DNA from: Diplonema japonicum
Lineage: Eukaryota; Protista; Euglenozoa: Diplonemea
DNA: 64,000 bases
Assembly (NCBI GenBank): GCA_964019335.1
Contig: OZ025747.1
Coordinates: forward strand, 248,001 to 312,000
Direction of reading: 5' to 3'
The notes under the pieces are model-generated. The model made no database searches, had not been told where the DNA came from, and saw nothing but the letters and a program-made list of their open reading frames with translations. Position numbers and translations under genes: made by a program. This document shows positions 1 to 64,000 of this stretch, in pieces; the first letter of the stretch is position 1, and every line of letters begins with the position of its first letter.

Positions 1-69
1 AATCTAAAAAAAAAAAAAAAAAAGTCCCTCCAGGCCAGTGAGAAGGCAGAAAAGGGGAGGGGAAAAAAA

Positions 70-1160
70 ATGACCTTTCTTGTGAGCAATTGGGAGTCCG
101 AATCCGAGCCCGAGGCGGACTGCCAGACGGAGGGGCAACAAGAACCAACATCCCCTGTAGCAGGCACTAAAAGGAAGAGGGAAGATGCAGAGGAAGAATC
201 GGAACAAGAAGAGAAAGAGGACACACAGCCACTAGCAAAGAAGGCCAGAAGGTCTTACATACCTGGCATGTTGATGGGCTTGTGGCGATGGCTGACTAGG
301 CAAACGGAACAAGAGGAAAGTGAAGAGGAAGAAGAAGGAGAAGGAGAAGAACAACAACCAGAGGCAGAGCCTGAGCCCACCCCATACACCGGGAGGGACG
401 GCCTGCTCTGCCTCATGAGGCACTCGACACGTCAAGATGTCAATGGGTTCGAGGCAGCACCCCTTGACCAGTGGCCAGACAAGGTGTGTGCAGATAGATA
501 TCGCGACAAAATATTTCACACAACACGACACAACAGATGCACCGTCCGTACGACCCGCCTATCTCCGACTACGACCTGCCTGCAGAGGCAGGGTTGAAGC
601 TAAAGAAATATAACTTTCAGGTAATAATATAGCGGGCAAACAAAAAAAAAAAAAAAAAGGCAATAGTAAGCTCCCCGTACCGCCGGTGTCTCGAGACGGC
701 TGGGATCGTAGCCCGCACGATAGGAGTTGATGTGGTTCATGTGGACGACAGGCTGGGGGAATGGTGCGTGGAGGTGGCGAGATGCTGCAGAGGTGCTGGC
801 TTGAATGAGATGCCTATGGAACGGCTGTCTGAGGAGGAAGCCGAAAAAGAACTTGGCGGGGGTGGCGTCAGGCTGGGGGAGTGGAACAAAGTAGACATCG
901 GCCTGGCAGACGCTGCAGGGCTCATGGACCGCGTTCATGGCGCTGTGGCTGATATTACTCAGACACACGGCCCCACCAACGTCCTCCTTGTGAGCCATGG
1001 TGATGTTGCCAACAGATGGCTTCCTGAAGCTGAGTACATAGAGGAGTACAGCTACATTAAACTTAACGAATCTGGTTTCGTAGTGCTGAAGTCAAACGAG
1101 GCAGGCACACGGCCCACTGTACTAGACATTGTAGAGAGCCACCTTACCGAAGAGATGTGA
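70..1160 (+). CDS. Histidine phosphatase (phosphoglycerate mutase superfamily) with acidic/basic N-terminal extension; exons 70-483, 537-620, 660-1160 (332 aa)
   Basis: After removing GT-AG introns 484-536 and 621-659 the motifs join in frame: LMRHSTRQD (RHG-type), PYDPPI, IVSSPYRRCLETA, DDRLGE, LLVSHGD. Confidence 0.85.
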
Positions 1161-1715
1161 CGATGGCTAGGGGGGTGGAGGTGCCCTTGATGTGAGATAT
1201 TTGTTTTATAAAGAGGAATCTTGCTCGGTGTGTTATTATTATTATTTTTTTTTTTTAATTCTTACCCATTACCGTGAAGCTTTTTTTTTTTTTAAAGAAG
1301 TGAGTGCCCCCCTTTTAAAATAAAATAAAAAAAATCACACTTTATCCTAGTTTTGAGGTTTTTTCTTCTTTTTTTTTTCTTTGCAAGGGGAGTTGTTGAG
1401 GACTTTAGAAAAAAAGAAAAAAAAAATAATTGGAAGAATCTCGTCTAGTAGATTTCGTACAGGTTTGTCTTCTCATGTTAACTGAAAACAGATTCTTTAT
1501 GCTCCTGGGTGCCTCCAGGAGCCTGTTTTTTTTAATTCCTTCCCTTGTGCCTGGCCTTGTAGCGGCACTCCTCCTATTTCTTTCGATTCTAAAAAAATAT
1601 AAGAAAATAATTTTTTTTCTTACGTGTTTTTCGGTTAAACTACTCCGGTTTCCACCCCCCCCCCCCCCCCCCCGCACGTTCAATTAACAGTTTCTTTTTT
1701 TTTTTTTCCCTTCTA

Positions 1716-2783
1716 CAGGGCCCCCGGTAAGGTGGGGATAGACCGGCGATGCCGGTCTAAGCAATTCTTTTTGAAAACGCCGCCGATCTACGTGGACCGG
1801 CGAATTTCTAGTACCTGCGGTAGGCCATAAGGAGGCAGGGGTTACCCCTTTTGTGAGGAATTTTTCTCTTTTTATTAATCACGGGGTGTGTGGTTTTAGT
1901 TGCATTGCCTGCACCCACTGAATAATAAACTGCAGAAGAGTTCCCTCTCATTCGGTTCTGTGAACGGGCTGCTTCATGGAGCAATCATGAAGCTCGCTGA
2001 ATCGGCAGCTCATGTCGAGAACCCCCCATGGACGAACTTTTGCGTGTCCCACGGAGTCCAACTCAGTTCCACGGCATCCAGTCTGTACCACGAAAAGGTA
2101 CACAAACTGTACTTCAGCGTTCTGATGAGCCGGAGTTGCAAGCTGCCGGTTTATTCGATCTTGACCATAAAATCTATGCAGGGGACAGGCCCGAAATCGA
2201 AACAGCTAAGCAGTTGGTCGAGCCGCTGCTTCACCACTTAGGCAATCAGTTCTTTATAGAACTTGGCAAAGAGACAAAGGATAAAGTGTGGAAGAGGGTG
2301 CAGCAGCTGAAGCCAGATAACTGGGTTAATGCCGTGCGAGAAGACATCAGTCTAGTGGTGACTGAGCTTGTCAAGACACCATCGGGAGACTCTAGAGGGC
2401 TCTTTCCTAAGCCCTGCATCGATAGAGTTCTTCTTGCTGCTATCCGCAATTCCCTGCTCTACAACCTGAGAAACTGAACTGTCTATTGGTGATAAGCACG
2501 GAGGGGGCAGATGTTCCGAGTGAAGACCTCATCAGTTGCGTCATAAGACGGTTTCATGATATGCCGACAAGCAGACGGCATGTGAACCTTACTGAGGCTG
2601 AGTTTCTGGAGGAGTAGCACAAACGTTCAGGGAGAAAAAAAAAAGTGTTCAAGCCTACGAGAGGCCCAATTAACGTTCACCCCTATTTTTTTTCTTTTTT
2701 TTTGAAAAAAAAAGGGTCTAAAAATCGGCCAAAAAGCACCGCAGGTCTATCGAAAAAAAACCCATTTTGAACCGGGGGCCCTG
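1716..2783 (+). mobile_element. Non-autonomous (internally deleted) hAT DNA transposon
   Basis: Perfect 13-bp TIRs CAGGGCCCCCGGT (1716-1728) / ACCGGGGGCCCTG (2771-2783); direct repeat CTTCTA at 1710-1715 and 2784-2789; subterminal GATAGACCNGCG motif at both ends; frameshifted transposase remnants inside. Confidence 0.85.
1900..2617 (+). pseudogene. hAT transposase C-terminal fragments, frameshifted
   Basis: LHPLNNKLQKSSLSFGSVNGLLHGAIMKL resembles the hAT 'LN..LQ' helix; IRNSL followed (other frame) by LQPEKLNCLLVISTEG...IRRF...SRR resembles the end of the hAT dimerisation domain. Confidence 0.65.
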
Positions 2784-3064
2784 CTTCTACAGCGGGTGGA
2801 AAAAATATACAACTATGAGCCCCAGAGGACGCTCACGAAGGGCTACCAAAAAGGGCAAAAAAAAAAAAATTCCTCCCACAAAATAGTTTTCCTCTTTTTC
2901 TCCCTCACCTTGTTAAAAAAAAAAAATGTAGCTTTCTGTTTTTTTTTTTTTCTTCTTCTTCTTTCTTGCCCTGTTATTTTTATTAGCTCCCCCTTTGCCA
3001 ATTTTCCTTTTTTTTTCCCCAAGAAATCTATAGAATAAAAAAAAAGGGGGGGAGAGAGAAAGAA

Positions 3065-3430
3065 ATGGATCTCGATAGCCTACTTAAATACCAGTTTATA
3101 TACTTCCTGTTCGGGCTTGGGTTCAACGTATTCAATGCAATCCACATGGCCCGTGGAGGGAAGCAGTACTCTCCCACCCCACCCAAGGTAGGTGGTGTCA
3201 CCATGTCCTTGTATGGGCTATCGTTGTTGCTTGGCTTATACAGGCACATGCCAGCTTACAAAGCATGCATGTGTTTGTTTATTGTGGTTCTTGGTGTGTT
3301 TGCTGTGGGCAACAACCTGAGAAACTTCAGCAAGATCAAGCAGCTCTACCTGTCCATTGTCACGTACGCAGCAGGCACAGGGATGAACGCGTGTGGCATG
3401 GTGCTCAACATAATGGCGCTGGGGTACTAA
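3065..3430 (+). CDS. Small 4-TM membrane protein of unknown function (121 aa)
   Basis: Clean ATG-to-TAA ORF with coding-like composition between homopolymer spacers; four hydrophobic segments. Confidence 0.7.
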   Translation: MDLDSLLKYQFIYFLFGLGFNVFNAIHMARGGKQYSPTPPKVGGVTMSLYGLSLLLGLYRHMPAYKACMCLFIVVLGVFAVGNNLRNFSKIKQLYLSIVTYAAGTGMNACGMVLNIMALGY

Positions 3431-3635
3431 AAAAAAAAAAAGAAAAAAAAGGGGGGGGGTAAACGTTTAATGTGGTAATTTTTTTTGTTTCCGAGTGGAA
3501 GAAAATGTTTTTTTTCTTGTTGTTATCCTTTTTTTCTGTTCGTTCCGTTGTCACGTCATGCCCACCACAGACGGGGGCTCGAGAAGGACCCCCCCCCCCC
3601 CCCCCCCCCCTACCAACAATGGAATGGATCGTCGG

Positions 3636-3842
3636 GAAGGAAGGAACTCTTTCGAAGTGAAAAAAATGCAGCAGCTCCTGGGAAAGATGGCAGAGACACT
3701 TACATACTTGCATACAAGGGCGTGAATAGTTGAGTGAGTTGGTTCTCCGTCTCGGCAGGTAGGTAAGAAGCCCTTCGGCATGAAAGTGGTAAAGCACGAC
3801 AAGAAAGGACAATGTATGCACACACTGTGTCGTGCCTTGTGA
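3636..3842 (+). pseudogene. Scrambled fragments of a paralog of the downstream kinase
   Basis: 3636-3725 resembles 4636-4723; 3728-3753 resembles 5039-5064; about 3757-3800 resembles 4402-4445; about 3828-3840 resembles 4513-4525; no intact frame. Confidence 0.7.
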
Positions 3843-3878
3843 GCCACTGTCGGGAGCTTCAGCAGTGGTGTACGCTCT

Positions 3879-3924
<46 letters not shown>

Positions 3925-3964
3925 CTATTCACCTGCGGGTGTACTTTGAACTCTCGAGAGGTGG

Positions 3965-4114
3965 CTTCATCGCTGATGAGTCCCTAGGCCTGTACAAAGC
4001 CTCTTGTTAGTTCCGCGGTCCGGTGGGAAGGGACGAAACCGCATTGCAGAGCGTTAGCAAAAGGACCCGAGATGTGGCCAAAAACCCGCTCCGATCGGCA
4101 ATGGGTTCATGGGG
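3965..4114 (+). ncRNA. Hammerhead ribozyme-like motif (possibly degenerate)
   Basis: CTGATGA (3973-3979) + stem II GTCCCT/AGGGAC (3980-3985/4029-4034) + GAAAC (4035-4039); imperfect stems I and III. Confidence 0.5.
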
Positions 4115-4314
4115 AGCGGCGGGACGGTTCGGAGCATCGCTTTTCAATGGTTTCAGGAGTGCGAGGACAATCTTCTTTTTCCAAGAAGCTGTACCTGTAT
4201 GGTTCCCCTCCCCCTTTTTTTTTTAAATTACTAGAAATGGTCTTATCTTCTTTCTTCGTTCCGCTGCCGTACCACACTCACAGTAAGGTATTTTGAAAAA
4301 GCAAGCCGTCAGCA

Positions 4315-7044
4315 ATGCAACAGTCATGGAACCTCTTGAAGTACACGCAACAGGACCACCTCGGGTCCGGTGGGCAAGGCTCGGTGTACAAGGCAATGAG
4401 AGAGGTGGACAACAAACCCTTCGCCATGAAAGTGGTTAAGGCAGCAACAGAGGAAGCCCACCGCAGCAACGTGCGCGAGGTGCAGAACATGCTGAATTTA
4501 AATCACAAGAACGTGGTCCCTTGTGTGGACTACTACGCGAAAAAGAAGCAACTGGGACAGGACCCCGTCGTCATGGAGTGGCAGCTCCACATCGTGATGC
4601 CCCTGTACAAGGGTGACCTCCAAGCACTCATCGAGAAGGAAGGACCTCTTTCGAAAAATGCAGCGGCGAAGCTTCTGCATGAGATGGCAGAGGCGCTTAC
4701 ATACTTACACGACAAGGGTGTGATCCACAGAGACGTGAAACCACAGAACATTATGCTGACAAGCAGCGACCCAACGGCTCAATTCATCCTGGCAGACCTC
4801 GGAGTGTCGAAAACCGTTACTTCTGCTGACAGCATAGTAGGCACACCTGCTTTCATGGCACCTGACTACGAACACGGTCCTTACAGCAACAAGGTGGACA
4901 TGTGGGCACTCGGAGCAACTGTGTGCTACGCCGTTCTCAACGAGGAGCTGAGAGACCGCTTCCTGAGATATCTAAGGGTGAACCGCGACCTTGTGATGAG
5001 AGAGCTGCGCGCCACTCTTCCAAGGCTTATCGGCGAACAGTTGAGTGAGTTGGTGCTCCGCCTCTTCTCTATCAACCCTTCGGAACGCCCCACCTCCGAA
5101 GAAGTGCTGATTCTAACTTCTCCAGAACCGCCTCAGAATGTAGAAAGCCGCACTTCCATAGTGCTTGCGGCTCTTGCAACCGTTGGCGGAGAAGAAAGGA
5201 GTAAAATGATAACCATAGCAGTGGGAGCGGGTGTGGACAAGGTGAAGACAGCGGCGGAGCTGGAGTATGGGGTGGGGATACGCAGGATGGAGGTCTTCAA
5301 CAACGACTTAGCGATGTTCGTGGACGCTGACAGCAGGACTGTGTTCCAGAACAAGGGGAAGGTGAGGGTGTTCCTAGTGGATACAGAAGGCCGGCAACAA
5401 GACCAAATAGAAATAAGACACGACAGGCTTGGCTCACTCGAATCAATGGAGGAACCTCCACCATGCCTGGTGATCGACTTCACAGGGGTTGCTTTGGTGG
5501 ATATGAATGCCGAGCACGTAGCTCTCGTGGAGAACTTTGAAAGCGTGAAGCTGAAAGGGGTCATCGGGAACGTGGCGGATAGATTCCTGAACATGAGTAG
5601 CACCGCGCAACTGAAGCACCTGAGCATCGAACTGGTCTCTTCCATCCGCATAGGGAAAAAATTTTTGTACCGTTGTGAAAGCTTGCTCACGGTGACATTC
5701 ACTGGGACGGGGTGTGTCACGAGTTTGGGAAACGATGCCTTTCTGGAGTGCAGTGCTCTGCAGAATGTCGACCTAAGCCGTTTCGGTGGTGTCACCGCCA
5801 TCCGTGAGGGATTCTTGCGTGAGTGTCAATCCCTGCGTACCCTCGACCTGAGCGTGTTTGCTAATGTAACTTCCATCGGGAACGACTTCCTGTCAGGGTG
5901 CCGTGATTTGGATGTCGTGAGCTTTCGCGTGTTTTCCAAGGTCACCAAGATCTGCAATAGGTTCATGAGGCGATGCGAGACGATTCAGAGCATCGATTTC
6001 AATGGTTTCACCAACGTGATTACAATCGGCGATGGGTTCTTAGAGGAGTGCAAGGAGCTCGAGTCCGTAAACTTGAGCGCATTTGGTAAGGTCATCAACA
6101 TCGGGGGAACCTTCATGTCGAAGTGCAGCTGCCTGCAGACGATCGACCTGAGCGCCTTTGCGAACCTCACTGCTGTCAGCCCGTACTTTTTATGGGGGTG
6201 TGAGAGGCTGCACAACGTCGACATCAGCGGTTTCAACAAAGTTGCTGAGATCAACTCCAACTTCCTTTACGAGTGCAGATCGTTGTGCAACGTTGAGATG
6301 GGCTCATTCAAGAACGTGACTCGGATCGATGACCACTTCTTGGCGAGGTGCGAGATGCTGCAGACCATTGATTTGAGCGCGTTAACCAAGGTAGCTAACG
6401 TCGGGCACAATTTTTTAGCCGACTGTGAGAGCCTGCGTGAAGTTGACTTGAAAGTGTTGGGGAGGATCACCAAGATCGATAAGAGTTGGTTGTCTGGGTG
6501 CAAAAGGCTGCAAAGCGTCGATTTGAGCGGGTTCACAGAGGTGACTAGGATCGACGAATATTTTTTGCGATCATGCGAGGCCCTGCAGAGCGTCGATTTG
6601 AGCTCGTTGACCAACGTCACTGTCATAGGCAGGGGTTTCTTGGAAAGGTGCGATTCGATGCGTGAGGTTGATTTGCGTGCTTTCACCAACGTTACCATTG
6701 TCGATGATTCGTTCTTAGAGGCCTGCATAAACCTGAAGCGGGTCGACTTGCGCGCGTTCACTAACGTCACCGCAGTTGGAAGCAGGTTCCTCTCGGAGTG
6801 CACCGCTCTCTCAGCGGTCGACCTGGGCCCCTTGGGAAGGGTGACCCAGATCGGCTATTCCTTCTTGAGTGGCTGCACGGCGCTGAAGGTAGTTGATTTG
6901 CGTGGGCTTGAGAAAGTTACAAAGATAGGTAGTCACCTCTTGGATGACTGCGCGGGGCTGCAAGCCATCGACGTGAATACAAATTTCTCGCTGGACGACT
7001 TCCCGTCCTCTCTGATTGGAGTTGTGAGGGTCGCCTCCTCTTGA
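4315..7044 (+). CDS. Ser/Thr protein kinase with about 18 C-terminal 25-aa LRRs (BspA/TpLRR-like), 909 aa, intronless
   Basis: GSGGQGSV, FAMK, HRDVKPQN, DLG, GTPAFMAPD, DMWALG; repeats LxxVDLSxFxxVTxIxxxFLxxCxx; no signal peptide or TM. Confidence 0.92.
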   Translation: MQQSWNLLKYTQQDHLGSGGQGSVYKAMREVDNKPFAMKVVKAATEEAHRSNVREVQNMLNLNHKNVVPCVDYYAKKKQLGQDPVVMEWQLHIVMPLYKGDLQALIEKEGPLSKNAAAKLLHEMAEALTYLHDKGVIHRDVKPQNIMLTSSDPTAQFILADLGVSKTVTSADSIVGTPAFMAPDYEHGPYSNKVDMWALGATVCYAVLNEELRDRFLRYLRVNRDLVMRELRATLPRLIGEQLSELVLRLFSINPSERPTSEEVLILTSPEPPQNVESRTSIVLAALATVGGEERSKMITIAVGAGVDKVKTAAELEYGVGIRRMEVFNNDLAMFVDADSRTVFQNKGKVRVFLVDTEGRQQDQIEIRHDRLGSLESMEEPPPCLVIDFTGVALVDMNAEHVALVENFESVKLKGVIGNVADRFLNMSSTAQLKHLSIELVSSIRIGKKFLYRCESLLTVTFTGTGCVTSLGNDAFLECSALQNVDLSRFGGVTAIREGFLRECQSLRTLDLSVFANVTSIGNDFLSGCRDLDVVSFRVFSKVTKICNRFMRRCETIQSIDFNGFTNVITIGDGFLEECKELESVNLSAFGKVINIGGTFMSKCSCLQTIDLSAFANLTAVSPYFLWGCERLHNVDISGFNKVAEINSNFLYECRSLCNVEMGSFKNVTRIDDHFLARCEMLQTIDLSALTKVANVGHNFLADCESLREVDLKVLGRITKIDKSWLSGCKRLQSVDLSGFTEVTRIDEYFLRSCEALQSVDLSSLTNVTVIGRGFLERCDSMREVDLRAFTNVTIVDDSFLEACINLKRVDLRAFTNVTAVGSRFLSECTALSAVDLGPLGRVTQIGYSFLSGCTALKVVDLRGLEKVTKIGSHLLDDCAGLQAIDVNTNFSLDDFPSSLIGVVRVASS

Positions 7045-7251
7045 AGAAAAGATTATGAATCTTTATTAAACGTAATGTTCATTTTTTTTTTTTTTTTTTT
7101 TTTTTTTTTAGCCATGTTCTGAAACGTTTAGCTCCCTGGTCGTTGCAATGGCCTATAGGGAGGTATTTGCACGATTCAGTTTACAGTATAGTTTTTTTCT
7201 TTTTTCTTTTTCTTTTTTCTCTCTTGCCTCTCCCCTCCAACAAAAAAGGAA

Positions 7252-7451
7252 NNNNNNNNNNNNNNNNNNNNNNNNNNNNNNNNNNNNNNNNNNNNNNNNN
7301 NNNNNNNNNNNNNNNNNNNNNNNNNNNNNNNNNNNNNNNNNNNNNNNNNNNNNNNNNNNNNNNNNNNNNNNNNNNNNNNNNNNNNNNNNNNNNNNNNNNN
7401 NNNNNNNNNNNNNNNNNNNNNNNNNNNNNNNNNNNNNNNNNNNNNNNNNNN
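7252..7451. other. Assembly gap (200 N)
   Basis: Run of N. Confidence 1.
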
Positions 7452-8099
7452 TTTACTTAAGGGGGGGTAGCAGCTCCCACCACGTTTGCCTGGAAGGGCT
7501 TTATTCCTTGTGCTGAGCCAAAATGTCACCCTGCGTGGCAGTTTGAATTTTTCTTCCCCTTTCAATGCACCAACAAACAGCACCCACGGGATCTTTAACT
7601 TCTCATAAACCCGTACTTCTTTCGTCAGATTGACCAGTTCGACTACCCAAGGCACGTTGAGCAGCTGGCTTGTGAGGGGCCCAACTTTGGTGCTGACACC
7701 CCCGGCCAGCTCACCCCCGAGATAAACTCCTTACACCGGGCCAGTACAAACCCCCGAAAGCATCTTGGCGGCCTCTGCCTCGGTCAGAAGACGGCAGCAA
7801 CAGGTTCAACAGAGCCCCCGGTTTCTTCCAAACGGAAATACTGGACGTTGCTATTCCACCCTACCACACCCTGGCCGCCGCGACGCCGTGATAGCTGCGT
7901 ATCGCCCAATACGGGATTTAGCATCCTTCGGGGGCTGAAAGATTTTTGCTTGAGTCGATAGGTAAACGGGCTTGGTGAGCCTATCCCAGCACAACAAATA
8001 TGCACCTATGCAGAAGGGCTGCTGTGCGCCAATCCAGCCCGAAAGACAGACCTGGTAGACTTTGGTGGGGCACTGTCCTTTTCCACTGGCTAGGCTGAC

Positions 8100-8965
8100 A
8101 AAATTTTGCAGCAAGAAAGACAAAAGCCGCAAGCCACCTCCGGAAAGCCCGGAAACGAGAAGGACAACGAGAAGGCACGCTGTTTCACCATGGAATTCAG
8201 GTCCATATTCGACACCCATAAAGTAAGGCCGGAATTGGTCTGGAATACGGGGTTAAAACCAAAACAAAAAGGGGTGCTAAGGTCGTAAAAGTCCGTGGCT
8301 TGGGGGACAAAACGGGCTATAACCGAACAGCTGGCTGTTTCCTTGGCTGGATGGTTAAATACAAAGGCAAAGCGGAAACGCAACCGGCAGGGATTATCCG
8401 TGCCCCGGTCAAGCACCCGCCCACCGAATGGAGCCTAACGGCATCGCCCAATCATTGGGCTAATTATGATACTCGGTATCTGGGTTACGGAGCTGTTTCT
8501 TCCTTTTTGCTATAAATCATCGATTCCCATGGTTTTGCCGAACGGGCCGATTCTGCTGCTTGTCGGCGACCACAACTCTCACACGACCTATGCCTATGGG
8601 TTCGTAGAGTGGTTCGCAGGCGCAAACGTGCACATTGCTTTTGTCCCCCTGGGCTCACCTACATGGTTCAACCGATGGATATTGGGTTGAACGCAGCTGT
8701 AAAGCATCTATTAAGAAAGGTAGTAGGCCACACGAAGGCTCGACAAGCTTAATTGCCTCAGGGGCAGCAAGGGAGGACAAAGATGCAGAAAGGGAACCCT
8801 GGGGGTTTCTTCGCGCGGTTGCCGTTTGCAGCCCTGGCCAGTATGTAGGTGGTAGTGGACCAGGCCCCCTGACGGCCTTACCTAAAAAAAATTCCCGGAC
8901 GGAAAAATTCCCGGACGCCAAAAAAACTCGGACATTTTTCCGTCCGGGAGTTTTTCGTTTTACAG
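8100..8965 (+). mobile_element. Degenerate pogo-like (DDE_1) transposon: transposase pseudogene plus candidate right end
   Basis: Frameshifted motifs HKVRPELVWN, GAKVVKVRGLGDK, SPNHWAN, PILLLVGDHNSH, ANVHIAFVP; repeated CCCGGACG subterminal motifs 8893-8950 ending ...TTTTACAG before (TA)n; left end not seen (may be in the gap). Confidence 0.7.
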
Positions 8966-8967
8966 TA

Positions 8968-9000
<33 letters not shown>

Positions 9001-9246
9001 CAATTCAAGTATCAACGAGCACTCCTTCTACCTCGTACCGCGGCGTGTACCTGTCTTCGATCATCCTTTGATGTCACGTAAGCCGGAGGTGACCCCAGCA
9101 CGAAATGGGTATCGACACTGTTGCCCTGGTGAATTCTTTGTTCAAATTAAAGACTAAAAAAAAAAAAAAAAAAAAAAAACCAGACGTGTAAAGGGGTTGG
9201 GGAGAGAGGGGAGAGAAGATTTAAAAAAAAAAAAAAAAAAAAAAAA

Positions 9247-10800
9247 ATGTCGGTATCCGTAAAAATAGTAAAAGCAGTGGGGCTCGTCAAAAAGGATGCG
9301 AAGAAGGACCTCTCCGCCTACGTGACGGTCAGGTTCGCAGGCGAAGAAGAGTCGACAGCAGTGAAGCAAGGCTCCGCCAACCCCGTATGGAATGAGACAC
9401 TAGAACTGTCAACGGCAGAGGAAGACGGCACCATGTCCATCGAAGTCTACGACAGAAATATGATGAGGAGAAAGTTGTTGGGAAAGGCCCAGCTCAACAT
9501 AAAAGAAAAACACGGCGGTGTCGTCCTAAAACTACGAGGCGAACGCCGCACCTCACGGCCTGTCTCCCTCGGCACAATCTCGCTGGAGTGGACCGTGAAC
9601 ACAGATCTATGCGAATTCAAGCAGAATCTTACCCTTCTCACAGAGAATTCCTACCACATAACCCTGCCTATCATGTGGCTTTCCGACCTCCTATCATGGC
9701 ACAGACCGTCGGAAACCGCATTTTTCTTACTTCTATGGACGTATACCTGTCTTTACAACCAGTTCGATTTGTTGGTTCCAGCAGTTGTTGTGGGGGTGAT
9801 GCTCAATTCTTTTTACCAGCACTGCAGGTGGGGTCCGGAGCCTCCGAAGGAAGCATCGATTGAAAGCAGATACCCTGATCCGTTCAAATTCCTGGGTGAT
9901 GGGAAGCAAGAGTCGCAACGGTTGTACGCCAGCCAGGTTTGGTTGGGTGACCTCGTCAACAACTTGGACAGTGTGTGGGATGTTGTGTCTTTCAAGAATG
10001 TGAAGGTGTCAAATTTCATCGTGAATTTTTTGCTGGCGTGGATTGTGCTGGAGCTTGTGGGGTTCTGCCCCGGTTTGAACGTTCTTGCGATGCTTGCTGT
10101 GTGGGTAGTGTTTCTTCTGTACCCTATGCACGTCAACTTCCCCAACATTGCTGCTCACTACAACCTCTTCACCTTTTTGACCGACGCGGAGGTTTCAATG
10201 GGCGGCAACACCTCACAACGGATCACCTACCAGCCTCTTGAGTCCACACCTGCAGCTACGCCGCAGCAAAATCCTTCTTCAACACCGCAGAATGCTGCGC
10301 TGGCCGGGTCGGTGTCTACTTGGCTTGAATCGACCTCCAACCCACCTTCTCCAGATGGCGCGGAGAAGCGTCCTGTGAAGCCAGCCGATACTGAGTTGTT
10401 GAACAGGTCTTCCCTGTCGCCTCAGAGGTTGACCGAATGGGGGGTGTCTCATACCTTGATTACTAAGACGGAGACGCGGAAGGACACTACTTATTACAAA
10501 CTTGAGGTTTGGGAGGGTTTTTTTTTTTTTTTTTTAGGGGAAAAAAAAAAAAAAAAAAAAAAAAAAAACAGACCGAGTTTCTCAACGGGGACACCCGTGA
10601 GATCTGGCACAGGTACAGTCATTTCCGTTCTTTAAAAGCTGCTGTTGATAAGGTAATATAAAAAAAAAAGTTGGGAGGGGGGGAAGAAGTGAATTTAAAA
10701 AAAAAAAAAAAACAGTATGACACGATGCCCCATCCCCCACCGTTCCCGGGAAAAACCTTTGGGAAGGTATGTTGCATATTGAAAAGGAAAAAAAAAAGAG

Positions 10801-10834
<34 letters not shown>

Positions 10835-10962
10835 AGTGCGAAGGGAAGGAGTTGCTCAAACGTCAAAAGGCACTTGAGGCCTTCGTCATTGAGGTCACGA
10901 ACAGGTCTCACGCGAACATGCGCCTACGTGGCGTTGTGTCGAGGTTCTTGGGAACTAGATGA
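9247..10962 (+). CDS. C2 domain + membrane-hairpin region + C-terminal PX domain protein; exons 9247-10506, 10572-10652, 10716-10766, 10837-10962 (505 aa)
   Basis: C2 motifs (AYVTVRF, NPVWNE, IEVYDRN, LLGKA); hydrophobic MCTP-like segments; spliced tail gives PX motifs WHRYSHFRSL, PPFPGK, KRQKALEAF. Confidence 0.85.
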
Positions 10963-11553
10963 TTTTTTTTCTTCTTTTTTTTTTTTTTTTTCGCTCTGTA
11001 CAAAGGGGCTTGACACATGGGGCATGTGGCTATGGCAAGAGACGTACCCTAGCACTCCCGCAGAACGCCGACTGTCTAGTGAGCACCCCCTGCACACTGA
11101 AACTTTATCGAATTTTTGTTTTGTTCCCCTGGGCATAGCGTGTGATTTTCTTCAAACTTTTTTTTCTATTTTTTTTTTTTAAATCCGTTTGTGAATTTTG
11201 AAGGGGGAAGGGAGAGCGAAAGGCAACAAACCAATGCACTTCGGCACGGGAAAGGAAAAGCGAGGGAGGGAGGGGGGGGGGGGGGGGGGGTGTTCCCCCC
11301 ATTTTTTTTTCTATCAGTTTCTTCTTTCATTCAATCGTTTTTCTCTTTTTTTTTTTTTTTTTGCCCTTTTCTTATTATTCAACGCACCCCTTTTATTTTT
11401 CCTTCTCGCTCTACATGGAAACAAAAAAAAAATGGGAGGGGGGGGAAAAGTCATCTCTTCTTTCCCCCTTTTTTTTGACCAACTTCATTCCCCCCCTCCG
11501 CACACTGACATATTTCAAAAAAAGAAAAAAGCTCTCAAAAAAAAAAAGAAAAA

Positions 11554-14500
11554 ATGGTAGTCCACACGATGGGTGATCTGCTCAAAGGGAAGCTGGACCT
11601 TGCCAGGTCTACGTGGCCAGATCTGCACTATAGGGATAATATTATTGCGTTGGATATCACATGCCCCACGTGCTCTGAAGCATTTTCGGATCCAGTTGTA
11701 CTTGAGTCAGGACACAAGTACTGCAGAGGGTGCGTGCAGCCCGCTGGTGTAGGGGACCGGGTCAAATGCGCCGTCAGTGGGAAGATCTGCAGTAATGTGA
11801 TAGCCGATAGTGGGAGAAACAAGATCGACGTGGCCATCAGGTCAAAGGAGTTCATAGAGAATGACATCAAGGGAGGGCACGAGCCCACGGTCTGCCAAGA
11901 GTGCGACCACAAATCAGCAAACCTCCACTGCGAAGGGTGCGACAAGTGGCTCTGCGGAAATTGCGTCGATGAGCTCCACCCCTACCCCCACGACGAAGGC
12001 TCGCTGGGCGCAGACGAGGCCCACATCAACGCTGCCTCAACCGCTACCAAAATCCAAGAATCCCTCAAGGACACATGGCTCGCAAAGCTCTCCGAAGAAA
12101 AAGAGAAGCTTAAGAAAGCCGTTTCCGATATTGACTCGCAGATTACGAATCTCAACACGGACTTCCAAGTAGAGACCACATCCATCGAGGAGGAGACCAC
12201 CCTCATCAACGAACAGATAACCACTCAAAAGGAACTGAAGCTCTGCGAGACGGAAAGGTTTGTCGAGAGAGAGCTTGCCAAGATGAGCCACGACCGTCAC
12301 CGTCTTCTCGAGAGCCTAGCTGTTTACAACAAAGGCTGTGCGGAGGTCGATCCTGCCCTGAAGTCCCTCGACATTGAGGGGCTTGTTCGTGGTGAGAAGT
12401 CCTCCGAGCTCTTGCTTCTCAGGAGGCTTCAATTTGCCCCGACGGAAAGCCTCGCTCCGGACTGGTTGGAGCCGGCATGGGAGTCCATCAATGTGGAGCT
12501 TCAGGTCGACAAGGCGTTCAGGGGGAAGATCGAATCCGGCATCTTCAAACCCACCAACAAGTTTGCCACAACAAAGCAAGAACGTGAGATGAACGCTTGC
12601 CGCGACGCGCAGCTAGCACAGCGCCCCGCTGGCGTTACCTTCACCGACAGCGGTAGCACCTGGCCACATCCCAACATGGGCCCCCTCCGCCTGGCGAACA
12701 ACGAGGCTATCCTCGCCAAGACGAAGGAAGCCCAACAAGCTGCCGCCAAAGAGAAGGAAGCTGACCCTGAGGCCTACACCGGTCTCCAAAACCCCGTCGC
12801 TGTCTCCATCAACACAGGCTCCCCCACCGCAGAGTTCTTGTGCATTGTCGAACAAGGCGCATCTTTGGCAGATGTCCGAAAGTCCATTGATGCCCACTCT
12901 GACAGAACGAAGCTCCCTGCAGAGTACCAGTTCCACAACGCAGGGGAGTGGATCGCCGGCCTCGGTAAAGACAAACTGGACAACGAGGGAGCTGTTTCCA
13001 TCGCAACTCATGGGCCCGGCGGCGAGGACGCCGAGGACTACAAGGCCGACCAAGGGCTGTACACGCTGTACGTGAAGAGTGACGACGCGGGGTTGGAATA
13101 CAAAAAAATCAAGGACGCACAGGCCGTTCACCGCGGCGGAGCTGCGGAGGACCCGTGGGAAGGGGACAAGGAGAGGGTGGAGAACAATGAGAAGCTGCTG
13201 CAGTTGTGCACGGAGGCTCCCGAAGATCAGATAGCAGTGGGCATTGCTGCAGAAGGTGCTTTCACGGCGGCGTTCACAGTACTAGTGCCAAAAGACGCCA
13301 CGCTGCACGACATCAGAGGCGCGGAGCGTCTGAACGTGGCCACGGAAATTCCTGAGTGCTACTCGTTCTACTCCAACACCACAGGCGACACGCGAACATA
13401 CGCAAAGGGGTGCGGCCCCGACGAGCAGATAGCCGAGGCTGCTGTGAAAATCACCAACTTCATTGTGAATGGTGTGTGCATGCTCTATGTGGTGGAAGAT
13501 GAAGACAAGAAGGTTTTCAAACAGCTGAAGGGCGCTCAGGAAACCAAATTCCAGGCAGCTGTCGCTCTGTGTGGAGATATCGATGGCGACGTTCACAAGC
13601 AGTACACAGAGGCACAGAAGGCCTCCCGCGAGGACGACAGCCAGAGACTTGCGAACAACAACAAGATCGCCGCGCTTGTCACCGATGACAACATCGGCGT
13701 TGGCGTGGGCTACGCAGGGAACCAGCAGCAGGAGTGTCTGGCAGTCGGCAAGGAGGCAAAGGTGACAGAACTTCGAGAAGTGCTGAAGGACGCACCACTA
13801 TTCTATAAGATAATGAACCCTGCCTGCGACGCATACCTAAGCAAGGAGGAGGAAGGAACACAAGAGGTAGCCTCGTATGTCTGTGAGGGACAGGCTGTGG
13901 TGAACATCTTCATTGCGCTGGATGAAGAGGCACAACTAAAGAACCTGCAAGACAGCGCTCGTGGTGAGTTCGTGGAGTGTAAATTCACCAAAGCGATGGA
14001 TGAAGGGGAAACGGACGCAGCAAGGTTGGAAGGGAACACGAAAATCAGTACCCAGGAGGTAGCGGAGGACCAAGTCGCAGTGGGTCTGGCCTATCAGGGA
14101 AGTCCTGTGATCATAAGTGTAGTGGCGGTGGCGAAGGACGCTGGTGTCGAGGCAGTCCGCAAGGCTGCTGAGGAGCAGGGCGTGAACGACGACGAGCAGC
14201 TGCCAAAGTCGTTCTGCTTCGTTGTAAGAGGAAAGGAAGTGCCACGCGACGAGGAGGCCTCCCCGGCTTCCCCCGTGGGTGGCATCCGTATTGCATACCT
14301 CAAGGAGGTACAATCTGAAGAGCCACAAGCGCAAGACCCCACTCCGGAGGAAGATGCCGAGCAGCAAGGAGAAGCTGCCAAGCCCGAGGGAGATGAAGAA
14401 CCAAAGCCTGAAGGGGAAGAAGAAGGGGATGCAGCCAAGCCCGAGGGAGATGAAGAACCGAAGCCAGAAGGGGAGGAAGAGGCTGCGACAGAGGAGGCGG

Positions 14501-14580
14501 CTGAGGGAGAGAAGCCACCGGAAGAAGAGGCTGCGGCCCCTGAGGCGGAGGCTGAGGCTGAAGCTGCACCAGAAGAGTAG
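11554..14580 (+). CDS. TRIM/RBCC-like protein: degenerate RING, B-box, coiled coil, four internal repeats, acidic tail (1008 aa)
   Basis: CPTC..DPVVLESGHKYCRGC..KCAVS; CQEC..HCEGCDKWLCGNC..LH; coiled coil; repeats starting RLANNEAI/RVENNEKL/RLANNNKI/RLEGNTKI. Confidence 0.85.
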   Translation: MVVHTMGDLLKGKLDLARSTWPDLHYRDNIIALDITCPTCSEAFSDPVVLESGHKYCRGCVQPAGVGDRVKCAVSGKICSNVIADSGRNKIDVAIRSKEFIENDIKGGHEPTVCQECDHKSANLHCEGCDKWLCGNCVDELHPYPHDEGSLGADEAHINAASTATKIQESLKDTWLAKLSEEKEKLKKAVSDIDSQITNLNTDFQVETTSIEEETTLINEQITTQKELKLCETERFVERELAKMSHDRHRLLESLAVYNKGCAEVDPALKSLDIEGLVRGEKSSELLLLRRLQFAPTESLAPDWLEPAWESINVELQVDKAFRGKIESGIFKPTNKFATTKQEREMNACRDAQLAQRPAGVTFTDSGSTWPHPNMGPLRLANNEAILAKTKEAQQAAAKEKEADPEAYTGLQNPVAVSINTGSPTAEFLCIVEQGASLADVRKSIDAHSDRTKLPAEYQFHNAGEWIAGLGKDKLDNEGAVSIATHGPGGEDAEDYKADQGLYTLYVKSDDAGLEYKKIKDAQAVHRGGAAEDPWEGDKERVENNEKLLQLCTEAPEDQIAVGIAAEGAFTAAFTVLVPKDATLHDIRGAERLNVATEIPECYSFYSNTTGDTRTYAKGCGPDEQIAEAAVKITNFIVNGVCMLYVVEDEDKKVFKQLKGAQETKFQAAVALCGDIDGDVHKQYTEAQKASREDDSQRLANNNKIAALVTDDNIGVGVGYAGNQQQECLAVGKEAKVTELREVLKDAPLFYKIMNPACDAYLSKEEEGTQEVASYVCEGQAVVNIFIALDEEAQLKNLQDSARGEFVECKFTKAMDEGETDAARLEGNTKISTQEVAEDQVAVGLAYQGSPVIISVVAVAKDAGVEAVRKAAEEQGVNDDEQLPKSFCFVVRGKEVPRDEEASPASPVGGIRIAYLKEVQSEEPQAQDPTPEEDAEQQGEAAKPEGDEEPKPEGEEEGDAAKPEGDEEPKPEGEEEAATEEAAEGEKPPEEEAAAPEAEAEAEAAPEE
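14374..14481 (+). repeat. Coding tandem duplication (57-nt period) encoding AAKPEGDEEPKPEGEEE twice
   Basis: Direct repeat visible in DNA and protein. Confidence 0.85.
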
Positions 14581-15229
14581 AATAGGAACGCAGGTGTTAT
14601 GGCTACCCCCCCTCCCTTGCTTCCTTCTTTTCCAAGAAGGACTCCCCCTTTGTACATTACTTATGCCCTTCTCTCCTTCTTTTCTTTCTTGCACCAGCTC
14701 GAAGGATATTTTTTCCGTATTTTTTGTTTCCCTTTCTCTTTTTTTTTTTCTCATGAAGACGTTTATTTAAATAAAATAATCTGCCTTCTTGCTATTTTGT
14801 AATTTTGTGTCGAATAGGAGGAACCCCCCCTTCCCTCCGCTTTAGCTTTATGGGTAACAAACCCTGTTCTTGCGGTCTTACGTGCATGTGGGGGGGGGGG
14901 GGCAAAGAATCCCCTTCTTTTTTGACAGAACCATGATTACTCTTTCCTCACTCCTTCCCTCTCTTTTCAACGGTGAGCACCCACCCGACGCCGAAATTTA
15001 TCAATTTTTCTTTTTTTTTTCCGAAAGCGAACAAAAAAAAAAAAAAAAAAAAAAAACCCATCTTTCTATGATAAAAAAAAAAAAAAATACAAGGTGGCGA
15101 TTTAACTATGTTGGAAAGGTTCAAATTTCCTGTCCTCTCTTCCCATTATCTCATTCTCAATTTCTCTCTACACCCCAAACTACACGCTTACAGGAAAGAC
15201 AACAAGAATATATTTAAAAAAAAAAAAAA

Positions 15230-18200
15230 ATGGAACAAGACACGGTAAATTATGCCGTTATGTATCGTGAGAAGTGTTTGGAGGTGAACTGCAAGGTGAA
15301 CAGTGCGGTGATGAACAAACTGCGAAACGACTCTTTTGCGCCGTTGCAAATCATCGACTTGCGCGAAAATTATGTGGGTCCAAAGGGGGTGCTCCCCCTC
15401 TTGTGGCTGCTGGAGAAGAATCAGACAGTGACGAGGGTTGATTTGAGCTACAACGGTTTGGACAATGGAGCGGTGCAACTGCTCGTTGACGTCGCAAAGA
15501 AACACAGGGGGCTGACCTCGCTAGACATCAGCCACAACAACTGCACGCAGTCTGTTGCGAAACACTTGATCTCGCTTGTCGACAGTAACCACAACATCCT
15601 GGAGCTCGAGGTGGCGGGGAACGATTTATTCGACGCCCTCCAGTCACGTCTGGCCATCGCCCTCAACAAAAACAAATCCCTTCAGGGTGTGACCCCTCAG
15701 CTCAACACCACCGCAGCTGCCCGGCCCACCCCCCCGTCAATGGGAGGCCCTGCAATCCGCAAAATCGATGCCAGCAAAAAAGCAGCCGAAGAAGCTGTTC
15801 TCTCACAGTACACGGCTAACTCGTCGAGTCAAAGTCAGCCCGCGGCACCGAACAAAGTAAAACCCAGGCCGACCCCGCCTCCTTCTGCTTCTCAAGGCCA
15901 CCGCAGAATGACCCAACAGGAGCGGGAAGAAGCCCGGCAGAACTACCAGCGGCGGTTGAAAACCCAATCCGAGCAGTTGTCCGAGTTCATGAAGCCTGCC
16001 AACGACACAGCACCTTCAAGCAAAGCAAGACGAAGGCTTGAAGAGCTGCAACAGGAACAGCTCATCGCCGACAAGCATGTCACCTCCGACACTGTATGCC
16101 AGAAAGCAGAACTCGACCATGTCTCAAAGCTCCGCAAGGAGGTCAATACACAGCGGGCGGCAACGTGCTTGCAACCCGAGATGCCTGTGACAGAGGACGA
16201 AATGCTCTTCGATCTGAGCCTCTCGGAAGGCGCCAAAGCCCTCCTTGTGACGCAGGACAAGAAGATCCATGACGCAGAAATCGAACAGGAGAAGGCCGTC
16301 GCCATGCGCAAGAAGCTCTTATCCATCGGTGATGAACGGGATATGCTGCTGCAGAGCCAGGCAACAGACATCGAACCTGAGCAAGGCAAGTCACCCGAAC
16401 CCGAAGAAACTGAACACGATGCTCCCGATGAGCCGACTGAGCAGGCGTCTGACGGTAACGCAGAAAAAAGTGTTGTCAAGGACGCGATGAAGGGCGCCGA
16501 CAATTTGGCAAGGATCATACAAGAGGATGAAGATGCAGACAAGGCAGCACTGCCCAAGGCATCGCAGGAACCTGAGGCTGTGTCGTTAGACATCCCGCCA
16601 GGCTTGGATGCTAACGGGGTGCGATTCTACGAGCTGTTCAACAAAGGCGGCAGTGCGTACAACGCAGGTAAGATGGAAGACTCGTACCAGCTATGGACTG
16701 AGGCACTAGAGGTAGCCACGATCTGCAAGAACAGAGAGTGGATATCCATCATCAACGGGAACATACAGGCCCTGTCGTACCAGCTGTTGACGTGCCAGGG
16801 TGAAGAGTACCTCGGCCAAGGTAACCTAGAAGACGCGTTGCGCTGTCTTCAACTTGCTCGGGACGTAGCAGTGAAGGCGCGCAACAATGCATGGGAGCGG
16901 GCAGCAGAGACGTCCATGAACACAGTACGCAGGGCACAGTTCAAGGCCTGCTACGACAACGCGGCTAGCATCTTCGATCCACTGATCAAGAAACTGGAGA
17001 ATAGTGAGCATGTGCCGTGCCATGGGGACAAGGAGTGCTACTTCGACACGGAGTGGGAGCGACTGTTGAAACTCAAAGAGGCTCTCGAACACTGGGCAGG
17101 GGCCCTGAAATACGCATCACAGGTGACAGGCCGCGGCTGCAAAGATTTGGGGGACATGGTTGAAATGGTGGTACGGGTGGCCTACCAGTACCAGACCAAC
17201 ATAACATTCTCGCCTGTTGATGACTTGCGGCCTAGACACTCGGGGCAGAACACGCACCTCTACACAGGGAAGCAGCGTGAACAGTTGATCGCGACATGGG
17301 AAGACATACACACCACACTGCGGTCGCTTGGGTCGCCCTTGTGGGATGGCATTGTGTGCAGCATTTTAGGAAACTTGCACCACGCACAGTTTCAAAACAA
17401 GCAAGCTGAGCAGTGCTTCGAGAGGGGAATCGAGATCTCGTCGAAAAACGGCGCACAACTAGTTGAGGCGTCTTCGCTGACACATCTAGCGAGGGTGCTG
17501 GTAGGGTTGGCAAGGTACGCAGAAGCTGAGAAGCTCCTGTGGTCTGCTGACAAACTGTTGACAGAACTGCGGTACGGACCTGACAAGGCACACGAAATCT
17601 ACATCATGCAGCAGCAGTCCATATGCTACGATTTACTGCAGCAAATTATGGTAAGCCAGTACAGGTACCGCGAGGGTCTGGAAATGGCAGAACGCATGCG
17701 TGCCAACACACACATGGACCGCCTGCAGGACAAGATGCGTGCGAACTTCAACGTTAAAACAACAGCAGACCACATGTTCTCACTTGCAAGGTCGTGCCAA
17801 TCAGTGCTCGTGATCTACAGCACCATCTTGAGATTCGACTGGAACGTTGACAAAGGCGAAGCAGAAGCCCTCGAACAACTGTGCATATGGGTGATGCCCA
17901 CTGAGGGCGAGATCAAGTTCGTGCTGATCGAGGTGACAAAAGAACACAACCAAGAAACGCTGGAGGCCATCGTCGATAACCTCCGCACAGCCCTCTGCGT
18001 GGACACCGATACAGAACGCCGCGGCACAGGGAAACCCATCTCCAACGGCATCATTGCAGACACACCCGAGTACGCATGGCGGCATCCTTTGCAGCAGCTG
18101 TACGACTTCCTCATCTACCCTATCTCCGACTTCCTCACCGTCAACGCCGGGCTGGATTTCGCACCGCACAGAAAGGTAACATTCGTACCACATGGGTACT

Positions 18201-18970
18201 TACACCTCGTCCCATGGGCAGCCCTTATGGACAATGACGGAAAGTTCCTGGTGGAGAATTTCAACATCCAAGTCTTACCGTCTGTGCAGATACTAGCAAT
18301 GTGCCAGCTCAATGCTACTAAATTAGAATCCGGTGGGACGTCTTCTAAGAAGCTCGTCGTAGTCTCGGGGTCCGCAGAGAGGCACGACGACCTGCCCTAC
18401 CCGTTCGAAGACCCTGTAGCAGACGAAGGGAGCGCGATAGCGGATGGGATCGGGTGCACGTTGGTTGAAGGAACACGGGATGACATACTGGCGGGGATGA
18501 AGAATTCACGCCTTGTCCATGTTGCAGCGGAGGTGCTTGCGGAGTACTGTGTAGGATGCACCTGGGGGGGTTTTATGGCGCAGGACGGTGTTGTCTCGAG
18601 CAAAGACGTCGAGGTCATGGATCTCTCGTCAGAGCTTGTCGTTGCTCCTTGTTGCAACCACAGCAAGCGGGCGCTCCTCAGAGGCGGGGACGGCATAATC
18701 GACATGTGCCGTGCCTTCACGTGCTGCGGCACTCCCACTGTTATCTACTCTATTTGGTCAACACCACACCAGTCCACAGCCAGACTGCTCCTAAACTTCT
18801 ACCAACGCCTACGGAAGAACCCCGACAAGGCGATCTGCCTCTCACAGGCCCAGCGGGAAGCCGCCACAACGGATCCTTACGGCCCTGCTTCTTGGGTATA
18901 GGAAAAACAACTGCAAAAAAAAATATTTACACAGGCATCGCTATACGCATTCGGGATCGCGACGCTGTGA
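15230..18970 (+). CDS. LRR (RI-like) + TPR + CHAT domain protein (TTC28-like C-terminus); exons 15230-18895, 18935-18970 (1233 aa)
   Basis: N-terminal LRRs (IDLRENYVG, VDLSYNGLD, LDISHN); TPR helices; CHAT motifs LQQLYDFLIYPI, FVPHGYLHLVPWAAL, SIWS, FY, LSQAQ; removing the intron restores the terminal P.SWASLYAFG motif. Confidence 0.88.
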
Positions 18971-19140
18971 GATGAATGAGAGGAAGCAATGGCAAAAAAG
19001 AAATACATTCACATGTACATAGGGGGGGGGGGGGACATTTTATTTACACAGTAGTATTTTTTATAGTATTTTTTTCTTTGCCCCTTGTTCGTACCAAGAA
19101 AAAAAGGGGGGGGAGGGGTGGTGGGTGATATACAACAAAG

Positions 19141-21162
19141 ATGCGTCTAGCCCTGCTGGTGTGGTGCATTGTGGCAGCAATATTGCAAGGCGCGTCGGCA
19201 TGCACGCTGCAGAGCACTCTGGTGGGGTACACTTGCATGCAAACGATTAATAACGTGGTGAGCTTGCATTGGAACGTCGCAGGGGGAGAGTATGCTGCCC
19301 GGTTTGAATCGGCGGGATGGGTCGCGGTTGGGTTCCCGGACACCCCTGGGGTGATGGGCCCTGCGTCGGCCCTGATCGCCGTTGAAGGCACTCTTGATAA
19401 ATACACCATAGGGTCAACTAAAGTCCCCTCCGCAGTGGTAAAGGCAGGCTGGACACTGTCTGCAGTAACAAACCACGCCTACGTGTTATCCAGCACCGTG
19501 CAGGTTATAACATGGAAGGGCATCCCAGGCGTCATTGTAGACCTCAACTACGCCTACAGCTCCGGAACCACTCTCTCCTCTGCACACACTGGAAAGGGAA
19601 ATATCCGTGTGACACCGTGTACTGCCAGCGACCTTACCCCTTACACCTGCATGGAGACGCTTACAGCTGTTGCGGCCAAATACTGGCGGGTGGGCGGTAC
19701 CGATCTTGCTGTTCGTTTCCGGACCTCTGGTTGGGTGTCCATCTCGTTCCCGTCGACACCCACTAGGATGGTACCTGCGTCTGCGTACATTATCCAGTCC
19801 GATGCCGGTGCGAAATACTCTGTGGCAGGGAGGTCGTCGTCGGCCATCACGCAAAGCAGTTGGGCCGACAGCTCTGTCAGCATCTCTAGCATCTCCAGCA
19901 CTTCGGTTAACAACGTGCACACCATCGCGTGGCAGGGTGAGGGCATCATGGACATTAATTTTGCGTCCGGTGGTTCCTTCACAACCCACTCGTCTAGGGG
20001 TTCCACGAAGGTGGGTTCCGCAGCGTCGGCACAATCTGCCGTCACACCGGCAACCCTTGCACCAGGTGTGCTGCCCACAATGGCCCCATCCACACCCGCA
20101 CCCTCCACACCTGCACCCGTCACGTCCACACCTTCGCAGAACAAAAACTGCACCGCAAGCACATTACCGGGGTATGACTGCATGACGAACGTGACCATGC
20201 AGATCAGCACCCATTGGGAGGTGGCCACTAGGAACATCGCGGTTGTCTTTGACCGTGTAGGGTGGGCAGGGGTGAGCTGGCCTGACTCCAAGGGGTCCAT
20301 GGGACCCGCACGCGCCATGCTGGTGACGAGCTCAGGCGCGAACAGCTACCGGATAGGAGGCGGGAAGACTCTATCAAACGTGGTTCAGGAGGCAGGTGCC
20401 GTGGCAGGGGTTACCTACGAGACGGTGCAAGACGCGAAGATCCTGAAGTGGCAGGGCACGGCAGCAGTCGTGGATTTCAACTACGCATGCCACCTATCAA
20501 GCACGGCCTTGGGGCTTCACCAGCTGAGAGCAGCAGTGACAGTGGACACAGCAACAGGCGGCGTCACCGTCGACTCGTCAAGCAACCAGTCGAAAGTGAA
20601 GATGCACGGCACCATGATGGTGGTGCTGTGGAGCGTCATGGCACCCATGGCCGTCCTCATGAAGAGGTACGGGGTGTTCTGGGGGATAACCGCGACGTGG
20701 AGGCTGTATCCTGTCCCGTTCTTAGTGCACGCAACGGTGTTGTTCTTGGTGATGGTGCTCTCGACGGTGTCGGTGTGTTTGGCTTTGGTGGACTTCGGGG
20801 ACACGGACAAAGGGCACAAGCCCTTGGGCATCATTATACTTACGTTGAGTGTGTTGCAGGTTGTCATGAACGTGTGCCGCCCTGGACATACAGAAGGCAC
20901 CAGGAAATATTTCAACATAGCCCATCGCTGTGCTGGTATCACTTGTTACGTTGCCTCGATCGCACAGATATTTATTGGTATAGATAACTACAAGCGGCTG
21001 TACAATGATGAGGACCATGCCAACAGTCTTCAAATAGTCACTATAGTTTTCGTTGTTGCTACCTTCCTTATAGGTGTTGTGTCCAGTGTGATACAGATGG
21101 CGCGGGGGGCTGCCAGTGTCTCCCCGCAACATGCGGTGGATCGCGAGCTCAGTGGTAAGTAG
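19141..21162 (+). CDS. DOMON x3 + cytochrome b561 (CYBDOM / ferric-chelate reductase-like), 673 aa
   Basis: Signal peptide; three CTxSxLxxYxCM...GWVxxxFP...M(G/V)PA...H units; five TM helices with His in MHG, VHA, GHK, AHR. Confidence 0.85.
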   Translation: MRLALLVWCIVAAILQGASACTLQSTLVGYTCMQTINNVVSLHWNVAGGEYAARFESAGWVAVGFPDTPGVMGPASALIAVEGTLDKYTIGSTKVPSAVVKAGWTLSAVTNHAYVLSSTVQVITWKGIPGVIVDLNYAYSSGTTLSSAHTGKGNIRVTPCTASDLTPYTCMETLTAVAAKYWRVGGTDLAVRFRTSGWVSISFPSTPTRMVPASAYIIQSDAGAKYSVAGRSSSAITQSSWADSSVSISSISSTSVNNVHTIAWQGEGIMDINFASGGSFTTHSSRGSTKVGSAASAQSAVTPATLAPGVLPTMAPSTPAPSTPAPVTSTPSQNKNCTASTLPGYDCMTNVTMQISTHWEVATRNIAVVFDRVGWAGVSWPDSKGSMGPARAMLVTSSGANSYRIGGGKTLSNVVQEAGAVAGVTYETVQDAKILKWQGTAAVVDFNYACHLSSTALGLHQLRAAVTVDTATGGVTVDSSSNQSKVKMHGTMMVVLWSVMAPMAVLMKRYGVFWGITATWRLYPVPFLVHATVLFLVMVLSTVSVCLALVDFGDTDKGHKPLGIIILTLSVLQVVMNVCRPGHTEGTRKYFNIAHRCAGITCYVASIAQIFIGIDNYKRLYNDEDHANSLQIVTIVFVVATFLIGVVSSVIQMARGAASVSPQHAVDRELSGK

Positions 21163-21186
21163 GAGGCTTTTGATAGGTCATTAGGG

Positions 21187-21218
<32 letters not shown>

Positions 21219-21735
21219 CCAGCGTCGCAGAAATAGATATGGCTTGCCCGATTCCGTGTGTAAGGAAGGGGGGGAAAAAAAAATTAAATCATTTTTTTTT
21301 CCTTTCTTTTTTTCTTCTTTTAATTTGTTTCTTCGTGCAAATGATGATTTTCCCCCTCGTTTTTTTTTTATTCTTTTTTCTGTCTACGATTCGGTCTTGT
21401 AGCCTCTCAACTCCCTTTTGATAGCTCATTTTCATTTAAATGTCTCTTTTTTTATTTTCTTTTTTTTGGGGGGGGAGAATATCTTTCCAACCATCGGCAT
21501 ACCGACCTGGGGGGAAACGACACTAAATTCCCCCCCCTTTTTTTTTGTTTCTTCCATTTTTCTGTTACCTTCCCCCTTCTGGTGTTGTTTGCACTCCCTC
21601 ATCAAGAAAGAAAGCAAGCTTGTTCGTGCCAAACAGGTGACATAAGTCATAAAAAGATTTTTTTTACCGCGCACTATTCTCTCGCTTAAATCCCATCTAT
21701 GATGGGGATTTTTGACAGACGAAGATTTTTTTTTT

Positions 21736-21800
21736 CCCCGCCCAACCCACCCAAGGGCGGCCCTCCATGAGGGGGTTTGTCCTGCACTTTGAGTTTTTTT
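21736..21800 (+). repeat. Dispersed ~60-bp GC-rich element, copy 1
   Basis: CCCCGCCCAACCCACCCAAGGGCGGCCCTCCATGAGGGGGTTTGTCCTGCACTTTGAG plus T-run; two mismatches to the copy at 38044. Confidence 0.85.
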
Positions 21801-21810
21801 TTTTTTTTTA

Positions 21811-21890
21811 CAAATATTTCTCTTTCAAAAAAAAAAAAATGATTTATAACTATATGCAACAACAAGGACATATAGTCATAAAGAATTTTT
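21811..21890 (+). repeat. Fold-back MITE-like element, centrally deleted copy
   Basis: Has both arms (ATGATTTATAACTATATGCAAC / ACATATAGTCATAAAGAAT) of the 22632 copy but lacks the centre. Confidence 0.7.
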
Positions 21891-22631
21891 TTTTATTGAA
21901 TAAATCCTGGCTGTGCACAAATTAACTGGCTTATTTTTTTCTTCTTCTTTTGTATACAACAATGAGAGCACAAAAAAGAACACGAGGGGGGGGGGGGGGT
22001 GGAGGAAAAAAAAAGAAAAATGGAAATGTTGATACAGTTTTGCTTCTTTCTTTTTAAGGGTGGTCGATTTGCCCTTGGAGTATCGCCTTCTTTTTTTTCT
22101 ATTCTTTATAAAAAAAAAAAAAAAAAAGAAAAAAGAAAAAGATGCAAAAGAAATTTTTTTTGGCGCTGAGCAGCTCTTTCTTTTTGACAACCGCGCGGAA
22201 GTGCACGTTTCAGGGGCCACCGTAGATCAGAGGGCAGGCTCACCTTTGCGGTTAGTCGTTGTTTACATTGCGTTTTTTTTTTTTTCTTTCTTTTCTTTTC
22301 TTTTCTTATACTCCCGGCAACAAACAGGACATAAGCCTGAAAGAATTTTTTCTTTCGTGGACAAACATGGCTTTTTTTTTTTTTTTTTTTTAAGTTTGTG
22401 AAAAAAGTTGTTTCCCCTCCTTTCTTTTCAAGATGAACCTGCCACGGTCCATGTGCTCTTGAAGATCTTCAGCCGCAGTTCACGTTTACTTTCATCTATC
22501 TCTTTTTTTACTTATCCTTTTTTACTCCCCTTTTTCTTTTGTTGTACATATTTAAAAAAAAAAAAAAAAAAAGAAAGAAAGAAAAAGCCGAGGGGGAAAA
22601 CTTTACTCCCTCTTTTCCTTTTTTTTTGTCG

Positions 22632-22773
22632 CAAATATTTAAATCTTTTTTCAAAAAATGATTTTATAACTATATGCAACTTGTGCCGAGCAGAATTTCG
22701 CGCTTTTTAAAAAAAAAAAAAGACCTTTTTTGCTCGTGCGAACAACAAAGACATATAGTCATAAAGAATTATT
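22632..22773 (+). mobile_element. Fold-back MITE-like element (~140 bp)
   Basis: Imperfect palindrome TTATAACTATATG..CGAGCA..TGCTCG..CATATAGTCATAA; inverted copy at 30330-30457. Confidence 0.7.
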
Positions 22774-22944
22774 ATTATTATTATTTTTTTAAATCCTCCG
22801 CTTCTGCGAGTTTTCTTTTTATCCTCTTCTTTCTTATGGCCTTTGGTTTTCTTTGTATATTTTTTATTCTTTTTTTTTTCTTCTATTCAAATTTTCAACA
22901 TCAGCCCCCCCCCCCCCCCCAAAGAAAAACCACAGTAAAAAAAA

Positions 22945-24520
22945 ATGACATGGGAACAACTAGCACAGGAATGGAGGGAAGGCAGTGGCGCAACGACAGC
23001 TGAGTTCAAGGCTTTCAACTACATTGGCGGAGAGAAGGTGTACACCGAAAAAGAGATTGAGAACGTGGCCCCAGCGACAGGCAGACGCATTGGGAGCATC
23101 CCCGACTCCGATGCACAGGATGTCGAAGCAGCGGTGAAAGCAGCAGAGGGGGCCCTGAAAGGCCCATGGGGGAGCTCCACTGTGGAGGAGAGGTCAAGCA
23201 TGCTGAATAAAATCGCAAACGCTCTGGAGAGGAAGATGGTTGCGCTAGCCGCCCTGGAGTCCGTAGACCAAGGGAAGACCATCGGGATGGCCACCAACGT
23301 CGACATCCCACGGGCGGTGGCGAACTTCCGTTTCTTCGCAGGCGCCATGCTGCACACAACAGACGGCTTCCACCGCATGGCGGAGGCCCTCAACTACACC
23401 ACCCACACCCGTATCGGTGTTGTGGGTCTTATCACCCCTTGGAACCTTCCCCTGTACCTCCTCTCCTGGAAGGTAGCCCCTGCCCTCGCCATGGGGAATG
23501 TCATCGTTGCCAAGCCCAGCGAGATGACCCCCTTCACAGCCACAGTCCTTGCGGAGGTATGTGCCGAGGCAGGGCTCCCCACCGGTGTCTTCAACCTCGT
23601 CCACGGGTACGGCCACCGCTGCGGGGCGGCCATCGTGTCGCATCCCAAGATCAAAGCGATCTCCTTCACCGGCGGCACCGTGACAGGCGAGAGGGTGGCC
23701 GCGACAGCCGCACCCATGTTCAAGAAGCTATCGCTGGAGCTTGGCGGGAAGAACCCTACCGTTGTCTTTGCGGACGCTGACTTCGACACCGCTGTGGCAG
23801 GGGCTGCTGCAGCGGGGTTCACAAACCAGGGGGAGATTTGTCTGTGCGGGTCGAGGCTGCTGGTGGAGAGGTCCATCCACGACAAGTTTGTGGCGGCACT
23901 GGTGGAGAAGGTGAAGGCACATGTAGTGGGTGACCCACGCTCCACCACCTCGACCATGGGGGCACTGGTCTCCAAGGCGCACAGGGAGAAGGTCGAGGGG
24001 TACATCAAGATGGCGGTGGACATGGGAGGGAAGGTGGTGTGCGGTGGTGTGCGTCCCTCACTTCCTGCGCCTTTCACAAACGGGGCCTTCCTGGAGCCGA
24101 CCGTCATCACAGGCCTGGCCCACGACGCGAGGCCCGCTGTGCAAGAGATCTTCGGCCCTGTTGTGACCGTGCACCCCTTTGACACCCCACAGGAAGCTAT
24201 CGCCATTGCTAACGAGACGCCTTACGGTCTTGCAGGCTCCGTGTGGACAACCAACCTCAACTTGGGCCACCAGGTGGCCGGTGCTCTTGACACTGGCATG
24301 GTGTGGGTGAACTGCTGGTTGTTGCGCGACCTGCGTGTGCCCTTTGGCGGTGTGAAAGCTTCTGGTGTAGGGAGAGAAGGCGGGAGGCTTTCCCTGGACT
24401 TCTTCAGTGAATCAAAGGTTTGTTTAGAATACAAAAATAAAAAAAAAGAGAGTAAGAAAAAAACAAAACAAAACAAAAAAAAAAACTCAGAATATTTGTG
24501 TCAAAGTATCGAAGCTGTAG
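22945..24520 (+). CDS. ALDH8A1: 2-aminomuconic semialdehyde dehydrogenase (ALDH8A1 family); exons 22945-24417, 24491-24520 (500 aa)
   Basis: ESVDQGKT, DIPRAVANFRFFA, PWNLPLYLLSWKVAPA, ELGGKN, NQGEICLCGSR, NCWLLRDLRVPFGG: ALDH8/HMSADH signatures including both substrate-binding Arg. Confidence 0.92.
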
Positions 24521-25126
24521 GGTTGTGCTGAAGAGGACAAGAAAAACAGGTGAAACAAAAAAAACAAAAAAAAAAAAAAAAAAAAAACGTGGTGTTTTAC
24601 TACCCTTTGTCCCCCCCCCCCATTAGTGGCTTTTAGTGGCTGAGGAGGCTGATATTATTTTATTTATTTTTGACTAAGAAAAACAGAGGTGTCTAATCCT
24701 GAAAGGAAAAAAAAAAGAACTAAAGGGAGAGGAAAGGGTATTTTTTTTTCTCATTTCTTTTTAAAATTTTGGGAAATCCGAGGCACGCCATTTCTATAGC
24801 AAAAAAAGAACGAGAAAAAAAAAAAGAGGGGTGAAAAAAAAAAAAAAGAGAAAAAAAAAAAAAAAACGTTTACCGTAATAGTACTTTTATTCGCCAGTAA
24901 ATTCGTCATTTTGGACTGGGGAAAAAAAATCCGCGAAATTGTCTTTGTGACCTCATTGCAGCCCTGCAACCACCCTTCGCTTCACCTATGGCGAATAAAA
25001 GTACCAAACACGGTTATTAAAAAAAAAAAAATTCTTCCTTGACCACTTTGCACCTTCCCCTCCCCGTCTCCCCTCCATGTCGCATCCCCTCACAAACAAC
25101 AAATAAAAACACAGGGAAAAATTTAA

Positions 25127-26581
<1,455 letters not shown>

Positions 26582-27011
26582 TTTTTTTTTTTTTTTTTTT
26601 TTTCTTTTTTTGACAAGTGTAAAATTTAAAAAAAAAGAAAAAAGTGTTGTTTCAAAAAAAAAGAAATACCCTTTGCCACATGTCGCAGGGATCTTACTCC
26701 CCCCTCAGGAGATCTTTTTTTTTTTTTTTTTTTCGGGGTTTTTTGGGATTTTTTTTGATGTGGGCGAAGGGGAGCATAAACAAAAAAAAAAGAAAGGAAG
26801 AAATATAGAGAAGGGAAAAAGAAAAAAAAAACAAAAAAAAAAGAAAACGTTATCCTGAGAGTGAAGAATTCCCCTTCTTCAAAGATGTACCTTAATGTAC
26901 CAGTTTATTATGATTGCAACCTTTTCCCCCTTTCTCCGAGGTTTGAAAAAAGAAGAAGAAAAAAAAAAAAGAAAACGTTTTCCCCCTGGAGGCCTCAATC
27001 CCCACTAACAG

Positions 27012-27056
<45 letters not shown>

Positions 27057-27444
27057 CGTATTTGTTGATCGATGCATAACATAATAGTCTCTTTCCCTGT
27101 TTCCCACCCTTCCTCTCAGTTTCCCCCGTTTTATTGTTGTTTTTTTTTTTATTTTTTATTATTCTTATATCCCCTCCCCTTCCTACTTTCTTTTTTTTTT
27201 TTGTTTATTTACCACCCTCCTTCAGCCATTTCTCCTTTAATAGCTGAGCAAAATCTATAAATATCCCACCCCGTTTTTTTTTTTTTTTTTTTTTTTTTAT
27301 TATTCTCCTCCGATCCTTTTTTTTTCCTTTTTTTTCTTCTTATAAAAAAATATGTCCTTTTTTTTTTTTTCCCCACATACATTACACCACCATCATCATC
27401 ATCATCATCAACAAAAAGGGGGGGGAAAAAAAAAGGGAAAAAAA

Positions 27445-28880
27445 ATGCCGCCGAAAAAGGGCCCCGTCAAAGAGAAGAAAAGAAACATACCAAAAGGAAA
27501 AGAAGGCGGCGGCGTGGAGCTGAGAGAAGCGGCGAAACAAGGCGACACCAATGCGGTCCGGTCCCTCGCGGTCATGCACGCCGTCGACGAGGTGGACGTA
27601 AGGGGCTTCACGGCATTAATGTGGGCAGCATGGTACGGCCACAGCAAGGTAATCGCAGCCTTGATAAACAGAGGGTCCGACCTCTCAATACAAGATGAAG
27701 ATGGGCAAACCGCATTATTCCATGCCAGCTGGAACGGACACAGCGAGGCAGTCAGCCTGCTTCTCAGAGCAGGCGCGGACCCTAACCAAGCCGACAGTGA
27801 AGGAGAAACCCCTCTATCCGCAGCAGGACGAAGCGGAACATACGATTGTGTCAGGCTTCTCATCACGCATAACGCCGACCCCAATCCACGTGACAAGGAA
27901 GGCCACAATGCCGTGTCCCGTGCTCTGAAGAAAGGCAACACGTCCATTGCACTCCTCATCGAGGACTACATGAGAATCTATTCGCAGCGAGGTTCAGGCG
28001 CAGCGTTGGACAGCCTTCTGGCAATGTCGCTTGCACGGCATCAAGAAATGCAGGCTCGGAACGCTGCCCTCACGCACCACCACAACCCCAACGCCCCGCA
28101 GGTGTTGGAACGGGGTTCTTACGATGGATTAACAGTCATCTCACCCGAACTCATTCGAATCGTATCCCGTGGGAAGCTCCCCAACGTTGGTGCTACCATG
28201 CGAGTCAACGGTGGTGCTACCGAATGGTACATCCTGTCAACAGTGAAGGGAGGTGGTGTGAAGGCTCGTTCGAATACCCCAGGTGCCGCGAACACATGGG
28301 GCGATGCAGGCGATGAGGTCGGGGCTGGGTTATGGGCTTCCGTTGTACCATCTCAACCTGGAATGGTTCTTCACCCCCAAGCAGGAATGGTGGGATCTGG
28401 CAGTATGGGTGTCGCATCACCCCCTCCGAATGTTCAGTCCGCGTACCAACAATATCAATATTACCAGCAAAACCAACGAGTCATGCCCGCTCAAGCCACA
28501 CCACCTCCTGTTCAACATCAACAGACTGCTTCCAAGCAACACATTGCATTTGGAAATGCTGGTGCTAGGGAAGCTAGTATGCCCCTTGCTGGTGTACCTT
28601 CCCCGGGATCGCCGAGGAAAACGACCAGACGGTCTGGGTACAAGAGAGATAACCCAGCTTATCGTGCACCTAATGGGTGTACTGTGTGCTCTAAGGTAAG
28701 ACCGCCTCTTAGTTACTGTGAGGAGTGCAATGAAGAAATGTGCAGTGGGTGTTGGGTTCGCGAGCACCAAAATAGAAAGAGGAGGCTTCATATCCCTCAC
28801 CCGGTATGGCTTTTGGGGAACCTTATTTATTTTAACAGGTGGAACTTGAGGTGATAGGAAGCGATGAGGAGGATGAGTGA
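27445..28880 (+). CDS. Ankyrin-repeat protein with C-terminal B-box-type zinc finger; exons 27445-28803, 28839-28880 (466 aa)
   Basis: GFTALMWAA, GQTALFHAS, GETPLSAAG repeats; CTVC..YCEEC..MCSGCWVREH..H; ATG follows an A-run. Confidence 0.85.
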
Positions 28881-29308
28881 AGAGATTTGTATAAGTTTTA
28901 TGCTAACCCCCCCCCCCCCCCCCCCCTCAACCTGTATTTTTTGTTGTTGTTGTTTTGATTAACTAAAATGTTCCCCCCCCCCCCCCCCGCGCTTTTCCTG
29001 AGTTCTATTATGTCTTTTTGTTTTTTTTTTTTTGCTTGAATATGTAAAAAAAAAAAAGAGGGAGGGGGAGGGTGAATGCTTGTAACCCTGTGAATTGTGT
29101 TTTTTTTTTTTTTTGCAAAAAGTTAAAAACAAAAAGAAAGAATGAGAAGCAAAAAAAAAATCCCCCCCCCCCCGACTCTTTTTTACTAATTTTTAATTTT
29201 TTGGTAAAAAAAAATATCTCTTCAGAAAAAAAAAAAAAAAAAAAAAAAAAACACAGGCCCAAGAGGGGGGCGAACTGAATAAAAAAAAAGGGGGGGCAGA
29301 AAAAAAAA

Positions 29309-30192
29309 ATGTCATCGGCGAAATACACAAAATCAGATAAAGTAGGAGAAGGGACATATGGAGTGGTCTACAGAGCAAAGGACAAAGTGGTATGACTTTT
29401 TTTTTTTTAAAAATATTATCCGTTCCTATCCAACACACACCAGACCGGGGAAATAGTAGCGTTGAAACGGATGAGGTTGGAGGTCGAGGACGAAGGCATA
29501 CCGTGTTCCGCTCTGCGTGAAATTTTACTGTTGAAGGAGCTGAAGCATACAAATATCGTGAGGCTTCTCGACGTCGCTCACAGCGAGAAGAAGCTCACCC
29601 TGGTGTTCGAATTTTTGGAAAAGGACCTAAAAATGTATCTAGACGCACACAAGGTTTGACCCCACCCACACACACACACACACACACACAGGGGGACATC
29701 CCAGTGCGAGAAGTCACATCATTCCTCAAACAACTCTTGCGGTCTATCGAGTACTGCCACTCAAGAAGTGTTCTGCACCGGGACCTCAAACCTCAAAACC
29801 TTCTAATCGGAGCAGACAAAACACTAAAACTCGCAGATTTCGGGCTCGGCAGGTCCTTCGGCATACCTGTTAAAAAATACAGCCACGAAGTGGTCACACT
29901 GTGGTACAGGTCACCCGACACCCTTCTAGGGAGCATCAACTACGGGACCGGTGTGGACTTGTGGTCCATTGGGTGTATTTTCGCCGAGCTTGCGTCGGGC
30001 AAGGCCTTGCTGTTGGGCAAGACCGACCACGATCAACTGGTGTCGATATTCAAATTCATCGGTACCCCTACAAAGGAAGAATGGCCCGGCATGCACGCCT
30101 TCCCAAAATCCGCTCAAATGCTTAAAGACGATCTCTTGAAGCCCTACAAGAGCGAGGTATGAGGAGAGGGGAAAAAAAAAAAAAAGAAGAAG

Positions 30193-30223
<31 letters not shown>

Positions 30224-30541
30224 CAAAACCGTGCTGCAGAAAGAGTGCTTTGCGCAAAAACTTGGTCCCACTGGCTCTGATCTCCTGTTGAAATTTTTGG
30301 TATGGTGGGGGAAGAGGGGGGGGGGGGGGAATAATTCTTTTTATGGCTATATGTCTTCGTTGTTAGCACGAGCAAAAAAAAAAAAACTAAAAGTTTTTTT
30401 TTTTTGCTCGGCACAAGTTGTATATAGTTATAAATCATTTTTGAAAATAAATATTTGTAACAAAAAAAAAAAAAATAGCAACCTGATCCTGTAAACCGTA
30501 TATCCGCCACCGAAGCGCTTCAGCATAAATATCTGGCTTGA
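29309..30541 (+). CDS. Cyclin-dependent kinase, CDK5/Pho85-like; exons 29309-29389, 29444-29653, 29692-30156, 30222-30299, 30479-30541 (298 aa)
   Basis: [17 protein letters not shown] in place of [54 protein letters not shown] after splicing four phase-0 introns. Confidence 0.92.
30330..30457 (-). mobile_element. Fold-back MITE-like element inside CDK intron 4
   Basis: Reverse complement aligns to 22632-22773. Confidence 0.7.
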
Positions 30542-31792
30542 GTGTGAGAAAGGGAGGCAAAAAAAAAAAAAAAAAAAAAAAAAAGAGAGAGAGAAAAGAA
30601 GAAGAAGAAGAAGAAGAGAGGAAGGTCTCTCTATCTTTATTTCCCATTTTTTCTAAGTATGAAAGAACGGTTTTTTTTTTCTTTTTTTCTTTTTACTCCT
30701 ACACAAATAACACACACAAACAAAATCAAGCAAACAAAAAGAAGAGCAGGGGGGGGGGAGTAAAGAAAAGGATGGGCTTCTTTTCTTTTCTCTTCTTATT
30801 TTTATTTTTATTTTTATTTTTATCCCCTCATTTTAAACTCTTCGTGGTGAAGTGGCCTGTATGTAATTTTTCACCGCCTCATGGAAGGGCAAACATTTTG
30901 AAGTTTTTTTTCGGGGGGGCGGGTTAAAGTACAAATTGACCCCAACTATCAATGGAAAAAAAAAAAAAAAAAAAAAAAAAGAAGAGTACATTCCTCCGCT
31001 GGTGCCTGGCACAGGTCAGGGATCACTTTGTGTCCTGACACTGCGTACCTTGGGCCTCTTGAAACTGCTGTATACTTTTTTTTTCTTCTTTTTTTTTTAA
31101 AGTTTAGGTCAAGAAAAAAAAAAAAAGGTACTTACTCTTTTTGTGCGAAACTTTTTTTTAAAAAAATGAATGGGGTGGGGACGAAAAGGTTTTCAAAAAA
31201 AAAAAAAAAAAACATGTTTAGCAAGTGTGTCCTCTTACCCTCCTTATCCCCCCCCCCCCCCCCCCGCAACCTTGTCTCAAAGAAATAAATATTAGCCCGT
31301 TATTTTTCTTTTTTTTGGGGGGGGGGCTACGGGGGCTTGACTTTTACGTCATCTACCTTCTCCTTGGAAAAAAAAGGAGATTTTTTGTATAATACACATA
31401 AAAAAAGAAGGAGTTTAGAAGTGGGAAATATAGTATTTTATTATTCTTCTTTTCTGGTTTCTTTTATTTTATTTTTTTTAACAACAGGGAGAAAGGAAAG
31501 GAGGAGGGGGAGCAAAAAAAAAAAGAGGAGGAAAAAAAAAAAAAAAAGGGCGACGGGCAGCCTATTTTTTTTTTTCCCTTTACATTTTAACATACCACCA
31601 TTCCTTCTCCCCTCCCCCCACACCCTATTTTGATTTTTATTTCACCCCCCCCCCTCCTTTCTCCATTTCACCCTCCCGTCTTCCCTATTTTCTCTCCCAT
31701 CTTCTTTTTTTTTTCCGTTTGTTATTTTTCTTCTTTTTTTTTTTTATTGCACACGTTGTAATAACACCCAGCAAGGGAAGAGGAGGAGAAAC

Positions 31793-32584
31793 ATGTATGA
31801 CAAGGCAACGAGTCTTCTCCTGTGTGGTGGTCTCTCTGCAGGGTTTGTTGCGTCGATGTACTTAAGAAAGGAGTCTCGCCAAGTGGGTTACGACAGAGAT
31901 AAAATCGAAAACATAAAATGGAGGTTAGGGGGAGGCACGGCAACTGCTGGATGCGCGCTGGCTGTGGTATTTAAAGGCGGTGGGGCGCTGAGGGAAATCG
32001 GGTTAGGAGAAGGGCAACTTCTAGGAATAGGACAGAGCTTCCTTCTAACGTCTGTTCTCTTTGCTGGAGTGATCCGTGAGCAAATTGCATACGGCCTTCT
32101 TGATTTTCCATCAGTACGGGCCCTCTGGCCCACGACACAGCAGGACTACATAGTTCTTCGCAATTATATTGTGGCTCCGATACTGGAAGAAATTGTGTTC
32201 CGTGGAGCGACGTTGTACCTCCTCACTCCTCATTACGCTCCAAGGGTGTATGTTCCCATTGCTGCTTCGAGTTTTGCTTTAGCACACGTGCACCACCTGT
32301 ATCTATACCTTACTTCCCACAACACCCCTTTGGCGCAGTCTCTCCTTATTGTTTTGTCGAACTTTCTCGTGCACTCTATCTTCTCCCTTTATTCCATCTT
32401 TATGTACACGCACACCTCTTCCCTTCTCGCGGCTGCCCTTGCACATTCCTTGTGCAACGTTCTCGGTGCACCGTCGACTTACTTCCTTGGCTTGGAAGAC
32501 ACCTCCCTCAAGAGGCAGATAGGGTTCGGATACCTTGCCGGTATAACAGGGTTCTTTAAACTGGCGCAGGTACTTTTTTACTAA
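31793..32584 (+). CDS. RCE1: CAAX prenyl protease 2 (Rce1/CPBP family)
   Basis: RNYIVAPILEEIVFRG, FALAHVHH, HSLCNVLG; multi-TM. Confidence 0.88.
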   Translation: MYDKATSLLLCGGLSAGFVASMYLRKESRQVGYDRDKIENIKWRLGGGTATAGCALAVVFKGGGALREIGLGEGQLLGIGQSFLLTSVLFAGVIREQIAYGLLDFPSVRALWPTTQQDYIVLRNYIVAPILEEIVFRGATLYLLTPHYAPRVYVPIAASSFALAHVHHLYLYLTSHNTPLAQSLLIVLSNFLVHSIFSLYSIFMYTHTSSLLAAALAHSLCNVLGAPSTYFLGLEDTSLKRQIGFGYLAGITGFFKLAQVLFY

Positions 32585-32717
32585 AGAAAAAAAAAGAGAG
32601 AGAGAGAAAAAAAAAAGTGTACTTTTTTTTTTTATATAAAAAAGAAATGTTGCTTTGAAATGGTAAAAATGAGAATACACAGAGGGGGGGATAGCAAGAC
32701 AAAAAAAAAAAGAAGAA

Positions 32718-35120
32718 ATGGAGCAGCCCAAAGGCATGCGAGAGATTGATGAAGACGAAGACGAATACCTAGCAAGAGTGCAGGGCATCGCTCGAGAGCT
32801 GGATTCCGAGGCTGAGATCTATGTCGGCAAAGGTCTTGGAGGGTACGAGAAATTTTTTCGAAACAACGACGAGGAAGAGATAGAATGGGAGGAGAGGGTC
32901 TTGGTGGAACTGGAGAGGAGAGAGCAGCAAGTGATGGAGATCGTGGAGCAGTGGGAAAGGCAAGAAAACGCCACAAACCAAGCCTACGAGAGAACGCTAG
33001 CGGCGGTCGGGACCTCGGCCAACACAGTAATCCATTCCATAGATATAAATGATGGGTACCTCCGTGAGAGAAAACGACTGCTGCATCTTTACGAAGAGAC
33101 CTTACAGACAAAGCTGTGCAAAGTTCCTTTCGAGTACGAAGACGACACCTCCCTTCCTACAAAGGAGCGCGAGTTCCGCCGCCTGCAGCGGCTTACCTTT
33201 CGTAAAGCCGTTATCAATTCCTGCAATAAAACAGCCTCCATGCTCATCGATCGTTATCTCACCTCGGACACTCTGTCCCTCCGTTGTCCTTCTCTAGGAC
33301 GCCGCCTTGATGAAGACCCCATCGACTACATCACACGTGTCAACCTCCTGGTACACGAGGCGATCAACACCACCATCCAGGGGTACAATGCGTACAGGAC
33401 GGATCTTGTTCAGGACGGTGATCCATCGGTGTCCCTCCCGCTTGTGTCGGTACCGTTGGCCACGAACCTTGTAGGGTCCATCCGCAGCCCGCAACGCCCC
33501 GAAAGAGTCCCAATGAGCGACATCATCGTAAACCGTCATAATGACCTTGTGCAACGGGGCAAGGTGCAGGAGCTGAAAGTCCCTGGTGGACGTGACTGGG
33601 TTGATGGGTACCTTGCTTCCCGTGACACGCCTGCCACTGACGTCAACCGGCTGCACCACTGGGTTGGTGTCGCAAAGAAGCTTATCAACGGCAACACACC
33701 AACTGAGGATCCGAAATCTGTGCTGAACACCACTGCGGGTTCCACATCCAACCCCATCCCTCCCTCGCTCCTCACGGCCATCGCGCAGGCTTGGCAGGAC
33801 AGCAATTCCCCGTTTATAAAACCAGGTTCCTCCGCTTCATCCCTCGTTGAGGAGTACAGCAGGACGCATCCCTTCCCTACCCTCACCATCCCCAAGGGGT
33901 ATTCAGAGCCCGATTGGATCAGAGCCTCCGTCAACAGGGCAGCAAACATGAAGGCGGCGTACTTGGATGGGTTCCGCAAGTGGTTGGACACGAGGCTGTG
34001 TTTCACACCAGCACATGACTCACCTGAGAAAACAGCTTGCGTGCCTTGGGAGGATCAGGACATCCTTTCCGTGCCGAAGAAGCCCATCGTGACACCGTTG
34101 GTGTCGCCACGGAGGAGTGCTGTTAGAAAGATGTCGCCAGAACGAAGGCTGTCGCCTGTTAAGAGACTGTCTCCCAGGATGAGACTGTCACCGGTGAGAA
34201 GGCCGGTGAGGGATCCTGATGCTGTGTGGGAGGTACCGTTGGAACCCTTACTGGACATGCCTGTGAAGTCTCCCCCGCCTGCCTACAAGATCTCAAGGCA
34301 ACCGATCTCCGCTCTTGACAAGATACTGCATGCCTCGGCACTGATTGTGCCACACCTACACTTGATGGTGGATCTGCAGCTGACACCGCAGCCGTTGCCC
34401 GTCACGTCTCCCGCCCTCCCTCGCCTGCTGTGCGTCGCATGCAAACACGATGCTGTCTACATGTGTATAGAGTGCAGCGGGAACTCGTTCTGCCCTTCGT
34501 GCTGGGATGTCAGACACCAGCATGTCAAGCATCGTAAGCTTATTACACCTTACATTTGTTTCATGTGCAAGTCAGCAGCCGTGATGGAGTGCCGCGAGTG
34601 TCGTATAAAGTGCTGCAAGTCATGCTGGGACCACAGCCACCAATGCATGGAACACCACGAGGGCATATCCCTGCAGCAGAACAATTATCTCGGGAAGGAA
34701 GAGCACCAGCACGTGTCGCCGCAGAGGAATGTGGTGGACGAAGGCGATGTGACAAAGATGTGGCTATCGCGGAACCCTGACACAGTCACGAGAGTCCGGA
34801 AGAAGTGGACGATGCAAAGGCAGCAGGACACAGCCGCCATCGTTCCCGAGATCCCGAAGTCGCGTGTGATCCCCCACCCAGAGAATGTGCAAAAGCTGTT
34901 AACCTTCTACAAGAACAACGCCCCACACAAGATGCACCTCGTGATGGACGTGCTGCGCAACCACCACGGCAAGGAAGAAGAACTCTTCGCCTCCCTCGAA
35001 TCGGAGTATGCTTCTGCCTCAAGCGAGCCACCCACTCTCTCGTGGTCCTGCCCGTCGTGCGACTTCCAGAACGCCGACACCACGACGACATGCATCAACT
35101 GCAACACACCTAAACCTTAG
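32718..35120 (+). CDS. Uncharacterised 800-aa protein with two B-box-like fingers, SPxR repeats and a C-terminal RanBP2-type zinc finger
   Basis: CVAC..CIEC..FCPSCW..H and CFMC..CREC..CCKSCW..H; WSCPSCDFQN..TCINC; SPRR..SPERRLSPVKRLSPRMRLSPVRR. Confidence 0.8.
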   Translation: MEQPKGMREIDEDEDEYLARVQGIARELDSEAEIYVGKGLGGYEKFFRNNDEEEIEWEERVLVELERREQQVMEIVEQWERQENATNQAYERTLAAVGTSANTVIHSIDINDGYLRERKRLLHLYEETLQTKLCKVPFEYEDDTSLPTKEREFRRLQRLTFRKAVINSCNKTASMLIDRYLTSDTLSLRCPSLGRRLDEDPIDYITRVNLLVHEAINTTIQGYNAYRTDLVQDGDPSVSLPLVSVPLATNLVGSIRSPQRPERVPMSDIIVNRHNDLVQRGKVQELKVPGGRDWVDGYLASRDTPATDVNRLHHWVGVAKKLINGNTPTEDPKSVLNTTAGSTSNPIPPSLLTAIAQAWQDSNSPFIKPGSSASSLVEEYSRTHPFPTLTIPKGYSEPDWIRASVNRAANMKAAYLDGFRKWLDTRLCFTPAHDSPEKTACVPWEDQDILSVPKKPIVTPLVSPRRSAVRKMSPERRLSPVKRLSPRMRLSPVRRPVRDPDAVWEVPLEPLLDMPVKSPPPAYKISRQPISALDKILHASALIVPHLHLMVDLQLTPQPLPVTSPALPRLLCVACKHDAVYMCIECSGNSFCPSCWDVRHQHVKHRKLITPYICFMCKSAAVMECRECRIKCCKSCWDHSHQCMEHHEGISLQQNNYLGKEEHQHVSPQRNVVDEGDVTKMWLSRNPDTVTRVRKKWTMQRQQDTAAIVPEIPKSRVIPHPENVQKLLTFYKNNAPHKMHLVMDVLRNHHGKEEELFASLESEYASASSEPPTLSWSCPSCDFQNADTTTTCINCNTPKP

Positions 35121-35215
35121 ATTGTAATAGATATCTTACCGTTGTACCATTAATATTTCTTTTTTTGCCATGTTTGACACTCATTTGCTCAAAGGAAAAG
35201 GTATTTTAAAAAAAA

Positions 35216-36767
35216 ATGGCTGAAAAACGAAAGGGCGAGGCGCTTCCTGTGACAGGGTACCTGGTGCACGGGACGACGAAGCAGTGCTGGGAGAAGATTA
35301 AGAACTTGGGGCTGAACAAGATGTCGAGGCGCCACGTGCATTTTGTGGAGGCGAAGGACGTCAACGACTGCATCGACGGTGTCGTGCCGGTGAGGGAGGA
35401 GGGGAAATGGAAGGATGCGAAGAAGGAAGTGCTCATCTTCGTAAACAGGGAAAGAGCAGAAAGAGACGGACTGGAGTTCTTCGAGCATGTAAGCGGGGGC
35501 AACACAGTGCTGACAAAAGGAATCAAGGACACCGGGATGGTCCCCCTTGCGTACATCGACAAGGCAGTTGATGTGGAAACCGGCGACGTTCTCTGCGAAC
35601 CTGTCGGCGCATGCCTCCTCCCCGCCCCGCCTGTCAAACGTGGAAGGACAGGGCTTCCATGGACAAAGAGATACTTCAAAGTTGACTCGCACACTCACAT
35701 CCTTCCCGAGAGCCTTGATTTATGCAAGAAGTTCTTGGAAAAAGGGTACATCACCCTGGAGCCAACCGAGCAAGGGAGAAACATGTTGAAAGACGGGAAA
35801 CTGTTCAGAGCGATTAAGGCAAACTGCTATTCTGCAGAAGCGGTGCTTGACGACATGGTGAGCAATGACATCGATGTGCAGGTGCTGTCTACAGTCCCGG
35901 TGATGTTCTGCTACTGGACAAAGACGAAGAACGACGCTGTGGAGCTGGCAAGGTATCTGAACGATGACATCGCTGCAGTGGTGAAGAAGAATCCGACCAA
36001 GTTCATCGCGTTGGGAACGCTGCCCTTGCAGTTCCCGGACGAGGCGGTCAAGGAGCTGAAGAGGTGCGTCAACACCCTCGGCATCAAAGGATTCCAAATC
36101 GGGTCCCACGTCGAACAGTGGGAACTCTCCGACCCCGCACTGTTCCCCGTCTTCGAGGCCGCTCAAGAGCTCAACGTCTCCATAATGGTGCACCCCTGGG
36201 ACATGATGGGCGCCTCGGAACACGGCAACAAATACTGGCTTCCATGGCTGGTGGGCATGCCTGCTGAGACAACACGTGCCATGTGCCACATGTTTATGTC
36301 AGGTCTGCTTGACAAGCTCCCTAAGCTCCGTGTCATGTTCGCCCATGGTGGGGGCTCCTTCGCGTACACCGCAGGGAGAATACAGCATGGTTACAAGTAT
36401 GTGTATTATTCTGATTTTTTTTTTATTTTTTATATAACATATTCACAGCTGCCGACCGGACCTGTGTGCCATCGATGCCAAGGAAGGGCCCATGACCTAC
36501 CTTAAGACACCTGAGAGGTCTGCGCGCTTCTGGGTGGACACCCTTACACATGACGCGGAGGCCATGCGGTTCCTCGTGGAAAAGATGGGTGAAGACAGGA
36601 TTGTAATGGGGTCCGACTACCCCTTCCCTCTTGGGGAGTGGGTGCCCGGGAGGATGATCGAGGAGCTCGACGGTGCGGGGTGGACGGAGGAGAGGAGGGA
36701 AAAGATTCTCTCGAAGAATTTTTTCGAGTTCATGAACATGGACATTAAGGACTTCCTGCGTGAGTGA
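35216..36767 (+). CDS. ACMSD: Fusion of the Tpt1/KptA NAD+-binding lobe with aminocarboxymuconate-semialdehyde decarboxylase; exons 35216-36396, 36449-36767 (499 aa)
   Basis: N-term YLVHGT..WEKI..GLNKMSRRHVHF..LIFVN..DGLEFF..VLTKG..GMVP; C-term DSHTHILP, DGKLFR, LSTVPVMF, VHPWDM, KYWLPWLVGMPAETT, FAHGGG, GRIQHG, RPDLCA, GSDYPFPLGE. Confidence 0.92.
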
Positions 36768-36879
36768 ATGGAAAAAAAAAAAAAAGAACAAAAAAACGTA
36801 ATTGTTGTGTTGGAAGAAATCAAGGAAGAGAAATAAGAGGTTTTTAGGAAAAAGGGGATAGCAAAAAAAAAAAAAAAAA

Positions 36880-37543
36880 GAAAAACAACGTACACGGTAA
36901 CCAAATAACTTTTTTCCACTCAAGTCTGTAAGCAGAATTTCCACCACTGTTTACGGTAACCCACAACTTTTTTTCCACTCAAATGGTTTTTTGTAAAAAT
37001 TTTCCACTCTCCACGGTAACCTATTTTTATTTCCACTAAACCATGTAAGTAAGAACTTTTTTTCCACCGTCCACGGAAACCCACAACTTTTTTTTCCAAC
37101 GTCCACGGTGGAGGTGTGTGTGCACTTGGGGAAAACGTGTAGGCACAACCAGGGCTCGAAAAAAGACACCAAGAATTTCTCCTGGAAGTTGGCAAGGGCG
37201 ATTTCCAAAGACGATTTAAAGCCAAAGCCGAGGTATTGGGCGTCTGATGTACTTCTCCACCCCTCGCCCCCTGCCTGTGAAGGATATGCCAAGGATGACC
37301 TCAAGCCCCCTGTTGTCACGAAGTCACAGATAGGCAGGCCAGCAAAGAGGAAGCGAAGTGAGAGAGAAGGGGAAAATAAATGCAGCAACTTGTAAAAACC
37401 TTTATTACTCAACCGCTGCGCCAGGTGGTTACAGTAAAAAGTGGAAAAAAAGTTGCAGGTTACCGTGGATGGTGGAAAAAAAGTTGGAGGTTTAAGACGA
37501 CGGTGGAAAAAAGTTATTTGGTTACCATGTACGTTGTTTTTCC

Positions 37544-37544
<1 letters not shown>
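36880..37544 (+). mobile_element. Non-autonomous TIR transposon, probably Mutator-like
   Basis: ~39-bp TIR GAAAAACAACGTACA(C/T)GGTAACCAAATAACTTTTTTCCAC at both ends; repeated subterminal CGGTAACC..AACTTTTTTCCAC; internal LKPPVV..GRPAKRKR..KCS like a MULE transposase tail; sits in poly-A. Confidence 0.75.
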
Positions 37545-37588
<44 letters not shown>

Positions 37589-38043
37589 GTTCACTTTTTT
37601 TCTTTTTTTTTTTTTTTTTTGGTCTTACATTGCCGGGAGTGGGGCAAAGAGATAAAAGGGAGGGGAAGGAGAAAAAAAAAAAGATCTGATTTTTCAGTTT
37701 GTTTTTTTGTTTTTTTGTTCCTTCTTGCTTTCTTTCTTTTTGTTATTCTTTTTTTCCTTCCGTTTAAGCAGGCGTCCTTTGTTTGTCGAAGCTACAAACT
37801 TGTTGGGCAGCGCAATGGGTGGGTAAAAAAAAAAAACGCACACAAAAAAAGAAAACACACACACACCCGTGCACACGAACAAAATACAAGCGCCAAAACT
37901 ATTTTTTTCTCACCAAAAAAAGAAAATGTGTGTGGGGGGGTCATAGTAGCTAGCCACTTCGCGTCCCTAAATCACAGTGAACTTTTTTTTCTTTTTTTTT
38001 GGGGACGAAAGCAATGCTCCAGAAGGGGAGTATAAATAGATAG

Positions 38044-38112
38044 CCCCCGCCCAACCCACCCAAGGGCGGCCCTCCATGTGGGGGTTTGTCCTGCACTTCG
38101 AGTTTTTTTTTT
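38044..38112 (+). repeat. Dispersed ~60-bp GC-rich element, copy 2
   Basis: Near-identical to 21736-21800. Confidence 0.85.
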
Positions 38113-38257
38113 TGCCGTCTTCCCCCCCTTTTTTATCCTATTCTCTTCCCTCTTCCATCAAAAAAAAAGGTGATATTTTTTTTTTTCTTCTCTCTGTTCT
38201 CTCTGTTCTCTTTCGTCAGTTTACTGTCAACAAAGGCTGGGTGGGGAGAAGGGGAGA

Positions 38258-40816
38258 ATGACAACCCTCGGCGGGGGAGTGTTGAACGTGGTCAAGGTGT
38301 TAAAACCTCAGGATGACAACGACCACACCGCATCAAGCGACCCTTTGGAAATTTTAGTAACAAGGCTGATCGATGCAGGTAGCGAAATAGAGCGCAAGAG
38401 CGGAAAAGTAGACGGAATGGTGGCCCAGCTTTTAAGAGTTCTGGTAGAATGCCCTCCAGGCGGGCTTGACGTTGAGCCAGAAGAAGCCGTCATATGTGTT
38501 GACTTGTTATTGCAACGAGGCGGAAAAGCCGATGTTGGTGTGAAAGGAAGAAGTATGGCTCTGCAATGTGTGGTGGTGATGTGCAGGGTGCTTCCTGATG
38601 TCCTTCCCCTTACTGAACAAGAGGCTCTCTGCGACACGGTGGCCTCTTTATCCATTGAAAGCAATCTTTGTTCAGAAGGGTTGACCTTAGTTTGTATTTT
38701 CGGCCCGAAAGCCTTCCCCCCTGAAGTGATCGAAGCGCTCATCACAACGCCGCCTAGCCCTTCCGTCAATGTCTTCAAAGTGCTGGCAGCGTGCATTGCA
38801 CTTTCCGAGGAGTACCGGTCTGTGTTTGCTAACGTCTCGCCGTACCTTCTTCAACACGTGGCTTCGCATCCTGTGGAGATCACTCATCTGCTTCTTGCCG
38901 AGCAGAACACGATCCCCGTGTTCCTCCCCGCCTTGACCCTTCTGGCACCTCTACCGATGGTGTTCCACCTTGCTGCATTGGCGTCTGCTGTACCTTCTTG
39001 TATCGTATCGCTTGTGCTTGACAATCTTGAGGCAGGTGCCTTAGGCGACGGTGAAGAGGGAAGCTTGCTTGCCGTTCACGGGTACTGCACGCTGTCGTAC
39101 GACATCCCCGAGGACTATGAAGGGCGACGGAGGGAGCTCGTCGAGAACAGCGTGCTGAGCATGGTCAGGACAGGGGGGTTCGCAGCGCTGCCGTTCAAGG
39201 TGATGGCAGCGATGTTGCGTGTGGTGGACAGATGTGGCGTAACGCTAGGGGAGGAAGAGGTCGTAGGGTTGTTAGTGGTGCTGAAGAAGGTCTACCCTCA
39301 GGTCAAACATGATGCAAGCCAGGATGGTGCAACCTGTGAGTGGACGTCTGGCACCCTTACTGCTCTTGACACCGCTGACGCGTCCTTGCTTCTCGCACGG
39401 CACTTGCTTTCTATTCTTCGTAGCAATTTGGATGCCAATGCACCGCATCCATTCTCGTATACTCCCCCTACTCCGTGGTCGCCCGCCTTTTATCCCCACC
39501 CTCCCCTCTCCCACTTCCCCCACAAACCCCTGGAGTGTCTCAGTACCCTCTGTAACCCTCTCCTCGCCTCCGCGGCTGCCGGTATTATGATTACCAAGGC
39601 CCAGATGGAGGATCTGCAGGACACGAAGCGCCGTGCAGCGACGGTCATCAAGAGGGCCTATAAAGCGTACCAGTCCCGTGATGGGGTGCGGCGTGCCATC
39701 CAGCACTACCAAGCGGTGCGGTATGCCGTGTTCATACAGAGGATATACCGCGGGCACAGACAACGACTCAGGTACAGGAGAACCCAACACAGAAGGGAAG
39801 TCATTCGGAAAGAAGAAGGAAGATGGAGGGAAAGGGTGGAGAAGAGATTCGAGGAGGGGTGTGAGTGGCTGCAAAACGTGAGCGTGTACTTAGACAGTCT
39901 TCGAACTATACATGCTGTGGAGGAGGAACGACGTGAGAGGGCGTTCGTTGAAAGAAGCTGCTGTTTATGGTCCGACTTCTACGGAGGGTTGGCAGCAGTC
40001 ACAGCGGAAGAAGATATAGGGTACACAGCATTGTACGAGTGCTACTTGTGGGGGAACGTGGCATCTGCTTGGTCGCCGGCAGAAGCCATGCAACTTGTTA
40101 TGTACACAAAAGGTCTTCGCAAACTACATGCTGAGGCAGAAGCACATCGTGTGGCCATCCAATCCCTCTGTAGCAAGCATCACGTGAAGGCTAAACGCCG
40201 GGAGGTACGGAACAAAGCGCAACGACAGCTTTTTCAGGCACACACGGAGGTCTCATATGCCGTATCACAAGAGGAAGCAGATGAAAGGGCTGACATAGCA
40301 AGGAAACACTTCAAAGTCACATACACGGTAAGAGAGAAGGCAACAAGAGTGCGGGTAACGCGCAGTGAGCGGAAGTTAAGAAGCATCGTCGAGCGGGCAA
40401 GGTCAGAGGGAGTCGAAATGATCGGGAGAGTGATTTTAGTGAACGAGTGGCACGAAGTCCTTCGGTGCATTGTGGGTTGCTGGAACGACATGTCCCTCGT
40501 CACACCCGGCATGGTGGTGGCTGTGCTGGTGATCATTGCCTGCAGTAGCAAGTCGCATCACGCAGGCTGTTTTGTAACCGCTGTGCTGGCCACTTTGGCC
40601 TGTACTGCTTCTCAGTGCGATGACACTTTTTCCGTCCTTGTCACCGCTGTTACTACGCGGCTCACCCACCACCACCGCCCTGTCATGCCTGTGATTAACT
40701 ACCGCTTCAGCACCACCTCCCTCGCAGATGCTCCGCTGGTACAGAAACGGCATTCCGCTCCAAACCCGAGAAGGCGATCCACTCGAAGGAAGTCTTCCAT
40801 CTTCATTGCCTTTTAA
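38258..40816 (+). CDS. Uncharacterised 852-aa protein with helical N-terminus and IQ motifs
   Basis: Long ORF; IKRAYKAYQSR, IQRIYRGHRQR. Confidence 0.75.
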   Translation: MTTLGGGVLNVVKVLKPQDDNDHTASSDPLEILVTRLIDAGSEIERKSGKVDGMVAQLLRVLVECPPGGLDVEPEEAVICVDLLLQRGGKADVGVKGRSMALQCVVVMCRVLPDVLPLTEQEALCDTVASLSIESNLCSEGLTLVCIFGPKAFPPEVIEALITTPPSPSVNVFKVLAACIALSEEYRSVFANVSPYLLQHVASHPVEITHLLLAEQNTIPVFLPALTLLAPLPMVFHLAALASAVPSCIVSLVLDNLEAGALGDGEEGSLLAVHGYCTLSYDIPEDYEGRRRELVENSVLSMVRTGGFAALPFKVMAAMLRVVDRCGVTLGEEEVVGLLVVLKKVYPQVKHDASQDGATCEWTSGTLTALDTADASLLLARHLLSILRSNLDANAPHPFSYTPPTPWSPAFYPHPPLSHFPHKPLECLSTLCNPLLASAAAGIMITKAQMEDLQDTKRRAATVIKRAYKAYQSRDGVRRAIQHYQAVRYAVFIQRIYRGHRQRLRYRRTQHRREVIRKEEGRWRERVEKRFEEGCEWLQNVSVYLDSLRTIHAVEEERRERAFVERSCCLWSDFYGGLAAVTAEEDIGYTALYECYLWGNVASAWSPAEAMQLVMYTKGLRKLHAEAEAHRVAIQSLCSKHHVKAKRREVRNKAQRQLFQAHTEVSYAVSQEEADERADIARKHFKVTYTVREKATRVRVTRSERKLRSIVERARSEGVEMIGRVILVNEWHEVLRCIVGCWNDMSLVTPGMVVAVLVIIACSSKSHHAGCFVTAVLATLACTASQCDDTFSVLVTAVTTRLTHHHRPVMPVINYRFSTTSLADAPLVQKRHSAPNPRRRSTRRKSSIFIAF

Positions 40817-40945
40817 AAAGCTTTCCTTACGTAATTCTTCATTTACACGAAGATGGCTCCATTCGATTGTTGAGAGTCAACTTTTATTTTATCCCCCCAC
40901 ATTCGCCGCGTTCCAACAACTTTCTTGCAACAGAAGAAAAAGAAA

Positions 40946-43558
40946 ATGCGCATCTTAATAGCAGCAGCATTGCTAGGCGTCGCAGTTGGGTCGATGCCGT
41001 CTCTTGTCGAAGACTGGCATTACCCTTCTGAGGAGCCCGCACAGAGCAAAGCGATGGCGGTCCCGCATGTAGTGAGCATTGCGGGTGGAAATGTGAGTAT
41101 GACAGTAAACGGGTCCACCGGTAGTGGCGCTGTTGGTCAGATTGTACTTGGGTGGGCCGTGAACTACGTGGCGGACGATGGGTGTGTGCTGGAAAAGGAC
41201 TACCAGAGGTGGGGGACCATCATATTCTACGAAGGAAACGCTGCCGCCGGTTATAAAATGTCAAGAAAGATCAGGAAAGGCACTGGTCTTGCCAGCGAAG
41301 TGGTGCGCCCGCTGTACAACCTCTCAGGTTGGAACGCCCAGTACTTCGACCTCGCCACCAACTCCCCGGACGACTACCTTGGGAGCCTCCTTAGAGAGAA
41401 CTCCGTTAACAACGAGCCGCAGTTCGCAGTGGCGGCCTCGCTTCTGACTCCTTCCAGAGACTACACCATGGTGGGGGTACCAGGGTCCATCACAAAGTAC
41501 TCGGTGTCGCAATGCGGTATAATCAAAATCGCGAACTTCTCCATCTACACCCCTGAAGTGGGGAAGACCGAAAAGGATCCTTGCGGGACGACGGTGTTCG
41601 ACCCGCGGAAGTACACCTCGTACTGGCCCGAGAACGGGTGGACCGACTACAAAACAGCCCTTCTCGGAGGGCATTTAATGGCCATCACTATCTCTGCTCG
41701 TGACGCCGCCACAGGGATGGGATTCCAGATGGCGGTGTACCCCAACTCAACTTCACCGCTGGGTGAAGTATTGGTCAGAATCGGGGAACCGTCAGACGGT
41801 AAAACAGGGTCTGTCCTAAACTACCGATACTACAGCACTGATATGAAAGGGACACAAGCATCCACGAATGAAAGGTTCTACTCTGGGCTGCAGCAGTACG
41901 CGCAGTGGGTGGACCAGTTCATGACGGGAGTGATGGAGGTGTCCCTGCCCTACAGCACGGAGGGGCAGCGTGTTGTTGACATGTCCAAGGCCATGATCCT
42001 GGCGTGCGCCTCTGTGTGGGAGAAGTTGTACCCCAACTACGGTGACGGGAACAACTACTGGTCCATCACAAACGACGACCGTGGTTCGCTCCCCCTGCAG
42101 ACATTCTCTCTCGATAATGCCATGATGGAGTGGGGGCTGGCACAAGGCGCTGCGGACAGGGTAGCCTTTTACTTCCATCAATTTATCAGAGGCAGCAACG
42201 GGAACACACCGGAACCCTACAACTCGAGCGGCGTTCCGGGGTCGATCGACTGGAAACACTGGGAGGACTCATGCCCTGGTGCATTCGCAGACGGGCTTTC
42301 TGACTACGGCAGGTTGACACACCTATACATCGACGCGGCAAGGGCAATGGAACCAGTGGACGGGGGGAAATGGAGAATAGCGAACTACCCGCAGATGAAA
42401 AACCTTGCTACACACCTTCTTGAGATGAGGAGGACGGCGGTGAAGAACAACACACCGTACCCGCATACGGGGCTTATTTACGGGCCTGCTGAACACGACA
42501 CATGCAGGACGCAGGAATATTACTTCTCTGTGAACTTCTGGTCGTGGAGGGGCATGTTCGCCCTGAGCAGGTACCTGAACGAGACGGGCATGGACGCGGA
42601 GTTTGCAACAACGCTCGCTGTGGAGGCGGAGGCGTTCCATGCTGACATCACGGTGGCATTGGACGCGTCGATCGTTAAGACGACAGACGGGAAGCTCTTC
42701 ATCCCTCCTTACGCAGGCCTCAACATCGTTCCTTTCAAGACCATGGTGCAGGACACGATGGCGTCGTACTCCAACTTCAGGTACTACAGCGAGATGCTGT
42801 CTTCGGGCTTCATGAACGCTTCCTTGTCGGTCATGCTGCAGGAGTTCAGGGAGAGCCACGAAGGGATGCTCTCGGGAATGACCAGGTACACAAACCACTT
42901 GGACGACATGCCCGCTGTGGGGTACGCCTTATCGTCTGCGCTGACAAGCAGGATCCCGTCCTTCCAGACATTGATGTTTGGGCATATTGCGAACTACCAG
43001 TCGCGTGGGTCGTTCATGTCTACGGAGCAGCTTTCGTTGTATGGTGATGGCAACACGAACTCGTACAGGGCGTACCTGAACGCGGCACCGGGTGCTACTC
43101 AGCCAAATGAGGTTGACATAGACTTTTGCGTGCCGTCGTCATCGCTGATCGCGTTCATGTTGAAGTACTCCCTTATGCTGCAGGAGATTGATTTGGACGA
43201 GGTGCACCTTCTCCGAGGTGCTCCGTCCAGATGGTACAACCCTTCCATCTCCGTCACAAAAGCACCTACTAGGTACGGGGCGGTGAGCTTCGTCACTCAG
43301 TTTGCTGCGAGCACGTTCACGGCCGACCTCACGCTTGACTTGACTGGGCATGGGTACCTTGAGGCTTCTAAGCAGCTTACGTTCGACATTAAGGTTCTTA
43401 ACCCCCTTAACCCCGCTGCGCGATTCACATCCGCAAGCATCACAGCTGGTTCCTCCCTCTCGGTTACGAGTAGCAACCCTGACACTGGTGTTGTGACTAT
43501 GCGATACACGGGGAATGTCAGTGGAGTTTCTCAGGTTACCCTTACCGTAGGTTTCTGA
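40946..43558 (+). CDS. Secreted glycoside-hydrolase-like protein (predicted (alpha/alpha)6 barrel plus C-terminal beta domain)
   Basis: Signal peptide MRILIAAALLGVAVG; many NxS/T sites; GLIYGPAEHD..YYFSVNFWSWRG; LLRGAPSRW..VTKAPTRYGAVSF typical of six-hairpin glycosidase C-termini. Confidence 0.7.
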   Translation: MRILIAAALLGVAVGSMPSLVEDWHYPSEEPAQSKAMAVPHVVSIAGGNVSMTVNGSTGSGAVGQIVLGWAVNYVADDGCVLEKDYQRWGTIIFYEGNAAAGYKMSRKIRKGTGLASEVVRPLYNLSGWNAQYFDLATNSPDDYLGSLLRENSVNNEPQFAVAASLLTPSRDYTMVGVPGSITKYSVSQCGIIKIANFSIYTPEVGKTEKDPCGTTVFDPRKYTSYWPENGWTDYKTALLGGHLMAITISARDAATGMGFQMAVYPNSTSPLGEVLVRIGEPSDGKTGSVLNYRYYSTDMKGTQASTNERFYSGLQQYAQWVDQFMTGVMEVSLPYSTEGQRVVDMSKAMILACASVWEKLYPNYGDGNNYWSITNDDRGSLPLQTFSLDNAMMEWGLAQGAADRVAFYFHQFIRGSNGNTPEPYNSSGVPGSIDWKHWEDSCPGAFADGLSDYGRLTHLYIDAARAMEPVDGGKWRIANYPQMKNLATHLLEMRRTAVKNNTPYPHTGLIYGPAEHDTCRTQEYYFSVNFWSWRGMFALSRYLNETGMDAEFATTLAVEAEAFHADITVALDASIVKTTDGKLFIPPYAGLNIVPFKTMVQDTMASYSNFRYYSEMLSSGFMNASLSVMLQEFRESHEGMLSGMTRYTNHLDDMPAVGYALSSALTSRIPSFQTLMFGHIANYQSRGSFMSTEQLSLYGDGNTNSYRAYLNAAPGATQPNEVDIDFCVPSSSLIAFMLKYSLMLQEIDLDEVHLLRGAPSRWYNPSISVTKAPTRYGAVSFVTQFAASTFTADLTLDLTGHGYLEASKQLTFDIKVLNPLNPAARFTSASITAGSSLSVTSSNPDTGVVTMRYTGNVSGVSQVTLTVGF

Positions 43559-44239
43559 TCAGTTTTTTTTAACTTTTTTTTTCTCCCTCTTCTTCGATTG
43601 CGTGGCAAACGTTCTTTCTTTCTTTTCTTTTTCTTTTCTTTTCTTTTTTTTCCCCCGAGGAAAGGCACACGTACCAGCTATGGGACAGGCAACAACACAA
43701 AGGAAGCGTTTTGAGGCACCAAGGGGTCGTGGATATATAGTATGGCGATGGGGTGTCTCGATATAACTTTACAAAGCGTTGTTGAGCCGATATTTGAAAA
43801 GAGGGGTGGGAGAAGGAATAGGCATGAGGAAGGAAAAAAAAAAGAAAAAAAAAAAAGAAATAGGGGAAATTGAGAAAATACTTTCCACCGAGGGTATATT
43901 CCAATTTTTTGTGGCTATCTATCCCTTCATATCTCAAGTCACAAGCAAGCACCCGGTTTTGTCACGTGCAACACTGTTTACATCCTCCCTTTCTTTCTTC
44001 TTGTCTCACTCTAAAAAAATAACTTTTGCAGAACCCCCCTCCCCCTTTTTTTGTGTGTGGTTCTAGACCCTTATTGGGGGAAAAAAAATAAATGTTAGCA
44101 GCATTATGCGATATAAATAATCTTCTTTAGTACTTGCTTTGTACACGGTTTATGAAGCAACTAAAAGTCATTCTTTTTTCAGTGGAAAGAATGTAAGTAT
44201 CCGTTGCGCACCCTCGCCTTTCTTGTCTTTCTTCATTTT

Positions 44240-44292
<53 letters not shown>

Positions 44293-44654
44293 ATATTTTT
44301 TCCCCTTATGGACGCAACCCGTTTCTCGAGTTATTTTTTTTTTTTTTTTTTTTCTTTCAATAATCTTTTATACGTTTTCATATTCAAAAAAAAAGAAAGT
44401 AATTGAAGACTTGACGTACTTGTGTCGGAGCAAAAAAAAAAGAAAAAAAGTACATTAGCGGAAAAAAAAAGAGAAAAAAAACCCCTTTTTTTTCTCTTTT
44501 TTTTCCCTCCTCCGCCGTGTAATGCAAACAAAAGACATGAGGCTAATTCAAATATCCCCCCCCCCCCCCCCGATTCTTTTACATGCAAAAAAAAAACAAA
44601 ACAATAACAAACAAAGGATACCCCTCTCCCCCAAAAAAGAAAAACAGGGAGGAA

Positions 44655-47600
44655 ATGGCGAAGAAAAAGAAGGCGAAGAAGAAGGTGGAGGCGGCACTCT
44701 TCACGATGTCAGATGCGAGCCAAGAAGACGGCGAGGCACCAAAGAAGCGGGGCAAGAAAAAGAGCAAACTGCTCGCCACTGCTTCCGACTCAGCTTCTCA
44801 AGCAACCTCATTTGTGTCGCAAAGCGAAATGGATGAAGTCGCATCACTAGCGTCATCTTCCACCGCTCCCAGTAAAAGGATACGGTCAAGAAAAGCGGGG
44901 CCTCGTGCGCCACTTGAACCAATCTCTCCCCTCACCTCTCTCGATGTCTTTTTCACATATGAGGGCACACATGCTCCCATGTCTATGGTTGCTCGTCTCC
45001 TTGCATCTGTGTCATTAATGTCAATCTTCCTTCTTTCCCTACTTCGAGGGAAGTCGTTGGACACTGACGTTCCCTCTGATCGAACAAGCCACCTTCGACG
45101 TGCTTACGACATCACCTTTCCCCCAGAGTACTTAGATGCGTCGTCTGTCCCTCTCAACGTGGTCGCCAAGAGCACTGTGATGACTGGTAATGTAGCGCAG
45201 ATGGTCGCAGACGGGTGCAAGCTCGTGGGCATTACTCCCAAGGGCAACATGCTAACAAAACAGCAGCTTGGCGTTTTTCTGTCCCGCTACAATCTTCAGA
45301 AAGTTCTTGACGAGATTATCTGCACAGCCGCTCTCAACGAAGCGGAACATGAGAACCGCTTTACCATCTCCATGGAGTGCGGCACCACGTGGACGTCCAT
45401 CTCGGACCACTATGAGAATATCATCCTGCCGAGCCTTTCTGCGATCAAGATTCAAAAACGATGGCGGTGCAAGCAAGCCCGTCGGATATTCCAAGCAAAG
45501 ATGAACCTCAGAATGCAAGGCCTTGATGGGGACGACATCGATATCGCCGCCCGCAGGACAGCACTCAACAAGGTCAACTCGAACGCCCTCTGCGCGGTGC
45601 TGAACCTCAACAACCTGCACGGCATCTTGCAAAAGTCCGGCTTTCTGTTAACGTGTATCTTATGCCACGTAACAGCCTCGGAGCGGCCCGCCGCAACGTT
45701 GAAGTCAAAAGAACTGCTTCTTCTAAGCAGAGCATACGGCGTGAAGATAACCGACAGTGCGGGTGTCACCGTGTGGAACATCAGCAACATGTTAAAAACA
45801 CACCGGGAAGGCTTGCAGCAGTTGCTCCTGGACGCCTTAGACCTTGCAGGCGTGGTGATGGATTGCAACACGATCAACGTGAACCAGTTCATGGACTTCC
45901 TGCAGTTCTTCAATGTGGAGAAGACTCTGCGAGATGAGCTGGTTTCTCTTGGCTGCCTGAAGTCCCCCACCGACATGTTGAACAATGGGATCTTCTGCTT
46001 GCTGTCAGGCCAAGGTGTCGAACCCGTGCTGCGCGCCACTCTCGTGAACGAAGAGACTCAGTTTCGCTCGGAGCTAACATACATTGCGGATAGACTGGCA
46101 GACTCCACTGTCCCTAAGAGGCAGTACGATTTCGTCGAGTCTGAGGTGCGGATACCCCTCACAGCCTTCAAAACAGATAAGGAGCTCATTCTCTACGGCG
46201 ACACAGAAGACTATGGGAAGATCCTCATCGTGCAGCGGACGTGGCGGATGGCACTGTGGAGAAAGCGTGTCCGACTGGCTGTGAAGCGGCTGGAAGCGTT
46301 TTGGAAGACTGTGAACCGTGTGAAACTGTTCAGGCGGCAGTTAAGTTGGCTGAAGAAGCGACGTCGACTCCTGAAAGATCCTGGCACACACATTCAGTGG
46401 GCCCGCGTCAAACGGATTGGTAAGGGGCACCTTGCTAGGATGGACCTGAAGCTCTTGCAGAGTAAACAACAAACGGCGGTAACGCTACAGAGGATAGGCA
46501 GGGGCTTCTTGGGGAGGTCCTGGGAGGTGTTCGTGCCTGTACGGAGTCTTGCAGCGGAAGTGGTGCAGCGAGTAGGGCGCGCTTACATGGAACGTGCAGA
46601 AGGTTTCATGGTGTACTGCCAGAAGTGCTACATCATCCAACAGTGCACGGTGTTGCAGCAGACAGGGAGAGCTTTTACTGCGCGGTCCGCGTTGTTTAAA
46701 CAACATGTGGTCAAGCATGTGTCATTGCTCCAGAAGGCAGGCAGAGCGCACATCCAGAGGCACGCCTTGTGCGGTGCACACTACATTCGAAATGCAGTGC
46801 TGCTGCAACGTGTAGGCAGAGGTCTGCGCTGCAGGGCCATTGTTCGCAGCAAGCACGTGCTTCGTGTGTTGGACGATTCAGCACGAAAGCTACAGAAGGC
46901 AGGGTGGGGGTGCATTCAGCGTCGAAGACTGCACGGTTCATACAAGGTAGCTGTGGGTGTGAAGGTCGCGCAGAGGATGGGCAGAGCACACACAGCCAGA
47001 GTGCACTTCGGCTTCAGATGGTTCGAGAAGCAGCTCGGCATTCTGCAGCATGTAGGGCGCAGTCTGAAGTGCCGACTGCTGCTCAAGCAACAGTTCCTCG
47101 AACAGAGTGCACATCTCAAACTTCTACAAAGGGCAGGCAGGGGTGGAGCCACGCGAGCCGCGCTCTGCTCTGAACGACACAATGAGCTTCAGCAAGCAAT
47201 ACTAATGCTGCAGCGCACAGGGAAGGGCACAATGGACAGGTCGCGGTGCAAACGTCTCTATGCTGTGCGGTGTCTTTTACGTGTGGCAAGAGGGAGTGCT
47301 GCGAGGAACGGTCTCCGTGACATACACAAATATATGACAAAGGTGGCCACCACAATACAAAGTCGTGTGAGGCAGTGGCGGGCGAGAGCCCGCTTCGAGA
47401 TGCTAAAGAACCGTATGATGCGCAGAAAGAAGCACTCCGTGAAGATCCACCAGGCTATGCGCATGTACCACGCGAAGCGGGCCTTGACAAGCTTCGAGGA
47501 AGTGGAGGCAGCGAACAAGATAAAGCTGGCCTGGAACAATATGAAACTGCGTCGTGAGGTTTACAGGCGGGTAGAGGGGAGGCATGCTGCACGCATTCAG

Positions 47601-50600
47601 CAGCTGTGGAAGCGGGCAAAGGCAAGGAAACTACTTCAGTTCCTCAAGCAGAGGAAACTGAGAATACGCCAGAAGAGCGTCACCAAGATACAACAGGCAT
47701 GGAGGTTCAAGCATGCAAAGCGTGTCATGGAAGAGGAGGAAAAGAAAGCAGCTGCAGTTACGTTGCAGCATGCATGGACAGCAGCAAAGTCGGTTAAAAC
47801 CTTAAGAAAAAGGGTGAGCGCTAAGAGACTTCAGCGAGTAGGCAGAGCAAGTGTCGTGAGGTCATCCCTGAGCGACGAGAAGGTGTCCCGCTCGCAAGCG
47901 ACACTACTGCTACAGCGTGTGCTGAGAGCATGCTTTGTTCGAAGCGATTTGCGTGAATTCAGATCTGATACAATGCAGCTGCAAGCGGTGGGGAGGGGGA
48001 TGTGCAGCAGAGTAGCACTCTTAGTTTACACCCAGAAGCGCCAAAAGGACAACTTATTAAACCTACAGCGGTTGGGCCGGGGGCTTCTCAGCAGGCACGC
48101 AGTTGGTAGAAAATCCATGACAACGTCAGATCTGGTACGCAGGCTGAAGACTATCAAGGTGCTGCAACGCTGCGGAAGGGGGTACGTAGACAGAGACATG
48201 ATGGGGTTCCTGAAGCGAGACATAAGCAGCGATTGCAGCGAGGCACTGCAGTGTGTTGGCAGAGGGTACCGTGCGAGGATGGAGTTGGGCTCTGTAAAAT
48301 GGAGCGTAAAGACCCTTCAGCGCTTATGCAGGGGGCATAGACAGAGGGCGTCCTTAGCAAGGAAAGTGATGATCACCTCTGTCTTACATTCAAGGAAGAA
48401 GTCTATTGTTGTATTGCAAAGGTGCGGAAAGGGCCTGATGTCTAGATTGGCACTGATCGACCAGCGTGAGGAAGAGATACTCTCTGCACTGGTGATCCAG
48501 AAAGCATGGCTGCGGTATGTGATGGTGCGAGGGGACATAGACCTGGAGGCAAAGCGGTACAAGGCGCAACAACGGGGCAGGCACAAAGCAGCAGCGAAAA
48601 TACAAGATAGATGGCGTGAACACCTTGCGAAGCAGGAGGAGCACGAAACTCAACTTTACGCAGAGTTGAGTAACAGACAACTAGAGCGCAGGAAGAAATC
48701 TGTGTTGATGCTGACCGAGTTGACGAACCACGCAGATGCGATTCATAAGAGGGAAACGAAGCTGCTTGTGATCCAGCGGATACACAGGGGACATATTGCA
48801 AGGTGCACTGTCTTCCACCTCAGAACACGCACCTTGATGAAGCATCTGGCATCCACCACACAACCTTGTGGGAGAGCGCTGCGGGCTAGGAGGGATGTTT
48901 TCAACATGCTGGCGATGAGATCGCGGACCTCCATGCTCTGCTTACAAAGATTGGGCAGAGGGCTGGCTTTCAGATTTTTACTTGCTCGTGTGTATGATGA
49001 AACTATGAAGTCTGCAGCACCAGAGTCCACTGTCCCCAGCGACAGGGAAAGCACCTCAAGCGAAGTGAGTGCCGTGCTTGCTGATGCAGAGAAGCCACCT
49101 GTGGAATCGATTGTAGACTATACACCGAGCGTGATAGTTCTGCAGGCCTGGGTACGCACAACCCTCGCCCGTGCTGTGCAGAGAAAATTGCAAAGAGCAG
49201 CAGCGGCCAAGCAACACGCGATTGTATTGGAGGCCTTTATTCTGTCGTGGACCAGCACCATCTTCGTGTCCACGACACTGGTGGCGCGAAATACAAGAAC
49301 GTGTCTCGTCATGCAGAAGATGGGACGTGGGTACGTAGAGAGGGTATTCATGTATAACGAGCACTGTGCTGAAGAGGCCCGTAAGATCCAAAAGACATGG
49401 AGGGGTAAGCTCGCAAGGCACAGGAGCATGAGCCTGATGCAAGCAGTTTCCAAAGCAAAAACCAGACATGAAATGCGTGCTATCGGCGATGAAAAGAGTT
49501 TCAGTGCCAATTGGCTGCAGGCTATCGGCAGGGCGTACCTAGCAAGGAGGTTTGTGGCAAGGCAGAACAAGTTACGGATGAACGAAGTGATTCTTGCTAA
49601 GAAGCTAAAGGCACAACGCGAGTCCATAATAATGACATCGGAAATTCAACCGGAACCAAAGCCCCAACCCGCTCCTCCTGTGACGTCACCGGCTCCAGAA
49701 CCAGCACCAGCACCAGCACCGAAGCCGCGAAAAAAGAAGGTTGCGCCACTCCTCCTTGCGACCCTCTTAGCAGCAAGTGCCCTTGTGACCGCGAAGAGAG
49801 CGATGGCCGACGTCCTGTGCATCCGGCAGCTTACACAGGTATGGTCCGGGTTCACAATACAAGCAAACCCATAACAGAAAGAGGCTTTCTTACGATTCCT
49901 TTTGAAAGACAGCAAGGATGAGGGTGCAGTATTTCTAAGTGAAGAACATATGAAAGTGCAGGTCTGGACAACAGGACAACAAAAAAAAAAAAGAGGAAAA
50001 AAAGTACTCAACCCAACAGAAACTCCACCGCGCGGAAGTCTTAGAAAAGGAACACACCAGTCGAAGGCGCTTGCTGGGCTTCGCATGGCTGGTAGGTTTA
50101 GAGCTGTCGCAACGGTGTGACATTGGTGTGTACGAAGTAGTAGGGAGGGACCTGCTGCGGAAAGCATGGTTCGGGGAGTGGGAAGAAAGCCCCGTGGCGG
50201 AAGATGCTTCAAAAAGGAGAAGAAGAACGCGGCTAATGAGCTCGTGGTCAAGTAAAAGCAGAAAGAGCATGGGCAGACCAAGGACCGCAGATGTGACGTA
50301 CCGAAGGGGTACGGTGTCAGCACGTGCGTATTCCATGCACAGTCTAGAACTGGTGGAGGTGCACGAAAGGGATAAGAACGACTGCATGCAAGAAGACCTT
50401 CGTAATATATTGCAAAGCTACACATGGTTTGCCAACGAGGTAGCGGGACGGAACAAAATGGGGAAGAGATGGGCAGCAGAACTTGTCTCAAAGGTCGTGA
50501 TATGGAACTCCGACATGCTGGACGCACCGAGTGTGGTGTCAATCGCAGCTGCTACCGGGGGTGTCATTGCCTCTCTGTACCCTGCCATAATTCAACACCA

Positions 50601-50925
50601 CGACAGACGCGTCCTGATGACCGCCTCCGCCCTCAGCATTGTGATGGTCAGCACGCATGTTGTAGCCACAATGGACACCATCCTCGTGGATGCCACTATG
50701 AGTAAGCTCCCTCTCAGCACACTGTCGCCCCTAGACCACGCACTGTGTGAGTACTCAACCGCTCCTATGAACATCCGCCTCCGGCTCCCCATATTTTTCA
50801 CCACTTCCAACATCATCAACTCGCAAGCCGTTCTCTCTCCCATCAAGCCCAGGTTGCACAACCCCAGCAAGTTTGTCAGCCGGATACATTCTCTCACTGA
50901 CCGCAGGCAGATGCTCTGTCCTTAG
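44655..50925 (+). CDS. Giant IQ-like repeat protein; exons 44655-49838, 49878-49961, 50020-50925 (about 2057 aa)
   Basis: Dozens of (I/L)QxxGRGxxxR and IQxxWR motifs; two phase-0 GT-AG introns join ORFs 44583, 49902 and 50071 in frame. Confidence 0.82.
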
Positions 50926-51034
50926 AATAGAATGTTATACACCCCTCCATTTCCATGGACTGGTTTTCTGTCTTTTTTTTTAAACAGAAGCTAACATCAG
51001 TTTGTGCCGTGTAAAGGCCCATCAGGAACATGAA

Positions 51035-53632
51035 ATGAGCGAAGCAGGCGAGAAAGGGAAGACATTCAAAGAATGGATAGAACAGAGACCGAAGTCTTCT
51101 CCTGCGAGCAAGGGGCCAAGTGGCGACAGACGGCACAGGGACAGGGAACGGGACAGGGTACGGACCATGACAGTGTCCATGAGCAACACTATGCCGGCAC
51201 CACCCTCGTTTAGGATGGGCAGCGAAGATGATAGCAGATACAGCCCCGTTCCGATACCAGAGGGGTATTTTAAGATGAAGAAGAACCTACAGCCAACACC
51301 ACCCCCGAAGAAGGACGAGAAGAGTGCAGAGCCTTCTGGGAAATGGAGATCGCTGGCTATCTATCACGAGGTACGCCTGAAAGAGCTTCTAGCTGACGAT
51401 AACAGACTGCCAAGCATCACGCGCCTGAACAAGGTGCTGCAGCACTACGTAGATGTGACTGCGATTTTCCCCCTTTTTAAGAATGTGTTCGAACTCATCT
51501 TATCAGAGGTGTACCTCTCTATCTTCTCAACGTCGGTGGATTCACTGGGCACTGTCAACACGGCTCCTTACTTCGAGCTGGCAACATCACTGAAGAAGGA
51601 TGTCGAGCAATCGAACAGCGAGCTGCTTGACGCAAAGAGGGACGCCAACCAGGACACGCTGCACTTCGAGCTGCAGACTGCAAAGAGCAGGAACCGCTAC
51701 GTTGCGCACCAGCTGGACAGGCTCAACCAGGAGAACGAGGCTCTTCTGGAGGACGTGGCGAAGCTAAACCACGAGAACGAAATGGTGGCCAAAAATGGAC
51801 GACAAGCCTTCATTGACTTAGAGCAGCAAAACAGAAGCGTTGAGACGGAGCTACGCAAACTGGAGAAAGAAAACGTGCTAATGAAATACGAGGAACGCAT
51901 GAAGAAGAGCCACCTGGCGGAGTACACACATCTAAAACTGAATCAAATGTCATGTGTGACGGCAATGCTGCACCCGTCATACGAGCACAGCTCCTACTTG
52001 CAGCTCATGATACAACTTGAAGCTGCTGAGAATAGACTGCTCGATGATTTTGATGTGAACACGCGGACATTGCCGGCACAGGATGTCCCGCCTGCACGGA
52101 CAAAGATGGTGAACAAGTTGCGTGTGCTTCAAGAAGAGCTTTTCGAGCTCGAGAGGTACTCGGAACTGCTTCTGCAAGACGTGGACGTGGAGATGCCCCA
52201 TGGCGACGACAACCTAGATGATTTATTCCACGTCCTGAACGGAGATAGGAACGAGGATCGAGAGGCCTTTGTGCGACGGACTTTAAAAGGCGCTCCTAGC
52301 AGCGCACAGAACATCCTGCTGACTACGGTGGAATCGATAGCGACACAGATTGTTGGCGGGGATCCCATTGCTGCAATTAAGGACAAGCTCACCGTACCGC
52401 TCCTGGAGAACGACCCGAGGAAATACGACAATAGGATAGAAATAAGTGTGGTGGTGGGGTGCTCGAATCAAACAGAGCACGTAAAGACCATCAGCACGGT
52501 GGATCCCTGCGCCAACATCGACCTACCCTCCAAGTCAACGTCCCTCAACCTCAAGTTCTCGCGACCCAATGCATGCATTCCACGACCACTGCGTAAACAA
52601 CTAACCGAGAATCAGGCCGCACACCTGGAAGAAGAGCTAGCGTCACGAAGCTCGCTAGCTGAGAACATCCGAAAAGTACTGCCCAGCACATTCATGGAGG
52701 GGTTAGGCGGGCGAGAGCTTGGCAACCATGCGTCCTGGGCCGGGTACGTGAACGTCTTTGGGAGCTGGGTGCCGAGACTGCCTCGAATTCTCTCGAGACA
52801 GGTGGTTGAGGAAATCATATTCGATACTTACACATACCACGCAACCGCTGTGCAGACGAGGTACTTGGAGTCGAAGAAGTTGAACATTAAAGAAGCGCAA
52901 GAGAACACGTTTACATCTTCTTTGAAGCAAACGGACATGCTGGAGGCTTTGGTGAAGGTTCTGGAGAAGCGGTACCATCTCCCGCTTGTTGGGAACAAAT
53001 ACGCATTTGAGCTTATGTCAACGTGCGAAAGGATGGACACGGTGTTAACGGCAGAGTACCTAAACACATGCTCGGGGACGGATGTGGCAACAGGGCGGGT
53101 GACATCGATCATCTTGCATCTCTTGAGAGTGAACTGGCCTGCGTTGGTTCCTGACGAAGCTCCTGCCATCACACAGAAGGAGCTCACGAATGTGATCGAG
53201 AACATGTATTCCACGCTGAGCCAGTCTAAGGTGGAGGAAATCCTCTCCGACATCGCGATCCACACCAAGGCTGTCTTCACATATGCAACGTTGCGCGACT
53301 ACTTCATCACCTCCCTTACCACAATGCAGGAGTACCACACGAAGGCCCTTGCTGAGATGGTCGAGTTCAAGGCCAAAACATTAAAGTGGTCAGAGCTTGA
53401 CAAGTACGCCTTTGCGGACTCTTGTTCCTCCTACGATTTCGGTCGCGACTCAGACATGGCGCGCATGAGGGAACACTTGAAGTACCGGCACACGGAAGCC
53501 TGTATCAGGGGTGGTGCACAGAAATCTCGTCTTTCTACGTCAGAGCTTGCGATGCTGGCCAGCGAAGCGATGTGGACCCTTATGACGGTGTCGCACAACA
53601 CATGGTTGAAGCCTCGCCAAAATGCGTCTTAA
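51035..53632 (+). CDS. Coiled-coil protein, possibly TSNAXIP1-like
   Basis: Long ORF; RL..VL..F..FKNVFELILSEV helix followed by a long coiled coil; family call tentative. Confidence 0.7.
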   Translation: MSEAGEKGKTFKEWIEQRPKSSPASKGPSGDRRHRDRERDRVRTMTVSMSNTMPAPPSFRMGSEDDSRYSPVPIPEGYFKMKKNLQPTPPPKKDEKSAEPSGKWRSLAIYHEVRLKELLADDNRLPSITRLNKVLQHYVDVTAIFPLFKNVFELILSEVYLSIFSTSVDSLGTVNTAPYFELATSLKKDVEQSNSELLDAKRDANQDTLHFELQTAKSRNRYVAHQLDRLNQENEALLEDVAKLNHENEMVAKNGRQAFIDLEQQNRSVETELRKLEKENVLMKYEERMKKSHLAEYTHLKLNQMSCVTAMLHPSYEHSSYLQLMIQLEAAENRLLDDFDVNTRTLPAQDVPPARTKMVNKLRVLQEELFELERYSELLLQDVDVEMPHGDDNLDDLFHVLNGDRNEDREAFVRRTLKGAPSSAQNILLTTVESIATQIVGGDPIAAIKDKLTVPLLENDPRKYDNRIEISVVVGCSNQTEHVKTISTVDPCANIDLPSKSTSLNLKFSRPNACIPRPLRKQLTENQAAHLEEELASRSSLAENIRKVLPSTFMEGLGGRELGNHASWAGYVNVFGSWVPRLPRILSRQVVEEIIFDTYTYHATAVQTRYLESKKLNIKEAQENTFTSSLKQTDMLEALVKVLEKRYHLPLVGNKYAFELMSTCERMDTVLTAEYLNTCSGTDVATGRVTSIILHLLRVNWPALVPDEAPAITQKELTNVIENMYSTLSQSKVEEILSDIAIHTKAVFTYATLRDYFITSLTTMQEYHTKALAEMVEFKAKTLKWSELDKYAFADSCSSYDFGRDSDMARMREHLKYRHTEACIRGGAQKSRLSTSELAMLASEAMWTLMTVSHNTWLKPRQNAS

Positions 53633-53975
53633 GCGCTTTAACCAGCTAGACCCGACACCACCCAAATTAAAAGTGGTAAGCAAAAGAAGAAGAAGAAAAG
53701 AAAAGTAGGGAATGTGTGCATGTTTTTTTTTGTTTTTTTTTGGCGAATTGGATTAAGGGCCTTGCATGTGACGCCTGTGCGACCTTTATTCTCCCCGAAT
53801 GGTCTGGGTGTAGTGGTTAAAAGATCCTTTTTCGTGTTTTTTTTTCTTATTGTGTGTGAACACACCAACATTATATTAAAAGAAATAGTAATAATAATAA
53901 TAATAATAAACCCACAAAAGGCGGGGGGAGGGGGGACGACGCGCGCGGGGGAGGGGGAGGGGGAGGCGGCGCATC

Positions 53976-56530
53976 ATGCAACGAAGGCAAAAGGTTGCTC
54001 GCGACAACACCACGCAGTTTAGGTACTGGTCGCAGTTTGATCTCGGAAAGGTCTCGGAAGGGGACCTGGAACAAAAAGTGCGAGACTTCTACCCCGAGTT
54101 AGATGGCACAAACGCGTGCAGGGACTACGTGGGTGGGACACTGCTTCACTGGTGCATGCTTCTTGGTGTCGGGAAGAACGGGAACCCCGCGTACCGGCAG
54201 ATTGCGGACTACATCATACACAACGAGAATGTCGCAATTCTGGACCAGCAGTTCGACAGACGTGACCCGTGTGTGCATGTTGAGATGGACCAAGTTGGCT
54301 TCGTGAAGAAGCAGAAGCCTGAAGAGAAGCTCCCTTACGAGGACCTGTACTACGACGGCGAGACGGCTCTGCACATTGCCGTGGCGAAGAACGACGTGGA
54401 CATGGTAGGAAAACTGCTCGAACGCGGCGTCAGCTGTCAAATCAGAGCATACGGAAGCTTCTTCGTACCTGGCGGCCCTTCGGGGTGCTACCTCGGTGAA
54501 TATGCCCTGTCGTTCGCCGCCTCTGGCGGGCTTGACGAAATCCTTGAAATGCTCTACGTTCACGACAAGAACTCAGTCACGTACCGCGACTCCTTTTCCA
54601 ACACAGCACTGCACATGGCCATCCTTTACAGCAGGATCAGCACGTACAAACTGCTCGCGAAGCTTACCGGAAAGAGCCACGAAGAGCTGGTTCTCGACAG
54701 GGGTTCGATGGGGATGACACCCTTGTCGTTGGCCGCCTTGAGCACATTGCGAACTGGCGACATGACCTCTTACGAATACCTCATCAACTCAACGAGGAGT
54801 GTGGTGTGGGAGTTCCTTGATGTGACTTCCTACTCCTATCCTCTGAAGCAAATTGACACTATACCCTGCCCCCCCGTTAAGAAGGATGGGGCGCGAAGCG
54901 TACAAAGCGTCCAAGGCGACATCGAAGCTGGACCCCTCAGCGAGAAGTCCGATCCCGAGCCTATTGATTATGTCTCCATCCTGTTCCTCGCCATCCAGTA
55001 CGATCTCCTCTCCCTTGCCGAGGACGAGATCATCGTGGCCCTTCTTGAGAGCAAATGGGTGTTCCTGAAGTATATATTCTACGTGTCGATCTTGTGGCAC
55101 TTCGCATACCTTGGTGTGCTCACCTCTCTCACCGTACTGGCTCACCCGTATGGCGATGACAGCGAAATTTTAGAGTGGATCGCAATCGGTATGACCATCG
55201 TGGATGCCCTGCCTAGCATGTTCGATATTATGGCGGGCATATCGAACTACAAGTGGTTGAAGAAAACACATGTGTGGGCAAAGAACCGAGCAGCTAAGAG
55301 GCCCGAGCGGCTGGACGAGGCTGCGTGGGAGACGTATCAATCGTATGAAAAGAGTACGATAGGGAAGCGGTTCTCCTTCGCGAAGCAAATGGTGTCGTCC
55401 TTCCCCCTGTCGGGGTTCGACCTTGTAGCGTGGGTGGGGTACGGGTTGTTCGCTGCGCACTGTGTTATTGATGACGGTATCGAGGACCACGTAAAGGGGA
55501 GCCCGCCGCTGGACAAAGATTCCGAACCCGTTCCCTACACCCTTGTTTTCTTGGGGATGTCCACAATGTGCGCGTGGATCTCGACACTAACTTACGCCCC
55601 CGTCCACGAACGAACAGGCATGCTCGTCACCATGATGACGCGGACCATCTTCCAGGACCTGCTTCCCTTCATCCTTGTCTTCTCCTTCATCCTCATGGGT
55701 GCCGCCACAGGAGCTTTCTCGTTGCAGAGGAAGGGCTACACCATATTGAAAACCCTCGATACCTTGAAACGTCTTTCGATAGGTCTTTACGATCATGAGA
55801 ATTATGAACCGGAGGGCCACGGTGACGGGGCGCTGGAGGTCTCGTACGTGTTGATCTTGCTGTTCACGTTGGTGTCGTTGGTGCTGATGTTGAACCTGCT
55901 GATTGCGACCTTCACCTCGACTTATGAGGAGGTGAAGGATTTGGCACACAAGGAATGGCGTTTGCTCTGGGGGAGAGATATTCTGATGCTTGAAAGGCGG
56001 GCGTTGATGTTGAGCGGTATGGTCCCCAAGCTGCGGGTCAACCACGGCAGCCCGGAACAACATGTGTACGTGTCTATAAGCAACAAAATACGTGACGAGG
56101 AGAAGAAGACGAAGAAACATGGGCAGAAGTCAGACATTGTCGATTGCATCAAGATGGCTGTAGCATCTCACGCGCGATCTGGGTACTCCCCCAAGAATAG
56201 GAAGGCATCTCTGCAGCTACCACCGCCGCAGGAGCAGAAGGACAACCCCCTCAATGCACCTGTACCCACGTCAACAAAAAAGAGGAAGCGAAAGAAAAAG
56301 AGTAAAGACGAAAGCCCCTCGGGATCTGACTGCTTCAGTAAGTCACGCCCTATGCCTCACACGGAGGAGACAAAATGCAGCAATTGTGGGGCCGTCCTCA
56401 ATTATACAACGTTTAAGTATCCTGTCAAGGTATGGTTAAGGAGACGGGGGTTAAAAAAAACAAATTAAAAAAAAAGGTCGTGTGTGAGAAGTGCGAGCAC
56501 CAGAACAGGTTAGTAAAACCCAGCACATAG
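53976..56530 (+). CDS. TRPV-like cation channel (ankyrins + 6 TM + TRP helix) with C-terminal zinc ribbon; exons 53976-56429, 56477-56530 (835 aa)
   Basis: YYDGETALHIAV, RAYGSFF, YLGEYALSFAA, NTALHM, GMTPLSLAA, YPLKQID, LLESKW, LMLNLLIA, EWRLLWGRDILMLERR; spliced tail CSNC..CEKC. Confidence 0.9.
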
Positions 56531-56838
56531 CCCTCGTTGCGCTGTTCCTTTCTTTTTTTTTTCTTTTTTTTTTTCTTCGTTCCTCTCCCCCCTTTACCGA
56601 AAATGGAAAAACCATGAAAATGGACAAGCAATTGTTCATAAATGTTTAGACAGTTAGTAGTCTTTTCTTTTCTTTTTTTTCTTTCTTCTTTTTTTTCTTT
56701 TCTTGTCAATCTCTTTCTTTGTAAGATTCTTCGTTTTTTTGTGTTCTTTTTTTTTTTCTTTTCTTCCCCCCTCTTCATTTCTTTTGGTAGCTTTTATTCA
56801 AAACAGGAAACAAAGAAAAGGAACAAAAACAAAAAAAA

Positions 56839-58266
56839 ATGAGGTCTGCAAACGTATCAAGGGCCCTAAGACAAGGGAGGAGGTACAAAACGTTGAAGGC
56901 AGTAGACCCTTACACGGGAAAGGTGGCGTGGGAAGAGAAGGCGTGGTCGGCAGAGGAAGGAGTAAACGGACTTATGCAGGCCAACCAGGCGTTTAAAGTG
57001 TACAAGAAAATGGAACACGCGAAGAGAGCAGAATTTCTGAGGGAATGCAGCAAGATCTTGGTGGAGAGATCAGACGAGTTCGCGCAAGTAATGGCTGTTG
57101 AAATGGGAAAACCGATCGCACAAGGGAAAGGAGAAGCCGTGAAGTGCAGCACTGTGGCGGACTACTACGCCGACAACCTTGAAGAAATGCTTGTGGGGGA
57201 GGCTGTCGAGGCAGGGTTCACGCAATCATACGTGACCAAGCAACCGCTTGGAACCATCCTCCTCATCATGCCGTGGAACTTTCCGTTCTGGCAAGTTTTC
57301 CGCCAGGCATCTGCCGCCTACGCGGCAGGCTGCAGTGTTGTGTGCAAACACTCTCCAAATGTCCCACGCTGCGCGAAGCTAATCGAAGAAGTCTTCAACA
57401 CAGCTGCTGAAAGGACAGGCCTCCCAAAGGCAGTGTATGTAAACCTTCCTATGCTCGCTGCTGACATCTACCCTGTCATGTCGCACCGTGACCTGCGTGC
57501 CATCTCCTTTACAGGGTCCACCAATGCTGGGGGGATCGTGGGGAGCACCGCTTCAAAACTTATCAAACCGTCTGTCTTGGAACTAGGCGGGAACGACCCG
57601 TCGATTGTGTTGGAAGACGCTGACATCGCAAGAGCGGCGAAATGCTGTGCAGCGGGAAGGATGCTCAACGCAGGACAATCATGCATTGGGAGCAAGAGGT
57701 TCCTCGTGACGGAGGGTGTGTACGATGAGTTCCTTGCAGCCTTCGTGGAGGAGATGAAGCAGTACACAATGGGCGACCCGAAGGACGCTGCTACAAAGCT
57801 CGGCCCTCTTGTCGATGCAAAATCCCAAAAAGCTCTTGATGAACAAACGAAAGACACCATCGCAGGCGGAGCAAAAGTAGCCTTGGAAGGGGGAATACCC
57901 GACCATGAAGGAGCCTTCTACCTTCCTACCGTTTTATACGATGTCCCTGCAGGGACACCTGGGTACGAAGAGGAGCTGTTCGGTCCTGTTGCCTCTGTCA
58001 TCAAGGTGAAGGATGTTGACGAAGCTGTCGAAGTGGCCAACTCTTCAAAGTACGGGCTTGGTGCTTCCATCTACACGCAGGATATTGAGAGGGCCAACAG
58101 GATCGCCAGGGACGACATCGATGCTGGAATGTGTTATGTTAACGATTTCGTCAAATCCCACCCTCGCCTCCCTTTCGGCGGCGTAAAGGAGTCCGGTTAC
58201 GGCAGGGAATGCGCCTCATATGGTATAAACACTTTCTGCAACATTAAGTCCGTGGTCATCGCCTGA
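56839..58266 (+). CDS. NAD(P)-dependent succinate-semialdehyde dehydrogenase, GabD1/Sad type, with putative mitochondrial presequence
   Basis: EMGKPI, IMPWNFPFWQVFR, KHSPNVP, ELGGNDP, NAGQSCIGSKRF, EELFGPV, PFGGVKESGYGRE. Confidence 0.88.
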   Translation: MRSANVSRALRQGRRYKTLKAVDPYTGKVAWEEKAWSAEEGVNGLMQANQAFKVYKKMEHAKRAEFLRECSKILVERSDEFAQVMAVEMGKPIAQGKGEAVKCSTVADYYADNLEEMLVGEAVEAGFTQSYVTKQPLGTILLIMPWNFPFWQVFRQASAAYAAGCSVVCKHSPNVPRCAKLIEEVFNTAAERTGLPKAVYVNLPMLAADIYPVMSHRDLRAISFTGSTNAGGIVGSTASKLIKPSVLELGGNDPSIVLEDADIARAAKCCAAGRMLNAGQSCIGSKRFLVTEGVYDEFLAAFVEEMKQYTMGDPKDAATKLGPLVDAKSQKALDEQTKDTIAGGAKVALEGGIPDHEGAFYLPTVLYDVPAGTPGYEEELFGPVASVIKVKDVDEAVEVANSSKYGLGASIYTQDIERANRIARDDIDAGMCYVNDFVKSHPRLPFGGVKESGYGRECASYGINTFCNIKSVVIA

Positions 58267-58590
58267 GGCAGTGTTTTTGAATTTTGATTTTTTTTTTTTT
58301 TTGGATTCCCTGTTCGCGATAGGGGGGTTTTTTTTTTTGTTTTGTTTTGTTTTTTTTCTCTTTTTTTCTTCTTTTGACCACTTCTCTTCGACTTGCATCG
58401 AAGGAAGGGAAATTATATAAAAAAAAAAGCCACCACCCCCTTTTTTTTTTAAACTTTCAAAAAAAAAAAGGGGGAGGGGAACAAAAAAAAGAGAAACCAT
58501 TATTTTTTTGTTAACAATTTTTCAAAAAAAAAAAAAAAAAAAAAGAAAGAGAATTCCTACTTTTTTTTTTTTTGAAAAAAAAAATACTGT

Positions 58591-58621
<31 letters not shown>

Positions 58622-58674
58622 CCAAACCGTCAACCACTCCCTCAACAGCGCCGCCTCTCCCATCCCTACTATGA

Positions 58675-59769
58675 ATGAATAGTGCTTTCGCGCTATCGGT
58701 GCTGGCCTTAAACGTGCTGATACAAAAGAGCAATGGACAAAACACGACGGACTCCCCACCGGGAGGCGACCTCCCAGAAGGGGGCTTGATATTCGCAATT
58801 GTAGTGGGAGTCCTGGTGTTCATATGCGGTGCAGCTGCAGTGATGTGGCAGTACAAAGCACTGGACAGAGCAAAGACGCGGGAGGAAGAACAGCTGGTAA
58901 AAGCAACAGCCCAACACCTTGCCGACTACCAAAAAGGCGAGGAAAGGCTTCAAATACTGATTGAAGAGAAGCAAGCCGCAGGTGTCATCCCGGTACCTCC
59001 ATCTCCTAACTCACCTTTAGGCAGCAGTTTTAAAGGCCGCGGACGGAGAATATCCTATGGGGAGGTCTCCCGAACTTCAGGAGGCACAACATTCAGCTTC
59101 AACATGGCACAGGGCGGATCAAGCGGCGACAGCATTGTAGCAGCGCACGCCGTCAGACGGCCGAACCCTTTAACAAATGTTTGTCGCCCGAAAAGACAGC
59201 GTTCCTCGTCCACAGTGGCGCAATCGTTGAACGACGCTACACCAACATCGCAGAAGCAGTTACAGTTACGCTCCTCGTCAACACTGGCACAGACATTTAC
59301 ATCTTTGAGTGTAACATCACCAGATGGGACGTCAACCCCAGCACCTGTTCCAAGGCAGCGTTCTTCGACCATTGCCACTATTGCTTCAACACCTAAGGCT
59401 ATGTCGCAGACCTTTACTTCGTTGAATGTTTCTAACCCACCGAAGGTTAGGAGGCAGAGGTCGTCGACAGTGGCTTCGCCTAAAGGGGGTGTGAGACGGC
59501 AAGGTGATGAGAGGGTGTCAAAGAGGCATCGATCGTCGTCTTCCTTGGCGCAGCTTTTGATGGGTGATGATGATGCTTCGTTCGATGCTTACCTTGCGTC
59601 GCCGATGCTTGTGAAGCACAGCCCGCCGCCGTCACCAAAGAGGTGTGCGCACTGCTCTGCGAGGTCTGCCACGCTGATGTGCCAGATGTGTGGTCGGATG
59701 TGTTCTTCTTGTTACAAGGCGAAGCATCCGCCCCATTTGCAGACGGGACACATTGCGGTTCCTATTTGA
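58675..59769 (+). CDS. Single-pass membrane protein with Ser-rich cytoplasmic tail and C-terminal B-box-like finger
   Basis: Signal-like N-terminus, TM LIFAIVVGVLVFICGAAAVMW, repeated RxRSS(S/T), CAHC..CQMC..CSSC..H. Confidence 0.75.
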   Translation: MNSAFALSVLALNVLIQKSNGQNTTDSPPGGDLPEGGLIFAIVVGVLVFICGAAAVMWQYKALDRAKTREEEQLVKATAQHLADYQKGEERLQILIEEKQAAGVIPVPPSPNSPLGSSFKGRGRRISYGEVSRTSGGTTFSFNMAQGGSSGDSIVAAHAVRRPNPLTNVCRPKRQRSSSTVAQSLNDATPTSQKQLQLRSSSTLAQTFTSLSVTSPDGTSTPAPVPRQRSSTIATIASTPKAMSQTFTSLNVSNPPKVRRQRSSTVASPKGGVRRQGDERVSKRHRSSSSLAQLLMGDDDASFDAYLASPMLVKHSPPPSPKRCAHCSARSATLMCQMCGRMCSSCYKAKHPPHLQTGHIAVPI

Positions 59770-59776
59770 AAACAGA

Positions 59777-59815
<39 letters not shown>

Positions 59816-59919
59816 CCATCTTTCCGAACCCCCCCGACAGGAGGGAACAGAATGGTAGTGGGGAAAAAAAAAAAAAAAAAGAAAAACAAAAATGCCTGTC
59901 AACGGTCCCACCGTGACAC

Positions 59920-59954
<35 letters not shown>

Positions 59955-60949
59955 TCGAGTATTTTTTTTTCCCCCCTTTTCATTCAAACGCGTTTTTTTT
60001 TTACTTTTTTATTTTTTTTAAACTGTTGTGCGGGATTCCTTATATGAAAAGTGGGTGCTATTCTCGTCTCATTTTTCTTTTTTTCTTTTCTCCAATGATT
60101 CTTTTTTTTACCCCCCCTCCCTTTCCTGTTATAGAGAAGGAGAACCTTACTTCAGTAAACAACGCGTTTCTTTTTTTTTGTTCTATTTTCTTTTCGTTAC
60201 ATTTAATACCCTAAATCGTACCGCCCAAATACCGAATTAAAAAAAAAAGGCTGCCATGAGTCTCTTCCTAGAAAGAAGAAGAACGTAACAAAACGGAGAA
60301 AAAAATGGGAACAATAGGTGTGTGATGTGCATCTCCTGTCTCTTTTTTGTGTGTTTTTTTTTTTTTTTTTTGTGTTTTACTAAGCTAAGCTAAAGTAGTA
60401 CTCGTGGCAGTTGCATTGCTTTGCAGCTGTTATTCTTTCATTTCTTTTTTTTTTTTTTTTCGATACAAAAAATAAAAATTCTATTTCTGTTTTCAGAGTG
60501 GGAAAAGAAAGATGAGAAGAAGAAGAAAAACAAAAAAATGGAGAAAAAAAAAAACAAAAGAAATGAAGAACGCAGAAGAAAACCCCTCTGCCCTTTATCG
60601 GGCAGTGGCACTTTCCCATCGTCTTGCCAACTGCCTATTCTCCAAGGAAAAAAAACCCTTTGTCAAAGAGGTAGGGAGGGGTCATATCTCCCCCGCTTCT
60701 AGAGGTTACAGTTTAAAAAAAAAAAAAAAAAAAAAAAAATCTTTTCTTGAGTACTTGGTCCCCATTGTCAGAACTACATCCGAACTGGCGTCCCCCCTCT
60801 CCCTCTCCCTCCCTCTCTCCCCCTCCTTCTCCCAAAGAACTTTTCGATTGGGGAAAAGCTGCGGGGGCACAGTTTTTAAATAGAATGTAAAAAGAAAAAA
60901 AGCAAAAAATGGCTGGTGTACCTATCTAATTCATATAAAATTCATATAT

Positions 60950-61972
60950 GAGCTCGTCCGGAAAAAAATGTCAACAAATGACCCTCCTATGCGGCGGAAA
61001 ACCCCCGTTAAATTTCTAAGTAAAAAAGTAGTCCGACACCACTTTGTGTGCAGAAATGCAGTCTAAGCTTGAACACCATATAGGTCAAAACGCTCGCCGT
61101 TTGTTTTATTTTTAAAACGCACGTGCAAAAACATGTTTTTTAGAATGGTTTTTGGCAAACGATTCAATTTGGAAGTTACAAATAACCCAGACTCCATTTT
61201 TTATTTTCGTTTTTCCGTGAAAAGCGACAGGAGGAATGGACGCGGACTGAAAATCTGTGAAACCTTTGGGGTCGGTGGGCTGGACTCTAAATCACTATTA
61301 AAATGGGGTGGGGAGAACTTACCCTTACAGTGCATATTGGCCTATTTAAGGCTAAAATCCCTTTAAAACCCCTTAAAAAAAGCAAGATTTTCACTTTTAA
61401 AGTATTATGAGTGCAAAAGAAAAGGAAAAACCTCAGCAGATGGGTTGAGAATGAAAGTTTGACCCCAAAGATACCAATGTCGAAGCTCTGCATGAGCAGG
61501 CAAGTGTTAAGAATTGGTTTTTCTGAAAAAGGCCAAAATCCCTTAGGAACCCCTTGAAAAAGCCAAAAAATAGGGTGTAAAAAACCGGATTTTCGGGGGC
61601 TATGCGGCGCCATATATTTTTCGCTAAGTACTTTTAACAGTAACCCGACCCTAGGTTGTACCCAGGGGTCACAAGTGCGCTTGATCACCAATTTTATGCA
61701 CCCTAGATGCTGCATTTAAAGCAATAAAATTGCATTTTAAACATTTTCCGCCGTTTTTCTGACCTCTATTTTTCGCTTCCCGGGGGCAGCTGGTTGCAAA
61801 GCCTGCCACCCTCATGGCAAAACAAGCATCGCAATTGAAAGAACGGCGTCATGTACACCATATATGTCATCTTCCTATGGTTGCATGCTGCCCTTTTTTT
61901 GCTCAAATAATCAAAACAAGAAATTTTCGGAGGTGTCCAAAAAAGTGTTGACATTTTCGTCCGGACGAGCTC
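60950..61972. mobile_element. Non-coding TIR element (~1.0 kb), possibly Sola-like
   Basis: TIRs GAGCTCGTCCGGA(AA/CG)AAAATGTCAACA; flanked by ATAT on both sides (60946-60949, 61973-61976); no credible ORF. Confidence 0.7.
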
Positions 61973-61975
61973 ATA

Positions 61976-62006
<31 letters not shown>

Positions 62007-62474
62007 AAACAAAAGAACGGCACACACTCAAAGTAGGAAGGAAAGGGTTTTTTTTTTTTCCTATTTATTGAAAAAAAAATGCTCAAAAAGATTTTTTTTT
62101 GATCCCAAAAAACGCAAAACAGCACTTCAGGAGAGCACGGCGGACTATGGGTGGATCCTTGAGCATCATCCATTTTCGGGGCCGGTTATTATGGTCTAGA
62201 TGAACCGACACCCTTTGTGGGATCTGAGTCAGCTCTGATTATATTTTAGAAACAGATAGATACAGGCAGTGGATGAGAACAAAGCAATGTCTCGCATGGT
62301 GGCATCTTGTATATCCCCTTCCTTTGAATTTGCGTTTTCAGTTTGAGCATTAAACAGATGTGCACGGGGGAAACTGCACATTAACTTTCTTTTTTTTCTA
62401 GCTCCCAAAAAAAAAAAAAAAAAAAAAATACAACACTCATCCCCTCCCATGCTCCCTTTCCCTTTGTTTAGTTT

Positions 62475-62511
<37 letters not shown>

Positions 62512-63000
62512 CTTTCGTTTTCTTTTCTCTCCATTCCCTTCCCCCTCCCAATAGGCATAGAGTGCATACAACTCGGATAACGGGAATGAACAAGCAAAAA
62601 CAGCTTGGGGACCTTGAGAAACAAATGGAGGAGGGAAAAAAAAAAAAAAAAAAAAAAGGATTTATTATTATACAAGAACCCCGTCTCATACCCATAAACA
62701 CACATATATAGGCCCCGTCCTTATCCAGGTGTATGAGCTCAACGCACCCTCCCCGTTCTTTTTATGTATCAAATTCACGCGCACAGTATCTTTAATCCTT
62801 TCTTCACCCCCCCCCCCCCCCCATTCCTCCCCTTCCTGTCAATTGTTCGCAGTTGTCTGCAGTACGCCACTTGCGTACTTTGTAGTTTGTTACGGTTCGG
62901 TGCATCCTCTTTTTTTTTTTTTTTATATATATATATATTGTCCTTGCGTCAATTTCAAAAAAAAAAAAAAAAAATAGGTTCAAGAGGAAAAAAAAAAAAA

Positions 63001-63381
63001 ATGGTGTCCAAGAAGACCAAGCGTTCCATGGAGAACATCAACTCCCGTCTGCAGCTTGTCATCAAGAGCGGGAAGTACTCGATGGGTATGAAGACTGCCC
63101 TGCACAGCCTCCGCATGGGCAAGGCCAAGTTGGTGATCATCTCGAACAACTGCCCCGCCATCACCAAGAGCATGCTTGAGTACTACGCCATGCTTAGGTA
63201 TGTTTTTTGATTTATAAACAAAAAAAGAAGAAAATACCAACCCTCCCCCCACAGCAAGTCCTCGGTTCTCCACTACAACGGGAACAACATCGACCTGGGT
63301 ACCGCATGCGGTAAGACTTACCGCACCCACGTCATGACCATCACCGACGCTGGTGACTCCGACATCCTTGGTAAGCTGTAG
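63001..63381 (+). CDS. RPL30: 60S ribosomal protein eL30, copy 1; exons 63001-63197, 63255-63381 (107 aa)
   Basis: [54 protein letters not shown]. Confidence 0.97.
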
Positions 63382-63408
63382 AAGCCTCTTTTTTTTAGGG
63401 ATTTGCTT

Positions 63409-63450
<42 letters not shown>

Positions 63451-63477
63451 TGTTTCATTTTTTTCTGTTTCATTTGC

Positions 63478-63524
<47 letters not shown>

Positions 63525-63782
63525 CTCGTCTGCCACTACCACCCCTTGCAAGGTGGCAGGGATGAAGGTCTGACCTTCTTCCTGACTTTATTTTCTTCTC
63601 TCTGCCCTCAATAAAAGGTCCGGAGTACCCCTCCAAGATTTCATGCCCCTCCTGAAGACCATCTCGGTCTTTGCGCTGCATGAGAGCATGCCGTGCCCTC
63701 ATGCCGTTAGGGGGTTTGTTAAAGAAGAAGAAAATAATCACACTCAATCTAGGCCTGTTCTTAAACACACACACACAACAAA

Positions 63783-64000
63783 ATGGTGTCCAAGAAGACC
63801 AAGCGTTCCATGGAGAACATCAACTCCCGTCTGCAGCTTGTCATCAAGAGCGGGAAGTACTCGATGGGTATGAAGACTGCCCTGCACAGCCTCCGCATGG
63901 GCAAGGCCAAGTTGGTGATCATCTCGAACAACTGCCCCGCCATCACCAAGAGCATGCTTGAGTACTACGCCATGCTTAGGTATGTCATTTAAAAAACAAA
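63783..64000 (+). CDS. RPL30: 60S ribosomal protein eL30, copy 2 (exon 1 63783-63979; truncated by window end)
   Basis: Exon 1 reads identical to copy 1; same donor site at 63980. Confidence 0.95.

Follow-up and report, generated by a model that had tools for sequence, protein, structure and literature searches.

A lone Tpt1/KptA NAD+ lobe fused to ACMSD in Diplonema japonicum and its relatives: a candidate nucleotide-responsive regulator at the ACMS branch point

The diplonemid Diplonema japonicum expresses a polypeptide in which Tpt1/KptA, an RNA 2'-phosphotransferase, is represented by its C-terminal NAD+ lobe alone, deprived of the RNA lobe and placed ahead of a complete ACMSD. The gene occupies positions 35216 to 36767 (+) of the window, i.e., the 64,000-nucleotide stretch of contig OZ025747.1 that was analysed, and its two exons and single intron specify a product of 499 residues. 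Of this architecture and of its expression we are practically certain. Regarding function, an earlier note on this DNA had proposed the half-Tpt1 as a candidate NAD-sensing switch; judged from its sequence, we assign a probability of roughly 40% to the reading in which it is an adenine-dinucleotide-binding regulator of the attached ACMSD. The activity of ACMSD sets the share of tryptophan carbon that becomes NAD+. In animals, this enzyme is controlled mainly via its expression, and drugs intended to increase NAD+ are directed at it.

The half-Tpt1 domain comprises residues 14–127 (35255..35596, +). It had been recognised from the motifs HGT..I..GL.KMSRRHVHF and LIFVN..DGLEFF..VLTKG..GMVP followed by a Pro-rich linker, all of which are present, and its assignment to the NAD+ lobe alone agrees with the results of Pfam, phmmer and Foldseek. 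Pfam PTS_2-RNA (PF01885) matches residues 14–102 (E 1.5e-12, 48 bits versus a cut-off of 26) with only positions 101–177 of the 177 in the profile; likewise, a C-lobe-only match (profile ~77–102 to 165–177) was obtained for all ten relatives scanned with Pfam. Mouse and human TRPT1 were the best PDB matches of the domain in phmmer. An AF2 model of the domain (mea748fd3b3d7, pLDDT 78.4) was compared with known structures using Foldseek, where ranks 1–22 were all Tpt1/KptA (E 1.7e-5 to 1e-2, TMq 0.43–0.54), followed at lower ranks by DUF952 and ART toxins. The domain is therefore predicted to adopt the ART-like C-lobe fold.

The two-lobed architecture typical of Tpt1 is not found here, nor in the 10 relatives scanned: the N-terminal lobe for the RNA (2'-PO4) is missing, and with it three of the four residues of the Arg-His-Arg-Arg catalytic tetrad, so that only the C-lobe Arg is left, as R38 (Rsl Arg119, Pho Arg115). 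Because of this loss, the fusion is not expected to be a canonical RNA 2'-phosphotransferase, i.e., NAD+-dependent removal of RNA 2'-phosphates is predicted to be absent, as the earlier note had anticipated. A split Tpt1 with a separately encoded RNA lobe was considered and rejected, given that whole-genome searches with the PF01885 HMM and with the canonical Tpt1 P0128 gave only the fusion gene and one FHA-Tpt1-like gene, and no lone Tpt1 N lobe. The FHA protein ends in a two-lobed Tpt1-like domain that is catalytically degenerate; the separate full-length Tpt1 that was expected exists in this form only, and D. japonicum seems to be devoid of a canonical Tpt1.

The same architecture, for which related protists were to be searched, recurs in no fewer than 21 proteins, the most divergent at ~45% identity, and this cannot be attributed to chance. 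Its carriers are diplonemids, the prokinetoplastid Papus and environmental relatives. A word-indexed search with residues 1–145 recovered only the six diplonemid fusions and was too insensitive, so that exhaustive phmmer was required for this part of the protein. Searches that started from the window were run one exon at a time; whole-protein searches used as query P0001, a complete TRINITY ORF from the D. japonicum transcriptome that is identical to the 499-residue conceptual product. In the resulting tree the 21 fusions and two unfused sisters form one clade (SH-aLRT 100), for which one gain suffices, and the ACMSD of the euglenid Ploeotia (P0038) is unfused. The fusion is a single ancient gain under purifying selection, conserved since before the split between diplonemids and kinetoplastids; in the transcripts of related strains, all 13 of 13 differences are synonymous, four of them within the half-Tpt1 domain. 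The literature that could be searched (open-access papers) yielded no description of a Tpt1-ACMSD fusion, and to that extent the claim that none had been described stands; nevertheless, the orthologue from D. papillatum was already in GenBank (KAJ9464019.1), labelled simply as ACMSD.

In Tpt1, NAD+ is bound exclusively by the C lobe, with a Kd of ~31 uM, compared with 96 uM for ADPR and 123 uM for ADP. If free NAD+ were high, binding with a Kd in this range, i.e., tens of uM, would leave the site always occupied, a consideration that counts against sensing. The residues that contact NAD+ are His99, Thr101, Ile109, Gly113, Met117, Arg119 and His123 in the Runella enzyme (PMC8464070), and His95, Gly96, Thr97, Gly109, Arg115 and His119 in that of Pyrococcus (PMC10622864). 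An ungapped alignment of residues 14–44 of the fusion with residues 95–125 of 7kw8 maps these contacts to H18, G19, T20, I28, G32, M36, R38 and H42, in such a way that the HGT motif and the adenosine/adenine contacts (H18-G19-T20, I28, G32, M36 and H42) are found at the canonical spacing. Except for G19, which is replaced by Ala or Ser in 6 of the 21 fusions, each of these residues is retained in 17–19 of the 21; one or two of the pocket residues are also absent from each of P0008, P0010 and P0021. Of the 114 columns of the domain, 22 are conserved to 90% or more, and these include seven of the eight mapped contacts (hypergeometric P = 3e-5).

Other parts of the canonical site have changed. 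The Asn of the S-x-N-x-V motif, a nicotinamide contact in the Tpt1 NMR structure, is present in 41 of the 41 canonical Tpt1 proteins compared, and its position is occupied by N, H, D, K, P, Q, E, T or R in the fusions. The Ser and Arg of the SGMR motif are found in 38 of the same 41 proteins; the D. japonicum fusion has D54 and no aligned Arg. In Pho this Arg is Arg133, which contacts the alpha-phosphate; the fusions either lack it or have it shifted, and R60, a shifted candidate substitute, occurs in diplonemids only. Since neither the invariant Asn nor the SGMR Arg is kept, the affinity or the identity of the ligand may differ. From the residues of the pocket, we consider it somewhat probable that the half-Tpt1 retains nucleotide binding, and the sensing of NAD+ or ADP-ribose appears plausible.

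The domain is followed by a linker, residues 128–154 (CEPVGACLLPAPPVKRGRTGLPWTKRYFK; 35597..35677, +), that is predicted to be flexible, with a pLDDT <50 at residues 132–148; the model shows no fixed interface between the N-terminal domain and the barrel. The rest of the protein, residues 155–499 (35678..36764, +, split by the intron), aligns with residues 2–335 of the 336 of human ACMSD (2wm1, E 1.5e-104) and with the enzyme of P. fluorescens (E 1e-53), and the match to Pfam Amidohydro_2 begins at residue 156. The metal and catalytic residues H159, H161, H326, H377 and D450, and the substrate arginines R198 and R388 (Arg47 and Arg235* in human numbering), align to those of human ACMSD, and these functional residues are invariant across 20 fusion proteins. 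A different decarboxylase of the amidohydrolase_2 family was rejected as the identity of this barrel, because the matches to 5-carboxyvanillate decarboxylase (E 4e-24) and to IDCase (E 3e-22) are far weaker than that to human ACMSD. By its sequence, this part is a bona fide ACMSD, complete as the earlier note had described it.

Instead of a regulator, the half-Tpt1 could be an exapted structural module that senses no ligand and serves ACMSD dimerisation or stability, or docking to a partner such as AMSDH, in which case the putative NAD+ residues would persist mainly through the needs of the fold or through inheritance. In agreement with this, Flectonema (P0123, P0007) no longer has T20, M36, R38 and H42 but preserves the linker and the C-terminal half of the domain. 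Among diplonemids the linker is more conserved (78–93% identity) than the N-terminal domain (52–79%), and a half-Tpt1 is also found on an unrelated oxygenase in Ploeotia; the loss of the canonical Asn and of the SGMR Arg points in the same direction. However, H18, T20, R38 and H42 belong to the polar pocket and not to the core, and they have been kept across two clades in which the identity of the N-terminal domain is only ~30–42%, as would be predicted for ligand binding. On balance, a purely structural role is somewhat unlikely, and a nucleotide-binding regulator is the reading that we prefer.

It was also considered that the half-Tpt1 could still be catalytic, either as a slow NAD+ glycohydrolase or as an ADP-ribosyltransferase whose substrate would be the attached ACMSD, a partner or some small molecule with a phosphate or carboxyl group, so that NAD+ would be consumed or modified rather than sensed. 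Retention of the ART-type H-H-h core (H18, H42) and of the catalytic Arg of the C lobe (R38) speaks for this, and archaeal Tpt1 enzymes show an intrinsic NAD+ glycohydrolase activity and also use NADP(H) (PMC10622864). On the other hand, three of the four essential catalytic residues, i.e., the Arg-His and the Arg of the RNA lobe, disappeared with this lobe, the otherwise invariant Asn is variable, and the Arg for the alpha-phosphate has either shifted or gone. It also counts against catalysis that, to our knowledge, the Tpt1 family has no ART-type catalytic Glu. Catalysis by the half-Tpt1 is thus improbable, and the preferred reading continues to be that of a binding domain that regulates ACMSD.

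Evidence that both domains belong to one mRNA came from the sequencing runs, which were compared as assembled contigs. The X8 RNA contig starts with 21 letters that are absent from the local DNA (CTACAGTTTCTGTACTTTATT), joined at 35194; from there it proceeds to 36396 and then from 36449 to 36756, covering both domains. In the genome, 214 further copies of the 22-mer formed by CTACAGTTTCTGTACTTTATT and the terminal G were found, versus 0 for the control, which is what a spliced leader (SL) would be expected to show. The acceptor consists of a polypyrimidine tract and an AG (35155..35194, +, with the AG at 35193-35194), where the local DNA reads ...TTTCTTTTTTTGCC...CAAAG, with the junction before the following G. 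Next to it lies a 5' UTR of 21 nt (35195..35215, +) that contains an in-frame TAA at 35207-35209 and no ATG ahead of 35216, and the N-terminus is therefore fixed. Exon 1 (35216..36396, +) includes codons 1–393 and two bases of codon 394, and exon 2 (36449..36767, +) the last base of codon 394, codons 395–499 and the TGA stop at 36765-36767. Between them, the 52-nt GT..AG intron (36397..36448, +) is skipped exactly in the X1, X2 and X8 contigs and is retained in the X7 DNA contig, so that the sole interruption of the frame lies within the ACMSD part, where the earlier note had placed it. The stop of the upstream ORF is at 35120, only 95 nt from the ATG, and an SL-joined RNA contig that begins 21 nt before this ATG indicates that there is no upstream exon, a point on which the same note had also been right.

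Hence, the suspicion that the fusion arises from merged neighbouring genes, a missing upstream exon or a downstream transcript start can be dismissed for the major transcript, in view of the single spliced, SL-joined contig, the in-frame stop, the short intergenic distance and the recurrence of the architecture in transcriptomes obtained independently from D. japonicum, D. ambulator, Rhynchopus and Papus; nothing was found in its favour, with the sole caveat that a rare internal trans-splicing event yielding an ACMSD-only isoform would be compatible with the contigs.

The genome of D. japonicum encodes TDO, kynureninase (440 bits), HAAO (198 bits) and QPRT (178 bits). In addition, an AMSDH/ALDH8A1-like 2-aminomuconate-6-semialdehyde dehydrogenase is encoded in the window (22945..24531, +; Pfam Aldedh E 2e-160), on the same strand as the fusion gene and ~10.7 kb upstream of it; its best PDB matches are all AMSDH (4i1w, E 5e-146), ahead of the next ALDH class (E 1e-108). 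From this set of enzymes it follows that the ACMS branch point exists in this organism, flanked by HAAO, by QPRT towards NAD+ and by AMSDH towards oxidation, and that ACMSD lies between NAD+ synthesis and catabolism, where it had been placed from the sequence. AMSDH is NAD+-dependent and uses up the product of ACMSD.

In the mechanism that we propose, the half-Tpt1 would have no remaining RNA chemistry and would still bind an adenine dinucleotide (NAD+, ADP-ribose or ADP); binding is proposed because conservation within the domain is highest at precisely those residues that grip adenosine/ADP in solved Tpt1-NAD+ complexes. Occupancy of the site would be relayed via the linker or through an altered dimer state, and the activity of ACMSD would rise when NAD+ is plentiful, steering ACMS off quinolinate and NAD+ synthesis and matching the flux to the NAD+-dependent AMSDH, the next enzyme. 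It is known that the activity of ACMSD depends on its dimer state. Euglenozoa have polycistronic transcription and little gene-specific transcriptional control, and control of ACMSD at the protein level would therefore suit them. Regulatory coupling of the half-Tpt1 to ACMSD is, taken by itself, a possibility that we hold tentatively. A wider reading, which we find rather doubtful, is that C-lobe-only Tpt1 modules form an unrecognised class of ART-derived, non-catalytic sensors of NAD+ or ADP-ribose that Euglenozoa put on metabolic enzymes, with diplonemids and kinetoplastids using ACMSD as the partner and Ploeotia a 2OG-Fe(II) oxygenase. Such modules would provide metabolite-level control where gene-specific transcriptional regulation is lacking, and on ACMSD they would close a direct feedback loop from NAD+ at the branch point of its de novo synthesis.

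If the regulatory reading is true, the fusion would be the first candidate for an allosteric control exerted directly at the level of the product on the ACMS branch point, and half of an enzyme with the ADP-ribosyltransferase fold would be re-usable as a ligand-binding module. Even if sensing were disproved, two points would stand: the Tpt1 C lobe occurs repeatedly as a module of its own in Euglenozoa, and D. japonicum seems to have no canonical Tpt1. Diplonemids rank among the foremost marine heterotrophic protists in both abundance and diversity, and genetic manipulation is feasible in D. papillatum, which makes the idea of sensing directly testable.

Compared with known ACMSD enzymes (human 2wm1/4ih3, Pseudomonas fluorescens 2hbv), the fusion aligns from end to end and conserves all the metal, catalytic and substrate residues, and it would operate between HAAO and AMSDH, both encoded in the genome; it differs from them by an N-terminal extension of 154 residues, i.e., the half-Tpt1 and the linker, to which the kinetoplastid-like sister clade adds a B-box zinc finger inserted inside the barrel (~aa 430–510 of the proteins of that clade). 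It resembles Tpt1/KptA/TRPT1 (human 7yw3, Runella 7kw8, Pyrococcus Tpt1-NAD+ 8tfz) in its N-terminal domain, whose sequence and predicted fold are those of their ART-like NAD+ lobe at the C-terminus, including the HGT, the Ile and Met that sandwich the adenine, the Gly that reads its N6, the catalytic Arg and the second His, all equally spaced. In contrast to these proteins, it has neither the N-terminal RNA lobe (Arg-His...Arg) nor the GHS hinge, the invariant Asn or the SGMR Arg; the diplonemid fusions insert 7–10 residues after G55, and the module does not stand alone but is joined to an enzyme of metabolism.

Tpt1 domains have been found before in multidomain proteins, such as the Tpt1-Yae1 fusion of S. 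pombe (PMC12810181) and the KptA-Nudix fusion of Bodo saltans virus (PMC9503650), and our searches also showed Tpt1-RNase_T, Tpt1-RRM, Tpt1-FHA and tandem Tpt1 proteins. These retain both lobes (profile ~1–177) and have partners that handle RNA or ADP-ribose, and none of them is a C lobe alone on an enzyme of the tryptophan/NAD pathway. The closest parallel comes from another euglenozoan, Ploeotia vitrea, whose protein P0136 (EukProt EP01006) carries two tandem half-Tpt1 modules and a DIOX_N/2OG-Fe(II) oxygenase. As in the fusion, a C-lobe-only Tpt1 module (profile 99–177) is N-terminal on a metal-dependent enzyme, and the features held in common include F-Y-x-H and extra residues that follow the G-x-x segment; however, there are two copies of the module, the first with HVT in place of HGT, and the partner is nearest to solved 2OG oxygenases of the ethylene/succinate-forming type. 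The presence of the module on this oxygenase indicates that it is neither specific to ACMSD nor tied to NAD metabolism.

A more distant analogy may be drawn with two systems that adjust NAD homeostasis by binding a nucleotide related to NAD through a domain that is either accessory or derived from an enzyme: NrtR, a sensor of ADP-ribose that descends from Nudix enzymes, has no catalytic activity and regulates bacterial NAD genes, and SARM1, whose ARM domain is an allosteric sensor of NMN and NAD+. Their folds are unrelated to that of the half-Tpt1, and their targets are transcription in the case of NrtR and an NADase in that of SARM1, whereas the target proposed here would be the branch-point decarboxylase to which the half-Tpt1 is attached.

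The gene at window 35216-36767 (+ strand) starts with an ORF that opens at 35216 and enters an intron; exon 1 (35216-36396, + strand), a 52-nt GT..AG intron (36397-36448, + strand) and exon 2 (36449-36767, + strand) were read from the DNA and checked by script, and the intron was also recovered from an RNA contig. The spliced product of 499 aa was 100% equal, by script comparison, to the EukProt entry P0001, a complete Diplonema japonicum ORF from a TRINITY assembly, which assigns the window to this diplonemid. P0001 was used as a stand-in for the spliced protein in whole-protein searches, the joining of the exons being covered by this identity check. Transcript evidence was taken from assembled contigs of four public runs (X1, X2, X7 and X8) aligned on 34900-36900. 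Run X7 is DNA, and its contig retains the intron. Run X8 behaves as RNA: a single contig of 1,561 nt proceeds from 35194 to 36396, omits exactly 36397-36448, and resumes up to 36756, spanning both domains. Its 5' end consists of 21 letters foreign to the local DNA (CTACAGTTTCTGTACTTTATT), with the junction at 35194. Together with the next G these letters form a 22-mer, which we take to resemble the 3' end of the kinetoplastid/diplonemid spliced leader (SL), and which has 214 further genomic copies versus 0 for a reversed control. Therefore, a further upstream exon is impossible. The earlier note had expected one transcript across the junction and no room for a missing exon, and both expectations hold, the latter also from the 95-nt gap after the stop (35120) of the preceding ORF, which encodes a B-box/RanBP zinc-finger protein, and from an in-frame TAA (35207-35209) ahead of the ATG. 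The mature mRNA is formed by the SL, a 21-nt UTR, the ATG at 35216 and both domains; this is read from contigs, so rare internal trans-splicing is still compatible with it. Runs X1 and X2, from related strains with 98-99% identity, show the same splice as X8, and all 13 of their CDS differences are synonymous, four of them within the half-Tpt1 domain. The genomic copies of the 22-mer are scattered over most contigs, often within a few kb of the contig ends. Many of them may be something other than ordinary SL RNA genes, because the copy at locus L007 (contig 1 of the assembly, 315923-315944) has a poly(A) run before it and GGGTGGG, rather than GT, after it.

The N-terminal domain (aa 14-127) had been read as the C-terminal, NAD+-binding half of Tpt1/KptA without its RNA lobe. 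In agreement with this, Pfam PTS_2-RNA (PF01885) matched aa 14-102 with 48 bits (cut-off 26), exclusively through profile positions 101-177 of 177, and the best PDB matches with phmmer were mouse and human TRPT1, aligned on their C lobes. When 1.84 billion representatives were searched exhaustively with phmmer, 450 matches reached E<=1e-3, nearly all of them ordinary two-lobed Tpt1 proteins aligned via the C lobe. Modelled with AF2 (pLDDT 78.4), aa 1-145 retrieved only Tpt1/KptA structures at Foldseek ranks 1-22, followed by DUF952 and ART toxins. The nearest relatives of the half-Tpt1 outside the fusions are the database proteins P0124, P0125, P0126, P0130 and P0164, each of them containing two to four full Tpt1 domains in tandem; one of these proteins comes from an MMETSP transcriptome.

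The remainder of the protein is a complete ACMSD, as the earlier note had it. Pfam Amidohydro_2 extends from aa 156 to the C-terminus, and aa 155-496 align to residues 2-335 of the 336 of human ACMSD (E 1.5e-104); other amidohydrolase_2 decarboxylases reached E 1e-24 or worse. The metal ligands H159, H161, H326 and D450, assigned by equivalence to the human enzyme, the catalytic H377, and the equivalents of the substrate-binding R198 and R388 are invariant in the fusion family. The linker (aa 128-154) was modelled as flexible by AF2, yet it is the best conserved segment among diplonemids (78-93% identity, versus 52-79% for the N-domain and 73-80% for ACMSD).

Judging from gene content, the host has a working ACMS branch point. 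Because TDO (three exons), kynureninase, HAAO and QPRT are encoded in the genome, and a 2-aminomuconate-6-semialdehyde dehydrogenase (AMSDH/ALDH8A1-type; 22945-24531, + strand; best PDB matches all AMSDH, E 5e-146) in the window, ACMS would have two routes, one leading to quinolinate and NAD+, the other to oxidation by way of ACMSD and the NAD+-dependent AMSDH. The AMSDH gene lies on the same strand, about 10.7 kb upstream of the fusion, and is followed by a dihydrolipoamide-dehydrogenase-like flavoprotein (25145-26581, + strand); consecutive pathway enzymes are co-located in this polycistronic genome. Two neighbouring genes (27352-28854 and 32718-35120, both + strand) also encode ANCHR-like B-box domains, combined with ankyrin repeats in one case and with a C-terminal RanBP2-type zinc finger in the other; 95 nt lie between the end of the second gene and the fusion. 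In the 3' intergenic region, a 663-nt element (36880-37542) looks MITE-like: 40-nt terminal inverted repeats (36880-36919 and 37503-37542, 98% complementary) form its two ends, and it contains sub-repeats of about 30 nt (CCACNGTNCACGGNAACCCACAACTTTTTTT) and has long poly(A)/poly(T) runs on its flanks.

The same architecture was found in D. ambulator, D. papillatum, Rhynchopus euleeides, Flectonema neradi, two further large-contig genomes, the free-living prokinetoplastid Papus ankaliazontas and about a dozen environmental proteins. When the ACMSD domains of 119 proteins were placed in a maximum-likelihood tree, the 21 fusions (21/21) and two unfused sequences formed one clade (SH-aLRT 100), and a single gain explains the fusion. 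Since the euglenid Ploeotia vitrea contributes one of the unfused sisters with its ACMSD, the fusion probably dates from the common ancestor of diplonemids and kinetoplastids, later than the euglenid split, on a tree rooted only at its midpoint. The earlier note knew of no such fusion, and no published description of it was found in the open-access literature searched. Both domains are well known, and the architecture is visible in public protein records annotated only as ACMSD, e.g., the D. papillatum orthologue KAJ9464019.1 (GenBank). Many Papus-like members of the clade carry a B-box zinc finger inside the ACMSD barrel; in the proteins P0008, P0010, P0012, P0014 and P0016 (about aa 426-511) this B-box (PF00643/PF22586) lies between the 'PM.Y' and 'ARFWVDSL' segments, and some Papus/kinetoplastid-like members have a low-complexity insert in its place.

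A separate full-length TPT1 had also been expected. PF01885 has only one further match in the 62.5-Mb assembly (contig 21, 255232-255765, - strand). It belongs to a gene (1396-3468, - strand, of locus L001) whose 691-aa product combines an RD/RS-rich N-terminus with an FHA domain, a coiled coil and, at the C-terminus, a two-lobed Tpt1-like domain. The two lobes are present; nevertheless, the catalytic residues are degenerate, with Arg-His replaced by Leu-Lys, the next catalytic Arg by Lys, the second His by Tyr, and the GHS hinge lost. A canonical Tpt1 query against the whole genome detected nothing beyond these two genes, so that the expected TPT1 is present in form alone. RtcB is present, as well as a weak Trl1-CPD-like match.

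In this fusion the Tpt1 NAD+ lobe is catalytically incomplete and the ACMSD is complete; the fusion itself is real, expressed, ancient and selectively maintained. According to published work, the C lobe of Tpt1 is the exclusive NAD+ binding site, with a Kd of about 31 uM, and the ADP moiety drives the binding. The NAD+ contacts are His99, Thr101, Ile109, Gly113, Met117, Arg119 and His123 in the Runella enzyme (PMC8464070), and His95, Gly96, Thr97, Gly109, Arg115 and His119 in that of Pyrococcus, where Arg133/His134 contact the alpha-phosphate (PMC10622864). Ungapped alignment of residues 14-44 with 95-125 of 7kw8 maps the contacts to H18, G19, T20, I28, G32, M36, R38 and H42, which are retained in 17-19 of 21 aligned fusion proteins; of the 114 columns of the domain, 22 reach 90% conservation or more, and these include seven of the eight positions (P = 3e-5). 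Most likely, the half-Tpt1 would still bind NAD+, ADP-ribose or ADP and, when ligand-bound, would modulate ACMSD, so that de novo NAD+ synthesis would come under feedback and flux would be matched to the NAD+-dependent AMSDH. A purely structural or oligomerisation role is the less likely but still sizeable alternative; the loss in the fusions of a conserved Asn and of the 'SGMR' Arg counts against sensing, as does the pocket of Flectonema, which is degenerate while the linker is kept, and the conserved contacts stand on the other side. On its adenosine/ADP side the pocket looks intact. Residual NAD+-consuming catalysis is a good deal more doubtful: the nicotinamide and catalytic side has drifted, the Asn of 'S-x-N-x-V' (41/41 in canonical Tpt1) being variable across fusions and the 'SGMR' Ser and Arg substituted, and the RNA lobe, absent here, holds three of the four catalytic residues essential to Tpt1. 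An artefact is hardly credible given the SL-joined transcript and the orthologues.

C-lobe-only Tpt1 modules are not restricted to ACMSD, and their occurrence on an unrelated enzyme also counts against sensing by the half-Tpt1. In Ploeotia vitrea, which also has an unfused ACMSD, the protein P0136 (EukProt EP01006) has two tandem modules of this kind before a DIOX_N/2OG-Fe(II) oxygenase whose nearest relative among solved structures is of the ethylene/succinate-forming type (9ovh, E 1e-57). The proteins P0133, P0162 and P0255 each consist of one half-domain, alone or with an unknown tail, and P0201 is a tandem pair and nothing else. P0136 and P0201 share with the diplonemid half-Tpt1 common derived features, e.g., F-Y-x-H ahead of the last strands.
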